Positions 1-64,000 of a DNA stretch of 64,000 nt are shown here, piece by piece; position 1 is the first letter of the stretch; every line of letters starts with the position of its first letter. The position numbers and the translations under genes are program-made. The DNA is from an uncultured bacterium. GTDB lineage: Bacteria; Planctomycetota; UBA1135; GCA-002686595. The DNA is taken from positions 491,708-555,707 of the forward strand of contig CALSNU010000003.1 in NCBI GenBank assembly GCA_943787795.1, read 5' to 3'. The notes below the pieces were generated by a model that saw nothing but the letters and a program-made list of their open reading frames with translations, ran no database searches and was not told the origin of the DNA.

Positions 1-795
1 ATCGTCGCCGGGGAGCGCTGGATCCACTGCCACAGCTACCGCCAGGACGAGATCCTCATGCTAGCCCGTCTGGCCCAGGCCTTCGGGTTCAAGATCGGCA
101 CCTTCCAGCACGTGCTGGAGGGCTACAAGGTCGCCGAGGAGATCGCCGAGGCCGCCGTGGGGGCCTCGACCTTCTCGGACTGGTGGGCGTACAAGTTCGA
201 GGTGGTGGACGCCATCCCGCACAACGCGACCCTCATGAGCGACGTGGGCGTGAACGTGTCCATCAACTCCGACAGCAGCGAGCACGCCCGGCGCCTCAAC
301 ACCGAGGCCGCCAAGGCGGTGAAGTACGGCCGCATGGAGCGCGCCGAGGCCATCAAGCTGGTGACCCTCAACCCGGCCATCCAGCTGGGGATCGGGGAGC
401 AGACCGGCTCCATCGAGGTGGGCAAGGATGCGGACCTCGCCATCTGGTCCGGCGACCCCCTCAGCTACCAGTCGCGCTGCGTCTCGACTTTCGTGGACGG
501 CCGCGAGCTCTTCTCGCTGGCGTCCGACGCCGCCGCGCGCGCTGACGCCGAGGCGGAGCGTCAGCGGATCATCCAGAAGCTCCTGAAGGGGGGCAGCAAG
601 CCCAAGAAGTCCCGGGGCAGCTGGGGCGGCCGGGACGGAGGTGAGCGCCTCGCGGACCGCGACCTCGCTCGCTTCCGCGACGAGCTCGAGGACCTGTGGC
701 GCTCCGGCGCCGACCCCACTCTCTCGCGGCCAGGGGTGTGCGGCTGCTTCGATGTCCTCTACGAGATGGCCGCCACGCGCGCCGGGAGCCGCTGA
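1..795 (+). CDS. Amidohydrolase family protein (5'-truncated by window edge)
   Basis: Frame 1 is open from base 1 (IVAGERWIHCHSYRQDE). Carries TFQHVLEGYK, INSDS and TLNPAIQLG...GSIEVGKDADL motifs of the amidohydrolase superfamily. Confidence 0.85.
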   Translation: MVAGERWIHCHSYRQDEILMLARLAQAFGFKIGTFQHVLEGYKVAEEIAEAAVGASTFSDWWAYKFEVVDAIPHNATLMSDVGVNVSINSDSSEHARRLNTEAAKAVKYGRMERAEAIKLVTLNPAIQLGIGEQTGSIEVGKDADLAIWSGDPLSYQSRCVSTFVDGRELFSLASDAAARADAEAERQRIIQKLLKGGSKPKKSRGSWGGRDGGERLADRDLARFRDELEDLWRSGADPTLSRPGVCGCFDVLYEMAATRAGSR

Positions 796-796
796 T

Positions 797-2119
797 ATGA
801 GCACCTCCATTCAACTTCAGCTCGCGGCGCTCGTCGCCCTCGCAGCCCCCGCCCTCTCCCAGGACCTGACCCCCAGCGCGGCCGCCCAGGAGGGCCCGGT
901 GCTCCTGCGCGGCGCCACCATCCACACGGTGTCCGGCGACGTGATCGAGGGCGGCGACCTGCTCTTCGAGGACGGCGTCATCCAGGCCGTCTCCGCCGAG
1001 CGCCTCGACGCGGGTGAGGCCCGAGTCTTCGAGCTGGAGGGGCGCCACGTGTTCCCCGGCTTCGTCCTGGCGACGAGCACCCTGGGGCTCGTGGAGGTGG
1101 ACTCGGTGGACATGACCATCGACACCTCCGAGGGCGGCTCCCTCAACCCTGAGGTCTATGCTGCGGTGGCCGTGAACCCTGACTCCTGGCACCTGCCCGT
1201 CACCCGCCGCAACGGCGTGCTGGTGGCCGGCGTGTTCCCCCAGGGGGGCTTGGTCCCCGGCCGCGTCTCCACCATCCAGCTGGACGGCTGGAGCTGGGAG
1301 GACCTGGCCCTGGACCGCCACGCCGGGCTCGCCATCAACTGGCCCTCCGAGCGCTCCTCGCGCTTCCGTCGCTGGAGCGGCGGGGGCGGTGACTCCGGTG
1401 ACCGCGCCAAGCGTCAGATCGCCGAGCTGGACGCCCTGTTCGACGCCGCGGCTGCCTACGTGGCCGCCAAGGACGCCGACCCCACCGTCCCCACGGATCT
1501 GCGCTTCGAGGCCATGCGCCCGATCCTCTCGGGCGAGGACCCCGTGTTCCTCTCCATCACCACCCGCAAGCAGGCCGAGGCGGCCCTGCCCTGGTGCGCA
1601 GCGCGCGGCCTGCGCGTCGCCATCGCCGGGGGCCGCGACGCCCTCCAGTACGCGGACCTCCTGGTGCGCCACGACGTGCCCGTGGCGATCACCAGCACCC
1701 ACCGCCTCCCGCACCGCCGGGACCTCTCCTACGCCACCACCTACGAGCTGCCCGCGAAGCTCGAGGCCGCCGGCGTCCGCTGGTGCCTGACCATGGGGGC
1801 TCGGGACAGCTCCAACGCGCGCAACCTCTGCTACGAGGCCGCCGCCGCGGTGCCCCACGGGCTGACCCCCGCCCAGGCACTGCGCTCGGTGACCCTCTCC
1901 TCCGCGGAGTTCCTGGGCATCGACGACCACGTGGGCTCCCTGGACAAGGGCAAGCACGCCACGCTCTTCGTGGCGGACGGCGACCCCTTCGAGCTGGGCA
2001 CGAAGATCGAGCACGCCTTCGTCCAGGGCCGCAAGATTTCCCTCACTGACAAGCAGACGGCCCTCGACGCCAAGTACCGCGAGAAGTACCGCCAGCGCGG
2101 GACGCTCAAGCGGGACTGA
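797..2119 (+). CDS. Secreted amidohydrolase-family protein, second of a tandem pair
   Basis: ATG lies 1 nt after the upstream TGA. Signal peptide (LAALVALAAPALSQ), N-terminal GATIHTVSG...GDLLFEDG beta-domain and C-terminal GSLDKGKHATLFV. Confidence 0.8.
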   Translation: MSTSIQLQLAALVALAAPALSQDLTPSAAAQEGPVLLRGATIHTVSGDVIEGGDLLFEDGVIQAVSAERLDAGEARVFELEGRHVFPGFVLATSTLGLVEVDSVDMTIDTSEGGSLNPEVYAAVAVNPDSWHLPVTRRNGVLVAGVFPQGGLVPGRVSTIQLDGWSWEDLALDRHAGLAINWPSERSSRFRRWSGGGGDSGDRAKRQIAELDALFDAAAAYVAAKDADPTVPTDLRFEAMRPILSGEDPVFLSITTRKQAEAALPWCAARGLRVAIAGGRDALQYADLLVRHDVPVAITSTHRLPHRRDLSYATTYELPAKLEAAGVRWCLTMGARDSSNARNLCYEAAAAVPHGLTPAQALRSVTLSSAEFLGIDDHVGSLDKGKHATLFVADGDPFELGTKIEHAFVQGRKISLTDKQTALDAKYREKYRQRGTLKRD

Positions 2120-2329
2120 GAGGGCGCCGGCACCAGGGTCAGGATCGCCTCGCTCCTCGGAGGAGGAGGCGCCTCCACAGTCATCTGCTCAGGCACGACC
2201 GCTTCTTGGTTCGCGAGGGCCGGACCCGGTCTCGCCGGAGCGGTTGTGTCGACCTGGCGGGGGTCACCGCGGCCTTGGATGGGGATCTCACCCTGGGGCC
2301 GCGGGTCGGTCCCGGCGGCCCACTGCGGC

Positions 2330-2665
2330 TCAGCGCTTCCCGGCGCCATAGCCCCGCAGGAGTCGCCGGCCGGCGTGGAGGACCAGGCCGAGCACCACAG
2401 CGCCCCCGGCCACGGCCCACACCATCGGCTCGGCGGCGGCGTCGGCGACGACCTCGAGCACGACCATGCCCCAGCCCCAGGCGAAGTAGAGGGAGCCGGA
2501 GAACGTGCGGGTGCGCCAGAGCTGCACGGAGGCGTAGAAGCCCACCAGCGCCACGGCGAAGGTCATGACGTACAGGCCTGGCCCGTACGCCCCCTGGCCC
2601 AAGAGGATCGCCGCGAGGGTGATCCCGGCGACCAGGAAGAGGCTGCATTGCCGAGGCGTGAACAT
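2330..2665 (-). CDS. Small hypothetical integral membrane protein (~4 TM)
   Basis: MFTPRQCSLFLVAGITLAAILL...; four hydrophobic segments and GC3-biased codons. Confidence 0.6.
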   Translation of the reverse strand: MFTPRQCSLFLVAGITLAAILLGQGAYGPGLYVMTFAVALVGFYASVQLWRTRTFSGSLYFAWGWGMVVLEVVADAAAEPMVWAVAGGAVVLGLVLHAGRRLLRGYGAGKR

Positions 2666-2852
2666 GGGAATCCCTACGAGCCGCGCACCGGGGTATTCAG
2701 GGGAGGGCACGGGTAGCCGGGGCGGCAGCTGGGGTGCCCTTGGGGCACATCCCCGGTCCTCCATGACCCCTGGGAGCGAGGAGCCGCGCGGAGTGCGTGC
2801 CCGCCGGGTCAGGAGTGGCCGGGTCGCCCGCGGGCGACCCGGCGGCGTCATC

Positions 2853-5165
2853 TCAAAGCGCGATGGTCAGGTCATCGCCCTCGCCCTTCTCGTCGATGCC
2901 ATTCGGACCGATGGACCAGAGGGTGCCCTCCTGGCCGGTGACGGAGTACCTGTAGGCTCGACCCCAGGCGTCGAGGGGAATCGCAGTGCCCTTGAGGTAG
3001 CGGGAGCCGAACTCATCCGGCTCCACGAGGGGTTCGAGGGTGGCGGGCAGTCGACCTGCGTTGTTGAGCTGGAACGACTCTAGCGCCGAGCTCAGGGCCT
3101 CTAGATCGGCCTGAGTCTGGCTCTGCGCGGAGGCCTGGTCCTCCTCGGTGTCGTCAAGGAACATCGGCTGTTCGCCGACCTCCGCGTTTACTGTTTGCTC
3201 GTCGTCCCATCCGTCTCCCGCCGCGTCGAAGCCCGTAGCGGCTCCAAAGACGCTCGCGCCGCCGATGACAGCGATGCCCATGAGCATGGAGACCTCGGGG
3301 CCGATGGAGGACTCGGTGACGTCCATCCGGCCGCCCTCGAGGGCCAACGAGTAGCGCTCGCTCGGGCTGAAGTGACGGGTCAGCACGGTCATGTCAGGAA
3401 GCGCCTCCAGCTGGAACGGCAGCTCGCCGCCCCCTGCGAGGCCACCGAGCATCGGGGCGAGGGCCTTCAGCTGGGTGTAGAGGTTGCCCATGAAGAGCGG
3501 CCAATCGGCGAAGTTCACCATCGACGCGCCGTCGGCGACTCCGGTCTGGACGAGGCCCGCATGGAGCGTCGCCTCCTCGCCGGCCTTGATGAGCTTGGCG
3601 ACCCGGCGCACCTCACGCTTGGCGTGGGTGGGGAGCGTGGAGAACAGGACGCGATCGTCCATCACCGTGATGGTGGGGCGGACGAAGGTCGAGGGGTCAA
3701 TTGGAAGCCCGGCCATGAGACCGCCGCCCTGCATACCGCCGCCGCCGCCGTCGGCGTCTGCCAGGGACCAGCTGTAGAGCGTGGCGCCCCGGTAGTCTGT
3801 CCGCTGCCCCTCGATCTCGCCGAGCTCCTTGATCATGCCTACCAGGCCGTCCATGCCGCGGGTGAAGGCCTCGCGGTCCTCCAGTTCGGCGACCGCCATC
3901 AGGTTCGGCGCCGAGAGCAGCGAGCGGAGCTTCGGCAGGCTGTAGGAGATCGAGTCGCCGAGCGGCGCGATCACGTCGCGGTCCACGCGGAAGCCGAACT
4001 GCTGCTCCAGCTGGGACATCATGGCCTCCACGGACTCAGGGTCGGGGGCGGCTTCTGTCACCATGCCGAGGAGCATGGCGGGGTCGAAGCTGGCGACGGC
4101 GGTGACGAGGGCGTCGGGGTGGGCGAGGTCCAGACTCGAGGCCTCGATGGGGGAGCCGCCGATCATGTCGAGGCCGGGGCTGGGAGACTCGCCGGGGACC
4201 CACCCGCGGGTCGAGAACCGGCCGCCCTCGAGGATGCTCACGTCCCAGTGGCCGCCTCGAATCATGGCGGAGGCCGGGGCGCCCATCATGAGCTCGAGCA
4301 TCGAGCCCATGGGGCCGAGGAGCAGCGTCTCCATCAGCCCCCCGCCGCCGTCCATGGACTCCATCAAGGCGTTGATCCCCGCGTACGGGGAGACGTAGGC
4401 CTCGATCATCCTCACGCCAGCGCTCTCTCCGAGCTTGGCCCGACCGGCGGTGATCTGGTCGCTGACCACCCCGAGCGCCACGCCGCTCATGCGCTGGAGC
4501 TCGGCGTCGATGTCCTCGAGGCCGGCGACCAGCACGGCGCGCGTGCCCCCTTGCACGATGTACTGGGGGAGCGAGCCGTCCATGCCCACCATGCCGTTGA
4601 TCGTGGCGCTGGCGGCCCCGAAGGAGCCCCCGTCGCCTTGTAGCGTGAGGGTGCGCGTGGAGAGCTTGGGCTTCATGCTCTCCGGGAGGCCCGCGGAGTT
4701 CGCCGCTGTGTAGTCCATGAGGACCTTGACCCAGGCGGCGCACGAGGCCTCATCCACGAAGTCCACCACCCAGCGGATGGCCAGCTGGGGCTCCTCCGTG
4801 GGGAAGCCGAGGGTGAAGATCGCGGACATGAGGTCCGCGTCACCCAGGAAGTCCAGGGAGATGGAGATGGACCGAACTCCCTGGTGCAGGTCGAGGATCG
4901 GCGGGAGGTCGTTCCCCATGCCGCGCAGCTGCTGGACCAGGAGCTCCACCGGGTCCACGGGGCCGCTCCCCATGACCTCGCCGATGGCCTTCTGGAGGTC
5001 AGCGTCCGCCATCATCTTCGCCATGGCGGTCGTGCCGTAGCGCCCCATGGTTCCCTGGAGATCCGGCACGCTGAGGACGAACTCCGCGGAGTCGGGGTGG
5101 AGCCCGGGGGCCTCCTGCGGCGTCAGGGGCGAGAGGGTCGTGGCGAGTGCGAGGGTGAAGAGCAT
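2853..5165 (-). CDS. Secreted DUF3352-like protein with C-terminal type II secretion GspG-like pilin head domain
   Basis: Signal peptide MLFTLALATTLSPL. The C-terminus LEALSSALESFQLNNAGRLP...LEPLV...YLKGTAIPLDAWGRAYRY...LWSIGPNGIDEKGEGDDL matches the GspG signature DPWGxxYxY...SxGPDG...DD. Confidence 0.7.
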   Translation of the reverse strand: MLFTLALATTLSPLTPQEAPGLHPDSAEFVLSVPDLQGTMGRYGTTAMAKMMADADLQKAIGEVMGSGPVDPVELLVQQLRGMGNDLPPILDLHQGVRSISISLDFLGDADLMSAIFTLGFPTEEPQLAIRWVVDFVDEASCAAWVKVLMDYTAANSAGLPESMKPKLSTRTLTLQGDGGSFGAASATINGMVGMDGSLPQYIVQGGTRAVLVAGLEDIDAELQRMSGVALGVVSDQITAGRAKLGESAGVRMIEAYVSPYAGINALMESMDGGGGLMETLLLGPMGSMLELMMGAPASAMIRGGHWDVSILEGGRFSTRGWVPGESPSPGLDMIGGSPIEASSLDLAHPDALVTAVASFDPAMLLGMVTEAAPDPESVEAMMSQLEQQFGFRVDRDVIAPLGDSISYSLPKLRSLLSAPNLMAVAELEDREAFTRGMDGLVGMIKELGEIEGQRTDYRGATLYSWSLADADGGGGGMQGGGLMAGLPIDPSTFVRPTITVMDDRVLFSTLPTHAKREVRRVAKLIKAGEEATLHAGLVQTGVADGASMVNFADWPLFMGNLYTQLKALAPMLGGLAGGGELPFQLEALPDMTVLTRHFSPSERYSLALEGGRMDVTESSIGPEVSMLMGIAVIGGASVFGAATGFDAAGDGWDDEQTVNAEVGEQPMFLDDTEEDQASAQSQTQADLEALSSALESFQLNNAGRLPATLEPLVEPDEFGSRYLKGTAIPLDAWGRAYRYSVTGQEGTLWSIGPNGIDEKGEGDDLTIAL

Positions 5166-5387
5166 GGGATCTACGGGGCGAGAAAGGAGGGGGCTGCGGC
5201 GCCGGGTAGCACCTAGGAAATCTAGTGGTCTGGGCCGGCTCCGACGAGGGAGGCCTTGTTCCTTTCGCGGACGGGCGGGGATATTTGCCTTGGCCGCCAG
5301 GAAGTTCAGCTTCGGGAGCCGCCTCCAGAGGCCGACGGTGAGATCCAAGGTGGATCTCAGGCGAAGCTCGGCCGCAACAGGTTGGCA

Positions 5388-5968
5388 ATGGCGACCATCC
5401 CTTCGTCTCCGATGGTGCGCTATCTCAGGCTCAAGACTGCCGACGGGACGCTCCTGGCCCACGTCGCGGCCTTGGCGGCGCTGGCGGCGGGAGGGACCGC
5501 GGGCCAGCGGCTGGGGCCTGGCAGGTTCAGCCCGGCCTCGTGCCGTCCCTCGGCTGCGTCCTCGGGCTCATGGGGGTCATCGCGGCCCGGAGCTAGGCAA
5601 CCGCGACGCTCTTCCCGGTCGGCTCGGGAATCTGGGCGCTCTTCAGCGTCGCGTGGCTCCTCCACTTCACGTACTGGGGACTCGAGGGGATCGGCCCCTG
5701 GCTCGTGGCGACCGCCACCGGGCTCTGCGTGGCCGTCAGCGTCTGGCAGCGTGGCTTCTCCAAAGCCCATGGAGTCCGCTACTGGACGACCTCCTTGCTG
5801 GGCGGGCAGGCGTGGATCTACTGGCAGGGCGGCCTCGCAGACGGTCGGTGGAAGCTCTCCACCGCGCTCGCCTGGCCAGCGCTCCTCTGCCTGTGCTTCA
5901 TCGTGCTGTTGGTGACCGAATGGGGCACCTCCGGTCCACAGGGCTCGGACTCCCGCGACCCAGACTGA
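5388..5968 (+). pseudogene. Disrupted membrane protein gene (frameshift near 5513-5516 and in-frame TAG at 5594-5596)
   Basis: The hydrophobic N-terminal part (MVRYLRLKTADGTLLAHVAALAALAAGG) is in one frame. It continues in another frame (GAWQVQPGLVPSLGCVLGLMGVIAARS*ATATLFPVGSGIWALFSVAWLLHFTYWG...) to TGA at 5968. Confidence 0.55.
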
Positions 5969-6073
5969 GGACACCTTGCGGGGTTTCCTTCGTCCATAGG
6001 GGGGGGCCGGCGCTCCTGCTCTTGCCTTCCGGCCGTGGTCTGGGTGATGACGAGTCCCCCGCGCGGTCTCCGG

Positions 6074-8269
6074 TCAGTCATTGTGGTGGTCCCACGCGAC
6101 GAGGAATTCACCGCCCATCAGCAGGGGCGACGCGTCCGTCGGGCGAAGTTCGAAGGCCACGCAGCCCTCCGGTCGCCCCTCGATCCAGTAGACGCGCTGA
6201 AAGCCCATCTTCAGTGCGAGGTCCATGGCGCGCTCTCGGCTCAAGGAGGGGCGGTTCGAATCCACGTCGTAGAGCTGAAACCCGTAGTTGATCCAATCCA
6301 CGCCGGGCACCGGTCTCGGCTGGCCCTGCAGCATGGCCATCTCCGTCAGCACCGGCCCGCTGAACGGTGCGGCGCGTGGCTGCTTCGGCGTGCTCGACCA
6401 GTAGGCCTCCAGGCCGGGAGGCACGTACACCACAGATCGTCGCCGCTCGGCGCGTGGGGTTACCTCGTAGAGGTGCCGGAGGCACGCCGTGACCGCGGCG
6501 CGGGAGCGCTGGTGCCCTGTCTCCGTCCCCGTGGATACCGGTACGCTCCGTCGGTCCGCCGCTACGTCCTTGCCCATGCGGACTAGGTCCCTCCCAGTGT
6601 TGAAGACGAGGATCACCGTGAGGGCCTGGATGACGCGCCTTTGGCGGCGCTCGCGCCGCGCCCCGTCGCCGCCGCGGGAGTTGTCCTTTGTGGCTGGTGT
6701 GCGGCGGCTCAAGCCCGGACCGAGGCGCAGGCAGACAGAGACCACAATGATCACCGACAGCCACTGCTGTACGGTGTGAAAGTAGAGGCCGGAGCCTCCG
6801 GCGATCACCACGCTCATGCTGATCGCGAAGCCAATGATGGCGACGATGAAGAGCACCTCGAGGTCGAGCAGGCGCCCCTTCCTCAGGCGAGCCCTGAGGC
6901 GAGCAGGGCTTGTCACACCGAGCTCGCAGCACCGCAGCCAGCAAGCCAGCCCGGCCCAGGCAAGGCTCACGGGGAAAAAGATGGGCCAGAAGGGAACCTC
7001 CACGTAGGCCCGGAGGAAGTGCAGGGGCTCCAGGCTCGCGGCCTCCTCAGGCGCCCATCTCAGCGAGTTGATATAGAGGGCCATCGCCAGCGTCAGACCC
7101 AGTGAGGCGAGGGGCACTGGTCGGATCAGCCATCCCGGCCGGCGTGCGACCAGCCACGCGATGGTGGGCCCTGCTAGGACCAATAGAGAGATCTTTGAGA
7201 TGCCCCACAGGCCGATGGCGATCGGGAGGAGAAGGGCCTGGAACCAGCCCCTGCGGGCGCCCCACTGCAGCCACGGGAGGATGGCGCCCATGCAAAGGAA
7301 GGCGAGCGTAAGCCCAACGCCCATGGACTCCGAGATGAGGAAGCTAGGCTTGAGCCCAGCCAGGTGCCCGATGGGTGATGGGAGGAAGCCACCGATGGCG
7401 ACCATGACCACCAGCCAGGCGGTCCACCAGCGTTGCCGGTCGCGTCCGTGCCCAATCCCCCGGCGCCTCCTTGCCCGAGCGGACGCGGCCGCAGCGAGGA
7501 TGAGCGCGTGCGCAAAGAGGGTGGTGAAGACGATCGGATAGGCGGTGCAGTAGCTGGTGACCACTGAGGTCCCTTGGCCCTCGGCCAGCGCCGCCATGGC
7601 GGCATGACTGCCCCAGTGGTAGCCGAGCCACGGGAGGCCGTCGAGGCCCGTGCTGGGAACCTCGTAGGAACGGAGCATGCCGGCGATCGACATGTGGAAG
7701 ACGGAGTCCACGTGCGTATTCCCTATGGCCTCCAGTCCGACGTCCGTCGTGGGCGTTAGATATCCACGGCCGAGTGTGATCGAGGTCAACAGGACGCCCA
7801 TCGCGAGCCCTGCGAGGGCCAGGGTCCGAACTCGGGGGGCGCCCTCCCCCTCGCGCCGAGCCAGGACAAGGGCGAGGCTGGATACGCCAAGAAGGGCGCA
7901 CACGAGGCCCGCCCCCGGCCCCAGCCAAAAGCCTCCGGCGAGACCCACTAAGAGCACGGCAGCGGTTCTGGGTCCTGGGTCCAAGGGACCATCCCGGCCA
8001 ACGAGTAGGGGTAGGTTGAAGACCATCCATGCGAAGCCGACCGAGAGAGCGGCCTCGCGGACCCACAGGTCCTCCAGTCCAAGGCGGCACAGGATGATCA
8101 CCGCGCCGATCGTGGCTGCGGCGGCGGAGGCGGTCAGGGCGCTCCAAACTGCGGGCCCGCCGGGAGCCTCCGCCAGATCGCCCGGCTCAAAGCCGGGGCG
8201 ATCTCCGGTCGAGGGCTTGGAGTGGTCGGAGCTGGTTTGGTCTGAGCTCATCTTCCCAGCGAATGTCAT
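6074..8269 (-). CDS. Large polytopic membrane protein, possibly GT-C-fold glycosyltransferase-like
   Basis: 731-aa ORF with more than 12 hydrophobic segments and a DSVFH...YHWGSH loop. Codon usage is visibly less GC3-biased than in neighbours. Confidence 0.6.
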   Translation of the reverse strand: MTFAGKMSSDQTSSDHSKPSTGDRPGFEPGDLAEAPGGPAVWSALTASAAAATIGAVIILCRLGLEDLWVREAALSVGFAWMVFNLPLLVGRDGPLDPGPRTAAVLLVGLAGGFWLGPGAGLVCALLGVSSLALVLARREGEGAPRVRTLALAGLAMGVLLTSITLGRGYLTPTTDVGLEAIGNTHVDSVFHMSIAGMLRSYEVPSTGLDGLPWLGYHWGSHAAMAALAEGQGTSVVTSYCTAYPIVFTTLFAHALILAAAASARARRRRGIGHGRDRQRWWTAWLVVMVAIGGFLPSPIGHLAGLKPSFLISESMGVGLTLAFLCMGAILPWLQWGARRGWFQALLLPIAIGLWGISKISLLVLAGPTIAWLVARRPGWLIRPVPLASLGLTLAMALYINSLRWAPEEAASLEPLHFLRAYVEVPFWPIFFPVSLAWAGLACWLRCCELGVTSPARLRARLRKGRLLDLEVLFIVAIIGFAISMSVVIAGGSGLYFHTVQQWLSVIIVVSVCLRLGPGLSRRTPATKDNSRGGDGARRERRQRRVIQALTVILVFNTGRDLVRMGKDVAADRRSVPVSTGTETGHQRSRAAVTACLRHLYEVTPRAERRRSVVYVPPGLEAYWSSTPKQPRAAPFSGPVLTEMAMLQGQPRPVPGVDWINYGFQLYDVDSNRPSLSRERAMDLALKMGFQRVYWIEGRPEGCVAFELRPTDASPLLMGGEFLVAWDHHND

Positions 8270-8857
8270 GGGCTATCAAAGGAGGCGTGGTCCTCCGGGT
8301 GTCACGTGGGAGCCGGCCGCATCGTATGGGATATGCTGGGCGCCCCTCGGCGCGAGCGTACGGCGCGCGTCGCCTGGCGTTCCAACGCAGGGGAGCGAAA
8401 GACGGGAGATGTGGCGTCGCCGCCCACGTCGATCATGCCGTCTCGGTTCGGGGGTCGAGGGGAGGGCTGCACGCCGCTGGAGTGGTGGGACGATGGGAGC
8501 CTCACCGAGCCTCGTCACGGGGCGTGGGCGGCCGAAGTGGCCCTCGGGAGCGGCTCACTTGCTGCCGCCCTTCCGACGCCGACGCCTCGCGTGAGGGAAA
8601 TCTGCCGCCCTGGCCTGCCGCTGAGGGCCCCAGCCTCCGTACCCTCTAGCCCTCGACCGCCGCATTCGTGGCCCCCCCCGGGGTCGCTGCGGGTGCGGAG
8701 CCCCGGCCTGCTGGACGGCTTGTGACGTCCGGCGATAGGCCACGGACTGCCTGCCTGGTGTGGGCGCCTGGTGCCCGCCGGTCCCCACTTGAACAAGATT
8801 GCGCGGCGTCTCCCTAGCCGCCACCGGGCCTCCCTGGCCCAAGCCAAGACGATGACC

Positions 8858-11626
8858 ATGAGCGTGTACACCGACTACCTCGAGCAGATCGAGGCCCGCA
8901 AGGGCCAGGGCCTCCACCCCAAGCCCATCGAGGACGCCGAGCTGGTCGAGGCGCTCATCGCCCAGATCGAGGACGCCGGGAACGAGCACCGCGAGGCCTC
9001 GCTCCAGTTCTTCATCTACAACACGCTTCCCGGGACGACCAGCGCGGCGGGGGCCAAGGCTCGCTTCCTGAAGCGGATCGTCCTCGGTGACGCGGTGGTC
9101 GAGGAGATCACTCCCACGTTTGCCCTCGAGCTGCTCTCGCACATGAAGGGTGGCCCGTCGGTGGAGGTGCTGCTCGACCTCGCCCTCGGGGACGACGCCG
9201 GGATCGCGCGCCAGGCGGCCGACGTCCTCAAGACCCAGGTCTTCCTCTACGAGGCGGACACCGATCGCCTGAAGGCCGCCCACGGGGCCGGCCACGCGCT
9301 CGCGACCGAGATCCTGGAGAGCTACGTCCAGGCCGAGTTCTTCACCTCGCTCCCCGAAGTGGACGAGACGATCCAGGTCGTCACCTTCGTCACCGCGGTG
9401 GGCGACGTGTCCACGGACCTCCTCTCGCCGGGGAGCGACGCCCACTCCCGGTCGGACCGCGAGCTCCACGGCCAGTGCCTCTTCGAGCACGACAAGGAGA
9501 AGCAGGACGCACTCCGGGCGCTGCAGGCCCAGCACCCCGACAAGCGGATCATGCTCGTGGCGGAGAAGGGCACCATGGGCGTGGGCTCCTCCCGCATGTC
9601 CGGGGTGAACAACGTCGCCCTCTGGACCGGCGTTCAGGCGAGCCCCTACGTCCCGTTCATCAACATCGCGCCCGTGGTCGGCGGCACCAACGGGATCTCG
9701 CCGATCTTCCTCACCACCGTGGGGGTCACCGGCGGCATCGGGCTCGACCTGAACAACTGGGTCAAGCGGCTGGGGCCGGACGGCGAGCCGGTCCTCGACG
9801 CGGACGGCGAGCCCGTGCTGGAGGAGGTCTTCTCGATCGACACGGGCACCGTCCTGACGATCAACACGCGCACCAAGAGGCTCTACGACGAGAGCGGCGC
9901 AAAGGAGCTCTGCGACATCTCCCCGGCCTTCACCCCCCAGAAGCTGGAGTTCATCCGGGCCAAGGGGTCCTACGCCGTGGTCTTCGGCAAGAAGCTCCAG
10001 ACCACCGCGGCGGAGATCCTCGGGGTGGAGAAGCCGGCGGTGTACGCCGCCGCCAAGGAGGTCTCCCACGCGGGGCAGGGCCTGACCGCTGTGGAGAAGA
10101 TCTTCAACCGCAACGCCGTGGGGACGACGCCGGGCGCCGTGCTGCACGCCGGGTCGGACGTGCGGGTCAAGGTCAACATCGTCGGCTCCCAGGACACGAC
10201 GGGCCTGATGACCTCCCAGGAGCTCGAGATGATGGCGGCCACCGTCATCTCCCCGACCGTGGACGGGGCCTACCAATCCGGCTGCCACACGGCGTCGGTC
10301 TGGGACAAGAAGGCGCAGCGCAACATCCCGAAGCTCATGAGCTTCATGAACGACTTCGGGCTGATCACCGCGCGGGACCCCGAGGAGAAGTACCCGGCGA
10401 TGACCGACGTCATCCACAAGGTCTTGAACGACCTCGCCGTGGACGACCGCGCCGTGATCATCGGCGGCGACTCCCACACCCGCATGTCGAAGGGTGTGGC
10501 CTTCGGCGCCGACTCCGGCACCGTGGGCCTGGCCCTCGCGACGGGTGAGGCGACCATGCCCATCCCCGAGTCCGTCAAGGTGACCTTCAAGGGCACCCTC
10601 AAGGATCACATGGACTTCCGGGACGTGGTGCACGCGACCCAGGCGCAGATGCTCCAGGAGTTCGGGGACAACGTGTTCCAGGGCCGCATCATCGAGGTCC
10701 ACCTGGGCACCCTGCTCTCCGATCAGGCGTTCACCTTCACGGACTGGACGGCGGAGATGAAGGCCAAGGCTTCGATCTGCATCTCGGAGCCGGAGACCCT
10801 CATCGAGTCCCTCGAGATCGCCCGGGATCGGATCCAGATCATGATCGACAAGGGCATGGACAACGAGGGCGCCGTGCTGGCGGGCCTCGTGGCCCGCGCC
10901 GAGGCGCGCATCGCCGGGCTCCGCTCCGGCGAAGACCCGGCCCTGCTGCCGGATGACGACGCCCGCTACGCCGCGGAGTTCACCGTCGACCTCGACATCA
11001 TCGACGAGCCGATGATCGCGGATCCGGACGTGAACAACGATGACGTGTCGAAGCGCTACACCCACGACACCATCCGCCCGGTCTCTCACTACGGCGGCAC
11101 CAAGGAGGTCGACCTGGGCTTCGTGGGCTCCTGCATGATCCACAAGGGCGACATGCAGATCATCGCGCAGATGCTGAAGAACATCGAGACGAAGGAGGGC
11201 TCGGTGACCTTCAAGGCGCCCCTCGTGGTGGCCCCGCCGACCTACAACATCGTCGACGAGCTCAAGGCCGAAGGCGACTGGTCCATCCTCCAGAAGTACT
11301 CGGGCTTCGAGTTCGACGACCTGCTGCCCAAGAGCACGGCCCGCACCCAGTACGAGCCGATGATGTACCTGGAGCGGCCCGGCTGCAATCTGTGCATGGG
11401 CAACCAGGAGAAGGCGGCGAAGGGTGACACCGTGATGGCCACCTCGACGCGCCTCTTCAAGGGCCGCGTGGTCGCGGATAGCGACGAGAAGAAGGGCGAG
11501 TCGCTCCTCGCCTCGACCCCGGTGGTCGTCCTCTCCACGATCCTCGGGCGCACCCCGAGCATGGACGAGTACCTCGCCGCGGTGGACGGGATCAAGCTCA
11601 CCAGCTTCGCGCCCCCGGTGGACTGA
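8858..11626 (+). CDS. acnB: Bifunctional aconitate hydratase 2 / 2-methylisocitrate dehydratase
   Basis: GVGSSRMSG, GSQDTTG, GGDSHTR, FVGSCM and PGCNLCMGNQ (4Fe-4S cysteines), plus an N-terminal HEAT-like domain (RKGQGLHPKP). Confidence 0.95.
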   Translation: MSVYTDYLEQIEARKGQGLHPKPIEDAELVEALIAQIEDAGNEHREASLQFFIYNTLPGTTSAAGAKARFLKRIVLGDAVVEEITPTFALELLSHMKGGPSVEVLLDLALGDDAGIARQAADVLKTQVFLYEADTDRLKAAHGAGHALATEILESYVQAEFFTSLPEVDETIQVVTFVTAVGDVSTDLLSPGSDAHSRSDRELHGQCLFEHDKEKQDALRALQAQHPDKRIMLVAEKGTMGVGSSRMSGVNNVALWTGVQASPYVPFINIAPVVGGTNGISPIFLTTVGVTGGIGLDLNNWVKRLGPDGEPVLDADGEPVLEEVFSIDTGTVLTINTRTKRLYDESGAKELCDISPAFTPQKLEFIRAKGSYAVVFGKKLQTTAAEILGVEKPAVYAAAKEVSHAGQGLTAVEKIFNRNAVGTTPGAVLHAGSDVRVKVNIVGSQDTTGLMTSQELEMMAATVISPTVDGAYQSGCHTASVWDKKAQRNIPKLMSFMNDFGLITARDPEEKYPAMTDVIHKVLNDLAVDDRAVIIGGDSHTRMSKGVAFGADSGTVGLALATGEATMPIPESVKVTFKGTLKDHMDFRDVVHATQAQMLQEFGDNVFQGRIIEVHLGTLLSDQAFTFTDWTAEMKAKASICISEPETLIESLEIARDRIQIMIDKGMDNEGAVLAGLVARAEARIAGLRSGEDPALLPDDDARYAAEFTVDLDIIDEPMIADPDVNNDDVSKRYTHDTIRPVSHYGGTKEVDLGFVGSCMIHKGDMQIIAQMLKNIETKEGSVTFKAPLVVAPPTYNIVDELKAEGDWSILQKYSGFEFDDLLPKSTARTQYEPMMYLERPGCNLCMGNQEKAAKGDTVMATSTRLFKGRVVADSDEKKGESLLASTPVVVLSTILGRTPSMDEYLAAVDGIKLTSFAPPVD

Positions 11627-11639
11627 ATCGGCGGCCCGT

Positions 11640-12917
11640 TCAGCCGAGGAGGTAGGCCTTGAGGGCCGCGGAGTTCGCGGGGATCGTCACGGCCTGCTTG
11701 GGTCGGTCGATGATCGCCGTGAGCCGCTCGGGCATCTCTGGTGAACGGCCGATAGCGGGGGCCACCACCTCGCCGAACTTGCACGGAGCGGCCGTGTGCA
11801 GGAAGACCCCGCGGGCTGCGGGGTCGTCGCGGAGGACGGCGTCGAGCGCAGCGTGGCCGATGGCGCCGTGGGGGTCCACGACGTAGCCGGAGGTCTCGTA
11901 CACCTGCTGCATCCGCGCGCGGGTGGCGGGGTCGTCGAGGTAGAAGCCGCGGACCGTGGCGCGGAGGGCCTCGAGGTCGTCGCCGACGAGCCGGAGCAGG
12001 CGGATGAAGTTGCTCGGGGCGCCGACGTCCATGGCGTTGGAGATGGTGGGGATGCTCGGGCGCGGGCGGTAGTCGCCGGTCTCCAGGTACTCGGGGACCA
12101 CGCGATTCACGTTGGTGGCGGCGACGAACCCCCGGCACGGCATGCCCATGCGGTGCGCCAGGAGTCCGGCGGCGAGGTTTCCGTAGTTGCCGGAGGGCAC
12201 GCTGAAGATGACCTCCCCCCCCAGTCGTTGGACCGCGCTGGCGAAGGTGGTGGCCTGTGGGATCCACCGGGCGATGTTGATCGAGTTGGCGCTGGTGAGG
12301 GGCCGCGCAGCCTGGAGCTCGGCGTCGAGAAAGGCGGACTTGACCATGGTCTGGCAGTCGTCGAAGGCGCCCTCGACCTCCAGCGCCTGCACGTTGCCGC
12401 CCACGGTGGTGAGCTGCTGCTCCTGCACGCGGCTAATACGCCCCTTGGGGTACAGCAGCACCACGTCGATGCCCTCCACGCCGTGGAATCCCTGGGCGAC
12501 GGCGCTGCCCGTGTCGCCGCTGGTGGCGACCAGCACCGTCACCTTTCGGTCGCTGAAGTGGCTGATCGCGCGGGCCAGGAAGCGGGCGCCCACGTCCTTG
12601 AACGCCAGGGTCGGCCCGTGGAAGAGCTCGAGCGCGTAGCGGCGCTCGTCGGTCTCGACCAGGGGGAAGGGGAAGTCGATGGCCTCGGCGCAGATGCGCT
12701 CGAGGTCAGCGCGGCCCATCGAGCCCTCGGCGAAGGGCCAGAGGATCTCCGTCGCGAGCTGATGGTGCTCCATGTCCGGGGTCGCCGCCCAGGTCTCGAG
12801 GGGGACCGTCGGGATCTCGTTCGGGAAGTAGAGCCCCCCTCCCGGAGGAAGGCCGCGCAGGATCGCTTTGTGGAAGGGTGCCGTCTCGCCGTGGTCTCGT
12901 GTGCTGTGGAAGTCCAT
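11640..12917 (-). CDS. thrC: Threonine synthase
   Basis: LELFHGPTLAFKD (PLP lysine), ATSGDTGSA, SANSINIAR, VPSGNYGN and TISNAMDVG. Confidence 0.95.
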   Translation of the reverse strand: MDFHSTRDHGETAPFHKAILRGLPPGGGLYFPNEIPTVPLETWAATPDMEHHQLATEILWPFAEGSMGRADLERICAEAIDFPFPLVETDERRYALELFHGPTLAFKDVGARFLARAISHFSDRKVTVLVATSGDTGSAVAQGFHGVEGIDVVLLYPKGRISRVQEQQLTTVGGNVQALEVEGAFDDCQTMVKSAFLDAELQAARPLTSANSINIARWIPQATTFASAVQRLGGEVIFSVPSGNYGNLAAGLLAHRMGMPCRGFVAATNVNRVVPEYLETGDYRPRPSIPTISNAMDVGAPSNFIRLLRLVGDDLEALRATVRGFYLDDPATRARMQQVYETSGYVVDPHGAIGHAALDAVLRDDPAARGVFLHTAAPCKFGEVVAPAIGRSPEMPERLTAIIDRPKQAVTIPANSAALKAYLLG

Positions 12918-12922
12918 GGGGA

Positions 12923-13855
12923 TCAGGCGTCGTTGCTGAGGACGTGAGCCCCCCGAGTGGAGATGGAGCTGAGATGAACCTGGTGGCCTGCGCCGGCCTC
13001 GTGGAGAGCCGCCGAGATCGCCCGACCCACGTCGTCGGCGGTGCGTCGGTCCAGGCTGACCCAGTAGCTCGATGGACCGCTCCCGCTGATGCCGCCTGCC
13101 CGGGCGCCGGCGTCCAGGGCCGCGTGCCCGATGGTCTTGAAGTAAGGCTGGAGCGGGATGCGGTGCGGCTCCGCGAGGACGTCCTCAAGGGCGAGCGCTG
13201 CATCCAGAGCATCGCCAGAGTGACAGCAGTGCACGAAGCGGCCCAGCCGCGCCATCTGCTGCAGGGCGTCCGTCAGCGGGACGGCGCCGGGGAGCACTGC
13301 GCGGGCCTCCGCGGTCTCGATGACGGCCTCGGGATGCACCACGGTGAGGTGCCAGTCCGGCGGGGGCAGGCGGTCGACGCGCCCGTCTGGACCCACGAGG
13401 CACAGCCCTCCGAGCAGGGCCGGCGCCACGTTGTCCGCGTGCCGGGCTCCGCTGGCGACCTGCTCACCATCCAGAGCCATGGGTAGCAGGTCCTCCGGGC
13501 TCAGGTTGGCACCTGCGAGCGCGGCCACGCCGAAGGCGGCGCTCGCGGCCGAAGCGGCGCTCGACCCGATGCCGCTGCCCGGCAAGACGGCCTTGTGGAC
13601 GGTCAACTCCACACCCCACTCCACGTCGAGCGCCCTGAGGACGCTGCGTGCAGCCACCCCGCTCACGTTCCGCTCCACCTCCAGGGGGAGGTCGGCGCCG
13701 TGGATGGCGGCGAGGGTGACGCCCGGCTCCCGTGTGCGCCTGAGCTCCAGCCGCTCCATCGGCCGCTCGAGCGCCAGGCCGAGGCAGTCAAACCCCACCG
13801 TGAGGTTGGCCACCGTCGCGGGGGCGGCCACAGTGATCTGCTTGAGAGGGGCCAT
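12923..13855 (-). CDS. thrB: Homoserine kinase
   Basis: APATVANLTVGFDCLG, PGSGIGSSAAS (GHMP kinase), HADNVAPALLGG and ISGSGPS; lies directly upstream of thrC. Confidence 0.93.
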   Translation of the reverse strand: MAPLKQITVAAPATVANLTVGFDCLGLALERPMERLELRRTREPGVTLAAIHGADLPLEVERNVSGVAARSVLRALDVEWGVELTVHKAVLPGSGIGSSAASAASAAFGVAALAGANLSPEDLLPMALDGEQVASGARHADNVAPALLGGLCLVGPDGRVDRLPPPDWHLTVVHPEAVIETAEARAVLPGAVPLTDALQQMARLGRFVHCCHSGDALDAALALEDVLAEPHRIPLQPYFKTIGHAALDAGARAGGISGSGPSSYWVSLDRRTADDVGRAISAALHEAGAGHQVHLSSISTRGAHVLSNDA

Positions 13856-13930
13856 TTGGGGGAGGCTCGAGGGACGGGCGGGCAGGTTGGGAGGCCGGTG
13901 CACAGGTGTGCTGCGCCGGCCGAGCCCGGT

Positions 13931-14344
13931 TCAGGCGCTCGCGTAGACGTTGAACCAGCGCTGGCAGTAGGTGCACTTCACGTCCCCGCTCGGAGAGACG
14001 TCGGCGCCTTCGCCTAGGGCGGCGCCGCAGTTGGTGCAGGCCAGCTGGGACGGACTCCGCGGTGTTCCTGCTGTCGGCGTTGCTGCGGCAGGACGCGCCG
14101 CTGTGGACGACGCGGCTCCAAGGGCCGAGCTCAGGGTGGAGGGGGCAGCGGCCGCTGCCTTTGGCTGGAGTCCAAGGGCCCCGGCAACACCGACGAGGAC
14201 GAAGACCGAGGCGATGAGGCTCCCGAAGACCTTGAAGAGCAGCGGAGGCGCCCCGAACCCCTCCGCGGACCAAAGGGCCACGATCATCACGAGGCCAATG
14301 GCCCCGAAGATAGCGGGAATGAGGCGACTGATGATCGTCGTCAT
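13931..14344 (-). CDS. Small 2-TM membrane protein with C-terminal zinc ribbon
   Basis: Two hydrophobic helices followed by CTNCGA...VKCTYC. Confidence 0.7.
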   Translation of the reverse strand: MTTIISRLIPAIFGAIGLVMIVALWSAEGFGAPPLLFKVFGSLIASVFVLVGVAGALGLQPKAAAAAPSTLSSALGAASSTAARPAAATPTAGTPRSPSQLACTNCGAALGEGADVSPSGDVKCTYCQRWFNVYASA

Positions 14345-14526
14345 GTGCGGATGATACGCGGGGACGGACGTGATGTCGGTCAGATCGCTCCAGGGTCGTC
14401 GAGCAACGGCCTGCGACCAAGATCGCTCGCGTGCGGTGCTCGGTGCATTCACCCGCTCTCGACGCCTCCTGCGCGCGCGCCTTGAGCTCCCGGAGCACAC
14501 CTCTCCGTGACCGAGGCGGTCCAGGC

Positions 14527-14596
14527 GAGCCAGTGTTCGTGCGAGCCAGTGTTCCTGCGGCCCAGTGTTCCTGCGGCCCAGTGTTCCCGCGGCCCA
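14527..14596. repeat. 16-bp tandem repeat, ~4.4 copies (G[AG][GC]CCAGTGTTCCTGC)
   Basis: Directly visible: gagccagtgttcgtgc/gagccagtgttcctgc/ggcccagtgttcctgc/ggcccagtgttcccgc/ggccca. Confidence 0.9.
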
Positions 14597-14899
14597 CAGC
14601 TCCCCGGGCAAGTGCTCCACCGCCTCGTGTTCAGGGGCGTCATGCTCAGGCGCCCCGGCCGCCGTCCGCGTGGCATCTGGCCACAGAGGCCGAGTCGGCT
14701 CTACCATTAGCCGCCGTGCCTATGGTGAGTTGATGGGGACCAGGCGGCCCCGCGGAGCGGAACGGCGATCACCTGGGAGACCCCGTTCGAGGCGCGGGGA
14801 TCGGGGTGTAGGAGGGGCGGTGGCGTGTTCTGGGACGGCGTGGCGCCTCAAAGAGGGAAGCCTTCAAGCGGCGCTCCGGGGTGGACGATGACCTCGCCC

Positions 14900-15097
14900 A
14901 TGGACGGAATCTCCAGCCAGCAATCCAGCGCACTCTCCAGGTCGAGCGCTTCCATTGGGAGCAAGATCAATGTGGCTGTTCTGGGCAAGGTCCAGGATCA
15001 GCAGAAGGCCGAGGGCGAGGCGGCGGTGCGCCTGATCGAATCCGCCCGCCTGGCGAAGGAGCCCGGCAAGGGCGGCCGGCTCGACGTGAGAGGCTAG
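14900..15097 (+). CDS. YjfB-like small protein
   Basis: 65 aa; INVAVLGKVQDQQKAEGEAAVRLIESA...GKGGRLDV resembles the YjfB pattern (VAVxKKxxD...G...LI...G..ID). Confidence 0.65.
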   Translation: MDGISSQQSSALSRSSASIGSKINVAVLGKVQDQQKAEGEAAVRLIESARLAKEPGKGGRLDVRG

Positions 15098-15119
15098 GGC
15101 CGCCCGCGTCGGGCGCACT

Positions 15120-15455
15120 TCAAGGGGCGGCAACGCTCGTTGAGAGCTGGAGGGTGATCACGCCCGCGATGATGAGGCCGAGCCCTGCGAGCGCCGCGGC
15201 GTCGAGCTCCTGACCGTGGAGCCACCAGGCGATCAGGGTCACGAGGAGGACGCCGACCCCGGACCAGACGGCGAAGGCGATCCCCACCGGGATGTCCCGG
15301 AGGCAGAGTGAGAGCATGTAGAAGGCGACGCCGTAGCCGACCGCGACGATGGCGCTCGGGATGGGGCGGGTGAACCCCTCGCTGGACCTGAGCGCCGAGG
15401 TCGCGGTGACCTCGGCGGCGATGGCGACGGCGAGGTAGAGCTAGCCAGGTGACAT
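15120..15455 (-). pseudogene. SMR-family (EmrE/QacE-like) multidrug efflux transporter with in-frame TAG at codon 5
   Basis: [30 protein letters not shown]...[14 protein letters not shown] is a canonical SMR sequence including the TM1 Glu. TAG at 15441-15443 falls where Trp is usual. Confidence 0.8.
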
Positions 15456-15691
15456 GGGTGCGCCCCGGGTGATCGGTCCTTGGGGATGTGGCGACGCCGG
15501 TGGGTTTTGGTGGCTCACGGGGTGCGCCGTGGCCTGAGGCGGCGGGGCTCTCCCGCTGCCTGCGGGCGAGAGTTCACCGCCAGATGAGCCGACGGATCGT
15601 CGCACCCGCGGCGCCCCATGGTCGGGGCGCGACAAGCAGGACGTGGAAGAGCTGCGACCACCCATCTTTCGCCGCCCGCTAGTCTGTGCCC

Positions 15692-16654
15692 ATGCGAATC
15701 GTCAGCTTGCTTCCGTCGTCCACGGAGATTGTCCACGTCCTCGGGCTCGACGCCGACCTCGTCGGGATCAGTCACGAGTGTGACTACCCGGCCTCGGTGA
15801 CAGACAGGCCAGTCCTGACCTCCTCGAAGATCGATATCGGCCAGCTCTCAGGGGACATCGACCGCGACGTTCGCCGCGTCCTGACCGATGCCCTCGCGGT
15901 CTATGACGTGGACGCCGAGGGGCTCGAGCGGGCCAGGCCGGACGTCGTGCTGACCCAGGACCTGTGCGATGTCTGCGCGGTGTCGATCCGCGACGTCGAG
16001 GCGGCGCTCCAGTCCATCGCGAGCGAGGGCGTCCAGCTTGTGAGCCTCCGGCCGACGCGGCTCGATGATCTTGACGGGGCCCATGGGGTCATGGGGGACA
16101 TCGAGCGGGTGGCCGAGGCGCTCGGTGAGGCCGCCGAAGGGAAGCGAGTCGCGGATGGGCTGCGGGACCGGCTCAGCAGCCTGCGCCAGCGTGCCGCGGA
16201 GGCCGTGGGGGCGGCGAGCCGACCGCGCGTCCTCACCATCGAGTGGATCGATCCCGTGATGGTCGGCGGCACCTGGATGCCCGAGCTCGTTGAGATCGCG
16301 GGGGGGGCGGCTCTGGTCACCGAACCAGGCCAGCACGCGCCGACCCTGGACCGTGGCGCCCTCTCGGCCCTCGATCCCGAGGTCGTCCTCATCAAGCCCT
16401 GCGGCTTCGACCTGGAGCGCACGCGGCAGGAGCTCGGGACCCTCCACGAGCTCATCGAGTCCATGCCCTGGCGCGACAGCGCGAAGTCGAGGACCTTCGT
16501 GGCGGACGGCAACGCCTTCTTCAATCGCCCGGGGCCGCGCCTCGTCGAGTCCGCGGAGATTCTCGCGGCCATGACTCACCCCTCGGCCTTTCCTGACCTG
16601 GTCGAACGTCATGGCGAGCACTACTTCCCGCTCCGCGCCGTGCCGTCCAGCTGA
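15692..16654 (+). CDS. BtuF-like cobalamin/iron-siderophore-binding fold protein without signal peptide
   Basis: MRIVSLLPSSTEIV...GISHECDYP, TQDLCDVCAVS and FNRPGPRLVESAEILA. Confidence 0.85.
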   Translation: MRIVSLLPSSTEIVHVLGLDADLVGISHECDYPASVTDRPVLTSSKIDIGQLSGDIDRDVRRVLTDALAVYDVDAEGLERARPDVVLTQDLCDVCAVSIRDVEAALQSIASEGVQLVSLRPTRLDDLDGAHGVMGDIERVAEALGEAAEGKRVADGLRDRLSSLRQRAAEAVGAASRPRVLTIEWIDPVMVGGTWMPELVEIAGGAALVTEPGQHAPTLDRGALSALDPEVVLIKPCGFDLERTRQELGTLHELIESMPWRDSAKSRTFVADGNAFFNRPGPRLVESAEILAAMTHPSAFPDLVERHGEHYFPLRAVPSS

Positions 16655-16683
16655 CAGGGTGCTCTTGCGGGGGGCGCCTCATG

Positions 16684-16761
16684 GGGGTGCCCTGACGGGG
16701 TGCCCTGAAGGCGTGCCCTGAAGGCATGCTCTGGCGGCATGCTCTGGCGGCATGCTCTGGC
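16684..16761. repeat. 13-bp tandem repeat, 6 copies with progressive divergence
   Basis: ggggtgccctgac/ggggtgccctgaa/ggcgtgccctgaa/ggcatgctctggc x3. Confidence 0.9.
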
Positions 16762-17016
16762 TGAGGCTACCTGGGGCCCGGGCTCCGTCGGAGGCAATCT
16801 CCTCGGTCGAAGTGTGGCCGCGACGGCGGGGAGGTCATCCAGCGATGCGCCCGCGCGGGTTGCAGAAAGCACGTGCTCTGTCAGGATCAGGGGCAGTCGC
16901 CGGCCAGCGCTCGGTGGAGACAAAGCCTGCTGCGCCACGGGCCAGAGCGCCTCGGGGGGGGATTCCCAAGGGTGCGCTGCACGACCGTTGGTCGTCGTCC
17001 CCCTGGGGGGAGCGGG

Positions 17017-19935
17017 TCACCGGGGCCCGTCGAAGCTCATCTCGTGCTCCTGGCCGGCCTGCACCTCGACGGATTGCGACTCAGTGCGTGCCGAGCCTTC
17101 TGTGGGTGCCCCTACAAGACTGAACCGGTGCCTCCCCGGGGCCAGGCCACTGAAGACCGCGCGGCCATCCACCACCTGCTTCAGCTGCGGTGTACCTCCT
17201 CCCGGCGCGCGAGCCATGACCATGACACCCGCCGTGTCGCCACCCACTCGTACCGTGACGGTCCCGGCCTCGACGAAGCGTAGGTCGACGCCTTGGGTGA
17301 TGGTCCCGGTCTCGACCACCATGGGCTCGGTCTCCACGGACCCATGGTCGTCGCTCTGCGCCTTCACCACCAGCTCAACGTCCCCGGCGACGCCGCGCAG
17401 GGAGTAGCGTCCCTCCTCATCCGTGCGGACGGGATCGGTGAGGTCCGCGCCGCTACTGATGACCTGGGCTCCTCCTATCGACGAGCCAACCATCACGAAC
17501 CCGATCGAGCGCTGCCCCCCTGCATCAGGCCGGCGAGCGGACACTCCGGCATCGACCACCGGCTTGCCGCTGGCGTCCACGACCCGTCCCTCGATGAGGG
17601 TCACCGGCAGGTCCGCCTCGAAGCGGGTGTCGATGGCCTCCACCTCGACGTCGAAGCGATCGTCCATGACCCGCGTGGGGTGGCTGATGCGGAGCTCGTA
17701 CGCCCCTTCGGTCACCGCGTCGAAGCGGAATTCGCCCCGGCCGTCCGTCTCGGTGTTCGGTCCCGCGGGGCCGAGCCCCAGCAGCGGGCCCCCCGGTCCG
17801 GAGCCCTCGGGCTTCGCCAGCACGACCCTCGCCCCGGCCAGGGGCTGACCGTTCTCGGTCACCACGCCCGTGACCACCACGCGGTTCGGCGCCAAGAGGG
17901 TCAGCTCGGTGACCGCGCCCTCGACGACCTTGGCCTCGGTCCAGCCCTGATCATCGCCGCCGCTGAGGCCGAGCCCGTCAAGGTCGAAGGAGATCATCCC
18001 ACCCTCGGCGGGCTCTTCGCCCACCCTGAAGCGCGCCGGCCCCGCCGAGAACGCGCCGAGGGTGACGGAGCCATCGGGACCCGTCCTCGCGGGCTCCCGC
18101 TTCTTGCTCCTGCGCCCGCCGCCCTGGCGGTACTCCACGACGGTGCCCGGGAGGGTGCGCCCGGTGGAGTCCACCACCGTCACAGCCACCCAGCCGGGGG
18201 CGGGGAGCCGGACGAGGTGCTCGGTGACCGTCCCCGAGGACGACACGCTCACAGGCCCCGTGCGTGTCTGCGGGTGATCGGGGTGGGAGACGATCACGTC
18301 CACGGCCGCTCCCTCCTCCAAGGCGAGGACGCAGACACCCTCGTCGTCGGTCTCACCGCTCACAGAGGGTCCGGAGAGATCCACTGGCATGGGCAGATCC
18401 CCCGGGCCCTCGGAGCTCATGTTCATGCTCACGCGCCGCCTGATGGTCCGACTCCCGTTGGCGGCCGCAGGAACGTGCTCCGCCGACCGTACCTTGGCGC
18501 CTGGTAGCGGGTCACCCTCGGCGGTGAGCACCGTCACCCGCAGGGAGGCGCGGGAGAGGAGGCGCACCACACCGAGGGCGACCTGCTCATCCGGCTGGAC
18601 CCGGACCTCACTCTTCCAGGGCGCCTTGCCCCGTGCCTTCACCTCGACCTTGAGGACCTGGCCGCCCGCCTGCGGGAAGAGGCGCTCCACGCGAGCGACC
18701 CCCCCGGCCAGCTCCTCATCCTCCTGGATGACCTGCGACGCCCAGTTGAAGCCCGCCAGCACCTCCGCGGACAGGAGCGGCTCCCCCTCCTCGTCCACCA
18801 GCCGCATCTCGACCGTGGCGCCCTCGCTGTAGGGGACTTTGACCCCGCGATCACCGGCACGGACCGTGACGCTGTTCGAGCGTTGGGACTGCCCGGGGAG
18901 GATCCCGCCGCCGAAGCCCTCGAGCTTGACCTTGTAGTCGGCTCCAGGATCGAGGCCGGTGAGGCGGAAGCGGCCGTCCGGCTCGACCCCGGCCTCTCGG
19001 TCCCCGGGGCCGCTACCGCTCCCCAGAGCCCAGAAGTCCTGGCCCGACCGGGTCGCCGAGACGCGCCAGGAGGCCGCCTCGTGCACCCCGGGGAGACCGG
19101 TGACCCACCCCTCGGCGACCCCGCCTTGATCGAGCGTGACCAGGATCCCCTCGACCTTGCCGCCGGCTCGGCTCAGCTCTCCGGTGAACTTCGCGGCGAC
19201 GAACGCCTCGTGGCTCACCCTGTACTCGTACGGCCCCACGGCCTGGTCCGTGATCATGAAGCGGCCTTCCAGGTCAGACTTGACGCCCTCGGACCAGCCG
19301 CCGGAGCCGAGGAGGAGATCCTCGATGCTGGAGTCCCTCGAGGACCGGATTCGCGCCCCGGCGACTCCCCTCCCTTCGCGGTTCACCACCCGCCCCATGA
19401 GCACGCCTCCCTGCACGAGGGTTAGCTCGCCGAGATCGAGCGTGGCGCCGGTCTCGAGGCGGAGCTCCCGCTCCAGCGTTACGTAGCCCGGGCAGGCCAC
19501 CTCGAGCCGCGCCTTCCCGCCAGTCCCCTCCACCATGAAGCGGCCCTCGTCGTCGCAGATCCCGCTGGGTTCATCCGGGCGATCCCGGCCCCCGTAGAGC
19601 CTCACCTCGGCACCGGCGAGCACGCGGGCGGCAGCGCCCAGCACGCGCCCTTCGGCGGCGGCTGCGGCCTCCGCGCGGCTCTTGTCGGTCGCTGCCCCGA
19701 TCGACGGAGCCGAGGAGGCCTCCGCCTCTGTCGCCTCCCGTCCAAGTTCCTCATCTCTGAGTGTCAGGGACGCGAGCTCAGGCGCCACAGCGTCTTCGCC
19801 GGCCGCATCCTGAGGGGGCGCCGCATCCACGGTTGACGCAGCGCCGTCGAGCGAGGCTGCAGGATCGCGGAGCAGGAGCGTGCCCGCCCCGAGGAGTCCG
19901 AGCGCGAGGGCCAGCAGGCAGAAGAGGAGGCGCAT
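17017..19935 (-). CDS. Membrane-anchored carboxypeptidase regulatory-like (prealbumin-fold) repeat protein
   Basis: N-terminal hydrophobic anchor followed by repeated G(R/V)VVDxxGxP(L/V)xGAxV...TDxxGxF units. Confidence 0.85.
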   Translation of the reverse strand: MRLLFCLLALALGLLGAGTLLLRDPAASLDGAASTVDAAPPQDAAGEDAVAPELASLTLRDEELGREATEAEASSAPSIGAATDKSRAEAAAAAEGRVLGAAARVLAGAEVRLYGGRDRPDEPSGICDDEGRFMVEGTGGKARLEVACPGYVTLERELRLETGATLDLGELTLVQGGVLMGRVVNREGRGVAGARIRSSRDSSIEDLLLGSGGWSEGVKSDLEGRFMITDQAVGPYEYRVSHEAFVAAKFTGELSRAGGKVEGILVTLDQGGVAEGWVTGLPGVHEAASWRVSATRSGQDFWALGSGSGPGDREAGVEPDGRFRLTGLDPGADYKVKLEGFGGGILPGQSQRSNSVTVRAGDRGVKVPYSEGATVEMRLVDEEGEPLLSAEVLAGFNWASQVIQEDEELAGGVARVERLFPQAGGQVLKVEVKARGKAPWKSEVRVQPDEQVALGVVRLLSRASLRVTVLTAEGDPLPGAKVRSAEHVPAAANGSRTIRRRVSMNMSSEGPGDLPMPVDLSGPSVSGETDDEGVCVLALEEGAAVDVIVSHPDHPQTRTGPVSVSSSGTVTEHLVRLPAPGWVAVTVVDSTGRTLPGTVVEYRQGGGRRSKKREPARTGPDGSVTLGAFSAGPARFRVGEEPAEGGMISFDLDGLGLSGGDDQGWTEAKVVEGAVTELTLLAPNRVVVTGVVTENGQPLAGARVVLAKPEGSGPGGPLLGLGPAGPNTETDGRGEFRFDAVTEGAYELRISHPTRVMDDRFDVEVEAIDTRFEADLPVTLIEGRVVDASGKPVVDAGVSARRPDAGGQRSIGFVMVGSSIGGAQVISSGADLTDPVRTDEEGRYSLRGVAGDVELVVKAQSDDHGSVETEPMVVETGTITQGVDLRFVEAGTVTVRVGGDTAGVMVMARAPGGGTPQLKQVVDGRAVFSGLAPGRHRFSLVGAPTEGSARTESQSVEVQAGQEHEMSFDGPR

Positions 19936-19940
19936 GGTGC

Positions 19941-19980
19941 GGGGAGGTACAGGACGGCGGGGAGGTACAGGACGGCGGGG
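19941..19980. repeat. 18-bp perfect direct repeat x2 immediately upstream of the 17017-19935 start codon
   Basis: ggggaggtacaggacggc twice, followed by gggg. Confidence 0.85.
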
Positions 19981-20110
19981 GTGGGCGTGGACGAGCGTGG
20001 TACGGCAGAGCCGTCGGCGGGTTGGGCCTGAAGCTGCAGATCGTCCCGCGCTCCGCCCGTTGTGGGCCCCGGCCCTGAAGGGCGAAGCGGTTCAGGTCGC
20101 GTCCGCAGCT

Positions 20111-20737
20111 CTAGGCGTGGCAGAGCTGGTCGACGAGCTTGTTCAGGTCAGCCTTGTTCGTCTGGCAGAGCCGCACCATGTCGGAGAACGTGACGTCGCG
20201 GGGGCCTCGCTCGGCCAGAAGGTCGAGCAGGCGGAGCCAGAGGGCCGAGGTCATCTCGGCGTCGGCGAGCGCACGGTGGAAGGTCCCGTCGCTGGGGAGG
20301 TCGAGGTGCTCTACGAGCGTGCCGAGCCGGTGATTGGGGGCCGTCGGGCAGAGTCTTCGCGCGGCCAGCAGGGAGCAGGCGAGGCTCCCTCGTGGTTGGC
20401 GGTCGATGCGCGCGTATTCAGCCTCGAGGAAGCGGCGGTCGAAGGAGGCGTTATGGGCCACCAGATTGGCCTCGCCTGCGAAGAGTGCGAAGCGCTCCAT
20501 GACCACCTCGCAGGGCTCGGCCTCGTCGAGCATCGCGTTGCTGATCCCCGTGTACTCCTCGATGAACGGAGAGACAGGCACGCCCGGGTCCATGAGGGAC
20601 TGGAAGCGGGCGACGGGGACGCCGCCCTCGATGCGGACGGCACCAATCTCGATCGAGCGGTCCCCTTGGGCAGGGGAGAGCCCGGTGGTCTCGAAGTCGA
20701 AGATGATGCAGGTCCTGGCGTCATCGGTGGCCGTCAT
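20111..20737 (-). CDS. DEDDh 3'-5' exonuclease (DNA polymerase III epsilon-like)
   Basis: IFDFETTG (Exo I), VAHNASFD (Exo II) and HRALADA (Exo III). Confidence 0.92.
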   Translation of the reverse strand: MTATDDARTCIIFDFETTGLSPAQGDRSIEIGAVRIEGGVPVARFQSLMDPGVPVSPFIEEYTGISNAMLDEAEPCEVVMERFALFAGEANLVAHNASFDRRFLEAEYARIDRQPRGSLACSLLAARRLCPTAPNHRLGTLVEHLDLPSDGTFHRALADAEMTSALWLRLLDLLAERGPRDVTFSDMVRLCQTNKADLNKLVDQLCHA

Positions 20738-21074
20738 GTCGACACCGTAGCGAGTGCGGTGGCCCCTTCACTCCACCGGGCGGGATTCCATCCCGTCGCA
20801 AGGCGGCGAGCGGCGTTGAGGTGGCCTGGCGCCGGGTGAGCCTCGCGTGAGGGGCCTCGCCTGGCGGCACGAGGGCGCGTTGTTCAGGGTCATGGGGGAT
20901 GAGCGGCGGTCCATTCTTGGAGCCTGGGAGCCTCAAGGCACCTGTGCCGGCCAGCCACGGGGTGCTGCGTCATCAAGCCACGTCGCGTTCGGAGCGCGTC
21001 GAATCCAGGGGCTCAGGGCCGCGAACCGATTATCGCTGGAGGGTGGTGCAGATCGCACCCCCGACGGTGAGATC

Positions 21075-21971
21075 ATGAGCAGCTGGCACGAGACACTCTT
21101 CGAGGCGCTCCGGGCCCGGTGGGAGGCGCCGCTGACCCGTCGGGTCATCGGCTGGGCCCTCACGGCGTCCTTCTTCGTGTCGATCGTGTGCATCGAGCTG
21201 GCCCGCCAGGGCTGGATGCCGACGGTCCTCGGTCAGCCGCTTCCGACGAACCACCTGGCCGCGATCTCCTGGGTCTTCACGCTGCTTCTGATCGTCGAGG
21301 TGCTCGACCTGGTCTTCTCGCTGGCAGAGTCCATCGCCAACGCCCTGGGCAAGCAGCTGGAGATCTTCTCGCTGATCCTGGTCCGCAAGACCTTTGACGA
21401 GCTCGCGCGGCTGCCCGAGCCCATCGACATCGGCGGCGCGACGGAGGTCCTCCTCGAGATGGGGGCCTTGGCCGTCAGTGCCCTCGTGGTCTTCGTGGCG
21501 CTGACCCTGTACTACCGCCTCCAGCGGCACCGTCCCATCTCCACGGACGCGGATGACGTGGCGCACTTCGTGTCCCTGAAGAAGGCTGTCTGCCTCGGTC
21601 TCCTGGTGGCCTTCGTGGTCACCGGCGCGCTCTTCGGCTTCAGCTCCCTCACCGTCGACGCTCCCGACGAGGCCCTGTCCCTCGACTTCTTCGTCGTCTT
21701 CTTCACCGTCCTCGTCTTCTCGGACGTCCTCCTCGTCCTCGCCTCGCTCACGGTGACGCGCGAGTACCGCGTGGTCTTCCGCAACTTCACCTTCGCGGTG
21801 GTCACGGTCTTCCTGCGCATCGCGCTGGTGGCCGATCCCTACCCCAAGGCCATCCTCGGCGCCGCCACTGCGCTGTTCGCTCTCGCGGCGGCCTGGGCCT
21901 TCGACTTCAGCCGTCCCGTGGATCGAGAGGAGCCTCAAGGTGCGGCCGCGCTGCGCCATGAGCGCCCATAG
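21075..21971 (+). CDS. Hypothetical polytopic membrane protein
   Basis: About 7 hydrophobic segments, conserved-looking GKQLEIFSLILVRKTF motif and strong GC3 bias. Confidence 0.75.
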   Translation: MSSWHETLFEALRARWEAPLTRRVIGWALTASFFVSIVCIELARQGWMPTVLGQPLPTNHLAAISWVFTLLLIVEVLDLVFSLAESIANALGKQLEIFSLILVRKTFDELARLPEPIDIGGATEVLLEMGALAVSALVVFVALTLYYRLQRHRPISTDADDVAHFVSLKKAVCLGLLVAFVVTGALFGFSSLTVDAPDEALSLDFFVVFFTVLVFSDVLLVLASLTVTREYRVVFRNFTFAVVTVFLRIALVADPYPKAILGAATALFALAAAWAFDFSRPVDREEPQGAAALRHERP

Positions 21972-22040
21972 CGCGCCGCCGCTCGATCGGAGCTCTCGCA
22001 GGCCGCGCCTGGCCTTCGGGGTGGCGCCTCGGCGCTTGCC

Positions 22041-24095
22041 TCAGTCTTCGTAGGAGCGATCGTTGGGGAAGGCCGGACCCCGCTTGCGAGCGGAGCCTCG
22101 ACGGGGCCCACCGCCGGCCCGCTGCCCAGGGCCGGTACCCGGATCACCGGTGGAGCCTGCGGTGTCGCGGCCCCGCGCCTTGCGGCTGGCGCTCTCCTCG
22201 CGCCGCCCCTTGTTCTTGGTGGGGCGGGCCGAGCCCTCGCTGCCGCGACGGGCCTCGCGCGCCTCCTTGGGGGCCTTGGCGGGGATGAGGCACTTGGGTC
22301 CGGAGCCGATGAGGTCGGTGCGGCCGGCCTCGGTCAGGGCCTTGTGCACGGTGAAGTAGTTCTCCGGCGCGAAGAATTGCATCAGCGCCCGCTGGACCTT
22401 GCGGTCGCGCAGCTTGGTCACCGTCTCCACCGGCTTCATGGTCATCGGGTCGAGGCCCGTGTGGTACATGCAGGTCGCGATGTCCATGGGGGCCGGGATG
22501 AAGTCCTGGACCTGGCGCGGCTTGTAGCCCGAGGCCTTGAGGTACTCCGCCAGCTCGATCATCTCGGCCACGCCTGAGCCAGGGTGGGACGCGATGTAGT
22601 ACGGGACGAGGTACTGCTCCTTGCCCGCGCGCTTGGAGGCCGCCTTGAAGCGCTCCGCGAAGTGGTCGAAGGTGTTGGTCGCCGGCTTCTTCATGTGCTC
22701 AAGCACGTTGTCCGACGCGTGCTCGGGCGCGACCTTGAGGTGGCCGCCCACGTGATGTCGGGCGAGGTCCTCCAGGTACTCGTCGTCGAACCGCGCGAGG
22801 TCCATGCGGATGCCGCTCGCGACGTTGACCTTCTTGATGCCGGGGACCTCCCGGACCTTCTTCATGACGCTCTTGGTGGGCGCATGGCTGGTGTCCAGGA
22901 GCTTGCACACGGTTGGGTGGACGCACGATGCGCGCTTGCACACGGCCTCAACCTCCGGCTTCGTGCAGCGCATGCGGTACATGTTGGCGGTGGGCCCGCC
23001 CAGGTCCGAGATGACCCCGTTGAACTTGGGGTCGGCCGCCATGGTCTCAACCTCCTTGAGGATCGACGCCTCGCTGCGGCTCTGGATGGCGTTGCCCTGG
23101 TGCATCGTGATCGAGCAGAACGTGCAGCCGCCGAAGCACCCGCGCATGATCGTCACGGACTCGCGGATCATCTGATCCGCGGGGATCGGCTTCTTGTAGC
23201 TGGTGTGGCTCATCCGTGTGTACGGCAGGTCGTACACGCGATCGAGCTCGTCGGTCTCGAGGGCGAGGGCCGGCGGGTTCACCACGAGGGTCCGGTCTCC
23301 GTGCTTCTGGGTGAGCCGGGCCCCGTTGAGCGGGTTGGTCTCCTGGTGCAGCGTGCGCGTCATCTCCGCGAACGCGACCTTGTCGGCCTTGACCGCCTCG
23401 AAGGAGGGCATCTCCAAGGTCTTGGTCACCGGCTCGCCGATGGGGCGGTCGAACCCGTGGGCGGGGAGCTCCTCCTTCTTGCCCATGAGGTACGCGACCC
23501 CGCGGAGGTCCCTGCAGTCTCGGATGGTCTGGCCCTCATTGAGGCGCCGCGCGATCTCCACGATCTGGGTCTCGCCCATGCCGAAGCCGCACAGGTCAGC
23601 CTTACTCGGCACGAGCATCGACGGTCGAACCGTCTCGGACCAGTAGTCAAAGTGTGCGATCCGGCGCAGGGAGGCCTCCACCCCGCCGATGACCACGGGG
23701 ACGTCGGCGAAGGCCTCGCGGCAGCGCTGGGAGTAGACCGCGGTGGCCCGGTCCGGCCGCAGCCCGATCTCACCACCTGGCGAGTAGGCGTCCTGGTTGC
23801 GACGCTTCTTGTTGGCGGTGTAGTGGTTGATCATGGAGTCCATGTTCCCACCGCTCACCGCGTAGAAGAGCCGCGGCTTGCCGATCGCCTTCCAGGCGTC
23901 CGCGTTCTTCCAGTCCGGCTGGCAGAGCAGCGCCACCTTGTACCCCTCCGCCTCGAGGGTCCGGCCCAGGAGCGCGTTGGCGAACGAGGGGTGATCCACG
24001 TACGCGTCCCCCGACACGAAGACGATGTCCGGCTGCTCCCAGCCGAGCGCCTCGACCTCGCTCGGGGTGATGGGGAGAAGGTCGAGGTTGGGCAT
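22041..24095 (-). CDS. ygiQ: YgiQ-family radical SAM protein
   Basis: [32 protein letters not shown] (CxxxCxxC), [10 protein letters not shown] and PYYIASHPG. Confidence 0.92.
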
Positions 24096-24364
24096 GCGGC
24101 ACGCAGGATAGCCGGAAGTGAGGGGCGCGCCTACGCCCGAACGGGCTGGCCGCGGGGTGCGTCACCGCGCCGCCAGTCCATCGAGGCGAGGGCCCGGCGC
24201 GGAGCTCCGCGAGCCGCATGCCGAGCCTCCATTTGAGCGCGCATGGGTGCCTGGCGTTCGATGGGGAGGCTGCGGGGAGGAGCTCCGAAGGGGCCGGCCG
24301 GCCGGGAGCGGGAGGCGCCTGGGCAGGTGCCTGTCGCCATGGCGGTCGCTTGCCGCCGTGGCGA

Positions 24365-24424
24365 GGCCCCTGTGTCCGTGGGGTGGTCCCTGTGTTCTTA
24401 GCGTGGTCCCTGTGTCCAGGGACG
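24365..24424. repeat. 20-bp-period direct repeat x3 (core GG(T/C)CCCTGTGT) between divergent genes
   Basis: ggcccctgtgtccgtggggt/ggtccctgtgttcttagcgt/ggtccctgtgtccagggacg. Confidence 0.75.
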
Positions 24425-24516
24425 TCGCCTGTTGCGCCCGAGCGAACGAATTCACATGAAGCACCTTGTCGGGCGTGTGTGTTGAATCTGAGCCCTGGAT
24501 CAAGTGGATTGGCGGA

Positions 24517-25218
24517 ATGAAGAACGCTCCCTCGCTGATTGTGCTGCTGGTGTTCGCGGCGCTGGCCGTGGCTTGCCGCGTCAAGCCGGATCTCGCGCGC
24601 GCAGAGGTGCCGCAGTCGGGCTTCCTGCCGGATTACTCCCTCCTCGAGCCAGTGGTCACCCCGTCCCCCGACGCCAGGCTCTTTCGATATCGCAAGCCGG
24701 GCGTGGACCCGGAGCTCTATCACGCGGTCATCCTGGATCTCATCGAGGTCAACCAGAACGTGACCGACACGATCTCCCAGGAGACGATCGACCGGACCCG
24801 GGAGACGCTCCAGGCCTCCATGACGGAGGCGGTGCTGGTACGGGGAGCGGTCGACGTCATCGCGGAGCCGGGTCCCGGCGTCGCTCGTTTTCAGGTGAAG
24901 ATCACCGGCGCCGAGACCACGGCGGACGGCCTCCAACCGTGGAGCTTCACTCCGGTCGGCCTCGCCCTCAACGGGGCGGCCTATGTCGGCGGTGTGAACG
25001 CCAAGACGCCGATGCTGCTGGTGGAGAGCTGGCTCACCGACAGCGACACGGGAGACCTGCTCGGGGAGGGGCTGTTGATGGTCCAGGGAGACTCCTTCCG
25101 GACGGGCGCTGGTTCGCTTGAGTCCTTCATCGAGATGGCCAACAGGGCCGTGAGCGTGGTCATGGAGTCGTCCGCGCCAGAGCGGCCCGAGGCGGACCAG
25201 GCCATGCGGCCGCGCTGA
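24517..25218 (+). CDS. DUF3313-like lipoprotein
   Basis: Lipobox LAVAC; SGFLPDYSLL and TDSDTGDLLG motifs typical of DUF3313. Confidence 0.8.
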   Translation: MKNAPSLIVLLVFAALAVACRVKPDLARAEVPQSGFLPDYSLLEPVVTPSPDARLFRYRKPGVDPELYHAVILDLIEVNQNVTDTISQETIDRTRETLQASMTEAVLVRGAVDVIAEPGPGVARFQVKITGAETTADGLQPWSFTPVGLALNGAAYVGGVNAKTPMLLVESWLTDSDTGDLLGEGLLMVQGDSFRTGAGSLESFIEMANRAVSVVMESSAPERPEADQAMRPR

Positions 25219-25283
25219 GGTGATCCGGCGCCAGCTGTGCTCACCCGAGAGCATGGCGCTGGCTTCGCTTCGCCGCCGAGTCC

Positions 25284-25338
25284 GACGCTGTCGTGCTGGA
25301 CGCTGTCGTGCTGGACGCTGTCGTGCTGAACGCTGTCG
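25284..25338. repeat. 15-bp tandem repeat, ~3.7 copies (GACGCTGTCGTGCTG)
   Basis: Three perfect copies plus aacgctgtcg. Confidence 0.9.
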
Positions 25339-25878
25339 ACCTTGACGCCCTCAGGCGAGACCCTGCTGGCCGGCCCGGAGGGCGCCTTGGGTCGCGGCTC
25401 CTGCCAGGCACCGTCCCCGAGTGACCCGCCTCTCGCGCCGCGGCCCTTGGCCCTCGTCGAGCCAGGCGGGATCGCCCGGGCCCGCGCCGACGGTCACGGA
25501 CACTCCCGTGTCGATTCGCGCGCCCTTGCCCTCGCCGCGGACGGCCCGAGCCCCCGGCTTGCCCATCCCTTCAACCGGTGGTGTTCCGGAGGCGGATCGG
25601 GGGTCTCCCGGTGGGGTTGGATCGGGCAAGACTGTGAGCGCAGCCATACGGCGCCGGGGTGCGGTTGCGGGGGCGGCGGCTGCGTGCGTGTGTGTGCGTG
25701 CGTGCGGGGGGGGGGCTCGGTTAGGGGGGGCTCGGGTCGGGCCCCCAGGACCCGACGCAGAGGCCGGAGCAGGGCGACCCCCAGGGGGTGCTCCAGGATG
25801 CGATCAGGGAGAGGTGCGGGGGCCTGCCGTTCAATTCAGAAGCGGGGGCGTTTGACCTCGGTCGGATAACATGGAGCG

Positions 25879-28326
25879 ATGCGCCCCATCTCAATTGCTC
25901 TGCTCCTCCTCGCCGCCTCGCCCGCTGCTGCCCAGGGCCCCTCAGCGGGCCGCGTGCTCTGGTTGACCGGCAGCACCGGGGTGGAGGAGCGCATGGGCGA
26001 CCAGGTCGAGGCCTGGCGGGACGCCAGCGCCTCCGGCCACGATGTCGTGCAGGGCGATGGTTCGCGCATGCCCGTCCTTGAGCGGTACGGGCCGGGCGGG
26101 CACCCGACGCTCGTGTTCGACGGTAATGACTCGCTCACGCGTGCGGACGGCATGCCGACCGGCAGCTACACGAAGGTCATGGTCTGCGCCATCGACGACC
26201 TCTCGGCCACCAACAACGTCCTCTCTGGTGGGTCTCAGCACGCGGTCTACTTCGAGAGCTCGGACCTCGCGCGGATGTACCACTCGGGCCCCTTCGTGAC
26301 GAGCGGGACCCCGGTGGCCGCGGGAGAGCTGGTGCGGTTGGTCGCGACCTACGACGCCCAGACCCAGACCGGCAACCTCTACCAGAATGGCGTGCTGGTG
26401 GGCACTGGGAGCGCGCCGCCACACACGGACACGGGAATTCAGCTTGGGTCCTTCTCGGGCGGGTTCGGCCTCGTGGGTCGGATCTCCGAGGCGATGGTGT
26501 ACGACCGCGCCCTCGATGGAGGAGAGCGCGCGTCGATCGAGGCCTACCTCACCTCGAAGTATTTCTCGGCGACCCCTCCTGTGGTGGTCCTTGACCGCGC
26601 TCCGCGGAGCGGGCAGCTCCTGCAGCGCGACGGCCAGGACCGCGCCAGCGTGACCTTCGAGGGCCGCGTGCTCTCGGGAGGCTTCGATCGCGTGGAGGTG
26701 CAGGTCTTGCGAGACGGCCAGCCCTTCCAGGTGGTGGACCAGGCGCTGAGCTACGCCGCGGGCGAGGCGGCCTTCGCGCTCTCCGCCGAGATTGACGCGG
26801 GGTTCCACGACTACGAGGCCACGGTGCGCCTGCTCGCAGGCTCGAGCGCGACCCCGGCGGTCGTCCGCGGCCGAATCACCTGCGGAGACACCTTCCTGAT
26901 CCAGGGGCAGTCCAACGCGGGGGCCTGGGACTTCACCAATGAGGGTGTGGCGAACCAGGCCAAGAGCCCCTGGATCCGCTCGTTCGGGTCCTCGGTGGAC
27001 AACGCCGGGACGGTCTTTGACCAGACCTGGGACGAGGCGGACGCCGAGGTGGAATACGGCCACTCGGCGATCGGGCAGTGGGGCCACGTCCTGGCTCAGC
27101 GCCTGGTGGCGACCCAGGGGGTCCCGATCGCGATCGTGAACGGCGCGGTGGGAGGGACCAACAGCACCCAGCACCAGCGGGATGTGAGCGACCCCGAGAA
27201 CCTCGACACGATCTACGGTCGCCTCCTGTGGCGAGCCCGGCTCGCAGGCATCGCTTCAACCGCGCGCGCGCTCCTCTGGTACCAGGGCGAGAGCGACGGC
27301 GGCAACGAGACGCTCCACGGCCAGAACTTCGCGGCGCTGTACGCCGACTGGCACGCAGACTTCGCGACCATCGAGCAGCTCTATGTCTTCCAGGTGCGGA
27401 CGGGATGCGGCGTCGGCGGCCGTAGCGTCCGGGAGGTGCAGCGGCAGCTCCCGAGCCTGTACCCGGACCTGCGGCTCATGTCCACGACGGCGGCGCCGGG
27501 CCACGACGGCTGCCACTACGGGAGCGCCGGCTACGAGGAGCTCGGGAGGCGCGTCGCGCGGTTGGTGCTGCGGGACCTCTATGGATCCACGGACACCCAG
27601 GACATCACGGCCCCTGACGTCGTGAGCGCCGCGTGGGTGGACTCCGTCCAGGATCGCATCCGGCTGACCTTCCGCGAGGAGGCGGACACCCTCGTCTGGG
27701 GAGCTGGCGCACAGGTGCACTTCCAGCTCAGCAACGGGCAGCAGGTCGTCGGCGGGACCTCCCTGGGGAACTCCATCGTCCTGGACCTGCCGGGGCCCGG
27801 CACGGCGACCCGGCTCTCCTACCTGGGCCACGCCTTCGACGGCCCGTGGGTGACCAACGCGCGCGGCGTCGGCCTCCTGGCGTTCTTTGACGTCCCGATC
27901 GATGACTGCCCGGCGCCGCCGCCCGCGAGCTTCTGCGTCTCGGCGCCGAACTCGGTGGGAGCGGGCGCCCAGATCTCGTCCTCGGGGAGCCCGTCGATCC
28001 TCGTGAACGACTTCCTCCTGCAGGTGTTCTTCCTGCCGCCGAACCAGGTCGGCTTCTTCTTCTACGGGTCGGCGCCCGGCCAGGTGCCGCTCGGGGACGG
28101 CTTCCTGTGTATCGGTCAGAGCGGCGGCATCCAGCGGCTCCCGGTGGCCCCGTCCAACTTCCTGGGGAGCGCCTTCTATGGGCTCGACTTTGGCGCGCCG
28201 CCCCTGAACGCAGGGGCCGGTCAGGTCGTGGCGGGGACCCACTACTACTTCCAGTACTGCTACCGGGACCAGGGAGGCGTCGGCTTCAACTTCAGCGACG
28301 GCCTCGACGTGAGCTTCTGCCCCTAG
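25879..28326 (+). CDS. Secreted multidomain protein: LamG/ConA-like domain + SGNH sialate O-acetylesterase (SASA/DUF303) + conserved C-terminal domain
   Basis: Signal peptide; LamG-type LYQNGVLVG...GRISEAMVYDRAL; SGNH motifs GQSNA, WYQGESD and DGCHY; C-terminal FC..PNSVG...FQYCYRD...NFSDGLDVSFCP. Confidence 0.85.
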   Translation: MRPISIALLLLAASPAAAQGPSAGRVLWLTGSTGVEERMGDQVEAWRDASASGHDVVQGDGSRMPVLERYGPGGHPTLVFDGNDSLTRADGMPTGSYTKVMVCAIDDLSATNNVLSGGSQHAVYFESSDLARMYHSGPFVTSGTPVAAGELVRLVATYDAQTQTGNLYQNGVLVGTGSAPPHTDTGIQLGSFSGGFGLVGRISEAMVYDRALDGGERASIEAYLTSKYFSATPPVVVLDRAPRSGQLLQRDGQDRASVTFEGRVLSGGFDRVEVQVLRDGQPFQVVDQALSYAAGEAAFALSAEIDAGFHDYEATVRLLAGSSATPAVVRGRITCGDTFLIQGQSNAGAWDFTNEGVANQAKSPWIRSFGSSVDNAGTVFDQTWDEADAEVEYGHSAIGQWGHVLAQRLVATQGVPIAIVNGAVGGTNSTQHQRDVSDPENLDTIYGRLLWRARLAGIASTARALLWYQGESDGGNETLHGQNFAALYADWHADFATIEQLYVFQVRTGCGVGGRSVREVQRQLPSLYPDLRLMSTTAAPGHDGCHYGSAGYEELGRRVARLVLRDLYGSTDTQDITAPDVVSAAWVDSVQDRIRLTFREEADTLVWGAGAQVHFQLSNGQQVVGGTSLGNSIVLDLPGPGTATRLSYLGHAFDGPWVTNARGVGLLAFFDVPIDDCPAPPPASFCVSAPNSVGAGAQISSSGSPSILVNDFLLQVFFLPPNQVGFFFYGSAPGQVPLGDGFLCIGQSGGIQRLPVAPSNFLGSAFYGLDFGAPPLNAGAGQVVAGTHYYFQYCYRDQGGVGFNFSDGLDVSFCP

Positions 28327-28417
28327 GCGGGTGGAAGGCCACCGCCAGGGGCGCTGCTCCCAGGCAGGAAGGGCATCAGGCTGGCGCAGGCCAGACGGTT
28401 GGCCTGCGCCAGCCACG

Positions 28418-28711
28418 TCAGCCGTCGTCGCTCTCCCCGCATTGGTCGGGGGCCTTGGCGCCCTTGCTAGCGGCGACCGCGAGACCCCAGAGCAGGAGGT
28501 AGGGCGCCCAGCCCCAGAGGACGAAGTTGAACATGACGGCGGCCATGGCTTCGACCACTCGCTCCGGCAGGAGGACGACGGCCCCGTCTGACACACGCTC
28601 GATCCCGTCGGAGGCCCAGGCGACCGCACAGAAGGCGAGCCAGACCAGGACCGGGAGCATGCAACCCATGACCACGGGGTTCGTGCGTCTCTTGTGTTGG
28701 CCCTCTTTCAT
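28418..28711 (-). CDS. Small hypothetical membrane protein
   Basis: GGAGGAGA RBS and ATGA overlap with the upstream gene; two hydrophobic helices (MKEGQHKRRTNPVVMGCMLPVLVWLAF...). Confidence 0.6.
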   Translation of the reverse strand: MKEGQHKRRTNPVVMGCMLPVLVWLAFCAVAWASDGIERVSDGAVVLLPERVVEAMAAVMFNFVLWGWAPYLLLWGLAVAASKGAKAPDQCGESDDG

Positions 28712-29403
28712 TTCTCCTCCTGCCCCCCGTCTTCGCTCGGCGCGCCTTCGGGCTTCGGAGCCTCGGCCGGTACGGGCTGCGCGAGGGTTATGCTCCGGAT
28801 GGCTCCGAAGCCCTTCCCCTCGAGCTTCTTGCCGGGCCGCTGGAGGTGAAGGTGCCCGGCGCGAAGCGAGAACTCCTTGACCTTGATGAGGCGGGCCTGG
28901 AAGGGCTTGCCCCGCAGGGGGGTGACCATGACGTCCTCCCCGACCATCCTCTTCCAGCTGTCGAGGGTCGCCCTCTGGGCCGCCTGCTCTGTGGCGGTGG
29001 GCGGGGGCGCATCCGCCGCGAGTCGGCTCGTGAGGATCCCGCAGGCGGGCACGCCCATGGGCGCGATCATCAAGAGGGCGAGCGCGCTCCCGAGGCGACG
29101 CTGCCGCCTTGTTGCAGGGGGCCTCGGCATCTTTGGCTTCGTGGTGGCCGCCCGCAAGGCGAAGGGGGCGTAGACCAGCGCCATGAGGAACAGCCACAGG
29201 AGGAGGCTTGGCCCCCACATGATCGCCATGAAGAGATTGAGCCGGGCAATCTGCTCGTTCCACGAGCCCAACAGGATCGCGAACCAAGCGACGGAAAACA
29301 GGGACGGTGACATGCAGAGCCAGAAAAGCGCGGGGCAGGGCATAAAGGTGAACACGCCCCTCCGCGGCTCGCTGGTGGCAGGGTTCATTCTGACGTCGGT
29401 CAT
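28708..29403 (-). CDS. Hypothetical membrane protein
   Basis: Three hydrophobic segments then a basic soluble domain; translationally coupled to the downstream ORF. Confidence 0.55.
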   Translation of the reverse strand: MTDVRMNPATSEPRRGVFTFMPCPALFWLCMSPSLFSVAWFAILLGSWNEQIARLNLFMAIMWGPSLLLWLFLMALVYAPFALRAATTKPKMPRPPATRRQRRLGSALALLMIAPMGVPACGILTSRLAADAPPPTATEQAAQRATLDSWKRMVGEDVMVTPLRGKPFQARLIKVKEFSLRAGHLHLQRPGKKLEGKGFGAIRSITLAQPVPAEAPKPEGAPSEDGGQEEK

Positions 29404-29817
29404 GGGGCAACCTCGAAGTCTTGGGGTCCGGGCATGGCGCCGTCGTCAGGCGCCGCTGCCGGGGGGGGGGGAAGCGACGAGAAGTCCTCATCGCGGCAGG
29501 TCCTTATCCTCGGCGCATCCCGGGCCCATCGACCTGCGCTCACAGTGGGCCCGTTGATCAGCCCACCTGATCGATCGGCTCCTCTGCTCGCCCCTGGGCG
29601 GACTGGGGCGGGTTGGGGCCGATTCGTGCCGCTTGAGGCCGCACGTCTGGCGCGCCGCGCGCCTCGGTCACATTAGTCACATCGGCCCCGGGAGAGCGCC
29701 TCGGGCACCGCTCCGGCCCGATTCGGCCCGATTCGGCCCAGCATCGCTCCCTTCGGCGTGCTCAGCCTCTCCCCATGGCCAAGGCCACCTCGCGTCACCA
29801 GCGCACAGGGGGCGGGC

Positions 29818-30048
29818 TCACTTCGGCGGGCCCGTCTCCACGGTGCGGGGGCCGCCGGAATCGAAGACCGAGACGCACTGGCCGATCCAGAGGAAGGGGA
29901 GCAGGAGCAAGAGGAAGCCCAGGCAGCTGGTGCACCCCGGCGTCCGGGGCTGTCGTCGGGCCCCGAGTCCGTCGCGGACGCCTCGCTCGACGGCCTCACG
30001 GAGGCGCCGCTCGTCGTCCTCCTCGTCAAAGTAGATCTCACCGGGCAT
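29818..30048 (-). CDS. Small single-TM hypothetical protein
   Basis: MPGEIYFDEEDDERRLREAVERG...GCTSCLGFLLLLLPFLWIG; plausible composition. Confidence 0.55.
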   Translation of the reverse strand: MPGEIYFDEEDDERRLREAVERGVRDGLGARRQPRTPGCTSCLGFLLLLLPFLWIGQCVSVFDSGGPRTVETGPPK

Positions 30049-30360
30049 GCTCGAGGAGAAGAGCGCGGCCGAGCGAACCGTGACGCCAAATCCCGGGAGA
30101 GTCTCTCCCCGGTCCGTCCCGATTGGGCCTCGTATCTTCTGCCCTCTGGAGCGTCACCGCCACCGCGTCCGCAAGGTCGCACGTGGTCCGCCCGCCGAGC
30201 GCGTCGGGGCGCCAGCCTGGGATCGCCGGGTTGGACCATGACGGTCCCCGTCAGGGGCGGCGTCGACTTGAGGTTGACGCTCCAAACTCCTGGTGCGTGG
30301 ACCGGACTTGGGCGCGACGCGCCCTGGCTGCGCGCATCGCGTCAGCGTCTATATCCGCCC

Positions 30361-31755
30361 CTATCTTAGGGGCTGCGCGATGCAGTACAGGTGTCGCGAA
30401 CCGCGCAGGTACAGCTCGTCCCCGACGATCGCGGCCGAGGCGCTGAAGGTGTCGTCGAGGAGGTTTTGGGCCAGGATCTGAGGGTTCTCGGGGTCGGCGC
30501 TGAGGACGAGGGTGAGGCCGCTGCGGTCGGTGATGTAGAGGCGGTCCTTGGCGGCGACCGGGGAGGCGTAGATCTCGTTCAGGCCGGGGAGGCGCATGGC
30601 GCGGTTGGGCTCGGCGCCGGTGGCGGCGTGGACGCGGGTGAGGAAGCCCTGGTAGTGGTTGAGGAAGTAGAGCCAGCCGTCCTTGAGGAGCGGGGAGGGC
30701 ACGTAGGGCGTGCCGCGCTGGCGGCGCCAGGCGATGCGGTCGGTGGTGGTGATGTCCCCCTTCGCGCCCTCGAGCCGGATGCCGAGCATGCGCTTGCGCA
30801 CGTAGCTGCTGCCCGCGAAGACCATCCCGTCCCCGGCGACGGGGGAGGCGACGACGTTGTTGGAGAGGCCCGCGCACTCCCAGATGACCGAGCCGTCCTC
30901 CAGGTCGTAGGCGCAGACCCGGCGGGTGCCGCTCACGATGATCTGCTTCCGGCCGTCGTGCTCCACCACGATCGGGGTGGCCCAGGAGGTCACCTCGTCC
31001 CGCTCCTTGCGCCAGCGTTGCTTGCCCGTGGCCTTGTCCATGGCCGCGATGAACGAGGGACCCTCGTGGTCCCAGTTGACGATCACGGTGTCCCCGTGGA
31101 GGGCGGCGGTGGCCCCCTCTCCGTGGCCGTGCTTCACCTGCATGTCGCCGAGGTCGTCGTGCCAGAGCACCTCGCCGTCCAGGTCCAGCCCGTAGATGCC
31201 GTAGGAGCCGAAGAAGGCGACCAGGTGCTCCCCGTCCGTGACCGCGGACGCGGCCGCCAGGGCGCCGGACACGTGGAAGCCGGCGTGGGGGAGCTGCTCG
31301 TGGAGCTCGGTCTCCCAGACGATCTCGCCGCTCTTGCGGTCGATGGCGAAGGCGATGAACCGGTGGCGCTGGCGGACCGGCGCGTTGTCGTGGGCGCCGG
31401 GCGCGTCGTCGGGGACCGGGTCGAGGATCGGGCCGATGGGCACCGCCGCGGTCAGGAAGACGCGGTCGCCCCAGATCACCGGGGTCCCGTAGCCCTCGCC
31501 CGGCAGCGCCGTCTTGAAGCGGACGTTCTCGGTCTCACTCCAGCGGGTGGGCGGGTCCGAGTCCGGCGCGACACCGGTCCCTAGCGGCCCCCTCCACTGC
31601 GCCCAGTGTGCTTCGGCTGCTCCGACCTCCGGCGTCCTCGCCTCCGTGCCCTGCGGGGCCGCCGCGAGCGCCGCCTGCGGGCTGGGCTCCTGCGCAAGCG
31701 CAGGCGCCCCAAGAAGGCAGGTCAGGAAGGTGGCCCGTGTGACGAGAGCGGTCAT
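30361..31755 (-). CDS. PQQ-binding-like beta-propeller repeat protein (planctomycete BamB-like family)
   Basis: Signal peptide; WAQWRGPLGTG, GYGTPVIWGDRVF, SWATP, PYVPSP and YASPV repeats. Confidence 0.9.
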   Translation of the reverse strand: MTALVTRATFLTCLLGAPALAQEPSPQAALAAAPQGTEARTPEVGAAEAHWAQWRGPLGTGVAPDSDPPTRWSETENVRFKTALPGEGYGTPVIWGDRVFLTAAVPIGPILDPVPDDAPGAHDNAPVRQRHRFIAFAIDRKSGEIVWETELHEQLPHAGFHVSGALAAASAVTDGEHLVAFFGSYGIYGLDLDGEVLWHDDLGDMQVKHGHGEGATAALHGDTVIVNWDHEGPSFIAAMDKATGKQRWRKERDEVTSWATPIVVEHDGRKQIIVSGTRRVCAYDLEDGSVIWECAGLSNNVVASPVAGDGMVFAGSSYVRKRMLGIRLEGAKGDITTTDRIAWRRQRGTPYVPSPLLKDGWLYFLNHYQGFLTRVHAATGAEPNRAMRLPGLNEIYASPVAAKDRLYITDRSGLTLVLSADPENPQILAQNLLDDTFSASAAIVGDELYLRGSRHLYCIAQPLR

Positions 31756-31944
31756 GGAGTCACCTTACGCGGGGGCCCTGGAGGTTGTTGGTCGCGGCCC
31801 TGGTCCTCCCGGGCACGCGAGCCTCGGGGCGCCGTGGTCGCGCATGGGAGGGGTCGGCGTTCCCCCAAGGCACAACGGCCCGGACTTCGCCTGCTCCGCC
31901 CTGGCCAGGCGCCGTGAGGCCCTGGTGAAGGCATCTGGCCCGGG

Positions 31945-33330
31945 CTAGGCCAGCAGCTCGGTCAGCGGGCCGGCGTGGGAGACGCCGTTCTGCTTGAGCA
32001 CCAGGTCCTCGTTCCCGAAGAATTCGATGGGGTTGCCGTGGGCGTTGAGGACCGTCGTCCACCAGTCCGCGATGGTGCGGCAGCCCTTGGCGCCGTACTC
32101 GGGGTACCGCAGGTAGCGGCCCGGCAGCTTCAGCTTGCCGCTGCAGCCACCGAGGACGAGGTAGGGCCACTCCCGGCACGAGCCGTGGTGGGCGTCGCCG
32201 GAGTCCGACAGGAAGACGATCATGGTCCGGTCGAGCAGGTTGCCGTCGCCCTCGGGCACCGCCTTCAGCTTGCCGGCGAGAGCCGCCAGGAGCGCCGTGT
32301 GGTGCTCGCGGATGATGTCCCGGTACTCGGCCTGGGGCCTCGTGCCCTCGTCGTGCCCGATGCCGTGGTTGTGCTTGTCGATCCCGAGCTGCGTGTAGGT
32401 CGTGTTGATGTTGTCGAGGCGGATCGTGACGACGTTGGTGAGCCCCGCGATCAGCGCGGCGGCGGCGAGGTCGAAGTGGGCCTCTTGCCGGAGCTCCTCG
32501 GGCTCGGCCGTGTACTTGTCGGAGAGCGCGGGGGCGTGCTCCTTGATCTGGGCCTTCATCCCGGCCAGCCGGGTGTGCCGCACCTGCAGCTCCTCGAAGG
32601 AGTTCAGGTACGCGTCCAGCTTGTCGCGCTCCGAGGAGGGGACCTGTTTGCGGACCTTCTTGAGGTCCCCGACCATGAAGTCGAAGAGGTTTCGCTGGAG
32701 CCTGAAGCGGGTCTTGCCGGACTCGGTCGCGGACACGGCGGAGCCGAACAGCTGTTCGTAGGCGAGGTCGGGGGAGCCCTGGAAGGGCCGCTCCTTGCCC
32801 GGCCCGGTGGCCGTGATGCCCGGGTACAGGGTGCCGCCGTAGCTCTTGCTCAGGGCCTTGCCCTTGACCGCGAGCGCCACGTGGTTGAAGGGCGCCGGGT
32901 TGAGCCGCGCCAGCTCGGCGTCGGCGGTCGCCCGCACGACCGCGCCGGCGTCGAACTCGCCGCCGGTCATGTAGGCCGCCATCATGCCGAAGTAGCTGGA
33001 GTGTCCGCCCCGGCACATCTTCCCGGAGAGGCCCTGCACGATGGAGAGCTGGTCCTTGAAGGGCTCCAGCGCTCGCATGGACTTTGGCAGGGCGGCCTTC
33101 GTCAGGTCCGCGTTGAACAGGTCCGGGCGGGCGTCTGTCCCCTGGAACGCCAGCGGGGTGACGCCCTCGGGGACGATGCCGCTCGACTTGACGACGAACA
33201 CGAAGCGGCTGGGGAAGGCGTCCTGGGCGCCGCCCGCCTGCAGCTGGAGTTGGCGCAGCAACGGGGTGAGCAGGGCGCTCCCGGCGCCGAGGGAGAGGCC
33301 CCTCATGATCTCGCGACGTGAGTAGTTCAC
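31945..33330 (-). CDS. DUF1552 domain-containing Tat-exported protein
   Basis: GTG start overlaps the upstream TGA; twin-arginine SRREIMRGLSLGAG; AAALIAGLTNVVT, VPEGDGNLLDRT and SDSGDAHH. Confidence 0.88.
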   Translation of the reverse strand: MNYSRREIMRGLSLGAGSALLTPLLRQLQLQAGGAQDAFPSRFVFVVKSSGIVPEGVTPLAFQGTDARPDLFNADLTKAALPKSMRALEPFKDQLSIVQGLSGKMCRGGHSSYFGMMAAYMTGGEFDAGAVVRATADAELARLNPAPFNHVALAVKGKALSKSYGGTLYPGITATGPGKERPFQGSPDLAYEQLFGSAVSATESGKTRFRLQRNLFDFMVGDLKKVRKQVPSSERDKLDAYLNSFEELQVRHTRLAGMKAQIKEHAPALSDKYTAEPEELRQEAHFDLAAAALIAGLTNVVTIRLDNINTTYTQLGIDKHNHGIGHDEGTRPQAEYRDIIREHHTALLAALAGKLKAVPEGDGNLLDRTMIVFLSDSGDAHHGSCREWPYLVLGGCSGKLKLPGRYLRYPEYGAKGCRTIADWWTTVLNAHGNPIEFFGNEDLVLKQNGVSHAGPLTELLA

Positions 33331-35699
33331 TGGCCTCGCCTCCCGGCGGCGTTGACGGTCTTGCGGTAGAGGAACGAGTCCGAGGTGAGCAGCGACGTGA
33401 CCAGGGCCCGGAAGCTCCCGCCGCTCTCGAGGTACGCCTCGTCGGCGGCGATCAGGGTCTTCGAGTCCGCGAGGGTCTCGTTCCTGCCCATGTAGTAGCG
33501 GAATACGTGCCGGATGATCGACTGGCGGGCCATGTCCGAGCGGGCCAGGCGGTGGATCAGATCCAGGGCGTCTTCGACCTCGCCGTCGACGTCCAGCTCG
33601 TCCGTGCCCTCGAGGAGCCCGCGGGCGTTGACCGGCTTGCTGCTGCCGTCGCCGATGGTCTCGGTCTGTCGGAAGCGGCCCAGGTCGTCGTACATCTCGA
33701 AGGTGTGCCCGAGCGGGTTCATCTTGGCGTGGCAGCGCCAGCACTCCGGGGCCTCGGTGACCTCCAGCCGCTCCCTGAGAGTCTTGCCGTGATCCTCAGG
33801 GACCGTGGCGTCGACGGTGATCGGGATGTCCGGCACCACGCCAGCGAGCAGCCGCTCGCGGACCCACTTGCCGCGGCGGATGGGGTCCGTCGAATCGTTG
33901 AGCGAGTGGGCGATGAGCCACGCCGGGTGGGTCAGCATCCCCGCGCGGTGGGGCCGCTTGTAGGGCTGGGGGAGCAGGAAGTCCTGCTCGTCGTCCTCGA
34001 GGTCGTAGACCATCGGGTACTTCTTGTAGAGCTGCTGCATGCCGTGCCGCAGGAACTCCTCGTCGTCCGAGTGCTTCCATTGCCCGCACTCCTTCACGAT
34101 CTGCTTGATGGCGCGGATGCTGCCGTTGAAGCCCCGGTTGAACTTGTGCAGGTGGTACTTCTCGTTGAGCTCGTCCCAGCCGTCGAGGTCCAGTCTCTGC
34201 AGCAGCTCCTGCTGCTTGGCCTCGGGGAACTCGCCCGCGTCCAGCTGCGCCTGGTTCAGCTTGTAGAAGTCGTAGACCGTGTTGCGGAACGTCTGGCGGT
34301 TGAGGATGAAGTACTCGTCCGAGGTCAGCAGCCGTTCGAGGACGTCCTGGTCGTCTTCGAGGATGTTGAGCACGAAGAAGTCCGCCTCGCGCTCGTACAT
34401 CTGCGGGTAGTTCTCGCCGTAGTACGCGAAGCCCCCGGAGCGCTTCTCGTCCTTGAAGATCTTGTGGGCCTGGGCGTAGCCGAAGAACTCCTGAAAGAAG
34501 CGGAGGGTGCGGGGCTTCTCGATGTCGGGGTCGGCGAGGATGCGTGCAACCTCCCGCTCGACGTCGGCGCGGGTCTCGAGCTGTCCGTCTCCGGCGGCGC
34601 GCATCAGGGCCCCGTCGGGCCGGCGGTCGGTGAGCGCATAGGCGATGGCGAAGGCCAGCTCGGTGCTCGAGAGCATGCGCCGCCCCCCGCTGCCCCGCTT
34701 CCCGAGCCCGATCTCGAGCCGGTAGACGGACTCGTGGTGGAGCATCACGGCCATCAGCACGACGCGGAGGGCCTCCGCCGTGCCGCCCTCGCGCGCGGCC
34801 TGCCGGAAGAGCCGGTCGTAGTCCTTCTCCTCGCCGCGGGTGGGGGCCCGGTAGACGACGGTCTGGAAGTGCGCCCGGAGGATCGGTGCCAGGACCTCCT
34901 CGTCGGGGGCCTCACTGGAGGCGGCGAGGGCCGCATAGCGCGTCTCGATGAGGGCGTCGGCCGCAAGGCCGGCGTTGCTGACCAGCGTATTGACCACCGC
35001 CGAGTCGGCGAACAGCAGGTCGGCGTAGTCCTTGATGCCCATCTTGTCCTCCAGCATGAAGGGCTGCCGCAGGTGACCGGGGTCGCCGCCGTAGCCCGCC
35101 TTGATGCTGTCGAAGACGTTGGGGCTGGTGCGCCAGAGCCTCGCCGGGGAAAAGGGCGCGGTCTCGATCTCGCCGCTGAACAGCCGCTCGTGGTCCACGT
35201 AGTTGCCGAAGGAGGGGCTCTGGAGCTTCGCGTAGATGTCCGACTCGTTCCCCGACTTCGCGAGCTCGCCGTCGATCCAGCGGATCACGGCGTCCCGTTC
35301 GCGCGTCTTGGGCTGCTTCCCGCTGGAGGGCGGCATGGCCTCCACGACGAGCTGCAGGAGCACGTTCTTCCAGAGCTCCATGTCCTGACCCGCCGCCAGC
35401 TCCGCGCTGATGCCATCGAGGCGGACGTCCGCCTCGGTCCGGCTCCCCGCGTGGCACCTCGTGCAGTAGCGATCCAGGAACGGCCGGACGGTCTCCTCGA
35501 AGGCGGTCCCGTCGACGGCCGTCTTCACGTCCCCGCGGCGGGGAATGGGCGTGTGCCGGGTGCTCGGCGCCGCAGATCCAACCGAGACCGCGAGCGAGCC
35601 TGCCGCGATCAGCAGGCCGAGGCCGAGACCATGGCGTCGCCGCTCGACTCGAAGCCCGCCCTCGGGGCTGGGTGAGGTGGTCGGGTGTGCCTGGCTCAT
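33327..35699 (-). CDS. Planctomycete cytochrome c / DUF1588-DUF1592-DUF1595-DUF1585 protein
   Basis: CTRCH and CWRCH heme motifs; RAGMLTHPAWL, TDPIRRGKWVRERLL and SGGSFRAL...SDSFLYR; partner of the DUF1552 gene. Confidence 0.88.
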   Translation of the reverse strand: MSQAHPTTSPSPEGGLRVERRRHGLGLGLLIAAGSLAVSVGSAAPSTRHTPIPRRGDVKTAVDGTAFEETVRPFLDRYCTRCHAGSRTEADVRLDGISAELAAGQDMELWKNVLLQLVVEAMPPSSGKQPKTRERDAVIRWIDGELAKSGNESDIYAKLQSPSFGNYVDHERLFSGEIETAPFSPARLWRTSPNVFDSIKAGYGGDPGHLRQPFMLEDKMGIKDYADLLFADSAVVNTLVSNAGLAADALIETRYAALAASSEAPDEEVLAPILRAHFQTVVYRAPTRGEEKDYDRLFRQAAREGGTAEALRVVLMAVMLHHESVYRLEIGLGKRGSGGRRMLSSTELAFAIAYALTDRRPDGALMRAAGDGQLETRADVEREVARILADPDIEKPRTLRFFQEFFGYAQAHKIFKDEKRSGGFAYYGENYPQMYEREADFFVLNILEDDQDVLERLLTSDEYFILNRQTFRNTVYDFYKLNQAQLDAGEFPEAKQQELLQRLDLDGWDELNEKYHLHKFNRGFNGSIRAIKQIVKECGQWKHSDDEEFLRHGMQQLYKKYPMVYDLEDDEQDFLLPQPYKRPHRAGMLTHPAWLIAHSLNDSTDPIRRGKWVRERLLAGVVPDIPITVDATVPEDHGKTLRERLEVTEAPECWRCHAKMNPLGHTFEMYDDLGRFRQTETIGDGSSKPVNARGLLEGTDELDVDGEVEDALDLIHRLARSDMARQSIIRHVFRYYMGRNETLADSKTLIAADEAYLESGGSFRALVTSLLTSDSFLYRKTVNAAGRRGQ

Positions 35700-35889
35700 G
35701 TGGGACGGTGAGCCTCGTCGAGGCCGGATCCCACACTAGTCGGTACGGTTGGAACCCTCAAGGAGTCCAGAGGCGCCGTCACCGCAGTCCCAGAAGCGGT
35801 CGCGGGACGTTTGGGAGCGAACGCGGCCCACGCGCGCCCCCCGATGCGAGAGGACGTCGAGTCCCCGTGCGCCGGGAGCCGCTGGCCTG

Positions 35890-35961
35890 CCCGTGGCTCC
35901 CGTGATCCCTGTGGCCCCCGTGATCCCTGTAGCCCCCGTGATCTCCGTAGCCTCCGTGGTC
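35890..35961. repeat. 18-bp degenerate tandem repeat x4 (with internal 9-bp periodicity)
   Basis: cccgtggctcccgtgatc/cctgtggcccccgtgatc/cctgtagcccccgtgatc/tccgtagcctccgtggtc. Confidence 0.85.
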
Positions 35962-36027
35962 TCGGCGGCGTCGCCCGATCAAAGGCCACGGGGTGAGGTG
36001 GAGGGCGTGGGGCCACGGGCGGGCCGC

Positions 36028-36576
36028 TCAGCTCCCGGACTCGACCTGGCCCTTCAGGTTCAGGAGCCCCTTGTCGAACATGCTGCAGAGCTCGGCGTCC
36101 ATCAGGGGCGTCATGAGGCCAGCCAGGGCGCGCGGCATGAAGTCGTCGACGTCGCCCTCCATGGTCCAGGTGACCGTGGTGGACCCATCGGCCTCCCCAT
36201 AGGTCATCGAGCAGACCGCCGGCGCCCGCAGCCCGTCCATGATGAAGGCCATCTCGTACGCGATGCCGCTCTCCGGGTCCGAGCGGGTGAGGGTCAACTC
36301 GCCGTTCCCCTGGTCCGAGGTCCAGGTCTGGCTGGCCCCGGCGCCGACGGTCTGGTCGCCGTAGGTGGTCACGATCGAGGGGTCCTCCTCTTCCCATGGG
36401 GCCCACGCCGGCCACTTCTCCAGGTCGTTGACGTGCACATGGATGGCCGCCGGCGCCGCGTCCATCGTGAGGGAGCGTTCGATCCGGTAGGTCGTCGGCA
36501 TGAGCATGCCCGCGATGGCGCCAACGACGACCAGCAGGACCAGGGCGCCGAGCACGAGGGTCAGGACTTTCTTCAT
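36028..36576 (-). CDS. SRPBCC (START/polyketide cyclase-like) family protein
   Basis: N-terminal TM then IERS...VNDLEKWPAWAPW...GAGASQTW...TTVTWTM...KGLLNLK. Confidence 0.88.
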   Translation of the reverse strand: MKKVLTLVLGALVLLVVVGAIAGMLMPTTYRIERSLTMDAAPAAIHVHVNDLEKWPAWAPWEEEDPSIVTTYGDQTVGAGASQTWTSDQGNGELTLTRSDPESGIAYEMAFIMDGLRAPAVCSMTYGEADGSTTVTWTMEGDVDDFMPRALAGLMTPLMDAELCSMFDKGLLNLKGQVESGS

Positions 36577-36806
36577 GGCAATCGTCTCGCTTCACTGTCT
36601 CGCTGGACCGTCACGGGGGCGTGCGTCCTTCCCTTGGGCCGGGCTCCGTGCCGCCCCCGAAGTCTGAGACCCCGGCCGCTGGCGCGATCTTACCCCGTGC
36701 CGTCGACGCTGCCGCGGAAGTTGCCCTCAGGCCCCCTGCGCCCGCGCGCGGCCCTCCCCTGCACTCGGTGGTGAGCCCCAGGGAGGGGCGCGCTCGCCGG
36801 CTCGGA

Positions 36807-38381
36807 TCAGCGCGTCAGCGGGACTTCGACGATGCACAGCGAGTGGGGGGGCAGGCGGACCGCTCCGGCCTTGAAGGTCACCTCGGTCACCGCGGGCGTC
36901 ACTCGGTCCGGATGCTGGATGTCGTTGTAGGCGTCCGGGGACGCTCCGGTGAGGAGCGTCGCCTGGAAGGTGCCATCGACGAGCCGGTCGCCCAGCTGGA
37001 GCGTGCAGGTGACCTCGTCCGAAGGGTGGCGGTTCATCATGGCCACGGACCAGCTCCGACCGGACTCGTCGACCGTGGCGATGGCGTCGACCATGGCGAC
37101 CGAGGCATCACCCTCGAAGAGTCGGTCCGACTCCACGCGCGCCTTGGCGATCCGGGGGCCGAGCTGGTTCGCGTACATGGCCATGGCGTGGAAGTGGGTC
37201 CTGCGGACGACGCCTTCGGGGTGCACGTACAGGGGGCCCGTCTGGTTCACCAGGCACGCGATGTTCGCCATGGAGACCTGGTCCGCGTGGCGCAGGCAGG
37301 CGTTGAAGAAGGACGCGCAGAACAGGGCGTCCGCCATGGTGTAGAGGGACGGCTCGAGGCTCTTGTCGCGGGCGGCGAGCAGGGCGATGACCTCGGGGTC
37401 GCTGGGGTCGACCTGGCGAGGGTGGTGACCTGAGAAGCCCGGGTGGTGCCATGAGCGCAGGTTCCACTCATCGAAGGCGATGGAGAGCCGCCCGCGCATC
37501 CCCGCCCCCTCGATCGCGTCCACCACGGCGCCCACGTGCGCGTCAGGCTTCTCGGACAGCATCATGCAGGCGAGGTAGTCGGGGGTCTGGTGCTGCTGGT
37601 AGTTGGGGACCCAGTACTCGTGGATCGAGAGGAGGTCGAGGTGCTCCCCGGCGGTCTCGAACAGGTAGGGGTCGATGTGAGCCCTGGGCCCGTGGGAGCC
37701 CGAGCAGGTCACCTGGATGCTCGGGTCCACGCGCTTCATGGCCACGGCGGTGTCCCGGACCTTGTCGATGTAGCCCCGCCCGCCCTTCTCGTTGCCCACG
37801 CTCCAGAAGCGCACGCCGAAGGGTTCGGGGTGCCCGTTCCTGGCCCGCAGCTCGGCGAGCTCGCCCTCCGTGTCATTGCAGTAGCCCACCCAGTCGGCCA
37901 TCTCCGGGATGTCGGCGAGGCTGTTCTGGCAGATGTACGGCTCCGCCCCGAGCCGCCGGCAGAGCTCGATGAACTCGTGGGTCCCGAAGGTGTTGGGTTC
38001 CAGCACGCCCCAGCGGTCGTCGCGGTAGGGCTGACGCGCCTCACCGACCCCCTTCTTCCAGTGATAGCTGTCCACGAAGCAGCCGCCCGGCCAGCGGATG
38101 ACGGGGACCCTCAGCTCCCTGACCGCCTCGATGACGTCGAGGCGAAAGCCTGCGCTGTCGGCGAGCGGTGAGCCTGGGTCGAAGAAGCCGCCGTAGATCT
38201 GCTTGCCCAGGTGTTCGATGAAGCCCCCGAAGATCATCGGGTCGTAGGGCACGGCGGGACCGTCCACGTCGACGACGATGGAGGCCTGATTCGAGTCCAG
38301 GGGGGGCTCCACGCCTGCGATCGCCCCGGCGCATGCCGGCCCCGTCGGCGCGAGGGCGAGGAGGATCAGGGGAACGCTCAT
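36807..38381 (-). CDS. GH51 alpha-L-arabinofuranosidase, secreted
   Basis: GGFIEHLG, IRWPGGCFVDSYHW, NTFGTHEF, acid/base VGNE and nucleophile AFDEWN. Confidence 0.92.
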   Translation of the reverse strand: MSVPLILLALAPTGPACAGAIAGVEPPLDSNQASIVVDVDGPAVPYDPMIFGGFIEHLGKQIYGGFFDPGSPLADSAGFRLDVIEAVRELRVPVIRWPGGCFVDSYHWKKGVGEARQPYRDDRWGVLEPNTFGTHEFIELCRRLGAEPYICQNSLADIPEMADWVGYCNDTEGELAELRARNGHPEPFGVRFWSVGNEKGGRGYIDKVRDTAVAMKRVDPSIQVTCSGSHGPRAHIDPYLFETAGEHLDLLSIHEYWVPNYQQHQTPDYLACMMLSEKPDAHVGAVVDAIEGAGMRGRLSIAFDEWNLRSWHHPGFSGHHPRQVDPSDPEVIALLAARDKSLEPSLYTMADALFCASFFNACLRHADQVSMANIACLVNQTGPLYVHPEGVVRRTHFHAMAMYANQLGPRIAKARVESDRLFEGDASVAMVDAIATVDESGRSWSVAMMNRHPSDEVTCTLQLGDRLVDGTFQATLLTGASPDAYNDIQHPDRVTPAVTEVTFKAGAVRLPPHSLCIVEVPLTR

Positions 38382-38611
38382 GGGGCCATTTATCCGGCAG
38401 CGGAGGGGGTGGGACAAGCACCATGTGCCGTGCGGTGTGCGTTCTTCAGGGGGCGCTTGCAGGATCATGGTTTTGGGTGCCATGAGGGCTCGGGCTGTTC
38501 GGGGTGAGCTCGGGAGCGACCTCGGGAGCGAGCTTCAGGGCGACCGTGCGCCGCGGGCGTGCTGGAGTTCGGTCCGGACGAGGCGGGCCGGCTGCTATTC
38601 TCTCCGGCCCC

Positions 38612-41600
38612 ATGACCTCCAGCTCCCATCCGGCTTCCAGCTCCAGCTTCGGAGGTGACCTCTCGCCCGGCGAGCTCCTCGACGGGCGCTACAAGATCGT
38701 GGCGATGGTCGGAGAGGGTGGCATGGGGCAGGTCTACCTCGCGGAGGACCAGGTCCTTGGGCAGCCGATCGCCTTGAAGCTCCTGCCCGCGGCCATGGCG
38801 GAGCGCGCTGGAACCCTCGAGAGCTTCCTCGCGGAGGTGCGGCATTCGCGCGAGGTGTCCCACCCGAACGTGGCCCGGGTCCACGACATCGGGACCTTCG
38901 AAGGCCGGCACTTCCTCACGATGGAGTTCGTCGATGGGGAGACCCTCGAGCGCTTGATCCGCCGCATCGGCAACCTCCCCAACGAGAAGGCGGCCCAGAT
39001 CGCCCTGGAGATCTGCGCTGCGCTCACGGAGGTTCACCGCAAGGGGGTCCTGCATCGCGACCTCAAGCCGGCGAACGTCATGATCGACGGGGACGGGCAC
39101 GTGCGGCTCACGGACTTCGGGCTGGCTGTGCTTGAGGCGCAGGGCTCGGACGCGGCGATGGGTGGAACCCCGGCCTACATGGCGCCCGAGGATCTCCGAG
39201 GGGCGGCCCCGAGCATCTCGGGTGAGGTCTTCGCCCTTGGGCTCGTCCTCTGTGAGCTGTACTCGGGTGAGAGGGTCATGGGGGGGCGCGCCGTTGACGA
39301 GCTGCGCCGCGAGCACAGCAGCGGGGCGCCGGAGCGATCGGTGGAGGTGCTGCGTGAGCGCGCGCCTCGGGTCGCTTCGATTCTCGCGCGCTGCCTGGCG
39401 CCTGAGCCCAGGGACCGACCCGACCTTGAGGAGGTCCGAAGGACCTTCGCGGCCGAGCGCGACCAGCGCCCTCTCACCGAGGCCCGGCTCGAAGCCGCTG
39501 GCGCCGCGACCAACCTCCCGCGACTCCTCACCGGGCTCGTGGGGCGCTCCTCGGAGCTGGACGAGGTCGAGGGGGCCCTGGCGGGGGGCCCGCTGGTCAC
39601 CCTCTCGGGTCCAGGTGGGGCGGGCAAGACGCGATTGGCCCTCGAGGTCGGTCACCGCGCCCTCGCGGGGGCCCCAGGGGGCATCTGGATCGTTGACCTC
39701 TGCGGGCTCGGGGACGGGGCGTCGCTCGCTGAACTGGTCTCGACGGTGATCGGTGCCCAGGGGGCCAGCTCGGGCTCCACGCTCGAGGCCGTGTGTGCGC
39801 ACCTGCGGGCGAGCCCCGGACTCCTCATCCTCGACAACTGCGAGCATCTCGTCGACGACTGCGCCGCGCTGGCGGCCGAGGTGCTCGCCGGAGCACCAGA
39901 GGCTCGTATCCTGGCGACCTCTCAGGAGCCCCTGGGGCTGGCGGAGGAGCAGGTGGTCCGCCTGGCGCCGCTCGAGGTCCCTGCCGCGGGGGGACGGCCC
40001 GGCCTGCAGGAGATCGAAGGGTCGGCGGCCGTGCAGCTGTTCGTCGAGAACGCCCAGCTCGCCAACCCCTCGTTCGTGCTCACGGAGGACAACGCGCCAT
40101 CGGTGGCAGAGATCTGCCGGCGCCTGGATGGGATTCCGCTGGCCATCAAGCTCGCGGCGGCGCGCGCAGGGAAGATCTCGCTGGCGGACATCGCACAACG
40201 GCTCGACCAGCGCTTCAGGCTCCTCACCGGCGGACGGCGCGGGGAGCCCGATCGCCAGCGAACCCTCCGCGGCGCGCTGGACTGGAGCCATGAGCTCCTC
40301 TCGGAGAGCGAGCAGCGCGTGTTCCGCTCCCTGGCCGTGTTCGCGGGGTCGTTCACCCTGGCGGCGGCCGAGGAGGTGGTCTGGAAGGACGACGATGACC
40401 CGTGGAGCTCGCTGGATGACTTCACGCGCCTCGTGGATCGCTCGCTGGTGCTGGTGCGCCATGACCCCGCCGGCGGCATCCGCTACGTCCTGCTGGAGTC
40501 GATCCGCTCCTACGCCGCCGAACGCCTCGAGGCGAGCGGAGCGCGGGACGAGCTGCGCCGTCGGCACCGGGCCTTCTTCCTCGGGCTCGCGCCGGGCCTG
40601 GTGGAGACCGCGCTGAAGGGCCCCGAGGAGGCGGACCGCCGAGTGCTCCTCGAGGAGATGGACAACCTCCGGCTGGTGCTCGAGGTCCTCGGCCCCGAGG
40701 ACCTGGAGACCAGCCTGGCGATGGGCTCGGCGCTCGCCGAGTACTGGTTCAACTCGGGGTTCTGGAGGGAGGGCCGCCGCTACCTGCAGCAGCTCCTCGG
40801 TGAAGATGCCGCGCACCTCGACATGGCGCTCCGCCGGGCCCCCTTGTACTGGGCCGGCAAGCTCGCGCAGGGCCTCGGCAAGATGGACGAGGCAGAGCAG
40901 CGGCTGAGTGAGCTCCTCAGGCTGTCGGTGGAGGGCCAGGACCAGGCGTCGCGCAGGCTGGCGCTCTCTGGGCTCGGGAACCTCGCGGAGTACCGGACGG
41001 AGTACAGCCGCGCCGAGGACCTCTACCGGGAGAGCTTGGAGCTGTGCCGCGAGGCGGGGGATGAGCGCGGGCTCGCGGCAGCCCTGGGCAATCTGGGGGT
41101 CGTCGCCCAGCGGCGCGGCGACATCTCGACGGCTCGCGCCTCCTTCAAGGAGGCAAGCGAGCACTTCGCCGCGCTGGGCCTTCAAGCCCAGGTGGGCGCT
41201 GGCCTCAACAACCTCTGCGTCCTGTCCATCCTCGAGGGTGACATGGATTCGGCGAGGGATCTGGGGATGCAGAGCCTCGCGATCCGGCAGAACCTGGGGG
41301 ACACCTCCGGCGTCGGCGGATGCCACACGAACCTCGCGGCCATCGAGCTTGAGTGTGGGGCGCTTCCGCAGGCGGCGGAGCATGCAGGCAAGGCCCTGGG
41401 CATCACGCTGGAGCTGGGCGCGATGTACCACGTGGCCGGCGTGCTTGACCTGTGCGGTGAGATCCTGGCCGCCGCCGAGCAGCCGGACGTGTCGGCGCGG
41501 CTCTGGGCCCGGGCGAAGCGTCTCCGTGGTGACCTGGGGACGCCCGTCTCCGAGGGTGAACAAAAGGCCCTTGAGCCGAAGATCGCGAGCGTCAAGGAGG

Positions 41601-41704
41601 CGCTCGGCGCAGAGCGGTTCGAGGCAGAGTGGAAGCTCGGTGACGTCGGCGAGCTGGAGCCCCTCGTCGAGGTCCTACGCGAGCGGCTGGGATCGCTGGT
41701 GTGA
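38612..41704 (+). CDS. Ser/Thr protein kinase - STAND NTPase (NB-ARC/AfsR-like) - TPR protein
   Basis: Kinase motifs GEGGMGQVY, ALK, HRDLKPAN, DFG and APE; Walker A GPGGAGKT; Walker B LLILDNCE; LDGIPLAI; C-terminal TPRs (ALSGLGNLA, ALGNLGVVA, GLNNLCVL). Confidence 0.9.
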   Translation: MTSSSHPASSSSFGGDLSPGELLDGRYKIVAMVGEGGMGQVYLAEDQVLGQPIALKLLPAAMAERAGTLESFLAEVRHSREVSHPNVARVHDIGTFEGRHFLTMEFVDGETLERLIRRIGNLPNEKAAQIALEICAALTEVHRKGVLHRDLKPANVMIDGDGHVRLTDFGLAVLEAQGSDAAMGGTPAYMAPEDLRGAAPSISGEVFALGLVLCELYSGERVMGGRAVDELRREHSSGAPERSVEVLRERAPRVASILARCLAPEPRDRPDLEEVRRTFAAERDQRPLTEARLEAAGAATNLPRLLTGLVGRSSELDEVEGALAGGPLVTLSGPGGAGKTRLALEVGHRALAGAPGGIWIVDLCGLGDGASLAELVSTVIGAQGASSGSTLEAVCAHLRASPGLLILDNCEHLVDDCAALAAEVLAGAPEARILATSQEPLGLAEEQVVRLAPLEVPAAGGRPGLQEIEGSAAVQLFVENAQLANPSFVLTEDNAPSVAEICRRLDGIPLAIKLAAARAGKISLADIAQRLDQRFRLLTGGRRGEPDRQRTLRGALDWSHELLSESEQRVFRSLAVFAGSFTLAAAEEVVWKDDDDPWSSLDDFTRLVDRSLVLVRHDPAGGIRYVLLESIRSYAAERLEASGARDELRRRHRAFFLGLAPGLVETALKGPEEADRRVLLEEMDNLRLVLEVLGPEDLETSLAMGSALAEYWFNSGFWREGRRYLQQLLGEDAAHLDMALRRAPLYWAGKLAQGLGKMDEAEQRLSELLRLSVEGQDQASRRLALSGLGNLAEYRTEYSRAEDLYRESLELCREAGDERGLAAALGNLGVVAQRRGDISTARASFKEASEHFAALGLQAQVGAGLNNLCVLSILEGDMDSARDLGMQSLAIRQNLGDTSGVGGCHTNLAAIELECGALPQAAEHAGKALGITLELGAMYHVAGVLDLCGEILAAAEQPDVSARLWARAKRLRGDLGTPVSEGEQKALEPKIASVKEALGAERFEAEWKLGDVGELEPLVEVLRERLGSLV

Positions 41705-41761
41705 GGGGCGGCCGCCCTTGGAGGGGCCGCCGCTGCGGATGACCCCGACGGCCGCCGCCAC

Positions 41762-41812
41762 TCCCCGAGCGGGCCCCCGAGTGGGCCCCCGCGCGGCCCC
41801 TCCGAGCGGACC
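41762..41812. repeat. 12-bp degenerate tandem repeat (~4 copies) between convergent genes
   Basis: ccccgagcgggc/ccccgagtgggc/ccccgcgcggcc/cctccgagcggac. Confidence 0.6.
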
Positions 41813-41868
41813 GGGTCCACGCGGCGGCTCCCAGTGGCCCTCATGCTTCCCGGCGCGGTTCAGCCTCG

Positions 41869-42081
41869 TCAGGGGGTCGAGAGTTCCCCTTGGGCGCGCT
41901 TGAACCAAGCGATGGTGCGGTCGAGGTGCTTCGTCCCGTAGAGCTTGGTGAACTCCCGGGTCTTGGGATGGTCGGGGTCGCGCATCTCGGCGAGGCGGGC
42001 GTCGACGAACTCCTGCGTCAACGGGATGCCGCAGCGGACTTCGATGCACTCGCGCCAGGCCTCGTAGGTGGTGAGGTTCAT
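41869..42081 (-). CDS. Small conserved-looking hypothetical protein
   Basis: MNLTTYEAWRECIEVRCGIPLTQEFVDARLAEMRDP...YGTKHLDRTIAWF; strong GC3 bias. Confidence 0.75.
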   Translation of the reverse strand: MNLTTYEAWRECIEVRCGIPLTQEFVDARLAEMRDPDHPKTREFTKLYGTKHLDRTIAWFKRAQGELSTP

Positions 42082-42189
42082 GGGTGGGTCGTGTGAGTCA
42101 TTCAAAGGGCCTGTCGGCATGGACGGTCCAGCGGCGACGAGGTGTTGAGGGATGGGGCCTCCGCAACGTACGCGCGGGAGGGCGGAGAC

Positions 42190-42864
42190 TCACTCGATCC
42201 AGTCGAGGGTGAGCACCACCCGTCGTCCTCCGTTGGGCGGGGGCGATCGGTGGACGACGGCGCGCTCGGACGCGTACGGCCAGGTCGTTCCCTTGAAGAT
42301 CGCCAGGTGGCCGCAGTCGGAGCGGCCGAGGCGATCCCAGCTTCGGACGAGGCCGGAGGTGGCATCGTCGGGGCCTCCGGCGTGGCCCAGGCGCGCGCGG
42401 TCGACGTCCCGGTCGTCGAGCCACTCCGTCGGGGCCCCAAGGACATTGAGCACCCCCCGCGCCACGACGCGGTCCACATGGAACCGAGGACAGTGGGGCC
42501 CATCGGCCACCAACTGACGAACTCCGACCGCCTCAGCGCCCAGGAGCTGGGCAAAGACGCTGACGGCCTCTTCCACGTAGGCCACCCACGCGGCCGCGTC
42601 GTCGTCGGCCTCGAGCGCGAGTGGCGCGAGCGCGCCTGTGAGTGGCTCGCCCTCGGGCGTCGCGACCTCGGCGGTCCAGCTTCGGGGCCCGGCCCGGGCC
42701 AGCGCCTCCGCATGTGCGAGCGCCGCCGCGCTGGGCTCGATGGGCGCGGTCACGAGCATCACCTCGGGCTCGTAGAGCCGCGCGAGGTCGGGCAGCGTGG
42801 TCCCGCGAACAACGGGCTCAGCGGTCGGGCCCAGGGTGGAGGAGGGGAGGTCTGAGTACTGCAA
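42190..42864 (-). CDS. DUF1826 domain-containing protein
   Basis: CPRFHVD, TEWL, AIFKG and VVHRSP...RVVLTLD, the signature of DUF1826; TTG start is uncertain. Confidence 0.85.
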   Translation of the reverse strand: MQYSDLPSSTLGPTAEPVVRGTTLPDLARLYEPEVMLVTAPIEPSAAALAHAEALARAGPRSWTAEVATPEGEPLTGALAPLALEADDDAAAWVAYVEEAVSVFAQLLGAEAVGVRQLVADGPHCPRFHVDRVVARGVLNVLGAPTEWLDDRDVDRARLGHAGGPDDATSGLVRSWDRLGRSDCGHLAIFKGTTWPYASERAVVHRSPPPNGGRRVVLTLDWIE

Positions 42865-43079
42865 GTCCTGGCGCGGCCAAGGAGTTCAGGCTCCGCGGCT
42901 ATGCGGGCAATGCCGCCGGGCCCCATGGGGTTCCGAGCGTGTGGTGATTTTCGCACCACCAGCCCGGCCGCGCCCTGGCCCCGACGCGAACCCAACCCAG
43001 AGCGGGCGAACCGACCGTCAAGGGACTCATCCCAGGACCCCGCGCCCCTCCCCGCCGGCGCCAGCCCAGCCCACGGGCC

Positions 43080-43365
43080 TCACTGGAACGTCACTGCCAC
43101 CGCGTCCGTGAAGCTCGAGGCGGTCTGCCCGCCGACCGCGTCCCGGTACCAGAGCTGGAAGTTCCAGGCCTCGCCCGGCTGAACCGACACCAGCCCCGTG
43201 GGGGTCGACTGGGCGTTGAGGTTGAGGTCGAGGTAGGTCACGCCCGTGGCGCCCGATGTCTGGATTTGTCCCGGGCCGACGAATCGTCCCACGCTCCCCT
43301 GCAGGCAGGGGGCGCCCTGGCTGTTGCTGACGATCGGGACTTAGCCCTGGGTCTGGGAGGTGGAG
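43080..43365 (-). pseudogene. Orphan remnant of the secreted-protein C-terminal domain
   Basis: TSQTQG*VPIVSNSQGAPCLQGSVGRFVGPGQIQ...GEAWNFQLWYRD...SFTDAVAVTFQ is similar to the 57787-58209 domain. It has an internal TAA and no upstream body. Confidence 0.7.
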
Positions 43366-43426
43366 CCTTCGCGTTAGGAGTCCGGACGGGTGGGAAGTGG
43401 CCGTTGGCTCACCTGGCGCCGGGGGC

Positions 43427-46117
43427 TCAGCGGTCGTGGGCGTGGCCGTGGTCGTAGTCCATGGCCTCGTCCTCGGTGCGCTTGTCGATGGGGCCGGTGG
43501 ACTGGACGGCGCCGGAGAAGAAGAGGGCGTTGAGGAGGAGGCGGCGGGTGCCGTACCAGACGCCGCGGAAGCAGGGGTCGTCGATCATGGCGGTGACGGT
43601 GCCGCCGCCCATGCGGCGCACGCGGACGGCGGGGGTGCCGGCGATCTTCGCCACGTTGGGCTCACTGGCGAAGCCGGAGACCAGGGGGCTCTCGGTGTAG
43701 CGCAGGGGGGTCGCGAAGGGGTCGGGGCCCTCGGGCAGGACGCCCTCGAAGTTACGGAAGACGGGGACAGTGTCCCGGTCGAAGCCGTAGCCCAGCGGGT
43801 GGGTGCGATCGATGCGGGCCTCAAAGATGGTGCCGGCGATGCGCTGCTCGGCGCGGCGGGCCTCGTACTCGCCGTAGGGGATGTCGCCGGGCTCGGCCTC
43901 GTCGTCCTCATCGTGGGCGTCGTGGTCGTGGTCGCTCGCCTTTGTGGTCATGAGGCGTTCGGCCGCCCACAGGGCGGAGCGCTTGGTGGCGATCACGTGG
44001 CCGCCGTCGCGGACCCAGGCGCCGAGCTGGTCGGCCTCCTTCTCGCCCCAGCCGCCCGTGGCGCCGTTGACGAGGATGACGTGGGTGTAGTCGGCGAGGT
44101 CCAGGCGCGCGAGGCGCGCGCGGTCCACGGTGCTGATCGTGAGGCCGACCCGCGTGTCCAGGTCGTGCCAGACCTCGCCCGCCTCATAGGCGGAGACGCC
44201 CGAACCGATGAGGAGCAGCGGCTTCGGCTCGCGCAGGACGCTGAAGGAGCCGCTGCCGAGGTCGGGGCCCACGTCGGTCAGGCCGGTGGCGATGGGGATC
44301 AGCTCGAGGCCGTGCTCGCGGGCGTCCAGGAGCGCGGCGGTGATGGCCTTTGCGGAGAGCTCTTGGGGGCCCATGGGCACCAGAATGGCGCCGGGGTCCA
44401 GGGTGACCCGGCGGCCAGCGGACTGGCCGGCGATGGTGACCTCCTTCGTGAGGACGCTGGTGCGGATGCCAGCGGCCTGCAGGTGCGCGAGCCCGGCGGC
44501 GGCGCCGGAGCTGTGCCACTGGAAGGCGTAGGCGGTGACCTCCCCGTCGGACCACAGCTCGCGGTCGGAAGCGTCGCGCGTGGGGTCCGCGACCTCGCCC
44601 ACCAGGTCGCCGCTCCACTTCGCCATCGGCACCGCCTCACAGCGCACGTCAAAGCTCAGGGGGAAGGTCCAGGAGGACACGTCGTAGAAGGTGTTGTCGT
44701 CCCAGGAGGTGCGCGTCTCGAAGAGCGCGCGCACGAGCTTGGCCTGAGGCTGGTCCGAGGGGATGACGTAGGACTCGTCCTCGGGGAAGCCCTCGAGGTC
44801 CTCGGCCAGCTCGTGGACGGCGATGCCGTGGCGCTGGATCCGGTCCACCATCTCGTTCAATCGGAAGCGGTCACGGTCGGTGACCACGTAGCCGCCGACG
44901 TCGCCTTCCCGAGCCTCGGCGCGGGCGTCGCGGAAGAACTCGCGCTGGTACGCGCCGAGCTTGACCCGCATGCGGTCCGCGGCCTCGAGGGTCGTCAGGG
45001 AGGTGGTGAACTGGTTGCGGATCGTGAAGGGGAAGGTGAGCTCGCCGCGCTTGGTGCTCATCAGGTGGCCGCGGGAGCTCGCCTGCTCGAACAAGATCCC
45101 GATGGCGCCCTGGAGGTCGGGGTACGTGGAGCCCTTGCCGTAGTAGAAGTCGTCGAAGCGCTCCTCGGTGAAGTACAGGCTCCCCATGGCGTCCAGCGCC
45201 GCGGCGTGGAACTTCGCGATCTCCCCGGTGAGCTGCTGGTTGCGCTCGGGGGTCAGGGGATTGCGGCGGCTGGGGATCCCCGGCTGGAAGAAGTAGGTCG
45301 AGTCGCTCCCCATCTCGTGGTAGTCGGTGAGCACCGTGGGCATCCAGCGGTGGAAGGCCGCTACGCGCCCGCGGGACTCGGGGTGGGTGAGCAGCAGCCA
45401 GTCTCGGTTCAGGTCGAACCAGTAGTGGTTGGTGCGCCCGCCCGGCCAGGCCTCGTTGTGCTCGCGGGAGGCGGGGTCACCCACCAGCTGCCGGCCCCGG
45501 TGCATGTTCGCCCAGTGGGCGAAGCGCGCGCCGCCGTCGGGGTTCACGCAGGGGTCCACGAGGACCACCGTGCGCTCCAGGTAGGCGTCGAACTCCGCGC
45601 CGCTGGCGGCGGCGAGGTGATAGAGCAGGAGCAGGCTGGCGTTGGCCGCGCTCGACTCGTTGCCGTGGACGCCGTAGCCCATCCAGACCACCGAGGGGCC
45701 GTCGTAGTCGGCGGCGCCCGTGAGGACCGCCGAGCGGTGGGCGGCGCGGATCTCCTCGATGCGCGCGAGGTTCGCCGGCGAGCTGATGGTGGCCAGCAGC
45801 GTGGGCCGGGCCTCGTGGGTCTGGCCGGTCTGCTCCAAAGCCACGCGCGGGGACTTGTCGGCGACCACCTCGAACCAGCGCACGAGCTGGTCATGGCGCA
45901 CGTGCCAGGTGCCGACGGGCCAGCCGAGGACCGACTCGGGGCGCGGGAAGTCCGGGTCGTAGGCCTGGCCCGAGGGCAGGTACGTCTCCAGGGTCGGGGG
46001 CCAGAGCGTCTCGTGTTCCAGGGCTCCGCCCTGGGCAGCCTCGGCGCGGGGCGCGGCGAGCAGGAGGACGGCGGTGCTGGCGAGGAGGCTACGTCGGATC
46101 AGGGAGAGCGCGGTCAT
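43427..46117 (-). CDS. M14-family zinc carboxypeptidase, secreted
   Basis: Signal peptide; VHGNE, NPDG, GRTNHYWFDLNRDW, DYHEMG and GKGSTYPD. Confidence 0.92.
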   Translation of the reverse strand: MTALSLIRRSLLASTAVLLLAAPRAEAAQGGALEHETLWPPTLETYLPSGQAYDPDFPRPESVLGWPVGTWHVRHDQLVRWFEVVADKSPRVALEQTGQTHEARPTLLATISSPANLARIEEIRAAHRSAVLTGAADYDGPSVVWMGYGVHGNESSAANASLLLLYHLAAASGAEFDAYLERTVVLVDPCVNPDGGARFAHWANMHRGRQLVGDPASREHNEAWPGGRTNHYWFDLNRDWLLLTHPESRGRVAAFHRWMPTVLTDYHEMGSDSTYFFQPGIPSRRNPLTPERNQQLTGEIAKFHAAALDAMGSLYFTEERFDDFYYGKGSTYPDLQGAIGILFEQASSRGHLMSTKRGELTFPFTIRNQFTTSLTTLEAADRMRVKLGAYQREFFRDARAEAREGDVGGYVVTDRDRFRLNEMVDRIQRHGIAVHELAEDLEGFPEDESYVIPSDQPQAKLVRALFETRTSWDDNTFYDVSSWTFPLSFDVRCEAVPMAKWSGDLVGEVADPTRDASDRELWSDGEVTAYAFQWHSSGAAAGLAHLQAAGIRTSVLTKEVTIAGQSAGRRVTLDPGAILVPMGPQELSAKAITAALLDAREHGLELIPIATGLTDVGPDLGSGSFSVLREPKPLLLIGSGVSAYEAGEVWHDLDTRVGLTISTVDRARLARLDLADYTHVILVNGATGGWGEKEADQLGAWVRDGGHVIATKRSALWAAERLMTTKASDHDHDAHDEDDEAEPGDIPYGEYEARRAEQRIAGTIFEARIDRTHPLGYGFDRDTVPVFRNFEGVLPEGPDPFATPLRYTESPLVSGFASEPNVAKIAGTPAVRVRRMGGGTVTAMIDDPCFRGVWYGTRRLLLNALFFSGAVQSTGPIDKRTEDEAMDYDHGHAHDR

Positions 46118-46216
46118 GCAGAGAGTGTGCACGACAGCCCCGCATCTCGGACAGGCTGGGCGCCTCTTCTGCCCGTGGGCGGGCCCGCAGCAGGCGGAGC
46201 CGCGGGCGAGGTGCCC

Positions 46217-46810
46217 TCAGTCTGACCCGCCGGGGAACCAGGGGTCGATGGGCTCTCCGTCGCGCTCCTTGCCCTCCACGAAGCCTCCGCGCAGGGACGC
46301 CGCGTAGGCGGACACCAGCACGATCTCGTTCATGCTTAGCTGGTCCTTCCAGGCGGGCATGCCCGCCGCGATGGAGCCGCCGATGACGGTCTCGGCCACG
46401 TCCTCCAGTTTGCGCACGCGGATGTAGTGGTCGTCGGTCAGGTTCGGACCGGAGACGCCGGCCCCGTCGCTGCCGTGGCAAGAGACGCAGTTCGCCGCGA
46501 AGATCGACTGACCGACCCTCAGCCAACGGCTCTTCTCGGGGTCGGTCATGAACGCGCCCATGGTCCCCGCGGTCGGCGCCAGGTTGCCGATCTCCGCGAA
46601 CTGGGCCTGGAGCTCGGCGGTCACGGCGCGGTCGTAGCTCGCCGCGGGGTCCGTCAGGTCCGGGCGGATCACCGACAGGAAGATCGAGCCGAAGGCCAGC
46701 ACCGCAGTGGCCAGCGCCGCGAGGGACCACCAGCCGGGGAGGGGGTGGTCTCCCTCCTCGATACCATGCGCCGGGGGGCGCTGGGGCTGGCTGGGGTCGA
46801 GGTCTGACAT
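46217..46810 (-). CDS. ccoP: cbb3-type cytochrome c oxidase subunit III-like monoheme cytochrome c
   Basis: N-terminal HGIEEGDHPLPGWW (FixP/CcoP N-terminal motif), TM helix, CVSCH, GPNLTD and GMPAW. Confidence 0.85.
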   Translation of the reverse strand: MSDLDPSQPQRPPAHGIEEGDHPLPGWWSLAALATAVLAFGSIFLSVIRPDLTDPAASYDRAVTAELQAQFAEIGNLAPTAGTMGAFMTDPEKSRWLRVGQSIFAANCVSCHGSDGAGVSGPNLTDDHYIRVRKLEDVAETVIGGSIAAGMPAWKDQLSMNEIVLVSAYAASLRGGFVEGKERDGEPIDPWFPGGSD

Positions 46811-46874
46811 GGCGCAGTAGGAGTGGGCGGCGGGGCGTTGAGTTCAACCGGGGCGCAAGGCCGCGGGGTCTGGG

Positions 46875-49112
46875 CTACTGGGAGCTCGCCGGGGTGGGGA
46901 GGTCGTCTTGGGAGGGTAGCCCGAGCTGCTGGAGGTAGGCCACCAGGGCGATGGCGTCCGAGGCCTCGAGCGGCACCGGCGCGCCGGCGCCCGGCCGCAG
47001 GAGGGGCGCGCCATTCTGGGCCTCGAACTCCGAGACGAGCTCGGCGGCCTGCGCGGCGGCCCGAGACGCGGCGGCGGTCGGGGTCTTGGTGAGCCCCGAG
47101 CGGTGCACGAGTCGCGGGAGGTCCCTGGGCTGCTCGAAGAGGTGCCGGTAGGACGGCATGATCGAGCCGGGGGAGACGGCCCGCGGGTCGTCCAGGTGGG
47201 TGACCTGCCAGCGCGTGGAGCGGCGGCCACCCTCACGTGCGAGGTCGGGGCCGACGCGGCGGGTGCCCCAGAGGGAGGGGCCGGGCTCCACGGGTTCGGT
47301 GTCGGCGCTGATGGGGCCGTACCGCTTGGTATCCGCGAGCAGGGGCCTCACGGCCTGGGTGTGGCAGGTGGCGCAGCCCTCTCGCTCGTAGACCGTGCGG
47401 CCGTAGGCCTCCAGCGGCGTGAGGGGCGCGGGGGCCGCCGGGGCTGCGCGGAGCAGGGGGCCGAGCTGGATGGTGCCCACGGCGCCCGCCGAGAGCAGGA
47501 TCCAGGAGGCGAGCCGGAGGGGCCGGCGCTCGAGGCGTCGGTGCCACCACAGGGAGCAGAATACCTGCAGGCGGCGGCCCCAGTCGAGGATGGCGCCAGG
47601 GGGCGCGGCGGGCGGCGCTTCCGCTTGGGAGAGGGGCTCGAGAGGCGGCTGAGTGACCGAGGTTCGAGGGTAGGAGGACGGCCGGGCGCCCCAGGTGCGC
47701 AGCAGGTTCCAGGCTCCGGTCAGCGCGCCAGTGAAGAACAGCCCAAGCCCCACCAGGTGCAGGAGCCGGTGTCCCTCCACGCGCGTGACGGCCTCGGTGA
47801 ACTCGGGGTGCAGCAGGTGCCCCTCGGGGGAGAGGGCGCCGAGGACTCCAGCCTGGGCTGCGCCGCTGAAGCGGAGGGCCGCGGCGGAGGTGAGGACCCC
47901 GAGGGTGGCGAGCCAGAAGTGGGCCCGGGCCAGGCCGGCCGAGTGGAGCGGCGCGTGGAAGATCCGCGGGGCCAGCCAGTAGGACCCGGCGAAGACCACC
48001 GATGCGCCCCAGCCCAGGAAGAGCAGCTCCTGGTGGCCTTCCACCCAGTCCGTCGAGCCCACCGCCGCGCTCACGCGGCGCAGGGCCAGCAGCGGGTCTT
48101 CGAGGGCCGCCAGGGCGAAGAAGAAGAGGGCGGCGACCAGGAACGGACGCGCAGGGTCCCGTTCGTCGCGGACCGCTCGCTGCCCGTCCCGCAGGGTGGC
48201 AGCCAGGTTCAGCACCCCGCTGGTGGACGGCACCCAGACGAGGAAGGCGAAGGCCAGGGCCAGGGCCAGGGCCCAGCCGGGCGTCGGCGTCAGGTGCAGG
48301 TGACGGGGGGCGACCCACAGCTGGATCAGCAGCAGCGACCACAGGTGGACGATCGCCATGCGGTAGGAGTGCAGGGGCGCGCGGCTGATGCGCGGCGCGA
48401 GGTCGTAGGCCACGCCGAACAGGCCGATCACCAGGAGGGCCCCCGCGCCGTTGCGCACGTACCACCACTGGAGGGCCGCGTCGGCGGCCCCTGTGAAGGG
48501 CGGGCTGCCGAGGATCGGGTGGTGGAGCGACGCGAGGGCCGCCGCGATCTGGAGGCCCCCGAAGAGGAGGGTGGCCGCGAGGTAGAACCAGAGAGACGCG
48601 TACATGTAGCGCTGGCGCCGCCGCGTCAGCGTCATGAGGAGCTGGACGCCGAACAGGGTCCAGAGGCCTGCAAGGGCGAGGTCCACCGGGGCCTCGGCGG
48701 GGGAGAGCAGCCGCGGCTCCAGGGCGCCGCCGGCCACGGTCCACGCGGCCCAACCCAGCCCGAGCTGCCAGCCCCACAGGTGAAGCGTCCCGAGGGGCGC
48801 CGCGGCCATGGGCGCGCAACACAGCCGCTGGGTGGAGTGGTGCACCAGGGCGAAGAAGCCGTTCCCCAGGAACCCAAGGAGCATCAGGAGCTCTGCGAGG
48901 GGGCGGAGGCGGCCGAAGCCCAGGGCCGGGTGCACGTCCGCGAGCTCGGGGTGCACGAGGCTCCAGCCGGCCAGCGTGCAGAGCGCGAGGGAGGCCAGAG
49001 CCCAGGTCCACGCGGCCGCCAGGTAGCGGCGGGCCGGGTCGTCGTCGAGCCAGGGCCCGGTCGCGCCGGGGGGGCGGTCCTGGTCGGTGGCTTGGCGTGG
49101 GGCAGCGGTCAT
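46875..49112 (-). CDS. cbb3-type oxidase CcoN-CcoO fusion homologue with degenerate heme-copper site
   Basis: FGRLRPL, STQRLC, YASLWFY, QWWY, TDW.GH...LGW and HFWLATLG (CcoN); YEREGCATCHTQAVRP, WGTRRVGPDLAREGG and SIMPSY (CcoO). Confidence 0.88.
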   Translation of the reverse strand: MTAAPRQATDQDRPPGATGPWLDDDPARRYLAAAWTWALASLALCTLAGWSLVHPELADVHPALGFGRLRPLAELLMLLGFLGNGFFALVHHSTQRLCCAPMAAAPLGTLHLWGWQLGLGWAAWTVAGGALEPRLLSPAEAPVDLALAGLWTLFGVQLLMTLTRRRQRYMYASLWFYLAATLLFGGLQIAAALASLHHPILGSPPFTGAADAALQWWYVRNGAGALLVIGLFGVAYDLAPRISRAPLHSYRMAIVHLWSLLLIQLWVAPRHLHLTPTPGWALALALAFAFLVWVPSTSGVLNLAATLRDGQRAVRDERDPARPFLVAALFFFALAALEDPLLALRRVSAAVGSTDWVEGHQELLFLGWGASVVFAGSYWLAPRIFHAPLHSAGLARAHFWLATLGVLTSAAALRFSGAAQAGVLGALSPEGHLLHPEFTEAVTRVEGHRLLHLVGLGLFFTGALTGAWNLLRTWGARPSSYPRTSVTQPPLEPLSQAEAPPAAPPGAILDWGRRLQVFCSLWWHRRLERRPLRLASWILLSAGAVGTIQLGPLLRAAPAAPAPLTPLEAYGRTVYEREGCATCHTQAVRPLLADTKRYGPISADTEPVEPGPSLWGTRRVGPDLAREGGRRSTRWQVTHLDDPRAVSPGSIMPSYRHLFEQPRDLPRLVHRSGLTKTPTAAASRAAAQAAELVSEFEAQNGAPLLRPGAGAPVPLEASDAIALVAYLQQLGLPSQDDLPTPASSQ

Positions 49113-49226
49113 GGGAAGAGACGCCGGGTCGGAGCCGGCCGGCGCGGCCTCAGCCTAGCGACCCTGGGACCGCAGCGGAACGGAAGCGGGGTCGCTGCAA
49201 GGCGCCGGGTTTCGGATCGAGCCGGC

Positions 49227-50474
49227 TCAGGCGTCTGCGTCTGGGAGCTCCTCGCTTCGGAGCTCATTGCTTCGGAGTTCCTCGGCGAGCCGGCCGAGGA
49301 ACAGCCCGACGTCGGTGACGACGCCCACGGTTTGGGAGGAGCCGCGGTCGCTGAGCTTGGTCACCACCGCGGGGTTGATGTCCACGCACACGACACGGAC
49401 CCACGAGGGCAGCATGTTGCCGACTCCGATGGAGTGCAGCATGGTGCTCAGCATCAGGACCATGCCCGCGTCCTCGAGCTGGTGGGCGTAGGCCTCCTGC
49501 GCCTCGATCAGGTCCATGAGGGTGTCGGGGAGCGGGCCGTCGTCGCGGATCGAGCCGGCCAGCACCACGTCCACGTCGTTCTCGACGCAGGCGTGCATGA
49601 TGCCGCTCTTGAGCACGCCCGTGCGCACGGCCTCGGGGATCGAGCCCGCGTGGTTGATGCGGTTGATGGCCCGCATGTGGTTCTTGTGCCCCTCCTCGAC
49701 GGGCTTACCTGTGCCGAGGCTCACTCCCAGCGAGGTGCCGAAGAAGCAGTTCTCGATGTCGTGCACCGCGAGGGCGTTCCCCGAGAGGATGGCGTCGACC
49801 CAGCCGCCCTCGATCAGGCTGCGGAAGGGGGTGATGCCGTCGGTGTGGATGACCACAGGGCCTGCGACGAAGATGATCCGCTTGCCCTCCTCGCGGGTGC
49901 GGCGCATCTGGCTCGCCACGCGCTTGACGCTGGTCTCGACGCTGCGCTCCGAGCTGATGTCGTTGCTCATGAACGCGAAGGAGGCGCGCTCACCCTGGAC
50001 CTGGTCCAGGTTGACCCGGACACCGGAGACGCCGCAGACCACGAGGTCGCCGGCGCGCACGTCGCGCAGCTTGCGGCAGAGGGGCTCGCCGCCCTCGAGG
50101 ACGATCACAGCGTCCATGCGCTGGGCCCCGACGGAGCGCCAGACCCCATCGAGTCGGATCTCGGTGCGGTGATTGGTGGTGGAGTAGAAATCCTCGGGCA
50201 CGCACATGTCGCGCTCGATGGGGACGAGCCGGGCGTCCCTGGCCGAGGCGACCGCGCAGCCGAAGGACAGGGTGGCCTCGATGGTCTCGCGCAGGGTGGC
50301 CTCGTCCTCGGCCGTGATCTTGAGCTCGATCTCAGACTCGTCGGCGTGGGTCGTGCCCACCTCGAAGCGCAGGATCTCGTAGGACGCGCCGTGCTCGAGG
50401 ATCTGGTCGAAGATCCGCTCGAGGACGTGGGTGTCGATCAGGTGACCCTTGGCGCTGACGGTCTCGTGGAGCAT
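49227..50474 (-). CDS. TIGR00300-family protein (LOR/SDH-like N-terminus; homologous to the C-terminal part of cyanobacterial ArgZ/AgrE)
   Basis: GHLID, FYSTTNHRT, RMDA, FAFMSNDISSER, GPVVIHT, GNALAVHDIE, LAGSIRDDGPLP and KLSDRGS. Confidence 0.88.
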   Translation of the reverse strand: MLHETVSAKGHLIDTHVLERIFDQILEHGASYEILRFEVGTTHADESEIELKITAEDEATLRETIEATLSFGCAVASARDARLVPIERDMCVPEDFYSTTNHRTEIRLDGVWRSVGAQRMDAVIVLEGGEPLCRKLRDVRAGDLVVCGVSGVRVNLDQVQGERASFAFMSNDISSERSVETSVKRVASQMRRTREEGKRIIFVAGPVVIHTDGITPFRSLIEGGWVDAILSGNALAVHDIENCFFGTSLGVSLGTGKPVEEGHKNHMRAINRINHAGSIPEAVRTGVLKSGIMHACVENDVDVVLAGSIRDDGPLPDTLMDLIEAQEAYAHQLEDAGMVLMLSTMLHSIGVGNMLPSWVRVVCVDINPAVVTKLSDRGSSQTVGVVTDVGLFLGRLAEELRSNELRSEELPDADA

Positions 50475-50518
50475 GGGGCGGGGAGTGGCGGAGCGAGCCG
50501 GGTCGAGGGAGGGCGACG

Positions 50519-51025
50519 TCAGGCCTCGAGCGGCCCGCGGGAGGCCGACCATCGTGCCACGGGAAGCCTCGGACTGTGAGCGGCAGCGGGCGCATCCCAG
50601 CCAGGCTCCAGATCCACGAAGACGCTCGCCTCTACCCGGCGACCGTCCACCGCATCCCACGCCTTCAGATCCGTCAGCACGCCGTCGTCGACCCGGGCGA
50701 TCAGCTGAACCCAGCCGGCCGGTGTGCCCTCCATGTCCAGGTGGCTGGGACATGCCTCCTGGGCGGAGTGGCTGTGCCAGACGCCGAGGATCTCGAGGCC
50801 CTGAGCGCGGACCGCCTGCTCCTGTCGCAGCAGGTGCACCGGGTCCAGGAAGAACCGGTCCGCGGCCGTGGCGAGGTTCTGGGCGACCGTGAGGCGGCGG
50901 ACGCTCCGTTCACCCCCGACGTGCTTCCCGAGGAGGATCCCGCACGCCTCTTGTGGCGCGTGCTCGACCGAGGCGCGGGTGAGCCGGATCACCTGCCGGC
51001 GGTTCAGGGCGATGGGGAGGATCAT
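50519..51025 (-). CDS. JAMM/MPN+ (Mov34, M67) metalloprotease
   Basis: EACGILLG...WHSH...PSHLD, the JAMM motif; ATGA overlap with the upstream gene. Confidence 0.88.
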   Translation of the reverse strand: MILPIALNRRQVIRLTRASVEHAPQEACGILLGKHVGGERSVRRLTVAQNLATAADRFFLDPVHLLRQEQAVRAQGLEILGVWHSHSAQEACPSHLDMEGTPAGWVQLIARVDDGVLTDLKAWDAVDGRRVEASVFVDLEPGWDAPAAAHSPRLPVARWSASRGPLEA

Positions 51026-53187
51026 CGGGACCCTCCCGCAGCCGGAGCCGCTACCGCAGCCGCAGCCTGGGCTGCGGAGAAGGCCTCCACCGCGCGCCAC
51101 ACGCGCAGGGTGTTGCCGGACCAGATCTTCTCGATGTCCTCGGCCGAGTAGCCACGCCGGACCAGCTCGAGCGTGACGTTCCAGGTCTCGCTGGCGTCGC
51201 TCCAGCCCTCGATGCCGCCGCCTCCGTCGAAGTCAGAGCTGATGGCCACATGGTCCACGCCGATACGGCGGACGGCGTGGTCGATGTGATCCACGAAGTC
51301 ACGGACGTTGGCGCGCTCGCGGGCCTCGTCGAAGGCGCGGACGCGTTCGCGGAGCGTCCGGTTGAGGGCGCGCACCTCCGGGTCGGAGCTCGCGGGTCGG
51401 CTGCCCTGCTGCGGGGGTAGCCCGAGCTCCTCGCGGGTCCGCCGGATGAAGCCCCGGCGGTCTCCGTCGTCCTTCACGTAGCTCGCGAAGGCCACGCACT
51501 GGATCACGCCGCCGTTCGCCTTGAGCGCGTCGAGCTCCGCGTCGCTCAGGTTGCGCCCGTGCAGTCGGACGGCGTCCACGCCGGAGTGGGAGGCGATCAC
51601 CGGGGCCTTCGAGTGCGCGATGGCCTCGAGGCTGGTCTTCTCGGAGGCGTGGGAGATGTCGACCATGATTCCCACGCGGTTCATCTCCTCGATGGCGCGG
51701 CGCCCGAGGTCCGAGAGCCCGCCGTGCAGCGGCTCGTCCGCCGGCGTGTTGGAGTCGCCGAGCTGGCTGTGCTTGTTGTGGGTGAGGCTCATGTACCGAG
51801 CCCCTCGCCCGTGGAACGTCTCGATGGCAGAGAGGTCCTCGCCCATGGCGTAGCCGTTCTCGATCCCGATGCAGGCCACAAGGCGGCCCTCGGCGGCGAT
51901 TCGCTCCACGTCCGCTGCGCTGCGGGCGAGGCCGATCTCGTCGGGGAAGCGCTCGGCCATGCGCTCGATGGCGTCGAACTTGGCGTCGGCGGCGGCGCGT
52001 GCCCTGGAGAAGGCCTCGGGGGTGAGGTCCCCCTGCCCGACGTAGACGATGAAGAACGCGACATCGAGGCCGCCGCTGCGCATCTTCGGGAAGTCCACCT
52101 GGTTGCGGCCCCAGACCCGCGGGTCGCTGCGCAGGAGGAAGCGGCGCAGCGCCGCGGGGTCCTCGGGGATCTCCACAGAGGCCAGGGACGTCGAGATGTC
52201 CTTGTGGGTGTCGAGGGTCAAGGCGGCGGCGTGGATCGCCCGCGCGCGCTCGAGGATCGCCGTCTCGGGCCCCGCACCAAGGATCCAGCACTGGTAGGCG
52301 AGGGGCAGCGCGAGGCGGCTCCGCTCCTTGAGGTCAGGCCCGAGCTCCACAACGATCAGGCCGGGCTCGCCGTCGCTGCGCGGCCCGGCGATGGCCCAGC
52401 CCTCGTTGACCAGGCTCTGGGCGGTCAGGATGGGCCGGACGGTGAGCACCGCCTCGAGACCCAGGTTGCGTACGGCCGCGGGGGTGAGGACGGTCTCCTC
52501 TCGCACGCGGTCTAAGCCGCCTGCGTGGACGGCCACCAGGGCTCCGTCCGCGCGGACGCCAGCCCAACCGTCGCCCGTGGCCACAGGGTGGCGGAGCACG
52601 TCGGCGGCCCACTTTCGGCGACTTGAGAGAGCGCCCATGTCGACGTCCTCCACGTGTCCGGTACCGCGGTGGACCAGGAGTCGCTCGTCCTCTCCGATGT
52701 CGAGGCCGAGGCGATGGAGCTCGTCGGCGGCAAGGCCGTTGTTCGTGGGGGTGGCGAGGAGGCGGGAGCCGGGCCAGAGCGCACCCGCTACCTCCACATC
52801 TGTTCGGCCGCCAAGGCGATCAAGCAGCCACAGCTCTCCGGCGGCAGCGACCGCGATCCTCCCGTCCGGAAGGAGAGTGAAGGCGTCGATGGAGGCGTCT
52901 GGCAGCCCCCAAACGCGCCGGCCGTCGGTCCCTCGAAACTCGCTGATCCCCCCCCCGGAATCCAGCACGATCAGGTTGCCGTTGGGGAGGCCCTCGACCT
53001 CCCGGGCATGGACGCGGACCAAGGTTGTGTCCGGCGCGTAGCCTGCCCCCGGCGGTGTGGTTGTGACGGCGAGAGAAGGTCCGCCCTCCAGCCGCTGGAG
53101 CGAGGCGACGTGGAGCTGAGCGCGCGCGGCCGCGGGCGGCGTGACGGTCAAGGTGGCGAGCGCAAGGAGGCCTGGGAAGAAGCGCAT
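51022..53187 (-). CDS. Secreted M19 membrane dipeptidase with extra N-terminal beta-rich domain
   Basis: DTHKD, QVDFPKMRSGGLD, GIENG, SLTHN, DISH, ASHS and SSDFDGGG; roughly 290-aa N-terminal extension after the signal peptide. Confidence 0.88.
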   Translation of the reverse strand: MRFFPGLLALATLTVTPPAAARAQLHVASLQRLEGGPSLAVTTTPPGAGYAPDTTLVRVHAREVEGLPNGNLIVLDSGGGISEFRGTDGRRVWGLPDASIDAFTLLPDGRIAVAAAGELWLLDRLGGRTDVEVAGALWPGSRLLATPTNNGLAADELHRLGLDIGEDERLLVHRGTGHVEDVDMGALSSRRKWAADVLRHPVATGDGWAGVRADGALVAVHAGGLDRVREETVLTPAAVRNLGLEAVLTVRPILTAQSLVNEGWAIAGPRSDGEPGLIVVELGPDLKERSRLALPLAYQCWILGAGPETAILERARAIHAAALTLDTHKDISTSLASVEIPEDPAALRRFLLRSDPRVWGRNQVDFPKMRSGGLDVAFFIVYVGQGDLTPEAFSRARAAADAKFDAIERMAERFPDEIGLARSAADVERIAAEGRLVACIGIENGYAMGEDLSAIETFHGRGARYMSLTHNKHSQLGDSNTPADEPLHGGLSDLGRRAIEEMNRVGIMVDISHASEKTSLEAIAHSKAPVIASHSGVDAVRLHGRNLSDAELDALKANGGVIQCVAFASYVKDDGDRRGFIRRTREELGLPPQQGSRPASSDPEVRALNRTLRERVRAFDEARERANVRDFVDHIDHAVRRIGVDHVAISSDFDGGGGIEGWSDASETWNVTLELVRRGYSAEDIEKIWSGNTLRVWRAVEAFSAAQAAAAVAAPAAGGSR

Positions 53188-53308
53188 GGGGGAGACGCTA
53201 TCCCGTGAGGTGGTGGCACATCAAGGAACGAGTCCAACTGTGGTCCCGGCTGGGAATTCCCAGCCTTGATCTCCCCGCGAAACCCCCTCCGTCGCCATCC
53301 TTGGACCC

Positions 53309-54790
53309 ATGTCCGTCATTGTCTACGCCGCCATGGCTCTCGCCGCCTCGCCGCTCCAGGGGACCTTCCTCGTGGAGGTGGGGGCCTCCCGGGGCATTGG
53401 GCCCTACGTCACGCCCCCGGGCCTCGCCGGAGGCATCGCCGCTGCGGACTTCGACCGCGACGGCGACGTGGACCTGTTCGTCCCCAACGGGCCTGGGGCC
53501 CCAGATCAGCTGTACGTGAACGACGGCGCCGGCCACTTCACGGAGCAGGCCGCGGCCTTCGGGCTCGATCAGGATGGCAACCACCGGGCGGCCCTGTGGT
53601 TCGATGCGGACGGGGACCGGGACCTTGATCTGGTGACGGTGGGAGACTGCTTCACCTCGGTGCCGTGCACGGGCGAGCCGACCGTTCGGCTGTATCAGCA
53701 GCTGGCGACGGGCGGTTTCCGTGAGGTCACGGCCGGCTGCGGGTTTGATCGGGACCTGTCCTCCTTCTCTGACTCCCACGTCGGCGGCGTGGCGGCGGGT
53801 GACGTGGATGGTGATGGGGACCTGGACCTGCTGGTGTCCATCTGGGAGGGCCTGTCGTACCTCTTCATCAACGACGGCATCGGTCGCTTCGAGGAGCAGG
53901 GCGCGGCGCGCGGGATTCAGACGCTGGCGAACCACTGGCAGCCGGTGCTCTTCGACCTGACGGGGGACGGCGCCGCCGACATCTTCCAGGCCGTGGACTT
54001 CACGGAGAACTACCTCTGGGTCAACCAGGGCGGCGGGACCTTCGTCGACGAGGCCCAGCAGGCCGGCGTCGCGAGCGCCTTCAACGAGATGGGAGTCGCC
54101 CTCGCGGACCATGACCGTGACGGGGACCTTGACCTCTACGTGACCAACATCTACGTGCCCGGTGTGAGGTACAACACCCTCTATCGCAGGGATGCTGGGG
54201 GCCTTCGCTTCACCGAGATTTCGGCGCAGATGGGGGTCCAGGATTCGGGCTGCGGTTGGGGGACCAGCTTCGTTGACCTGGACCAGGACGGGTGGTTCGA
54301 CCTGCCGTCGAGTAACTCCTGCGCGGGCCGCGACTCGCGCATCTTCTGGAACGGGCTCGGCGTGACCGGCTCATACGTGGACGCCACGGAGCGGGCGGGC
54401 TTCGAGGGCCGCGACGGCACGGGCCTGATCACCTTCGACATGGACGGCGATGGGGATCGAGACATGGCCCAGGTCGGTCTCGACGGGCTGCGGCTCTACG
54501 AGAACCTCCACCTTGGCGGCTCCCTCAGGCGTCACCTCGTCGTCCGGCCGCGCATGGCGGGGAGCAACCGCTACGCCGTGGGTGCGCTGGTGACGGTCTC
54601 TGATGGCGTGTACCGCACCTCCCGGCCCATCCTCGCCGGGCAAGGCGTGCTCTCGCAGGAGCCCTTCGAGGCACACTTTGGCGTGGGCGATGCGGCCACG
54701 GTGGACGTGCGCGTGGACTGGCCAGACGGCCGCAGCGTGGTGCTTGAGGACGTGGCCGTCGGCCAGACCTTGACGATCACCGCGCCGTGA
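53309..54790 (+). CDS. CRTAC1/ASPIC-UnbV FG-GAP repeat protein
   Basis: Repeated DxDxDGDxDL calcium-blade motifs; C-terminal NRYAVGA...LSQ...HFGVG...VDWPDG (ASPIC/UnbV). Confidence 0.9.
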   Translation: MSVIVYAAMALAASPLQGTFLVEVGASRGIGPYVTPPGLAGGIAAADFDRDGDVDLFVPNGPGAPDQLYVNDGAGHFTEQAAAFGLDQDGNHRAALWFDADGDRDLDLVTVGDCFTSVPCTGEPTVRLYQQLATGGFREVTAGCGFDRDLSSFSDSHVGGVAAGDVDGDGDLDLLVSIWEGLSYLFINDGIGRFEEQGAARGIQTLANHWQPVLFDLTGDGAADIFQAVDFTENYLWVNQGGGTFVDEAQQAGVASAFNEMGVALADHDRDGDLDLYVTNIYVPGVRYNTLYRRDAGGLRFTEISAQMGVQDSGCGWGTSFVDLDQDGWFDLPSSNSCAGRDSRIFWNGLGVTGSYVDATERAGFEGRDGTGLITFDMDGDGDRDMAQVGLDGLRLYENLHLGGSLRRHLVVRPRMAGSNRYAVGALVTVSDGVYRTSRPILAGQGVLSQEPFEAHFGVGDAATVDVRVDWPDGRSVVLEDVAVGQTLTITAP

Positions 54791-55125
54791 CGGCGGCGGG
54801 CGAGGCCTGGCAGGCGATCTTCCCCTCGGCCGCCTGGGGCGTCCATGGAGACCCCCGGGCAACCGTGAGGCGGGCGCCCGGGCCTCCGAGGCGGAGCTGA
54901 TGGGAGCCCGCGGCAGAGGACCAGCTTCTGGACGGTGCGAGGTCGTGCTCGTGTCCCGATACGAGCAAGCCCGGAGCGGCAGAATGCCACGCCGGATTCG
55001 GGCCCTTCGTATACGCCCATTTGGCGGGCAGGGGTCGGGCGCGTGATAGCCTTCGACAAGGCTTGAGGAAGCCGCGCGCTGCCAACGGATCGGTGGCGGC
55101 GGACCTCGCATCATCCCGATACGCC

Positions 55126-58100
55126 ATGCTCGCACTTCGACTCGCAGCCCTGGGCTGCCTCTCCACCTCGGCCGCCCTCGCGGACGTCACCTACGTCGAC
55201 TTCTCGTCCACCGCCGGACTGACCCTGGTTGGGTCTGCGGCGGGCCTGGGCGACGAGCTGCAGATCAACCCGGACCAGCCCTCGCAGGTTGGCGCCGCCT
55301 GGGCCACTGCCCGGCAGGACGTGACGTCGCCCTTCACGACCGAGTTCACGTTCCGGCTCTCCGGTGGCGGAGAGGGCTTCGCCTTCGTGATCCAGCGCGA
55401 CGCGGTCGACGCCATCGGTTCCGGCGGCGGCGGGCTCGGCTATAGCCAGCTGTCGAACTCGATCGCGATCGAGTTCGACACGTTCGGAAACCTCCTGACG
55501 TTCGACCCGTCGGCGAACCACGTCTCGGTCAACACCAACGGAGCCTCACCCAACCGGGCCGCGCACTCCGCGTCTCTTGGCGCCACCTCCGCCGTGACCA
55601 CCATGGCGGATGACGATGCCCACACGGTGCGGATCGAGTACACCCCCGGCGCGCTCCAGGTCTACATGGACGACACGGTCGTGACGCTCCAGCTGGACCT
55701 CGACATCGCGAGCACGCTCTCGCTCGCGGACGGGACGGCGTGGGTCGGGTTCACCGCGTCCACCAGCGGCCTCTCCCAGTCCACGGACCTCCTTTCATGG
55801 TCCTTCGACGAGCAGACCGGCGCCCCCTCCGGGAACGCTGCACCAGCGGCGCCCAGCATCAGCGAGCCCGCCTCCTCCAATCAGCCCCTGAACCCGTACG
55901 ACGTCCACATGGAGGCCGGCCCGTTCGTCGACCCCGACGGCGACCTGCACGCGTGCAGCGACTACGAGATCTGGAGGATGATGCCGCCCGAGCGTGTCTG
56001 GCGGACGTCCTGCATCGGCGGTCCCCCGAAGGTGCACTCTCACCTCGGAGACGGGACCTTCCTGGGGTCCCACGCGGGCGCGACCTCGCTGGACCCGCTG
56101 ACGAGCTTCATCTTCCGGGTGCGCTTCCGCGACGACAGCGGCGACAGTGTCACGGACTTCAGCCCCTGGGCCGAGAAGACGTTCCAAACCGGAGCGGCCA
56201 GCACCTTCTATCCCTTCGAGACCGAGGACATCGTCGAGGACCCCGAGCCGACCTGGACCTTCTCGGTGGGCAACGTGGAGCCGATCCTCCCCCCGTCGAC
56301 GGACCCCGCCGTGATCTCCCTGGAGTCGGGCATCGGCATGTCGCTCCTGAGCATCGAGGCCAATGACGGGGTGACCAACACTTGGAGGAACCCGGCGGCG
56401 CTGCCCGAGCACGAGGACCTGCGGATGCGGATCTACGGCGGCGCGGCTGGCCTCACCCTCGGGGACACCGACCTCCTCGTGGTGGACGACGAGTGCAAGC
56501 GCACGCGCATCCTGATCCCGTCCCTGGCCCTGGGGCCGAACCAGTCGGCCTACTATTGGATCTCCTCCGACGGGGCGACCTGGGAGACGACCGCCGGCCA
56601 GACCACCCCTGACTTCTCCACCCAGGCCCGCGGGCTGTCGCTTCCCTGGGTTGCCTCGCAGCCGGGATACCAGGTGGAGGTGGTGGCTACCGACCTCGAG
56701 CTGCCCATCCACATCGCCTTCGTGCCGAACCCCGGTACGGACCCCGGTGACCCGCTCCTGTACGTGACCGAGCTGTACGGAGCCATCAAGGTGGTGACCA
56801 ACGACGGCACGGTGGGCACCTACGCCGACAACCTCATCAACTTCAGCCCGACCGGGGCGTTCCCCGGCTCTGGCGAGCAGGGGGTCTCGGGCATCGCCGT
56901 GGACCCGGTGACCGGGGACGTGTTCGCGGGCATGCTCTACGACGCGAACGGGCCGCACTTCCCCAAGGTCGTCCGCTTCACGAGCGTCGACGGCGGGCGG
57001 ACCGCCGCGACCCAGACGACGATCCTGAACATGCCCGGGGAGTCCCAGGGGCAGTCGCACTTCATCTCGAACTTCCAGATGCTCCCGGACCGCACGCTGC
57101 TCGTGCACATGGGGGACGGCTTCAACGCCTCGACCGGACGGAACCTCTCCTCGTACCGGGGCAAGATCCTGCGCATGAACCTCGACGGGAGCCCGGTGAC
57201 GAGCAACCCGTTCTACAACGGTGGGCAGATCAACTCGCGGGACTACGTCTACGCCTACGGGGTGCGGAACCCCTTCGGCGGGCGTTACCGGGCGTCGGAC
57301 GGCTTCCACTACATGGTGGAGAACGGGCCCTCGGTGGACCGCTTCGCCAGGGTCGTTCCGGGTCGTGACTACCTGTGGGAGGGCTCGGACAGCAACATGT
57401 TCAACTACGCCCTTCACAACTGGGCGCCCGCCACGGGCCCCGTGGACATGGCGTGGATCGAGCAGGAGACCTTCGACGGCAGCGGCTTCCCCCAGTCCAA
57501 GTGGGACCACGCCTTCGTGACCGAGTCCGGCCCCACCTACGCGTCCGGCCCGCAGAACTTCGGCAAGCGCATCACCGAGTTCGAGATCGACGCCCAGGGC
57601 CAGAAGGTCTCGGGCCCCACCAACCTCGTGGAGTACGCCGGCACGGGCCGGGCCACGGTCTCGGCCCTCACCGCTGGCCCCGACGGCCTCTACTTCGCTG
57701 ACCTCTACCGTGACTCGGGCAGCGACCCGACCGCGCGCGGGGCCAACGTGCTGCGCGTGCGGTGGGTGGGCGCCCAGCTCGGGACGTGCGGAACCATCGG
57801 GGACAGCTACTGCGACCCGCCCGTGGTGAACTCCACTGGCCTGCCTGCGATCCTCGTGATGCGCGGTAGCGACCGGGTCTCGGAGAATGACGTGCGACTC
57901 GACGTGGAGCAGCTGCCCCAGAATTCCCTGGGCTACTTCCTGGCCTCGCAGACCCAGTCGTTCATCCCGAATCCCGGCGGCAGCATGGGCAACCTCTGCA
58001 TCTTCGGGACCATCGGCCGCTTCATCGCCCAGGCCCAGAACTCCGGGCCCTCGGGGACCTTCAGCTTCAGCCTCGACGTCTCGAACATGCCCCCGCCGCT

Positions 58101-58209
58101 CTCGGCCGTGGCGATCGGCGAGACCTGGAACTTCCAGGCGTGGTACCGGGACTTCCAGCTGGTGGTGACGTCCAACTTCACCAACGCCGTGTCGGTGGAC
58201 TTCCAGTGA
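55126..58209 (+). CDS. Secreted legume-lectin + PQQ-dependent glucose/sorbosone dehydrogenase-like protein with conserved C-terminal domain
   Basis: Signal peptide; L-lectin motifs GEGFAFVIQ, AIEFDTF and AWVGFTAST; GSDH motifs GEQGVSGIA, GKILRMNLDG and YGVRNPF; C-terminal YC...NSTG...FQAWYRD...NFTNAVSVDFQ. Confidence 0.88.
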   Translation: MLALRLAALGCLSTSAALADVTYVDFSSTAGLTLVGSAAGLGDELQINPDQPSQVGAAWATARQDVTSPFTTEFTFRLSGGGEGFAFVIQRDAVDAIGSGGGGLGYSQLSNSIAIEFDTFGNLLTFDPSANHVSVNTNGASPNRAAHSASLGATSAVTTMADDDAHTVRIEYTPGALQVYMDDTVVTLQLDLDIASTLSLADGTAWVGFTASTSGLSQSTDLLSWSFDEQTGAPSGNAAPAAPSISEPASSNQPLNPYDVHMEAGPFVDPDGDLHACSDYEIWRMMPPERVWRTSCIGGPPKVHSHLGDGTFLGSHAGATSLDPLTSFIFRVRFRDDSGDSVTDFSPWAEKTFQTGAASTFYPFETEDIVEDPEPTWTFSVGNVEPILPPSTDPAVISLESGIGMSLLSIEANDGVTNTWRNPAALPEHEDLRMRIYGGAAGLTLGDTDLLVVDDECKRTRILIPSLALGPNQSAYYWISSDGATWETTAGQTTPDFSTQARGLSLPWVASQPGYQVEVVATDLELPIHIAFVPNPGTDPGDPLLYVTELYGAIKVVTNDGTVGTYADNLINFSPTGAFPGSGEQGVSGIAVDPVTGDVFAGMLYDANGPHFPKVVRFTSVDGGRTAATQTTILNMPGESQGQSHFISNFQMLPDRTLLVHMGDGFNASTGRNLSSYRGKILRMNLDGSPVTSNPFYNGGQINSRDYVYAYGVRNPFGGRYRASDGFHYMVENGPSVDRFARVVPGRDYLWEGSDSNMFNYALHNWAPATGPVDMAWIEQETFDGSGFPQSKWDHAFVTESGPTYASGPQNFGKRITEFEIDAQGQKVSGPTNLVEYAGTGRATVSALTAGPDGLYFADLYRDSGSDPTARGANVLRVRWVGAQLGTCGTIGDSYCDPPVVNSTGLPAILVMRGSDRVSENDVRLDVEQLPQNSLGYFLASQTQSFIPNPGGSMGNLCIFGTIGRFIAQAQNSGPSGTFSFSLDVSNMPPPLSAVAIGETWNFQAWYRDFQLVVTSNFTNAVSVDFQ

Positions 58210-58284
58210 GCTGAGACCGTCGGGGCTGCCATCGAGCAGCCTCGGCGACCGGCGCGTGTCGGCTTCGACTTGGCGCGGCGGCCG

Positions 58285-59178
58285 CTAGTCCCCGCCGCGC
58301 ACGATTTCCACCTCGGCGCCGCAGGGCAGGAGGTCGAAGAGCTCGATCACGTCGCGATTGCGCATGCGCACGCACCCGTGGGAGACGGGGGTCCCGATGA
58401 GACCCTCCTCGTTGGTGCCGTGGATATAGATGAAGCGTTCGCGGCTGTCGATGCCGGGTCCCCTGTTCAGGCCCGGCTCGAGCCCGTCGAGCCACAGGAT
58501 GCGGGTCAGGATCAGGTCCTCCTCCACGTCCACGGGGTCGGTCAGGATGGGCGCCACGGTGTGGGTGTTGATCCGTGAGCGGAAGACGGTCCCGATCGGG
58601 GCGTCGGCGCCGAATTTCTGGTGCACGCGGTGCCTGCCGAGCGGCGTGCGGTAGCTGGCCTCGGTGCTTCCGATCCCCCGCGCGGCGGTGGAGATCGGGA
58701 AGCGCGCGACGAGGCGCTGTCCGCTGAAGACGGTCAGGGATTGGAGGCGCACGTCGACGAGCGCGCGCAATGGCGGGCTCTCCTGTCGGGCCTGCTCCGC
58801 GTTCGTCTTCCAGCGGCTCTCGTCCGCCGAGGCCGCGGGGGCATCGAAGGTCACGGCGGGGAGCGGCTCCCCGTTGGAGCTCGTGGCGGAGCCCGTCGCG
58901 GAGCCCATACGATCCGCGGACTCGGTGGGCGCGCTCGCCGGGCGGGGCCCTTGCGCGGACCAGTGAACCGGGGGCGGCGAGGAGGCAGCGGGAACGCTCG
59001 GGCTCGGCGCCCCGCCGGGTGGCGCGGGGATGGTTGCCGAGGGAGATGGCGCCGCCGTGGGGCGCTCGTGATCGCAGCCTGGAGCGAGGGCGGCGCACAG
59101 GAATGTTCCCGCCAGGAGCGTGCCGCGGCGCGCGGCCAGGTCAAGTGATCTGAAGTGCAGGGTCCCCAACGTGCTCAC
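58285..59178 (-). CDS. L,D-transpeptidase (YkuD family), probable lipoprotein
   Basis: FPISTA, TPLG and IYIHGT...SHGCVRM catalytic motif; LAPGC lipobox-like sequence and Pro/Ala/Ser linker; start uncertain. Confidence 0.88.
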   Translation of the reverse strand: MSTLGTLHFRSLDLAARRGTLLAGTFLCAALAPGCDHERPTAAPSPSATIPAPPGGAPSPSVPAASSPPPVHWSAQGPRPASAPTESADRMGSATGSATSSNGEPLPAVTFDAPAASADESRWKTNAEQARQESPPLRALVDVRLQSLTVFSGQRLVARFPISTAARGIGSTEASYRTPLGRHRVHQKFGADAPIGTVFRSRINTHTVAPILTDPVDVEEDLILTRILWLDGLEPGLNRGPGIDSRERFIYIHGTNEEGLIGTPVSHGCVRMRNRDVIELFDLLPCGAEVEIVRGGD

Positions 59179-59285
59179 CGGACGACCTCCGGTCCCCCTT
59201 GATACCCACTGGCCGGGTCCGGATGCGAGCGCCAATGGTCGGAAGGAGCGTGCGGCGGAACAGGGGCCCCCGTAGGTTGAAGGCC

Positions 59286-60419
59286 ATGGAGCAAACCTCC
59301 CCCGCGCCGCCGGCGCCCCCGGCCACTCGCGGCGCCAGGTTCGGCGCCTTCTTCCTGGCGTCCCTCCTCTCGTTCCTCTGGATCTGGCTGCTGGCGTTTC
59401 TGCTCGAGGACGTCGGGCGGATGAACCCGGTGGACTACGACGAGGTCTACGCGGCGGGCATGCCTTCGGAGCTGATTGCGGAGCTGCGAGGGGTCAACCA
59501 CGAGGTGGGTCTGCTCGAGCTGAGGATCAAGCGCCAGGAGCAGATTCAGGGCGTCTTGCAGCGCGACGTGGAGAGCTCGGGCAAGGTCATGGAGCAGATG
59601 ATGAACCTCCAGCGGCTCGCGCTGGAGAAGGGCAGCGTTCCATCCGTGGTCGAGCGGGAGGCACTGGCCATGGCCCAGGAAACGTTCCTGTCCTCACAGG
59701 GGAAGTACCGCGAGGCCAACATCGAGATCCAGTCCGCGAACAGGACCCTGTTCGAGCTTCAGCAGAAGCGGACCGAGTTGGAGACCAGAAAGGGGTCGGC
59801 GGAGGCGCCGATCCAGAAGGAGTTCCGGGCGAGGCAGCGGGCACGGGCCCTCATTGAGGCCAGCGTGCGGCTGGGGATCCTGATCCCCTTGTTTCTCGTC
59901 GCGGCTGCGACGGTCCGAAGGCGCTGGCGGCACCCGTGGCGGCCCATCTACCTCTCCTTCCTCGTGGCGACGTTCTGGACCCTCGGCTACGAGATGTTCG
60001 AGCAGTTCCCTGCGGAGTACTTCAAATACATCGCCATCGTCACCGCGATCGGCATCGTCATCGCCTTTCTCGCGTGGATCATCCGCAAGTCAACGTCGCC
60101 CAGCCCGTCGCTCGTGCTCGCCCGCAATCGGGCGGCCTACATGGAGAGCGTCTGTCCGGTCTGCGCGTTCAAGCTGAGTCGGACACCGATCCAGGGGACG
60201 CCCGCCGCGAAGCGACGGGGCCGAGCGCCGCAGGAGCCCGCCGGCCCGCTGGCTCCGGAGGGCCGTGTGGACTTCAGCTGCCCGAGCTGCGGCACCGGGC
60301 TCTTCGAGGCCTGTGGCGAGTGCTCCGCGCCGCGCCACTCGCTGCTCCCCTTCTGCGAGGGGTGTGGCGCCGAGTCCGACGGGGCGCTCGTGGTCCCGGG
60401 GGCGGCCGGAGCGACCTGA
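59286..60419 (+). CDS. Membrane protein with long coiled coil and C-terminal multi-CxxC zinc ribbon
   Basis: TM helix, ~150-aa heptad-like region, 3 TM helices, then CPVC, CPSC, CGEC and CEGC. Confidence 0.8.
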   Translation: MEQTSPAPPAPPATRGARFGAFFLASLLSFLWIWLLAFLLEDVGRMNPVDYDEVYAAGMPSELIAELRGVNHEVGLLELRIKRQEQIQGVLQRDVESSGKVMEQMMNLQRLALEKGSVPSVVEREALAMAQETFLSSQGKYREANIEIQSANRTLFELQQKRTELETRKGSAEAPIQKEFRARQRARALIEASVRLGILIPLFLVAAATVRRRWRHPWRPIYLSFLVATFWTLGYEMFEQFPAEYFKYIAIVTAIGIVIAFLAWIIRKSTSPSPSLVLARNRAAYMESVCPVCAFKLSRTPIQGTPAAKRRGRAPQEPAGPLAPEGRVDFSCPSCGTGLFEACGECSAPRHSLLPFCEGCGAESDGALVVPGAAGAT

Positions 60420-60583
60420 GCGAGGCGGCCCTTGGGAGGTGAACGCCCCCGGCTCCCGAGAGATCGGGCTCGGTCGGGGAGGGCGGCCTGGATTATCCTC
60501 TGGGTCCGCCCGTCCGGGCGGCCCCTGTGAGGCTTTCCGTTGCCACCCCGGGCGCCGGGCAACGCTGTGCCGCAGGAGTGGAT

Positions 60584-61849
60584 ATGTCGGACCCCAAGGA
60601 TCAAGGCGATGTGGAGGGAGCGCGTCTCTCCCTCGGCGCGCTGTTCATCGCGTTCCTGAAGATTGGCTGTGTGGCCTTCGGCGGCTTCATGTCGCTGGTC
60701 GCCGTCATCGAGTCGGTCTTCGTCGAGCGGCGCAAGCTCCTGAGGCACGAGGAGATGCTCGACGGCATCTCACTGGGCAACCTGCTCCCTGGTCCGCTGG
60801 CCGTGAACGTCGTGGCCTACGTGGGGTTTCGCCTCCGCGGGCTGCCGGGTGCGGTCGTCTCCGCCGCAGGGGTGATCCTGCCGGCGTTCGTGCTGATGGT
60901 CGGGCTGACCCATGTGTATTTCCAGTACGGCGACGTGCCGGCCCTGGGAGCGGTCTTCGCCGGGGTCACGCCGGCGGTCGCCGCGATCATCGCCGCGGTT
61001 GTCCACCGGATGGCGAAGAAGGCCCTGGTGGGCCGGGTGGAGTGGACCCTCGCCCTCGTGGCCGCGGGGCTGCTGCTGTTCGCACCACGGGAGCTGAAGC
61101 TGTTCCTGACCTTCGGCGTGGTCGGCGGGTACGGGCTGCTCGGTCAACTCCTGTTCCGTGGGCACTTCAAGGACCTGCCGAGCGCGCCCCTGAAGGCCCA
61201 CGGCTCCCCGCTTCCCCTCGTGCTCACGGTGCTCGCGCTTGCTGCGCTGCCGGTGCTGTCGGTCCTCCCCCTGGACATCGCGGAGGACGGACTGCTCCGC
61301 CTGGGCCTGACCTTCGGGGGGCTCGGCGTGATGCTGTTCGGTGGGGGGTACGTGATGATCCCCATGATCCAGGACGTGGTCGTGCTCCAGCAGTCCTGGA
61401 TGACCGAGCAGCAGTTCATCGACGGCATCGCCCTGGGTCAGGTCACCCCGGGCCCGATCCTCATCAGCGCCACCTTCATCGGCCAGCACGTGGCCGGCCT
61501 GGCCGGGGCGGCCGTGTCCACCTTCGCGATCTTCGCCCCGCCGGCGCTGCTGATGGTGACGGCGGCCTCCGCGCTGGATCGACTGAAGGGCTCCGTCGGA
61601 ATTCAGGCCGCCATGCGAGCCATCCGCTGCGGCGTCATCGGTCTGATCTTCACGGCGGCCTGGGTCATCCTCGAGGCCGCCATCGTGGCCCAGGGCGGCG
61701 ACGCCGGGGGGCTGGGGGTGACCGCCGTGATCTTCGCCGCGTCGCTGGTCGCGCTGGTGCGCTTCAAGGTGGACGTGCTCGCGGTCATCCCTGCGGCCGG
61801 CGCGCTCGGCTTCCTCGCGGGCGCCGCAGGGCTCCTCGGCGCGGGCTGA
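60584..61849 (+). CDS. chrA: Chromate ion transporter (long-chain CHR family)
   Basis: AGGAG RBS; FLKIGCVAFGG...LPGP and FGGGY...GQVTPGP duplicated halves. Confidence 0.92.
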   Translation: MSDPKDQGDVEGARLSLGALFIAFLKIGCVAFGGFMSLVAVIESVFVERRKLLRHEEMLDGISLGNLLPGPLAVNVVAYVGFRLRGLPGAVVSAAGVILPAFVLMVGLTHVYFQYGDVPALGAVFAGVTPAVAAIIAAVVHRMAKKALVGRVEWTLALVAAGLLLFAPRELKLFLTFGVVGGYGLLGQLLFRGHFKDLPSAPLKAHGSPLPLVLTVLALAALPVLSVLPLDIAEDGLLRLGLTFGGLGVMLFGGGYVMIPMIQDVVVLQQSWMTEQQFIDGIALGQVTPGPILISATFIGQHVAGLAGAAVSTFAIFAPPALLMVTAASALDRLKGSVGIQAAMRAIRCGVIGLIFTAAWVILEAAIVAQGGDAGGLGVTAVIFAASLVALVRFKVDVLAVIPAAGALGFLAGAAGLLGAG

Positions 61850-61880
61850 GGGGCGCAAGGGCCTCAGGGGGTTCTGCGGA

Positions 61881-62966
61881 TCAGCGCCCTCCGGTGGGGT
61901 CCCCGCCGCGCAGGAAGACCCCGCCTGCCAGGGGGTCGTGGGGCTCGATGAGCAGCTCATTGATCCCCGTGATGTAGGCCCTCCCGGTGACCTCCGGCAC
62001 GATGGCCTCGAGGTCTCCGACGCGGGTCTCGCGGGCCGCTCGGACCGAGAAGCGCGTCCCGATCAGGCTCTCGATGACCAGGGGCTCCCCGACGTTGAGC
62101 CGGCCGCGGGCGTGTTCGATGGCGGCCCGGCCGCTCACTCCGGTCCCCGTGGGAGAGCGGTCGACCTCCCCGTTCGCGAAGATGCACACGTTCCGCAGGT
62201 GGGCGCCGCCGTCCGCGGGCTGGGTGAAGATCACGCCGTAGAGGAAGTTGAGGTCCTCGTCTCCGTCGGGGTGGGCGAAGGCGTGGGCCGCCATGATCGC
62301 CCGCTTGATGTCCATGCCCACGGCGATGAGCCGGCCCACCTGGGAGGGGTCCACCCGCAGGCCAACGGACCCCGCGTCCACATAGGCATAGAACGCGCCG
62401 CCGTAGGCCAGGTCGTAGGTCACCGGGCCCAGGCCCGGGACGTCGATGGAGCAGGCTCCCGCAAGGAGGAAGGAGGGGACGTTCTCGAAGGAAACGTCGC
62501 CGACCCCCTCCACCGTCATGGCCGGGCGGGCGGTGATGCGGCCGGCTGGGGAGTCGATGCGGAGGACCTCCTGGCCGGGGTGGAGCTGGAGAAGCCCGCA
62601 GTCGAGCCCCACCTTCACGAGGCCGATGATCCCGTGCCCGCACATGGTGCTGTAGCCCTCGTTGTGGAGGAACAGCACGCCCACGTCCCCGTCTTCGGTG
62701 ACCGGCCGGGTCAGGACACAGCCGTACATGTCGGCGTGCCCGCGCGGCTCGAACATGAGGGCACGGCGCACGGCGTCGTGGCGTTCCTTGGCGTCCCGGC
62801 GCATCTCCAGGATCGTGGAGCCCTCGAGCTCCGGGTAGTCCCCGGTGATGACCCGCAGGGGCTCCCCGGCGGTGTGTGCGTCGATCACGCGGAAGCGGGT
62901 CCAGCCTGCGGGCGGGCGCCATTCAATGGGCGCTGGGCAGCTGGCCTCCGGTGTGCTGGCGCTCAT
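61881..62966 (-). CDS. Proline racemase-family enzyme, Cys/Thr type (trans-3-hydroxy-L-proline dehydratase-like)
   Basis: DAHTAGEPLR, EPRGHADMYG, MCGHG and DRSPTGTG (Thr in place of the second Cys). Confidence 0.88.
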   Translation of the reverse strand: MSASTPEASCPAPIEWRPPAGWTRFRVIDAHTAGEPLRVITGDYPELEGSTILEMRRDAKERHDAVRRALMFEPRGHADMYGCVLTRPVTEDGDVGVLFLHNEGYSTMCGHGIIGLVKVGLDCGLLQLHPGQEVLRIDSPAGRITARPAMTVEGVGDVSFENVPSFLLAGACSIDVPGLGPVTYDLAYGGAFYAYVDAGSVGLRVDPSQVGRLIAVGMDIKRAIMAAHAFAHPDGDEDLNFLYGVIFTQPADGGAHLRNVCIFANGEVDRSPTGTGVSGRAAIEHARGRLNVGEPLVIESLIGTRFSVRAARETRVGDLEAIVPEVTGRAYITGINELLIEPHDPLAGGVFLRGGDPTGGR

Positions 62967-64000
62967 CGGAGGCTCGGCCTCGCCGGCTGAGTCCAGGCCA
63001 TCTCGTGGTCGCCCTCGAGGTAGGGCCGGGGGTGGAGCCTGGTCGAGGTGATCTGGGCGCGCACGTAGAGCTCGTCTCCGCTGAAGCGGTACTCGGCCTC
63101 GTTGCCGCTGAAGGCCATGAGCTCCTCGCCCACCGGCCCCGTGACGCCGTCGAGCTGGCGCGTGCCGATGAAGCGGATCCGGAAGCTGGCGTCGTCGTCT
63201 GCCTTGACCCGCAGGCGGTAGCGGTCCCCGGTGACCTCCAGCTCCTCCAGGACCACGCCGCTCGAGGCGTAGAAGTCCCCGCGATTCATGGCGTCGGTGA
63301 CGGCGTCGCGGTCGAGCGACCCCGCGCGGACCATGACCCAACCGCGCCCGGTGGGCGACGTGAGGTTTCCGTGGTAGTGGTGCGCGTCGTCGGTCGCGAC
63401 GCCATAGAGCAGCGAGGCGCCATCCGGTCCGCTGAGCCGCCGCGAGAGCGCGCGGTCCCAGATTTCTTCCGTGGACGGGTGCTCGGAGTCGCCGTGGTTG
63501 CGCGTCGATCGATGCCCGTTGTAGACCTCGAAGAAGCGCTCCTCCTTGACGGCCGCGACCTCCTCCCAGGTCACGCCCCACCCGAAGTTCGGGTGGTTGA
63601 GGTGCCCGAAGACGGGCCGTCCGGAGGCGGCCCCGGCCTCCTCGATGGAGCGCAAGGTGTCGCTCATGAGCTCCACAATCGAGGCGCGCTGGAGCGCGGG
63701 CAGGACCCCGTCGATATTCACCGCGTTGATGTGGACCGGTCGGCCCTCGAAGCTGGAGGTGACCTCCTCGCCGGGGAGGAGGAGGAAGCCGCCCGCGCCC
63801 CCTTCGGGCGCTCGCTCGACCTCGGCCTTGAGCTCGGTCAGGGTTCGCAGGCGCATCTCCCGGCCCCCCGCCTCGCCGCGCAGCTCCACCTTGTCCGCCC
63901 CGAAGCGGGTGATCAGCAGGTCCACCTCGGAGGGCTTGAGCCGTCCGACGCCGTCCTCTGCCACGGGGAACCAGCGCTCGTGGTCCTGGTAGATGTTGTG
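62963..64000 (-). CDS. PHP-fold metallohydrolase (histidinol-phosphatase/CehA-McbA-like), 5'-truncated by window edge
   Basis: Frame is open to the window end (HNIYQ...); PGEEVT, VHINA, HLNHPNF, EVYNGH, ATDDAH and GDFYASSG. Confidence 0.82.
   Translation of the reverse strand, partial: HNIYQDHERWFPVAEDGVGRLKPSEVDLLITRFGADKVELRGEAGGREMRLRTLTELKAEVERAPEGGAGGFLLLPGEEVTSSFEGRPVHINAVNIDGVLPALQRASIVELMSDTLRSIEEAGAASGRPVFGHLNHPNFGWGVTWEEVAAVKEERFFEVYNGHRSTRNHGDSEHPSTEEIWDRALSRRLSGPDGASLLYGVATDDAHHYHGNLTSPTGRGWVMVRAGSLDRDAVTDAMNRGDFYASSGVVLEELEVTGDRYRLRVKADDDASFRIRFIGTRQLDGVTGPVGEELMAFSGNEAEYRFSGDELYVRAQITSTRLHPRPYLEGDHEMAWTQPARPSLR

Follow-up and report, generated by a model that had tools for sequence, protein, structure and literature searches.

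The cbb3 oxidase CcoN-CcoO-CcoP of Pseudomonas stutzeri (PDB 3MK7/5DJQ; fused form PRK14485) shares its fold and the heme c sites of CcoO and CcoP with the locus described here. The locus also keeps the canonical gene order ccoNO-ccoP and descends from such a cluster, but four of the six metal-binding histidines and the cross-link Tyr are replaced, ccoQ, ccoG, ccoH and ccoI are missing, and the products score far under the NCBIfam cut-offs (510 bits against 1080 for ccoNO, which matches bifunctional cbb3 subunit I/II, and 250 bits against 583 for ccoP, which matches subunit III). In Neisseria, a tri-heme CcoP is the donor to NirK and its heme domain supports nitrite reduction, so that a c-type cbb3 subunit serves a pathway other than O2 reduction; however, the Neisseria oxidase works and owes the extra role to an additional heme domain, whereas here the oxidase would be dead and CcoP is mono-heme (accessible part of PMC2924362). 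A non-catalytic role is likewise described for cbb3 and PrrBA/RegBA in Rhodobacter sphaeroides, and a RegB-like kinase is encoded in the genome studied here, but the Rhodobacter signal follows electron flow through the active enzyme, while the present genes show no co-occurrence signal with the kinase (PMC4742706, as far as the text is accessible). The fused cbb3 of Nitrospina gracilis has an unusual active-site sequence too, although the change there concerns W203 and flanking residues, whereas here the ligands themselves are gone (PMC3578206, in the portion available). No description of a ligand-less CcoN was found in the full-text literature searched, a body of text that most subscription journals lie outside of.

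The window, i.e. the whole stretch of 64,000 nucleotides that was analysed, belongs to a genome of 4.7 Mb that is 85% complete (G000). The fusion gene is referred to as ligand-less ccoNO, and this gene plus ccoP, without ccoQGHI, as the module. The features are as follows:

49227..50444, minus strand: ornithine cyclodeaminase (TIGR00300), upstream neighbour, a synteny marker outside the module
46875..49112, minus strand: ligand-less ccoNO (CcoN-CcoO fusion with dismantled heme-copper site), 745 aa, ORF intact
47685..49031, minus strand: CcoN-like domain, residues 28-476, 12 predicted long helices, cbb3 fold
48894..48896, minus strand: A73, replacing low-spin heme b ligand H60 (alignment and codon position)
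48453..48455, minus strand: R220, replacing CuB ligand H207 (alignment and codon position)
48300..48323, minus strand: Q264 (cross-link Y251), R270 (CuB H257) and H271 (H258, kept) (alignment and codons)
48027..48035, minus strand: H360 (heme b3 ligand H345, kept) and E362, replacing heme b ligand H347 (alignment and codons)
46908..47546, minus strand: CcoO domain, residues 523-735, with anchor helix
47361-47375 and 47157-47159, minus strand: CcoO CxxCH and Met ligand
46811..46874: 64-bp gap between ligand-less ccoNO and ccoP, the position of ccoQ in the canonical clusters of the genus
46217..46810, minus strand: ccoP, membrane-anchored mono-heme cytochrome c, 197 aa, ORF intact
46475-46489 and 46358-46360, minus strand: CcoP CxxCH and Met
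43427..46132, minus strand: M14 peptidase, downstream neighbour outside the module, at the site of ccoG-ccoH-ccoI in canonical clusters

A preliminary description of this DNA had reported intact CcoNO and CcoP frames and no adjacent ccoQ or ccoGHIS. Both ORFs are indeed open, ccoQ is absent from the 64 bp separating them, and the neighbours are the cyclodeaminase and the peptidase. The CcoN domain aligns with P. stutzeri CcoN (3mk7_A; E 1e-70, 31% identity) without gaps near the ligands, and five replacements (H60A, H207R, Y251Q, H257R and H347E) stand beside the two kept residues H258 and H345; the codons of A73, R220, Q264, R270, H271, H360 and E362 start at 48896, 48455, 48323, 48305, 48302, 48035 and 48029, respectively. 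We take H60 and H347 to be the low-spin heme b ligands, H345 the heme b3 ligand and Y251, in helix VII, the cross-linked Tyr. The bis-His pair of the low-spin heme is missing (A73, E362), and the other histidines of the domain sit at different positions. CuB is bound by H207, H257 and H258 (available portion of PMC3578206), and one of these three histidines is present (R220, R270, H271). The high-spin heme b3 ligand H345 and E323 are matched by H360 and E338. None of the seven sites varies in the 31 canonical CcoNO sequences (31/31). Further replaced positions relative to 3mk7_A are E122, E125, T215, S240, Y317, N333 and H337, which presumably serve in the handling of calcium, propionate or protons. 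An AlphaFold2 model (pLDDT 87, pTM 0.91) superimposes on 3mk7 with a TM score of 0.95 and an rmsd of 2.0-2.2 Å, the former possibly helped by AlphaFold2 training on that structure. Judged from these comparisons, the CcoN domain has lost its CuB site and low-spin heme b binding while the scaffold is whole. Alignment and codon positions bear out the RLRPLA, WWYVRN, QLWVAPRH and GHQE substitutions listed in the preliminary description, and with them its view that only the b3 His and one CuB His (equivalents of H345 and H258) are left; they also support its proposal that the protein could not reduce O2, as ligands of CuB and of the low-spin heme b and the Tyr are replaced. Identity as a cNOR, which has six conserved histidines and a non-heme FeB site, was rejected, since just two of the six are left and a fold search puts cbb3 chains far closer than NOR. 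By descent and fold the protein is a cbb3 oxidase; the ligands that define such an oxidase were not found, so that it should not be filed as one.

The c-type heme sites are present as had been stated, with CATCH and SIMP in CcoO (C580, C583, H584, M652) and CVSCH and GMPAW in CcoP (C108, C111, H112, M151), and a cytochrome c assembly gene was found in the genome. The heme ligands and motif of CcoP show no variation among the ligand-less loci (14 of 14) or the canonical ones (10 of 10). A complex prediction for ligand-less CcoNO with CcoP scored 0.63, and a control 0.59.

Orthologues with the same substitutions, a point raised in the preliminary description, occur in six further genomes of the genus (81-85% identity), with V for A at the H60 position in one and a fragment covering five of the seven sites in another; a sequencing error is excluded by this repetition. 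In one more of the six the CcoO part is missing at a contig end. The seven genomes form one clade (support 100/100), in which the gene order, where contigs reach, is ornithine cyclodeaminase - ligand-less ccoNO - ccoP - M14 peptidase. Their nearest relatives, G008 and G014, carry canonical clusters, that of G014 lying one gene beyond the same ornithine cyclodeaminase. The canonical order in the genus is (rrf2) - ccoNO - ccoQ - ccoP - ccoG - ccoH - further membrane gene - ccoI, and the rrf2 regulator, ccoQ, ccoG, ccoH and ccoI are gone from the locus in the window. The locus is best explained as the two-gene remainder of an earlier cbb3 oxidase cluster. Among 18 genomes of the genus, all of them drafts (70-90%), ccoG accompanies canonical ccoNO in 7 of 7 cases; it was not found in any of the seven with the ligand-less form only, nor in the four in which ccoNO and ccoP were not found. 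The last group indicates that the module is dispensable in relatives.

G000 has two heme-copper subunit I genes, ligand-less ccoNO and an A-type oxidase gene with intact ligand motifs that sits in an ACIII-SCO-caa3 operon. CcoG, ccoS, ccoH, ccoQ and ccoI were not found in G000 at its 85% completeness. A bd oxidase is encoded in 3 of the 18 genus genomes, none of which has a ligand-less copy. Six genes of the CCP/MauG (di-heme peroxidase) family were found in G000, but the family is present in 18 of 18 genus genomes, so that its presence does not discriminate carriers of the module.

In the seven clade genomes the frames are open without stops (7/7), and dN/dS (Nei-Gojobori; canonical rows left out, G014 being out of frame) is 0.16-0.28 for the whole ligand-less ccoNO, with a median of 0.17 for the N domain (0.13-0.26) and 0.23 for CcoO, compared with 0.15 for ccoP and 0.08 and 0.155 for the neighbour genes. 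For 240 orthologue pairs of G000 and G004, from about 0.4 Mb, the median dN/dS is 0.159; ligand-less ccoNO (0.229, 76th percentile) and ccoP (0.170, 55th percentile) stand beside 0.033 for A-type subunit I. Both genes are therefore under purifying selection, with dN/dS ordinary for the genome. Simple decay, for which the canonical state of the nearest relatives had to be considered, is at odds with a dN/dS of about 0.2 in the clade, and a pseudogene was rejected for the same value, not near 1, and the open frames; one single-contig database record (P0009) has a frameshift after residue 464. Despite purifying selection, constraint on ligand-less ccoNO is relaxed compared with a working CcoN. 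Scaled to a two-gene housekeeping marker, the rate of the N domain is 5.4 versus 0.6 in canonical pairs (about 9-fold), that of the CcoO heme domain 6.6 versus 0.8 (about 8-fold) and that of CcoP 4.0 versus 2.0 (about 2-fold), ratios that are rough because the compared pairs differ in depth.

Similar genes recur across the Planctomycetota, which the preliminary description had missed. Among the best 150 of 2947 representatives are dozens of full-length CcoNO fusions in which ligands are lost, the replacements differing each time. Alignment of such fusions led to 80 genome loci, seven of them ligand-deficient and all seven two-gene modules; the two-gene form recurs at L039, L107-L109, L120, L121, L129 and L174. 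Five of the seven are labelled Rubripirellula or Rhodopirellula, and there ccoG to ccoI are missing and the flanking genes are those found around the full cluster in L110 and L111. In Rubripirellula the module occupies exactly the site of the full cluster of its relatives. All five Pirellulaceae genomes with the module that were searched have A-type oxidases, and one also has a canonical cbb3; ccoG is present in that one (1/1) and in none of the four others (0/4). Three state changes are needed on a tree of 53 rows, and three to four on the CcoP tree. Constraining 15 ligand-less rows to a single origin against 19 canonical ones (34 rows) is rejected (AU p 3.9e-8), so that ligand-less CcoNO has at least three origins; a single ancient paralogue family, suggested after the first tree, fell with the same AU test. 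The position of the window's clade is itself unstable, as it joins a weak long-branch group in the 53-row tree and lies beside the canonical genes of the genus in another. The copy of G013 groups with the window's clade in both CcoNO trees but with canonical G012 and G002 in the CcoP tree (99/95), a conflict that makes a second origin of ligand loss within the genus possible. Most ligand-less clusters are small (1-4 members). In a sample of 301 genomes of the phylum 55 had a match, and the 50 best that were read, besides G000 and G004, are canonical at the covered sites; three matches were left unread and three candidates were scored per genome, so that second copies may be missed. In the family of G299, searched with P0018, there were no ligand-less copies among the loci read.

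The order of ligand loss was followed in 41 dereplicated ligand-deficient fusions (after removal of 4 near-copies and of 9 rows that belong to other subfamilies). The CuB/Tyr set is broken in all 41; 21 of them still have both heme b ligands and 18 the b3 ligand. The two cysteines and the histidine of the CcoO heme c site are kept in 41 of 41 and the Met in 40. Positions conserved in canonical proteins persist at a fraction of 0.58 in the N domain and of 0.85 in CcoO. These figures are biased towards CcoO conservation, because whole-length similarity or a CcoO pattern was used to find the set, which was then filtered on CcoO coverage. The lost sites have no replacement residue in common. In three proteins outside this set (P0102, P0108, P0113) heme ligands are changed while the CuB site is intact. 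The pattern suggests that the copper site and the chaperones were lost first and the b-heme ligands afterwards, with intermediate states preserved in Planctomycetota. The window's protein would stand at a late stage of this loss, and a background retention of 0.50-0.58 is enough to account for its two remaining histidines. What is new here is a repeated conversion in Planctomycetota, in place in at least one genus, whose intermediates are preserved.

On balance, the module is probably a catalytically dead membrane scaffold that holds the c-hemes of CcoO and CcoP as an electron relay, which was judged the most likely of the readings offered in the preliminary description. Selection would act on the c-type cytochromes, which may form a membrane-anchored periplasmic relay or buffer. 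Electrons would most plausibly come from alternative complex III (ACIII), the likeliest donor, and could pass to the caa3 oxidase or to one of the six CCP/MauG-family proteins, with O2 reduction left to the intact A-type oxidase. At none of the loci read does the module have a redox partner gene as its neighbour, and complex III genes do not adjoin it. The CcoN domain would be retained as anchor for the fused CcoO and as stabiliser of CcoP. Absence of CcoN usually costs both c-type cytochromes (PMC8267372, accessible text). Selection and repeated conversion in related bacteria indicate that cbb3 probably has a second job. A wider version, which we hold tentatively and at somewhat less than even chances, is that the cbb3 of Planctomycetota has a copper-independent second job as an electron hub via its c-type hemes, and that the copper site and chaperones were repeatedly shed first and then the b-heme ligands, while the CcoNO-CcoP relay was kept on a cofactor-free scaffold.

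The two genes may instead be a constrained relic, transcribed with their neighbours after loss of the copper chaperones, in which selection only purges misfolding changes until eventual deletion. This would agree with the roughly 9-fold (N domain) and 8-fold (CcoO heme domain) higher rates, with replacements at the lost histidines that are mostly R, Q, E, N and Y, as expected from drift, with the absence of the genes from 4 of 18 genus genomes, the sparse ligand-less lineages and the single frameshifted record. However, the N domain lies about 1.2 substitutions per site away from its canonical relatives with the frame still open and dN/dS ordinary for the genome, ccoQ and ccoG/H/I were removed in several origins while ccoNO and ccoP stayed, and the heme c ligands were never lost, which makes a relic unlikely. 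Redox signalling to a RegB/PrrB-type kinase, as described for cbb3 in R. sphaeroides (PMC4742706, accessible part), draws on a RegB-like kinase gene that, with a response regulator gene, lies immediately upstream of the ACIII-caa3 operon, and on RegB-like kinases in all five module-bearing Pirellulaceae genomes (in L120 at a distance of 1.5 kb from the module). It is nevertheless quite improbable, since the kinase occurs in 16 of the 18 genus genomes, including all four without ccoNO, and does not track the module, the H243 equivalent is kept in 23 of 41 fusions, which is the background rate, and the published signal needs electron flow through cbb3 (same part of PMC4742706), which ligand-less CcoNO would be unable to pass to O2.

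The preliminary description also proposed ion conduction, or a regulatory or assembly role beside a functional cbb3 oxidase. These options could be argued from the three genomes that hold canonical and ligand-less forms together (G017, G483 and that of L148/L174) and from the N-terminal Glu of CcoP, which is kept in the window's clade. That Glu is lost at 8 of 8 other ligand-less loci, though, the equivalents of proton-path residues (T215, S240, Y251, Y317, E122) are replaced, and neither a canonical ccoN nor ccoG was found in six of the seven clade genomes (drafts, 78-90% complete) or in four of the five Pirellulaceae genomes, so that these roles are very improbable. Least probable of all is a one-heme enzyme with heme b3 on H360/E338, in which R220, R270 and H271 would line a peroxidase-like distal pocket that receives electrons from the c hemes. 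None of H360, E338, H271, R220 and R270 varies across 11 clade sequences, and several of their codons show synonymous changes, but 72% of the N-domain columns as a whole do not vary in the clade either. In the same sequences 95% of the consensus-kept, 68% of the replaced and 57% of the variable positions are invariant, and the replaced catalytic positions show no significant extra constraint over variable ones (71/104 versus 59/103, p 0.11). Moreover, the equivalents of E122, N333 and H337 and the low-spin heme b relay are gone, and 23 of 41 relatives are without the b3 His.

Since cbb3 genes serve as markers of low-oxygen respiration in metagenomes, the ligand-less copies, which databases name cbb3 and which are predicted to be unable to hold the catalytic copper, are wrongly counted as working oxidases. 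If selection indeed keeps the c-hemes on the scaffold, a non-O2 function would be directly testable in sister lineages that, at one and the same locus, either have or lack the active site. The succession of states, from loss of the copper site to loss of the b-heme ligands, may be regarded as a natural experiment on the way from respiratory enzyme to pseudo-enzyme, and if the second-job reading is true, this would be a recurrent route whose steps are still readable in living genomes. At the locus itself, a promoter and terminator scan gave nothing exceeding chance, and RNA runs (four metatranscriptome contig sets from one marine study) give low and even coverage over the entire 20 kb, so that transcription cannot be shown by those runs. 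The RNA runs that match the locus are marine, and its close homologues are labelled Planctomycetota.

Besides its ligand-less ccoNO, one member of the ligand-less clade (G017) carries a canonical rrf2-ccoNOQPGH cluster (L038, on contig C66), which may have been reacquired, since its CcoP is an outlier. At the matching site of the window's genome (C6:523229 onward) the flanking genes are present and no cco remnant was found. A second ligand-less ccoNO form occurs within the same genus (L039, in G013, contig C523); among the residues equivalent to H60, H207, Y251, H257, H258, H345 and H347 of P. stutzeri CcoN, it has kept only H257, and G010, a very near relative of G013, has a canonical cluster.

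Other cbb3 subfamilies, separate from the fused group, likewise contain ligand-less CcoN proteins, as follows:

P0078, P0115, P0151, P0154
P0055, P0063, P0120, P0156
P0113

In the CcoNO proteins P0102 and P0108, from another subfamily, H347 is replaced by Met while all remaining ligands are intact, so that, judging from the sequence, a heme b with His/Met ligation is possible.

A tblastn search of the whole 85%-complete genome of the window gave no match to a CcoI-type P1B ATPase. This genome encodes, outside the window, a complete operon for alternative complex III, SCO and a caa3 (A-type) oxidase, immediately preceded by a RegB/PrrB-like kinase and a response regulator (C5:75131-93703; L285, L294). 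Of the 18 genomes of the genus, 16 have the kinase.

Further genes of the window are listed below; the 83-aa ORF has no Pfam match.

41869-42864, minus strand: DUF1826 gene, then an 83-aa ORF
49227-50444, minus strand: nickel-pincer-nucleotide-dependent ornithine cyclodeaminase (TIGR00300, above cut-off)
50519-51100: JAB/desampylase-like gene adjoining the ornithine cyclodeaminase
51022-53187, minus strand: fusion protein of 721 aa, in which an M19 dipeptidase domain follows an N-terminal half that has no annotation
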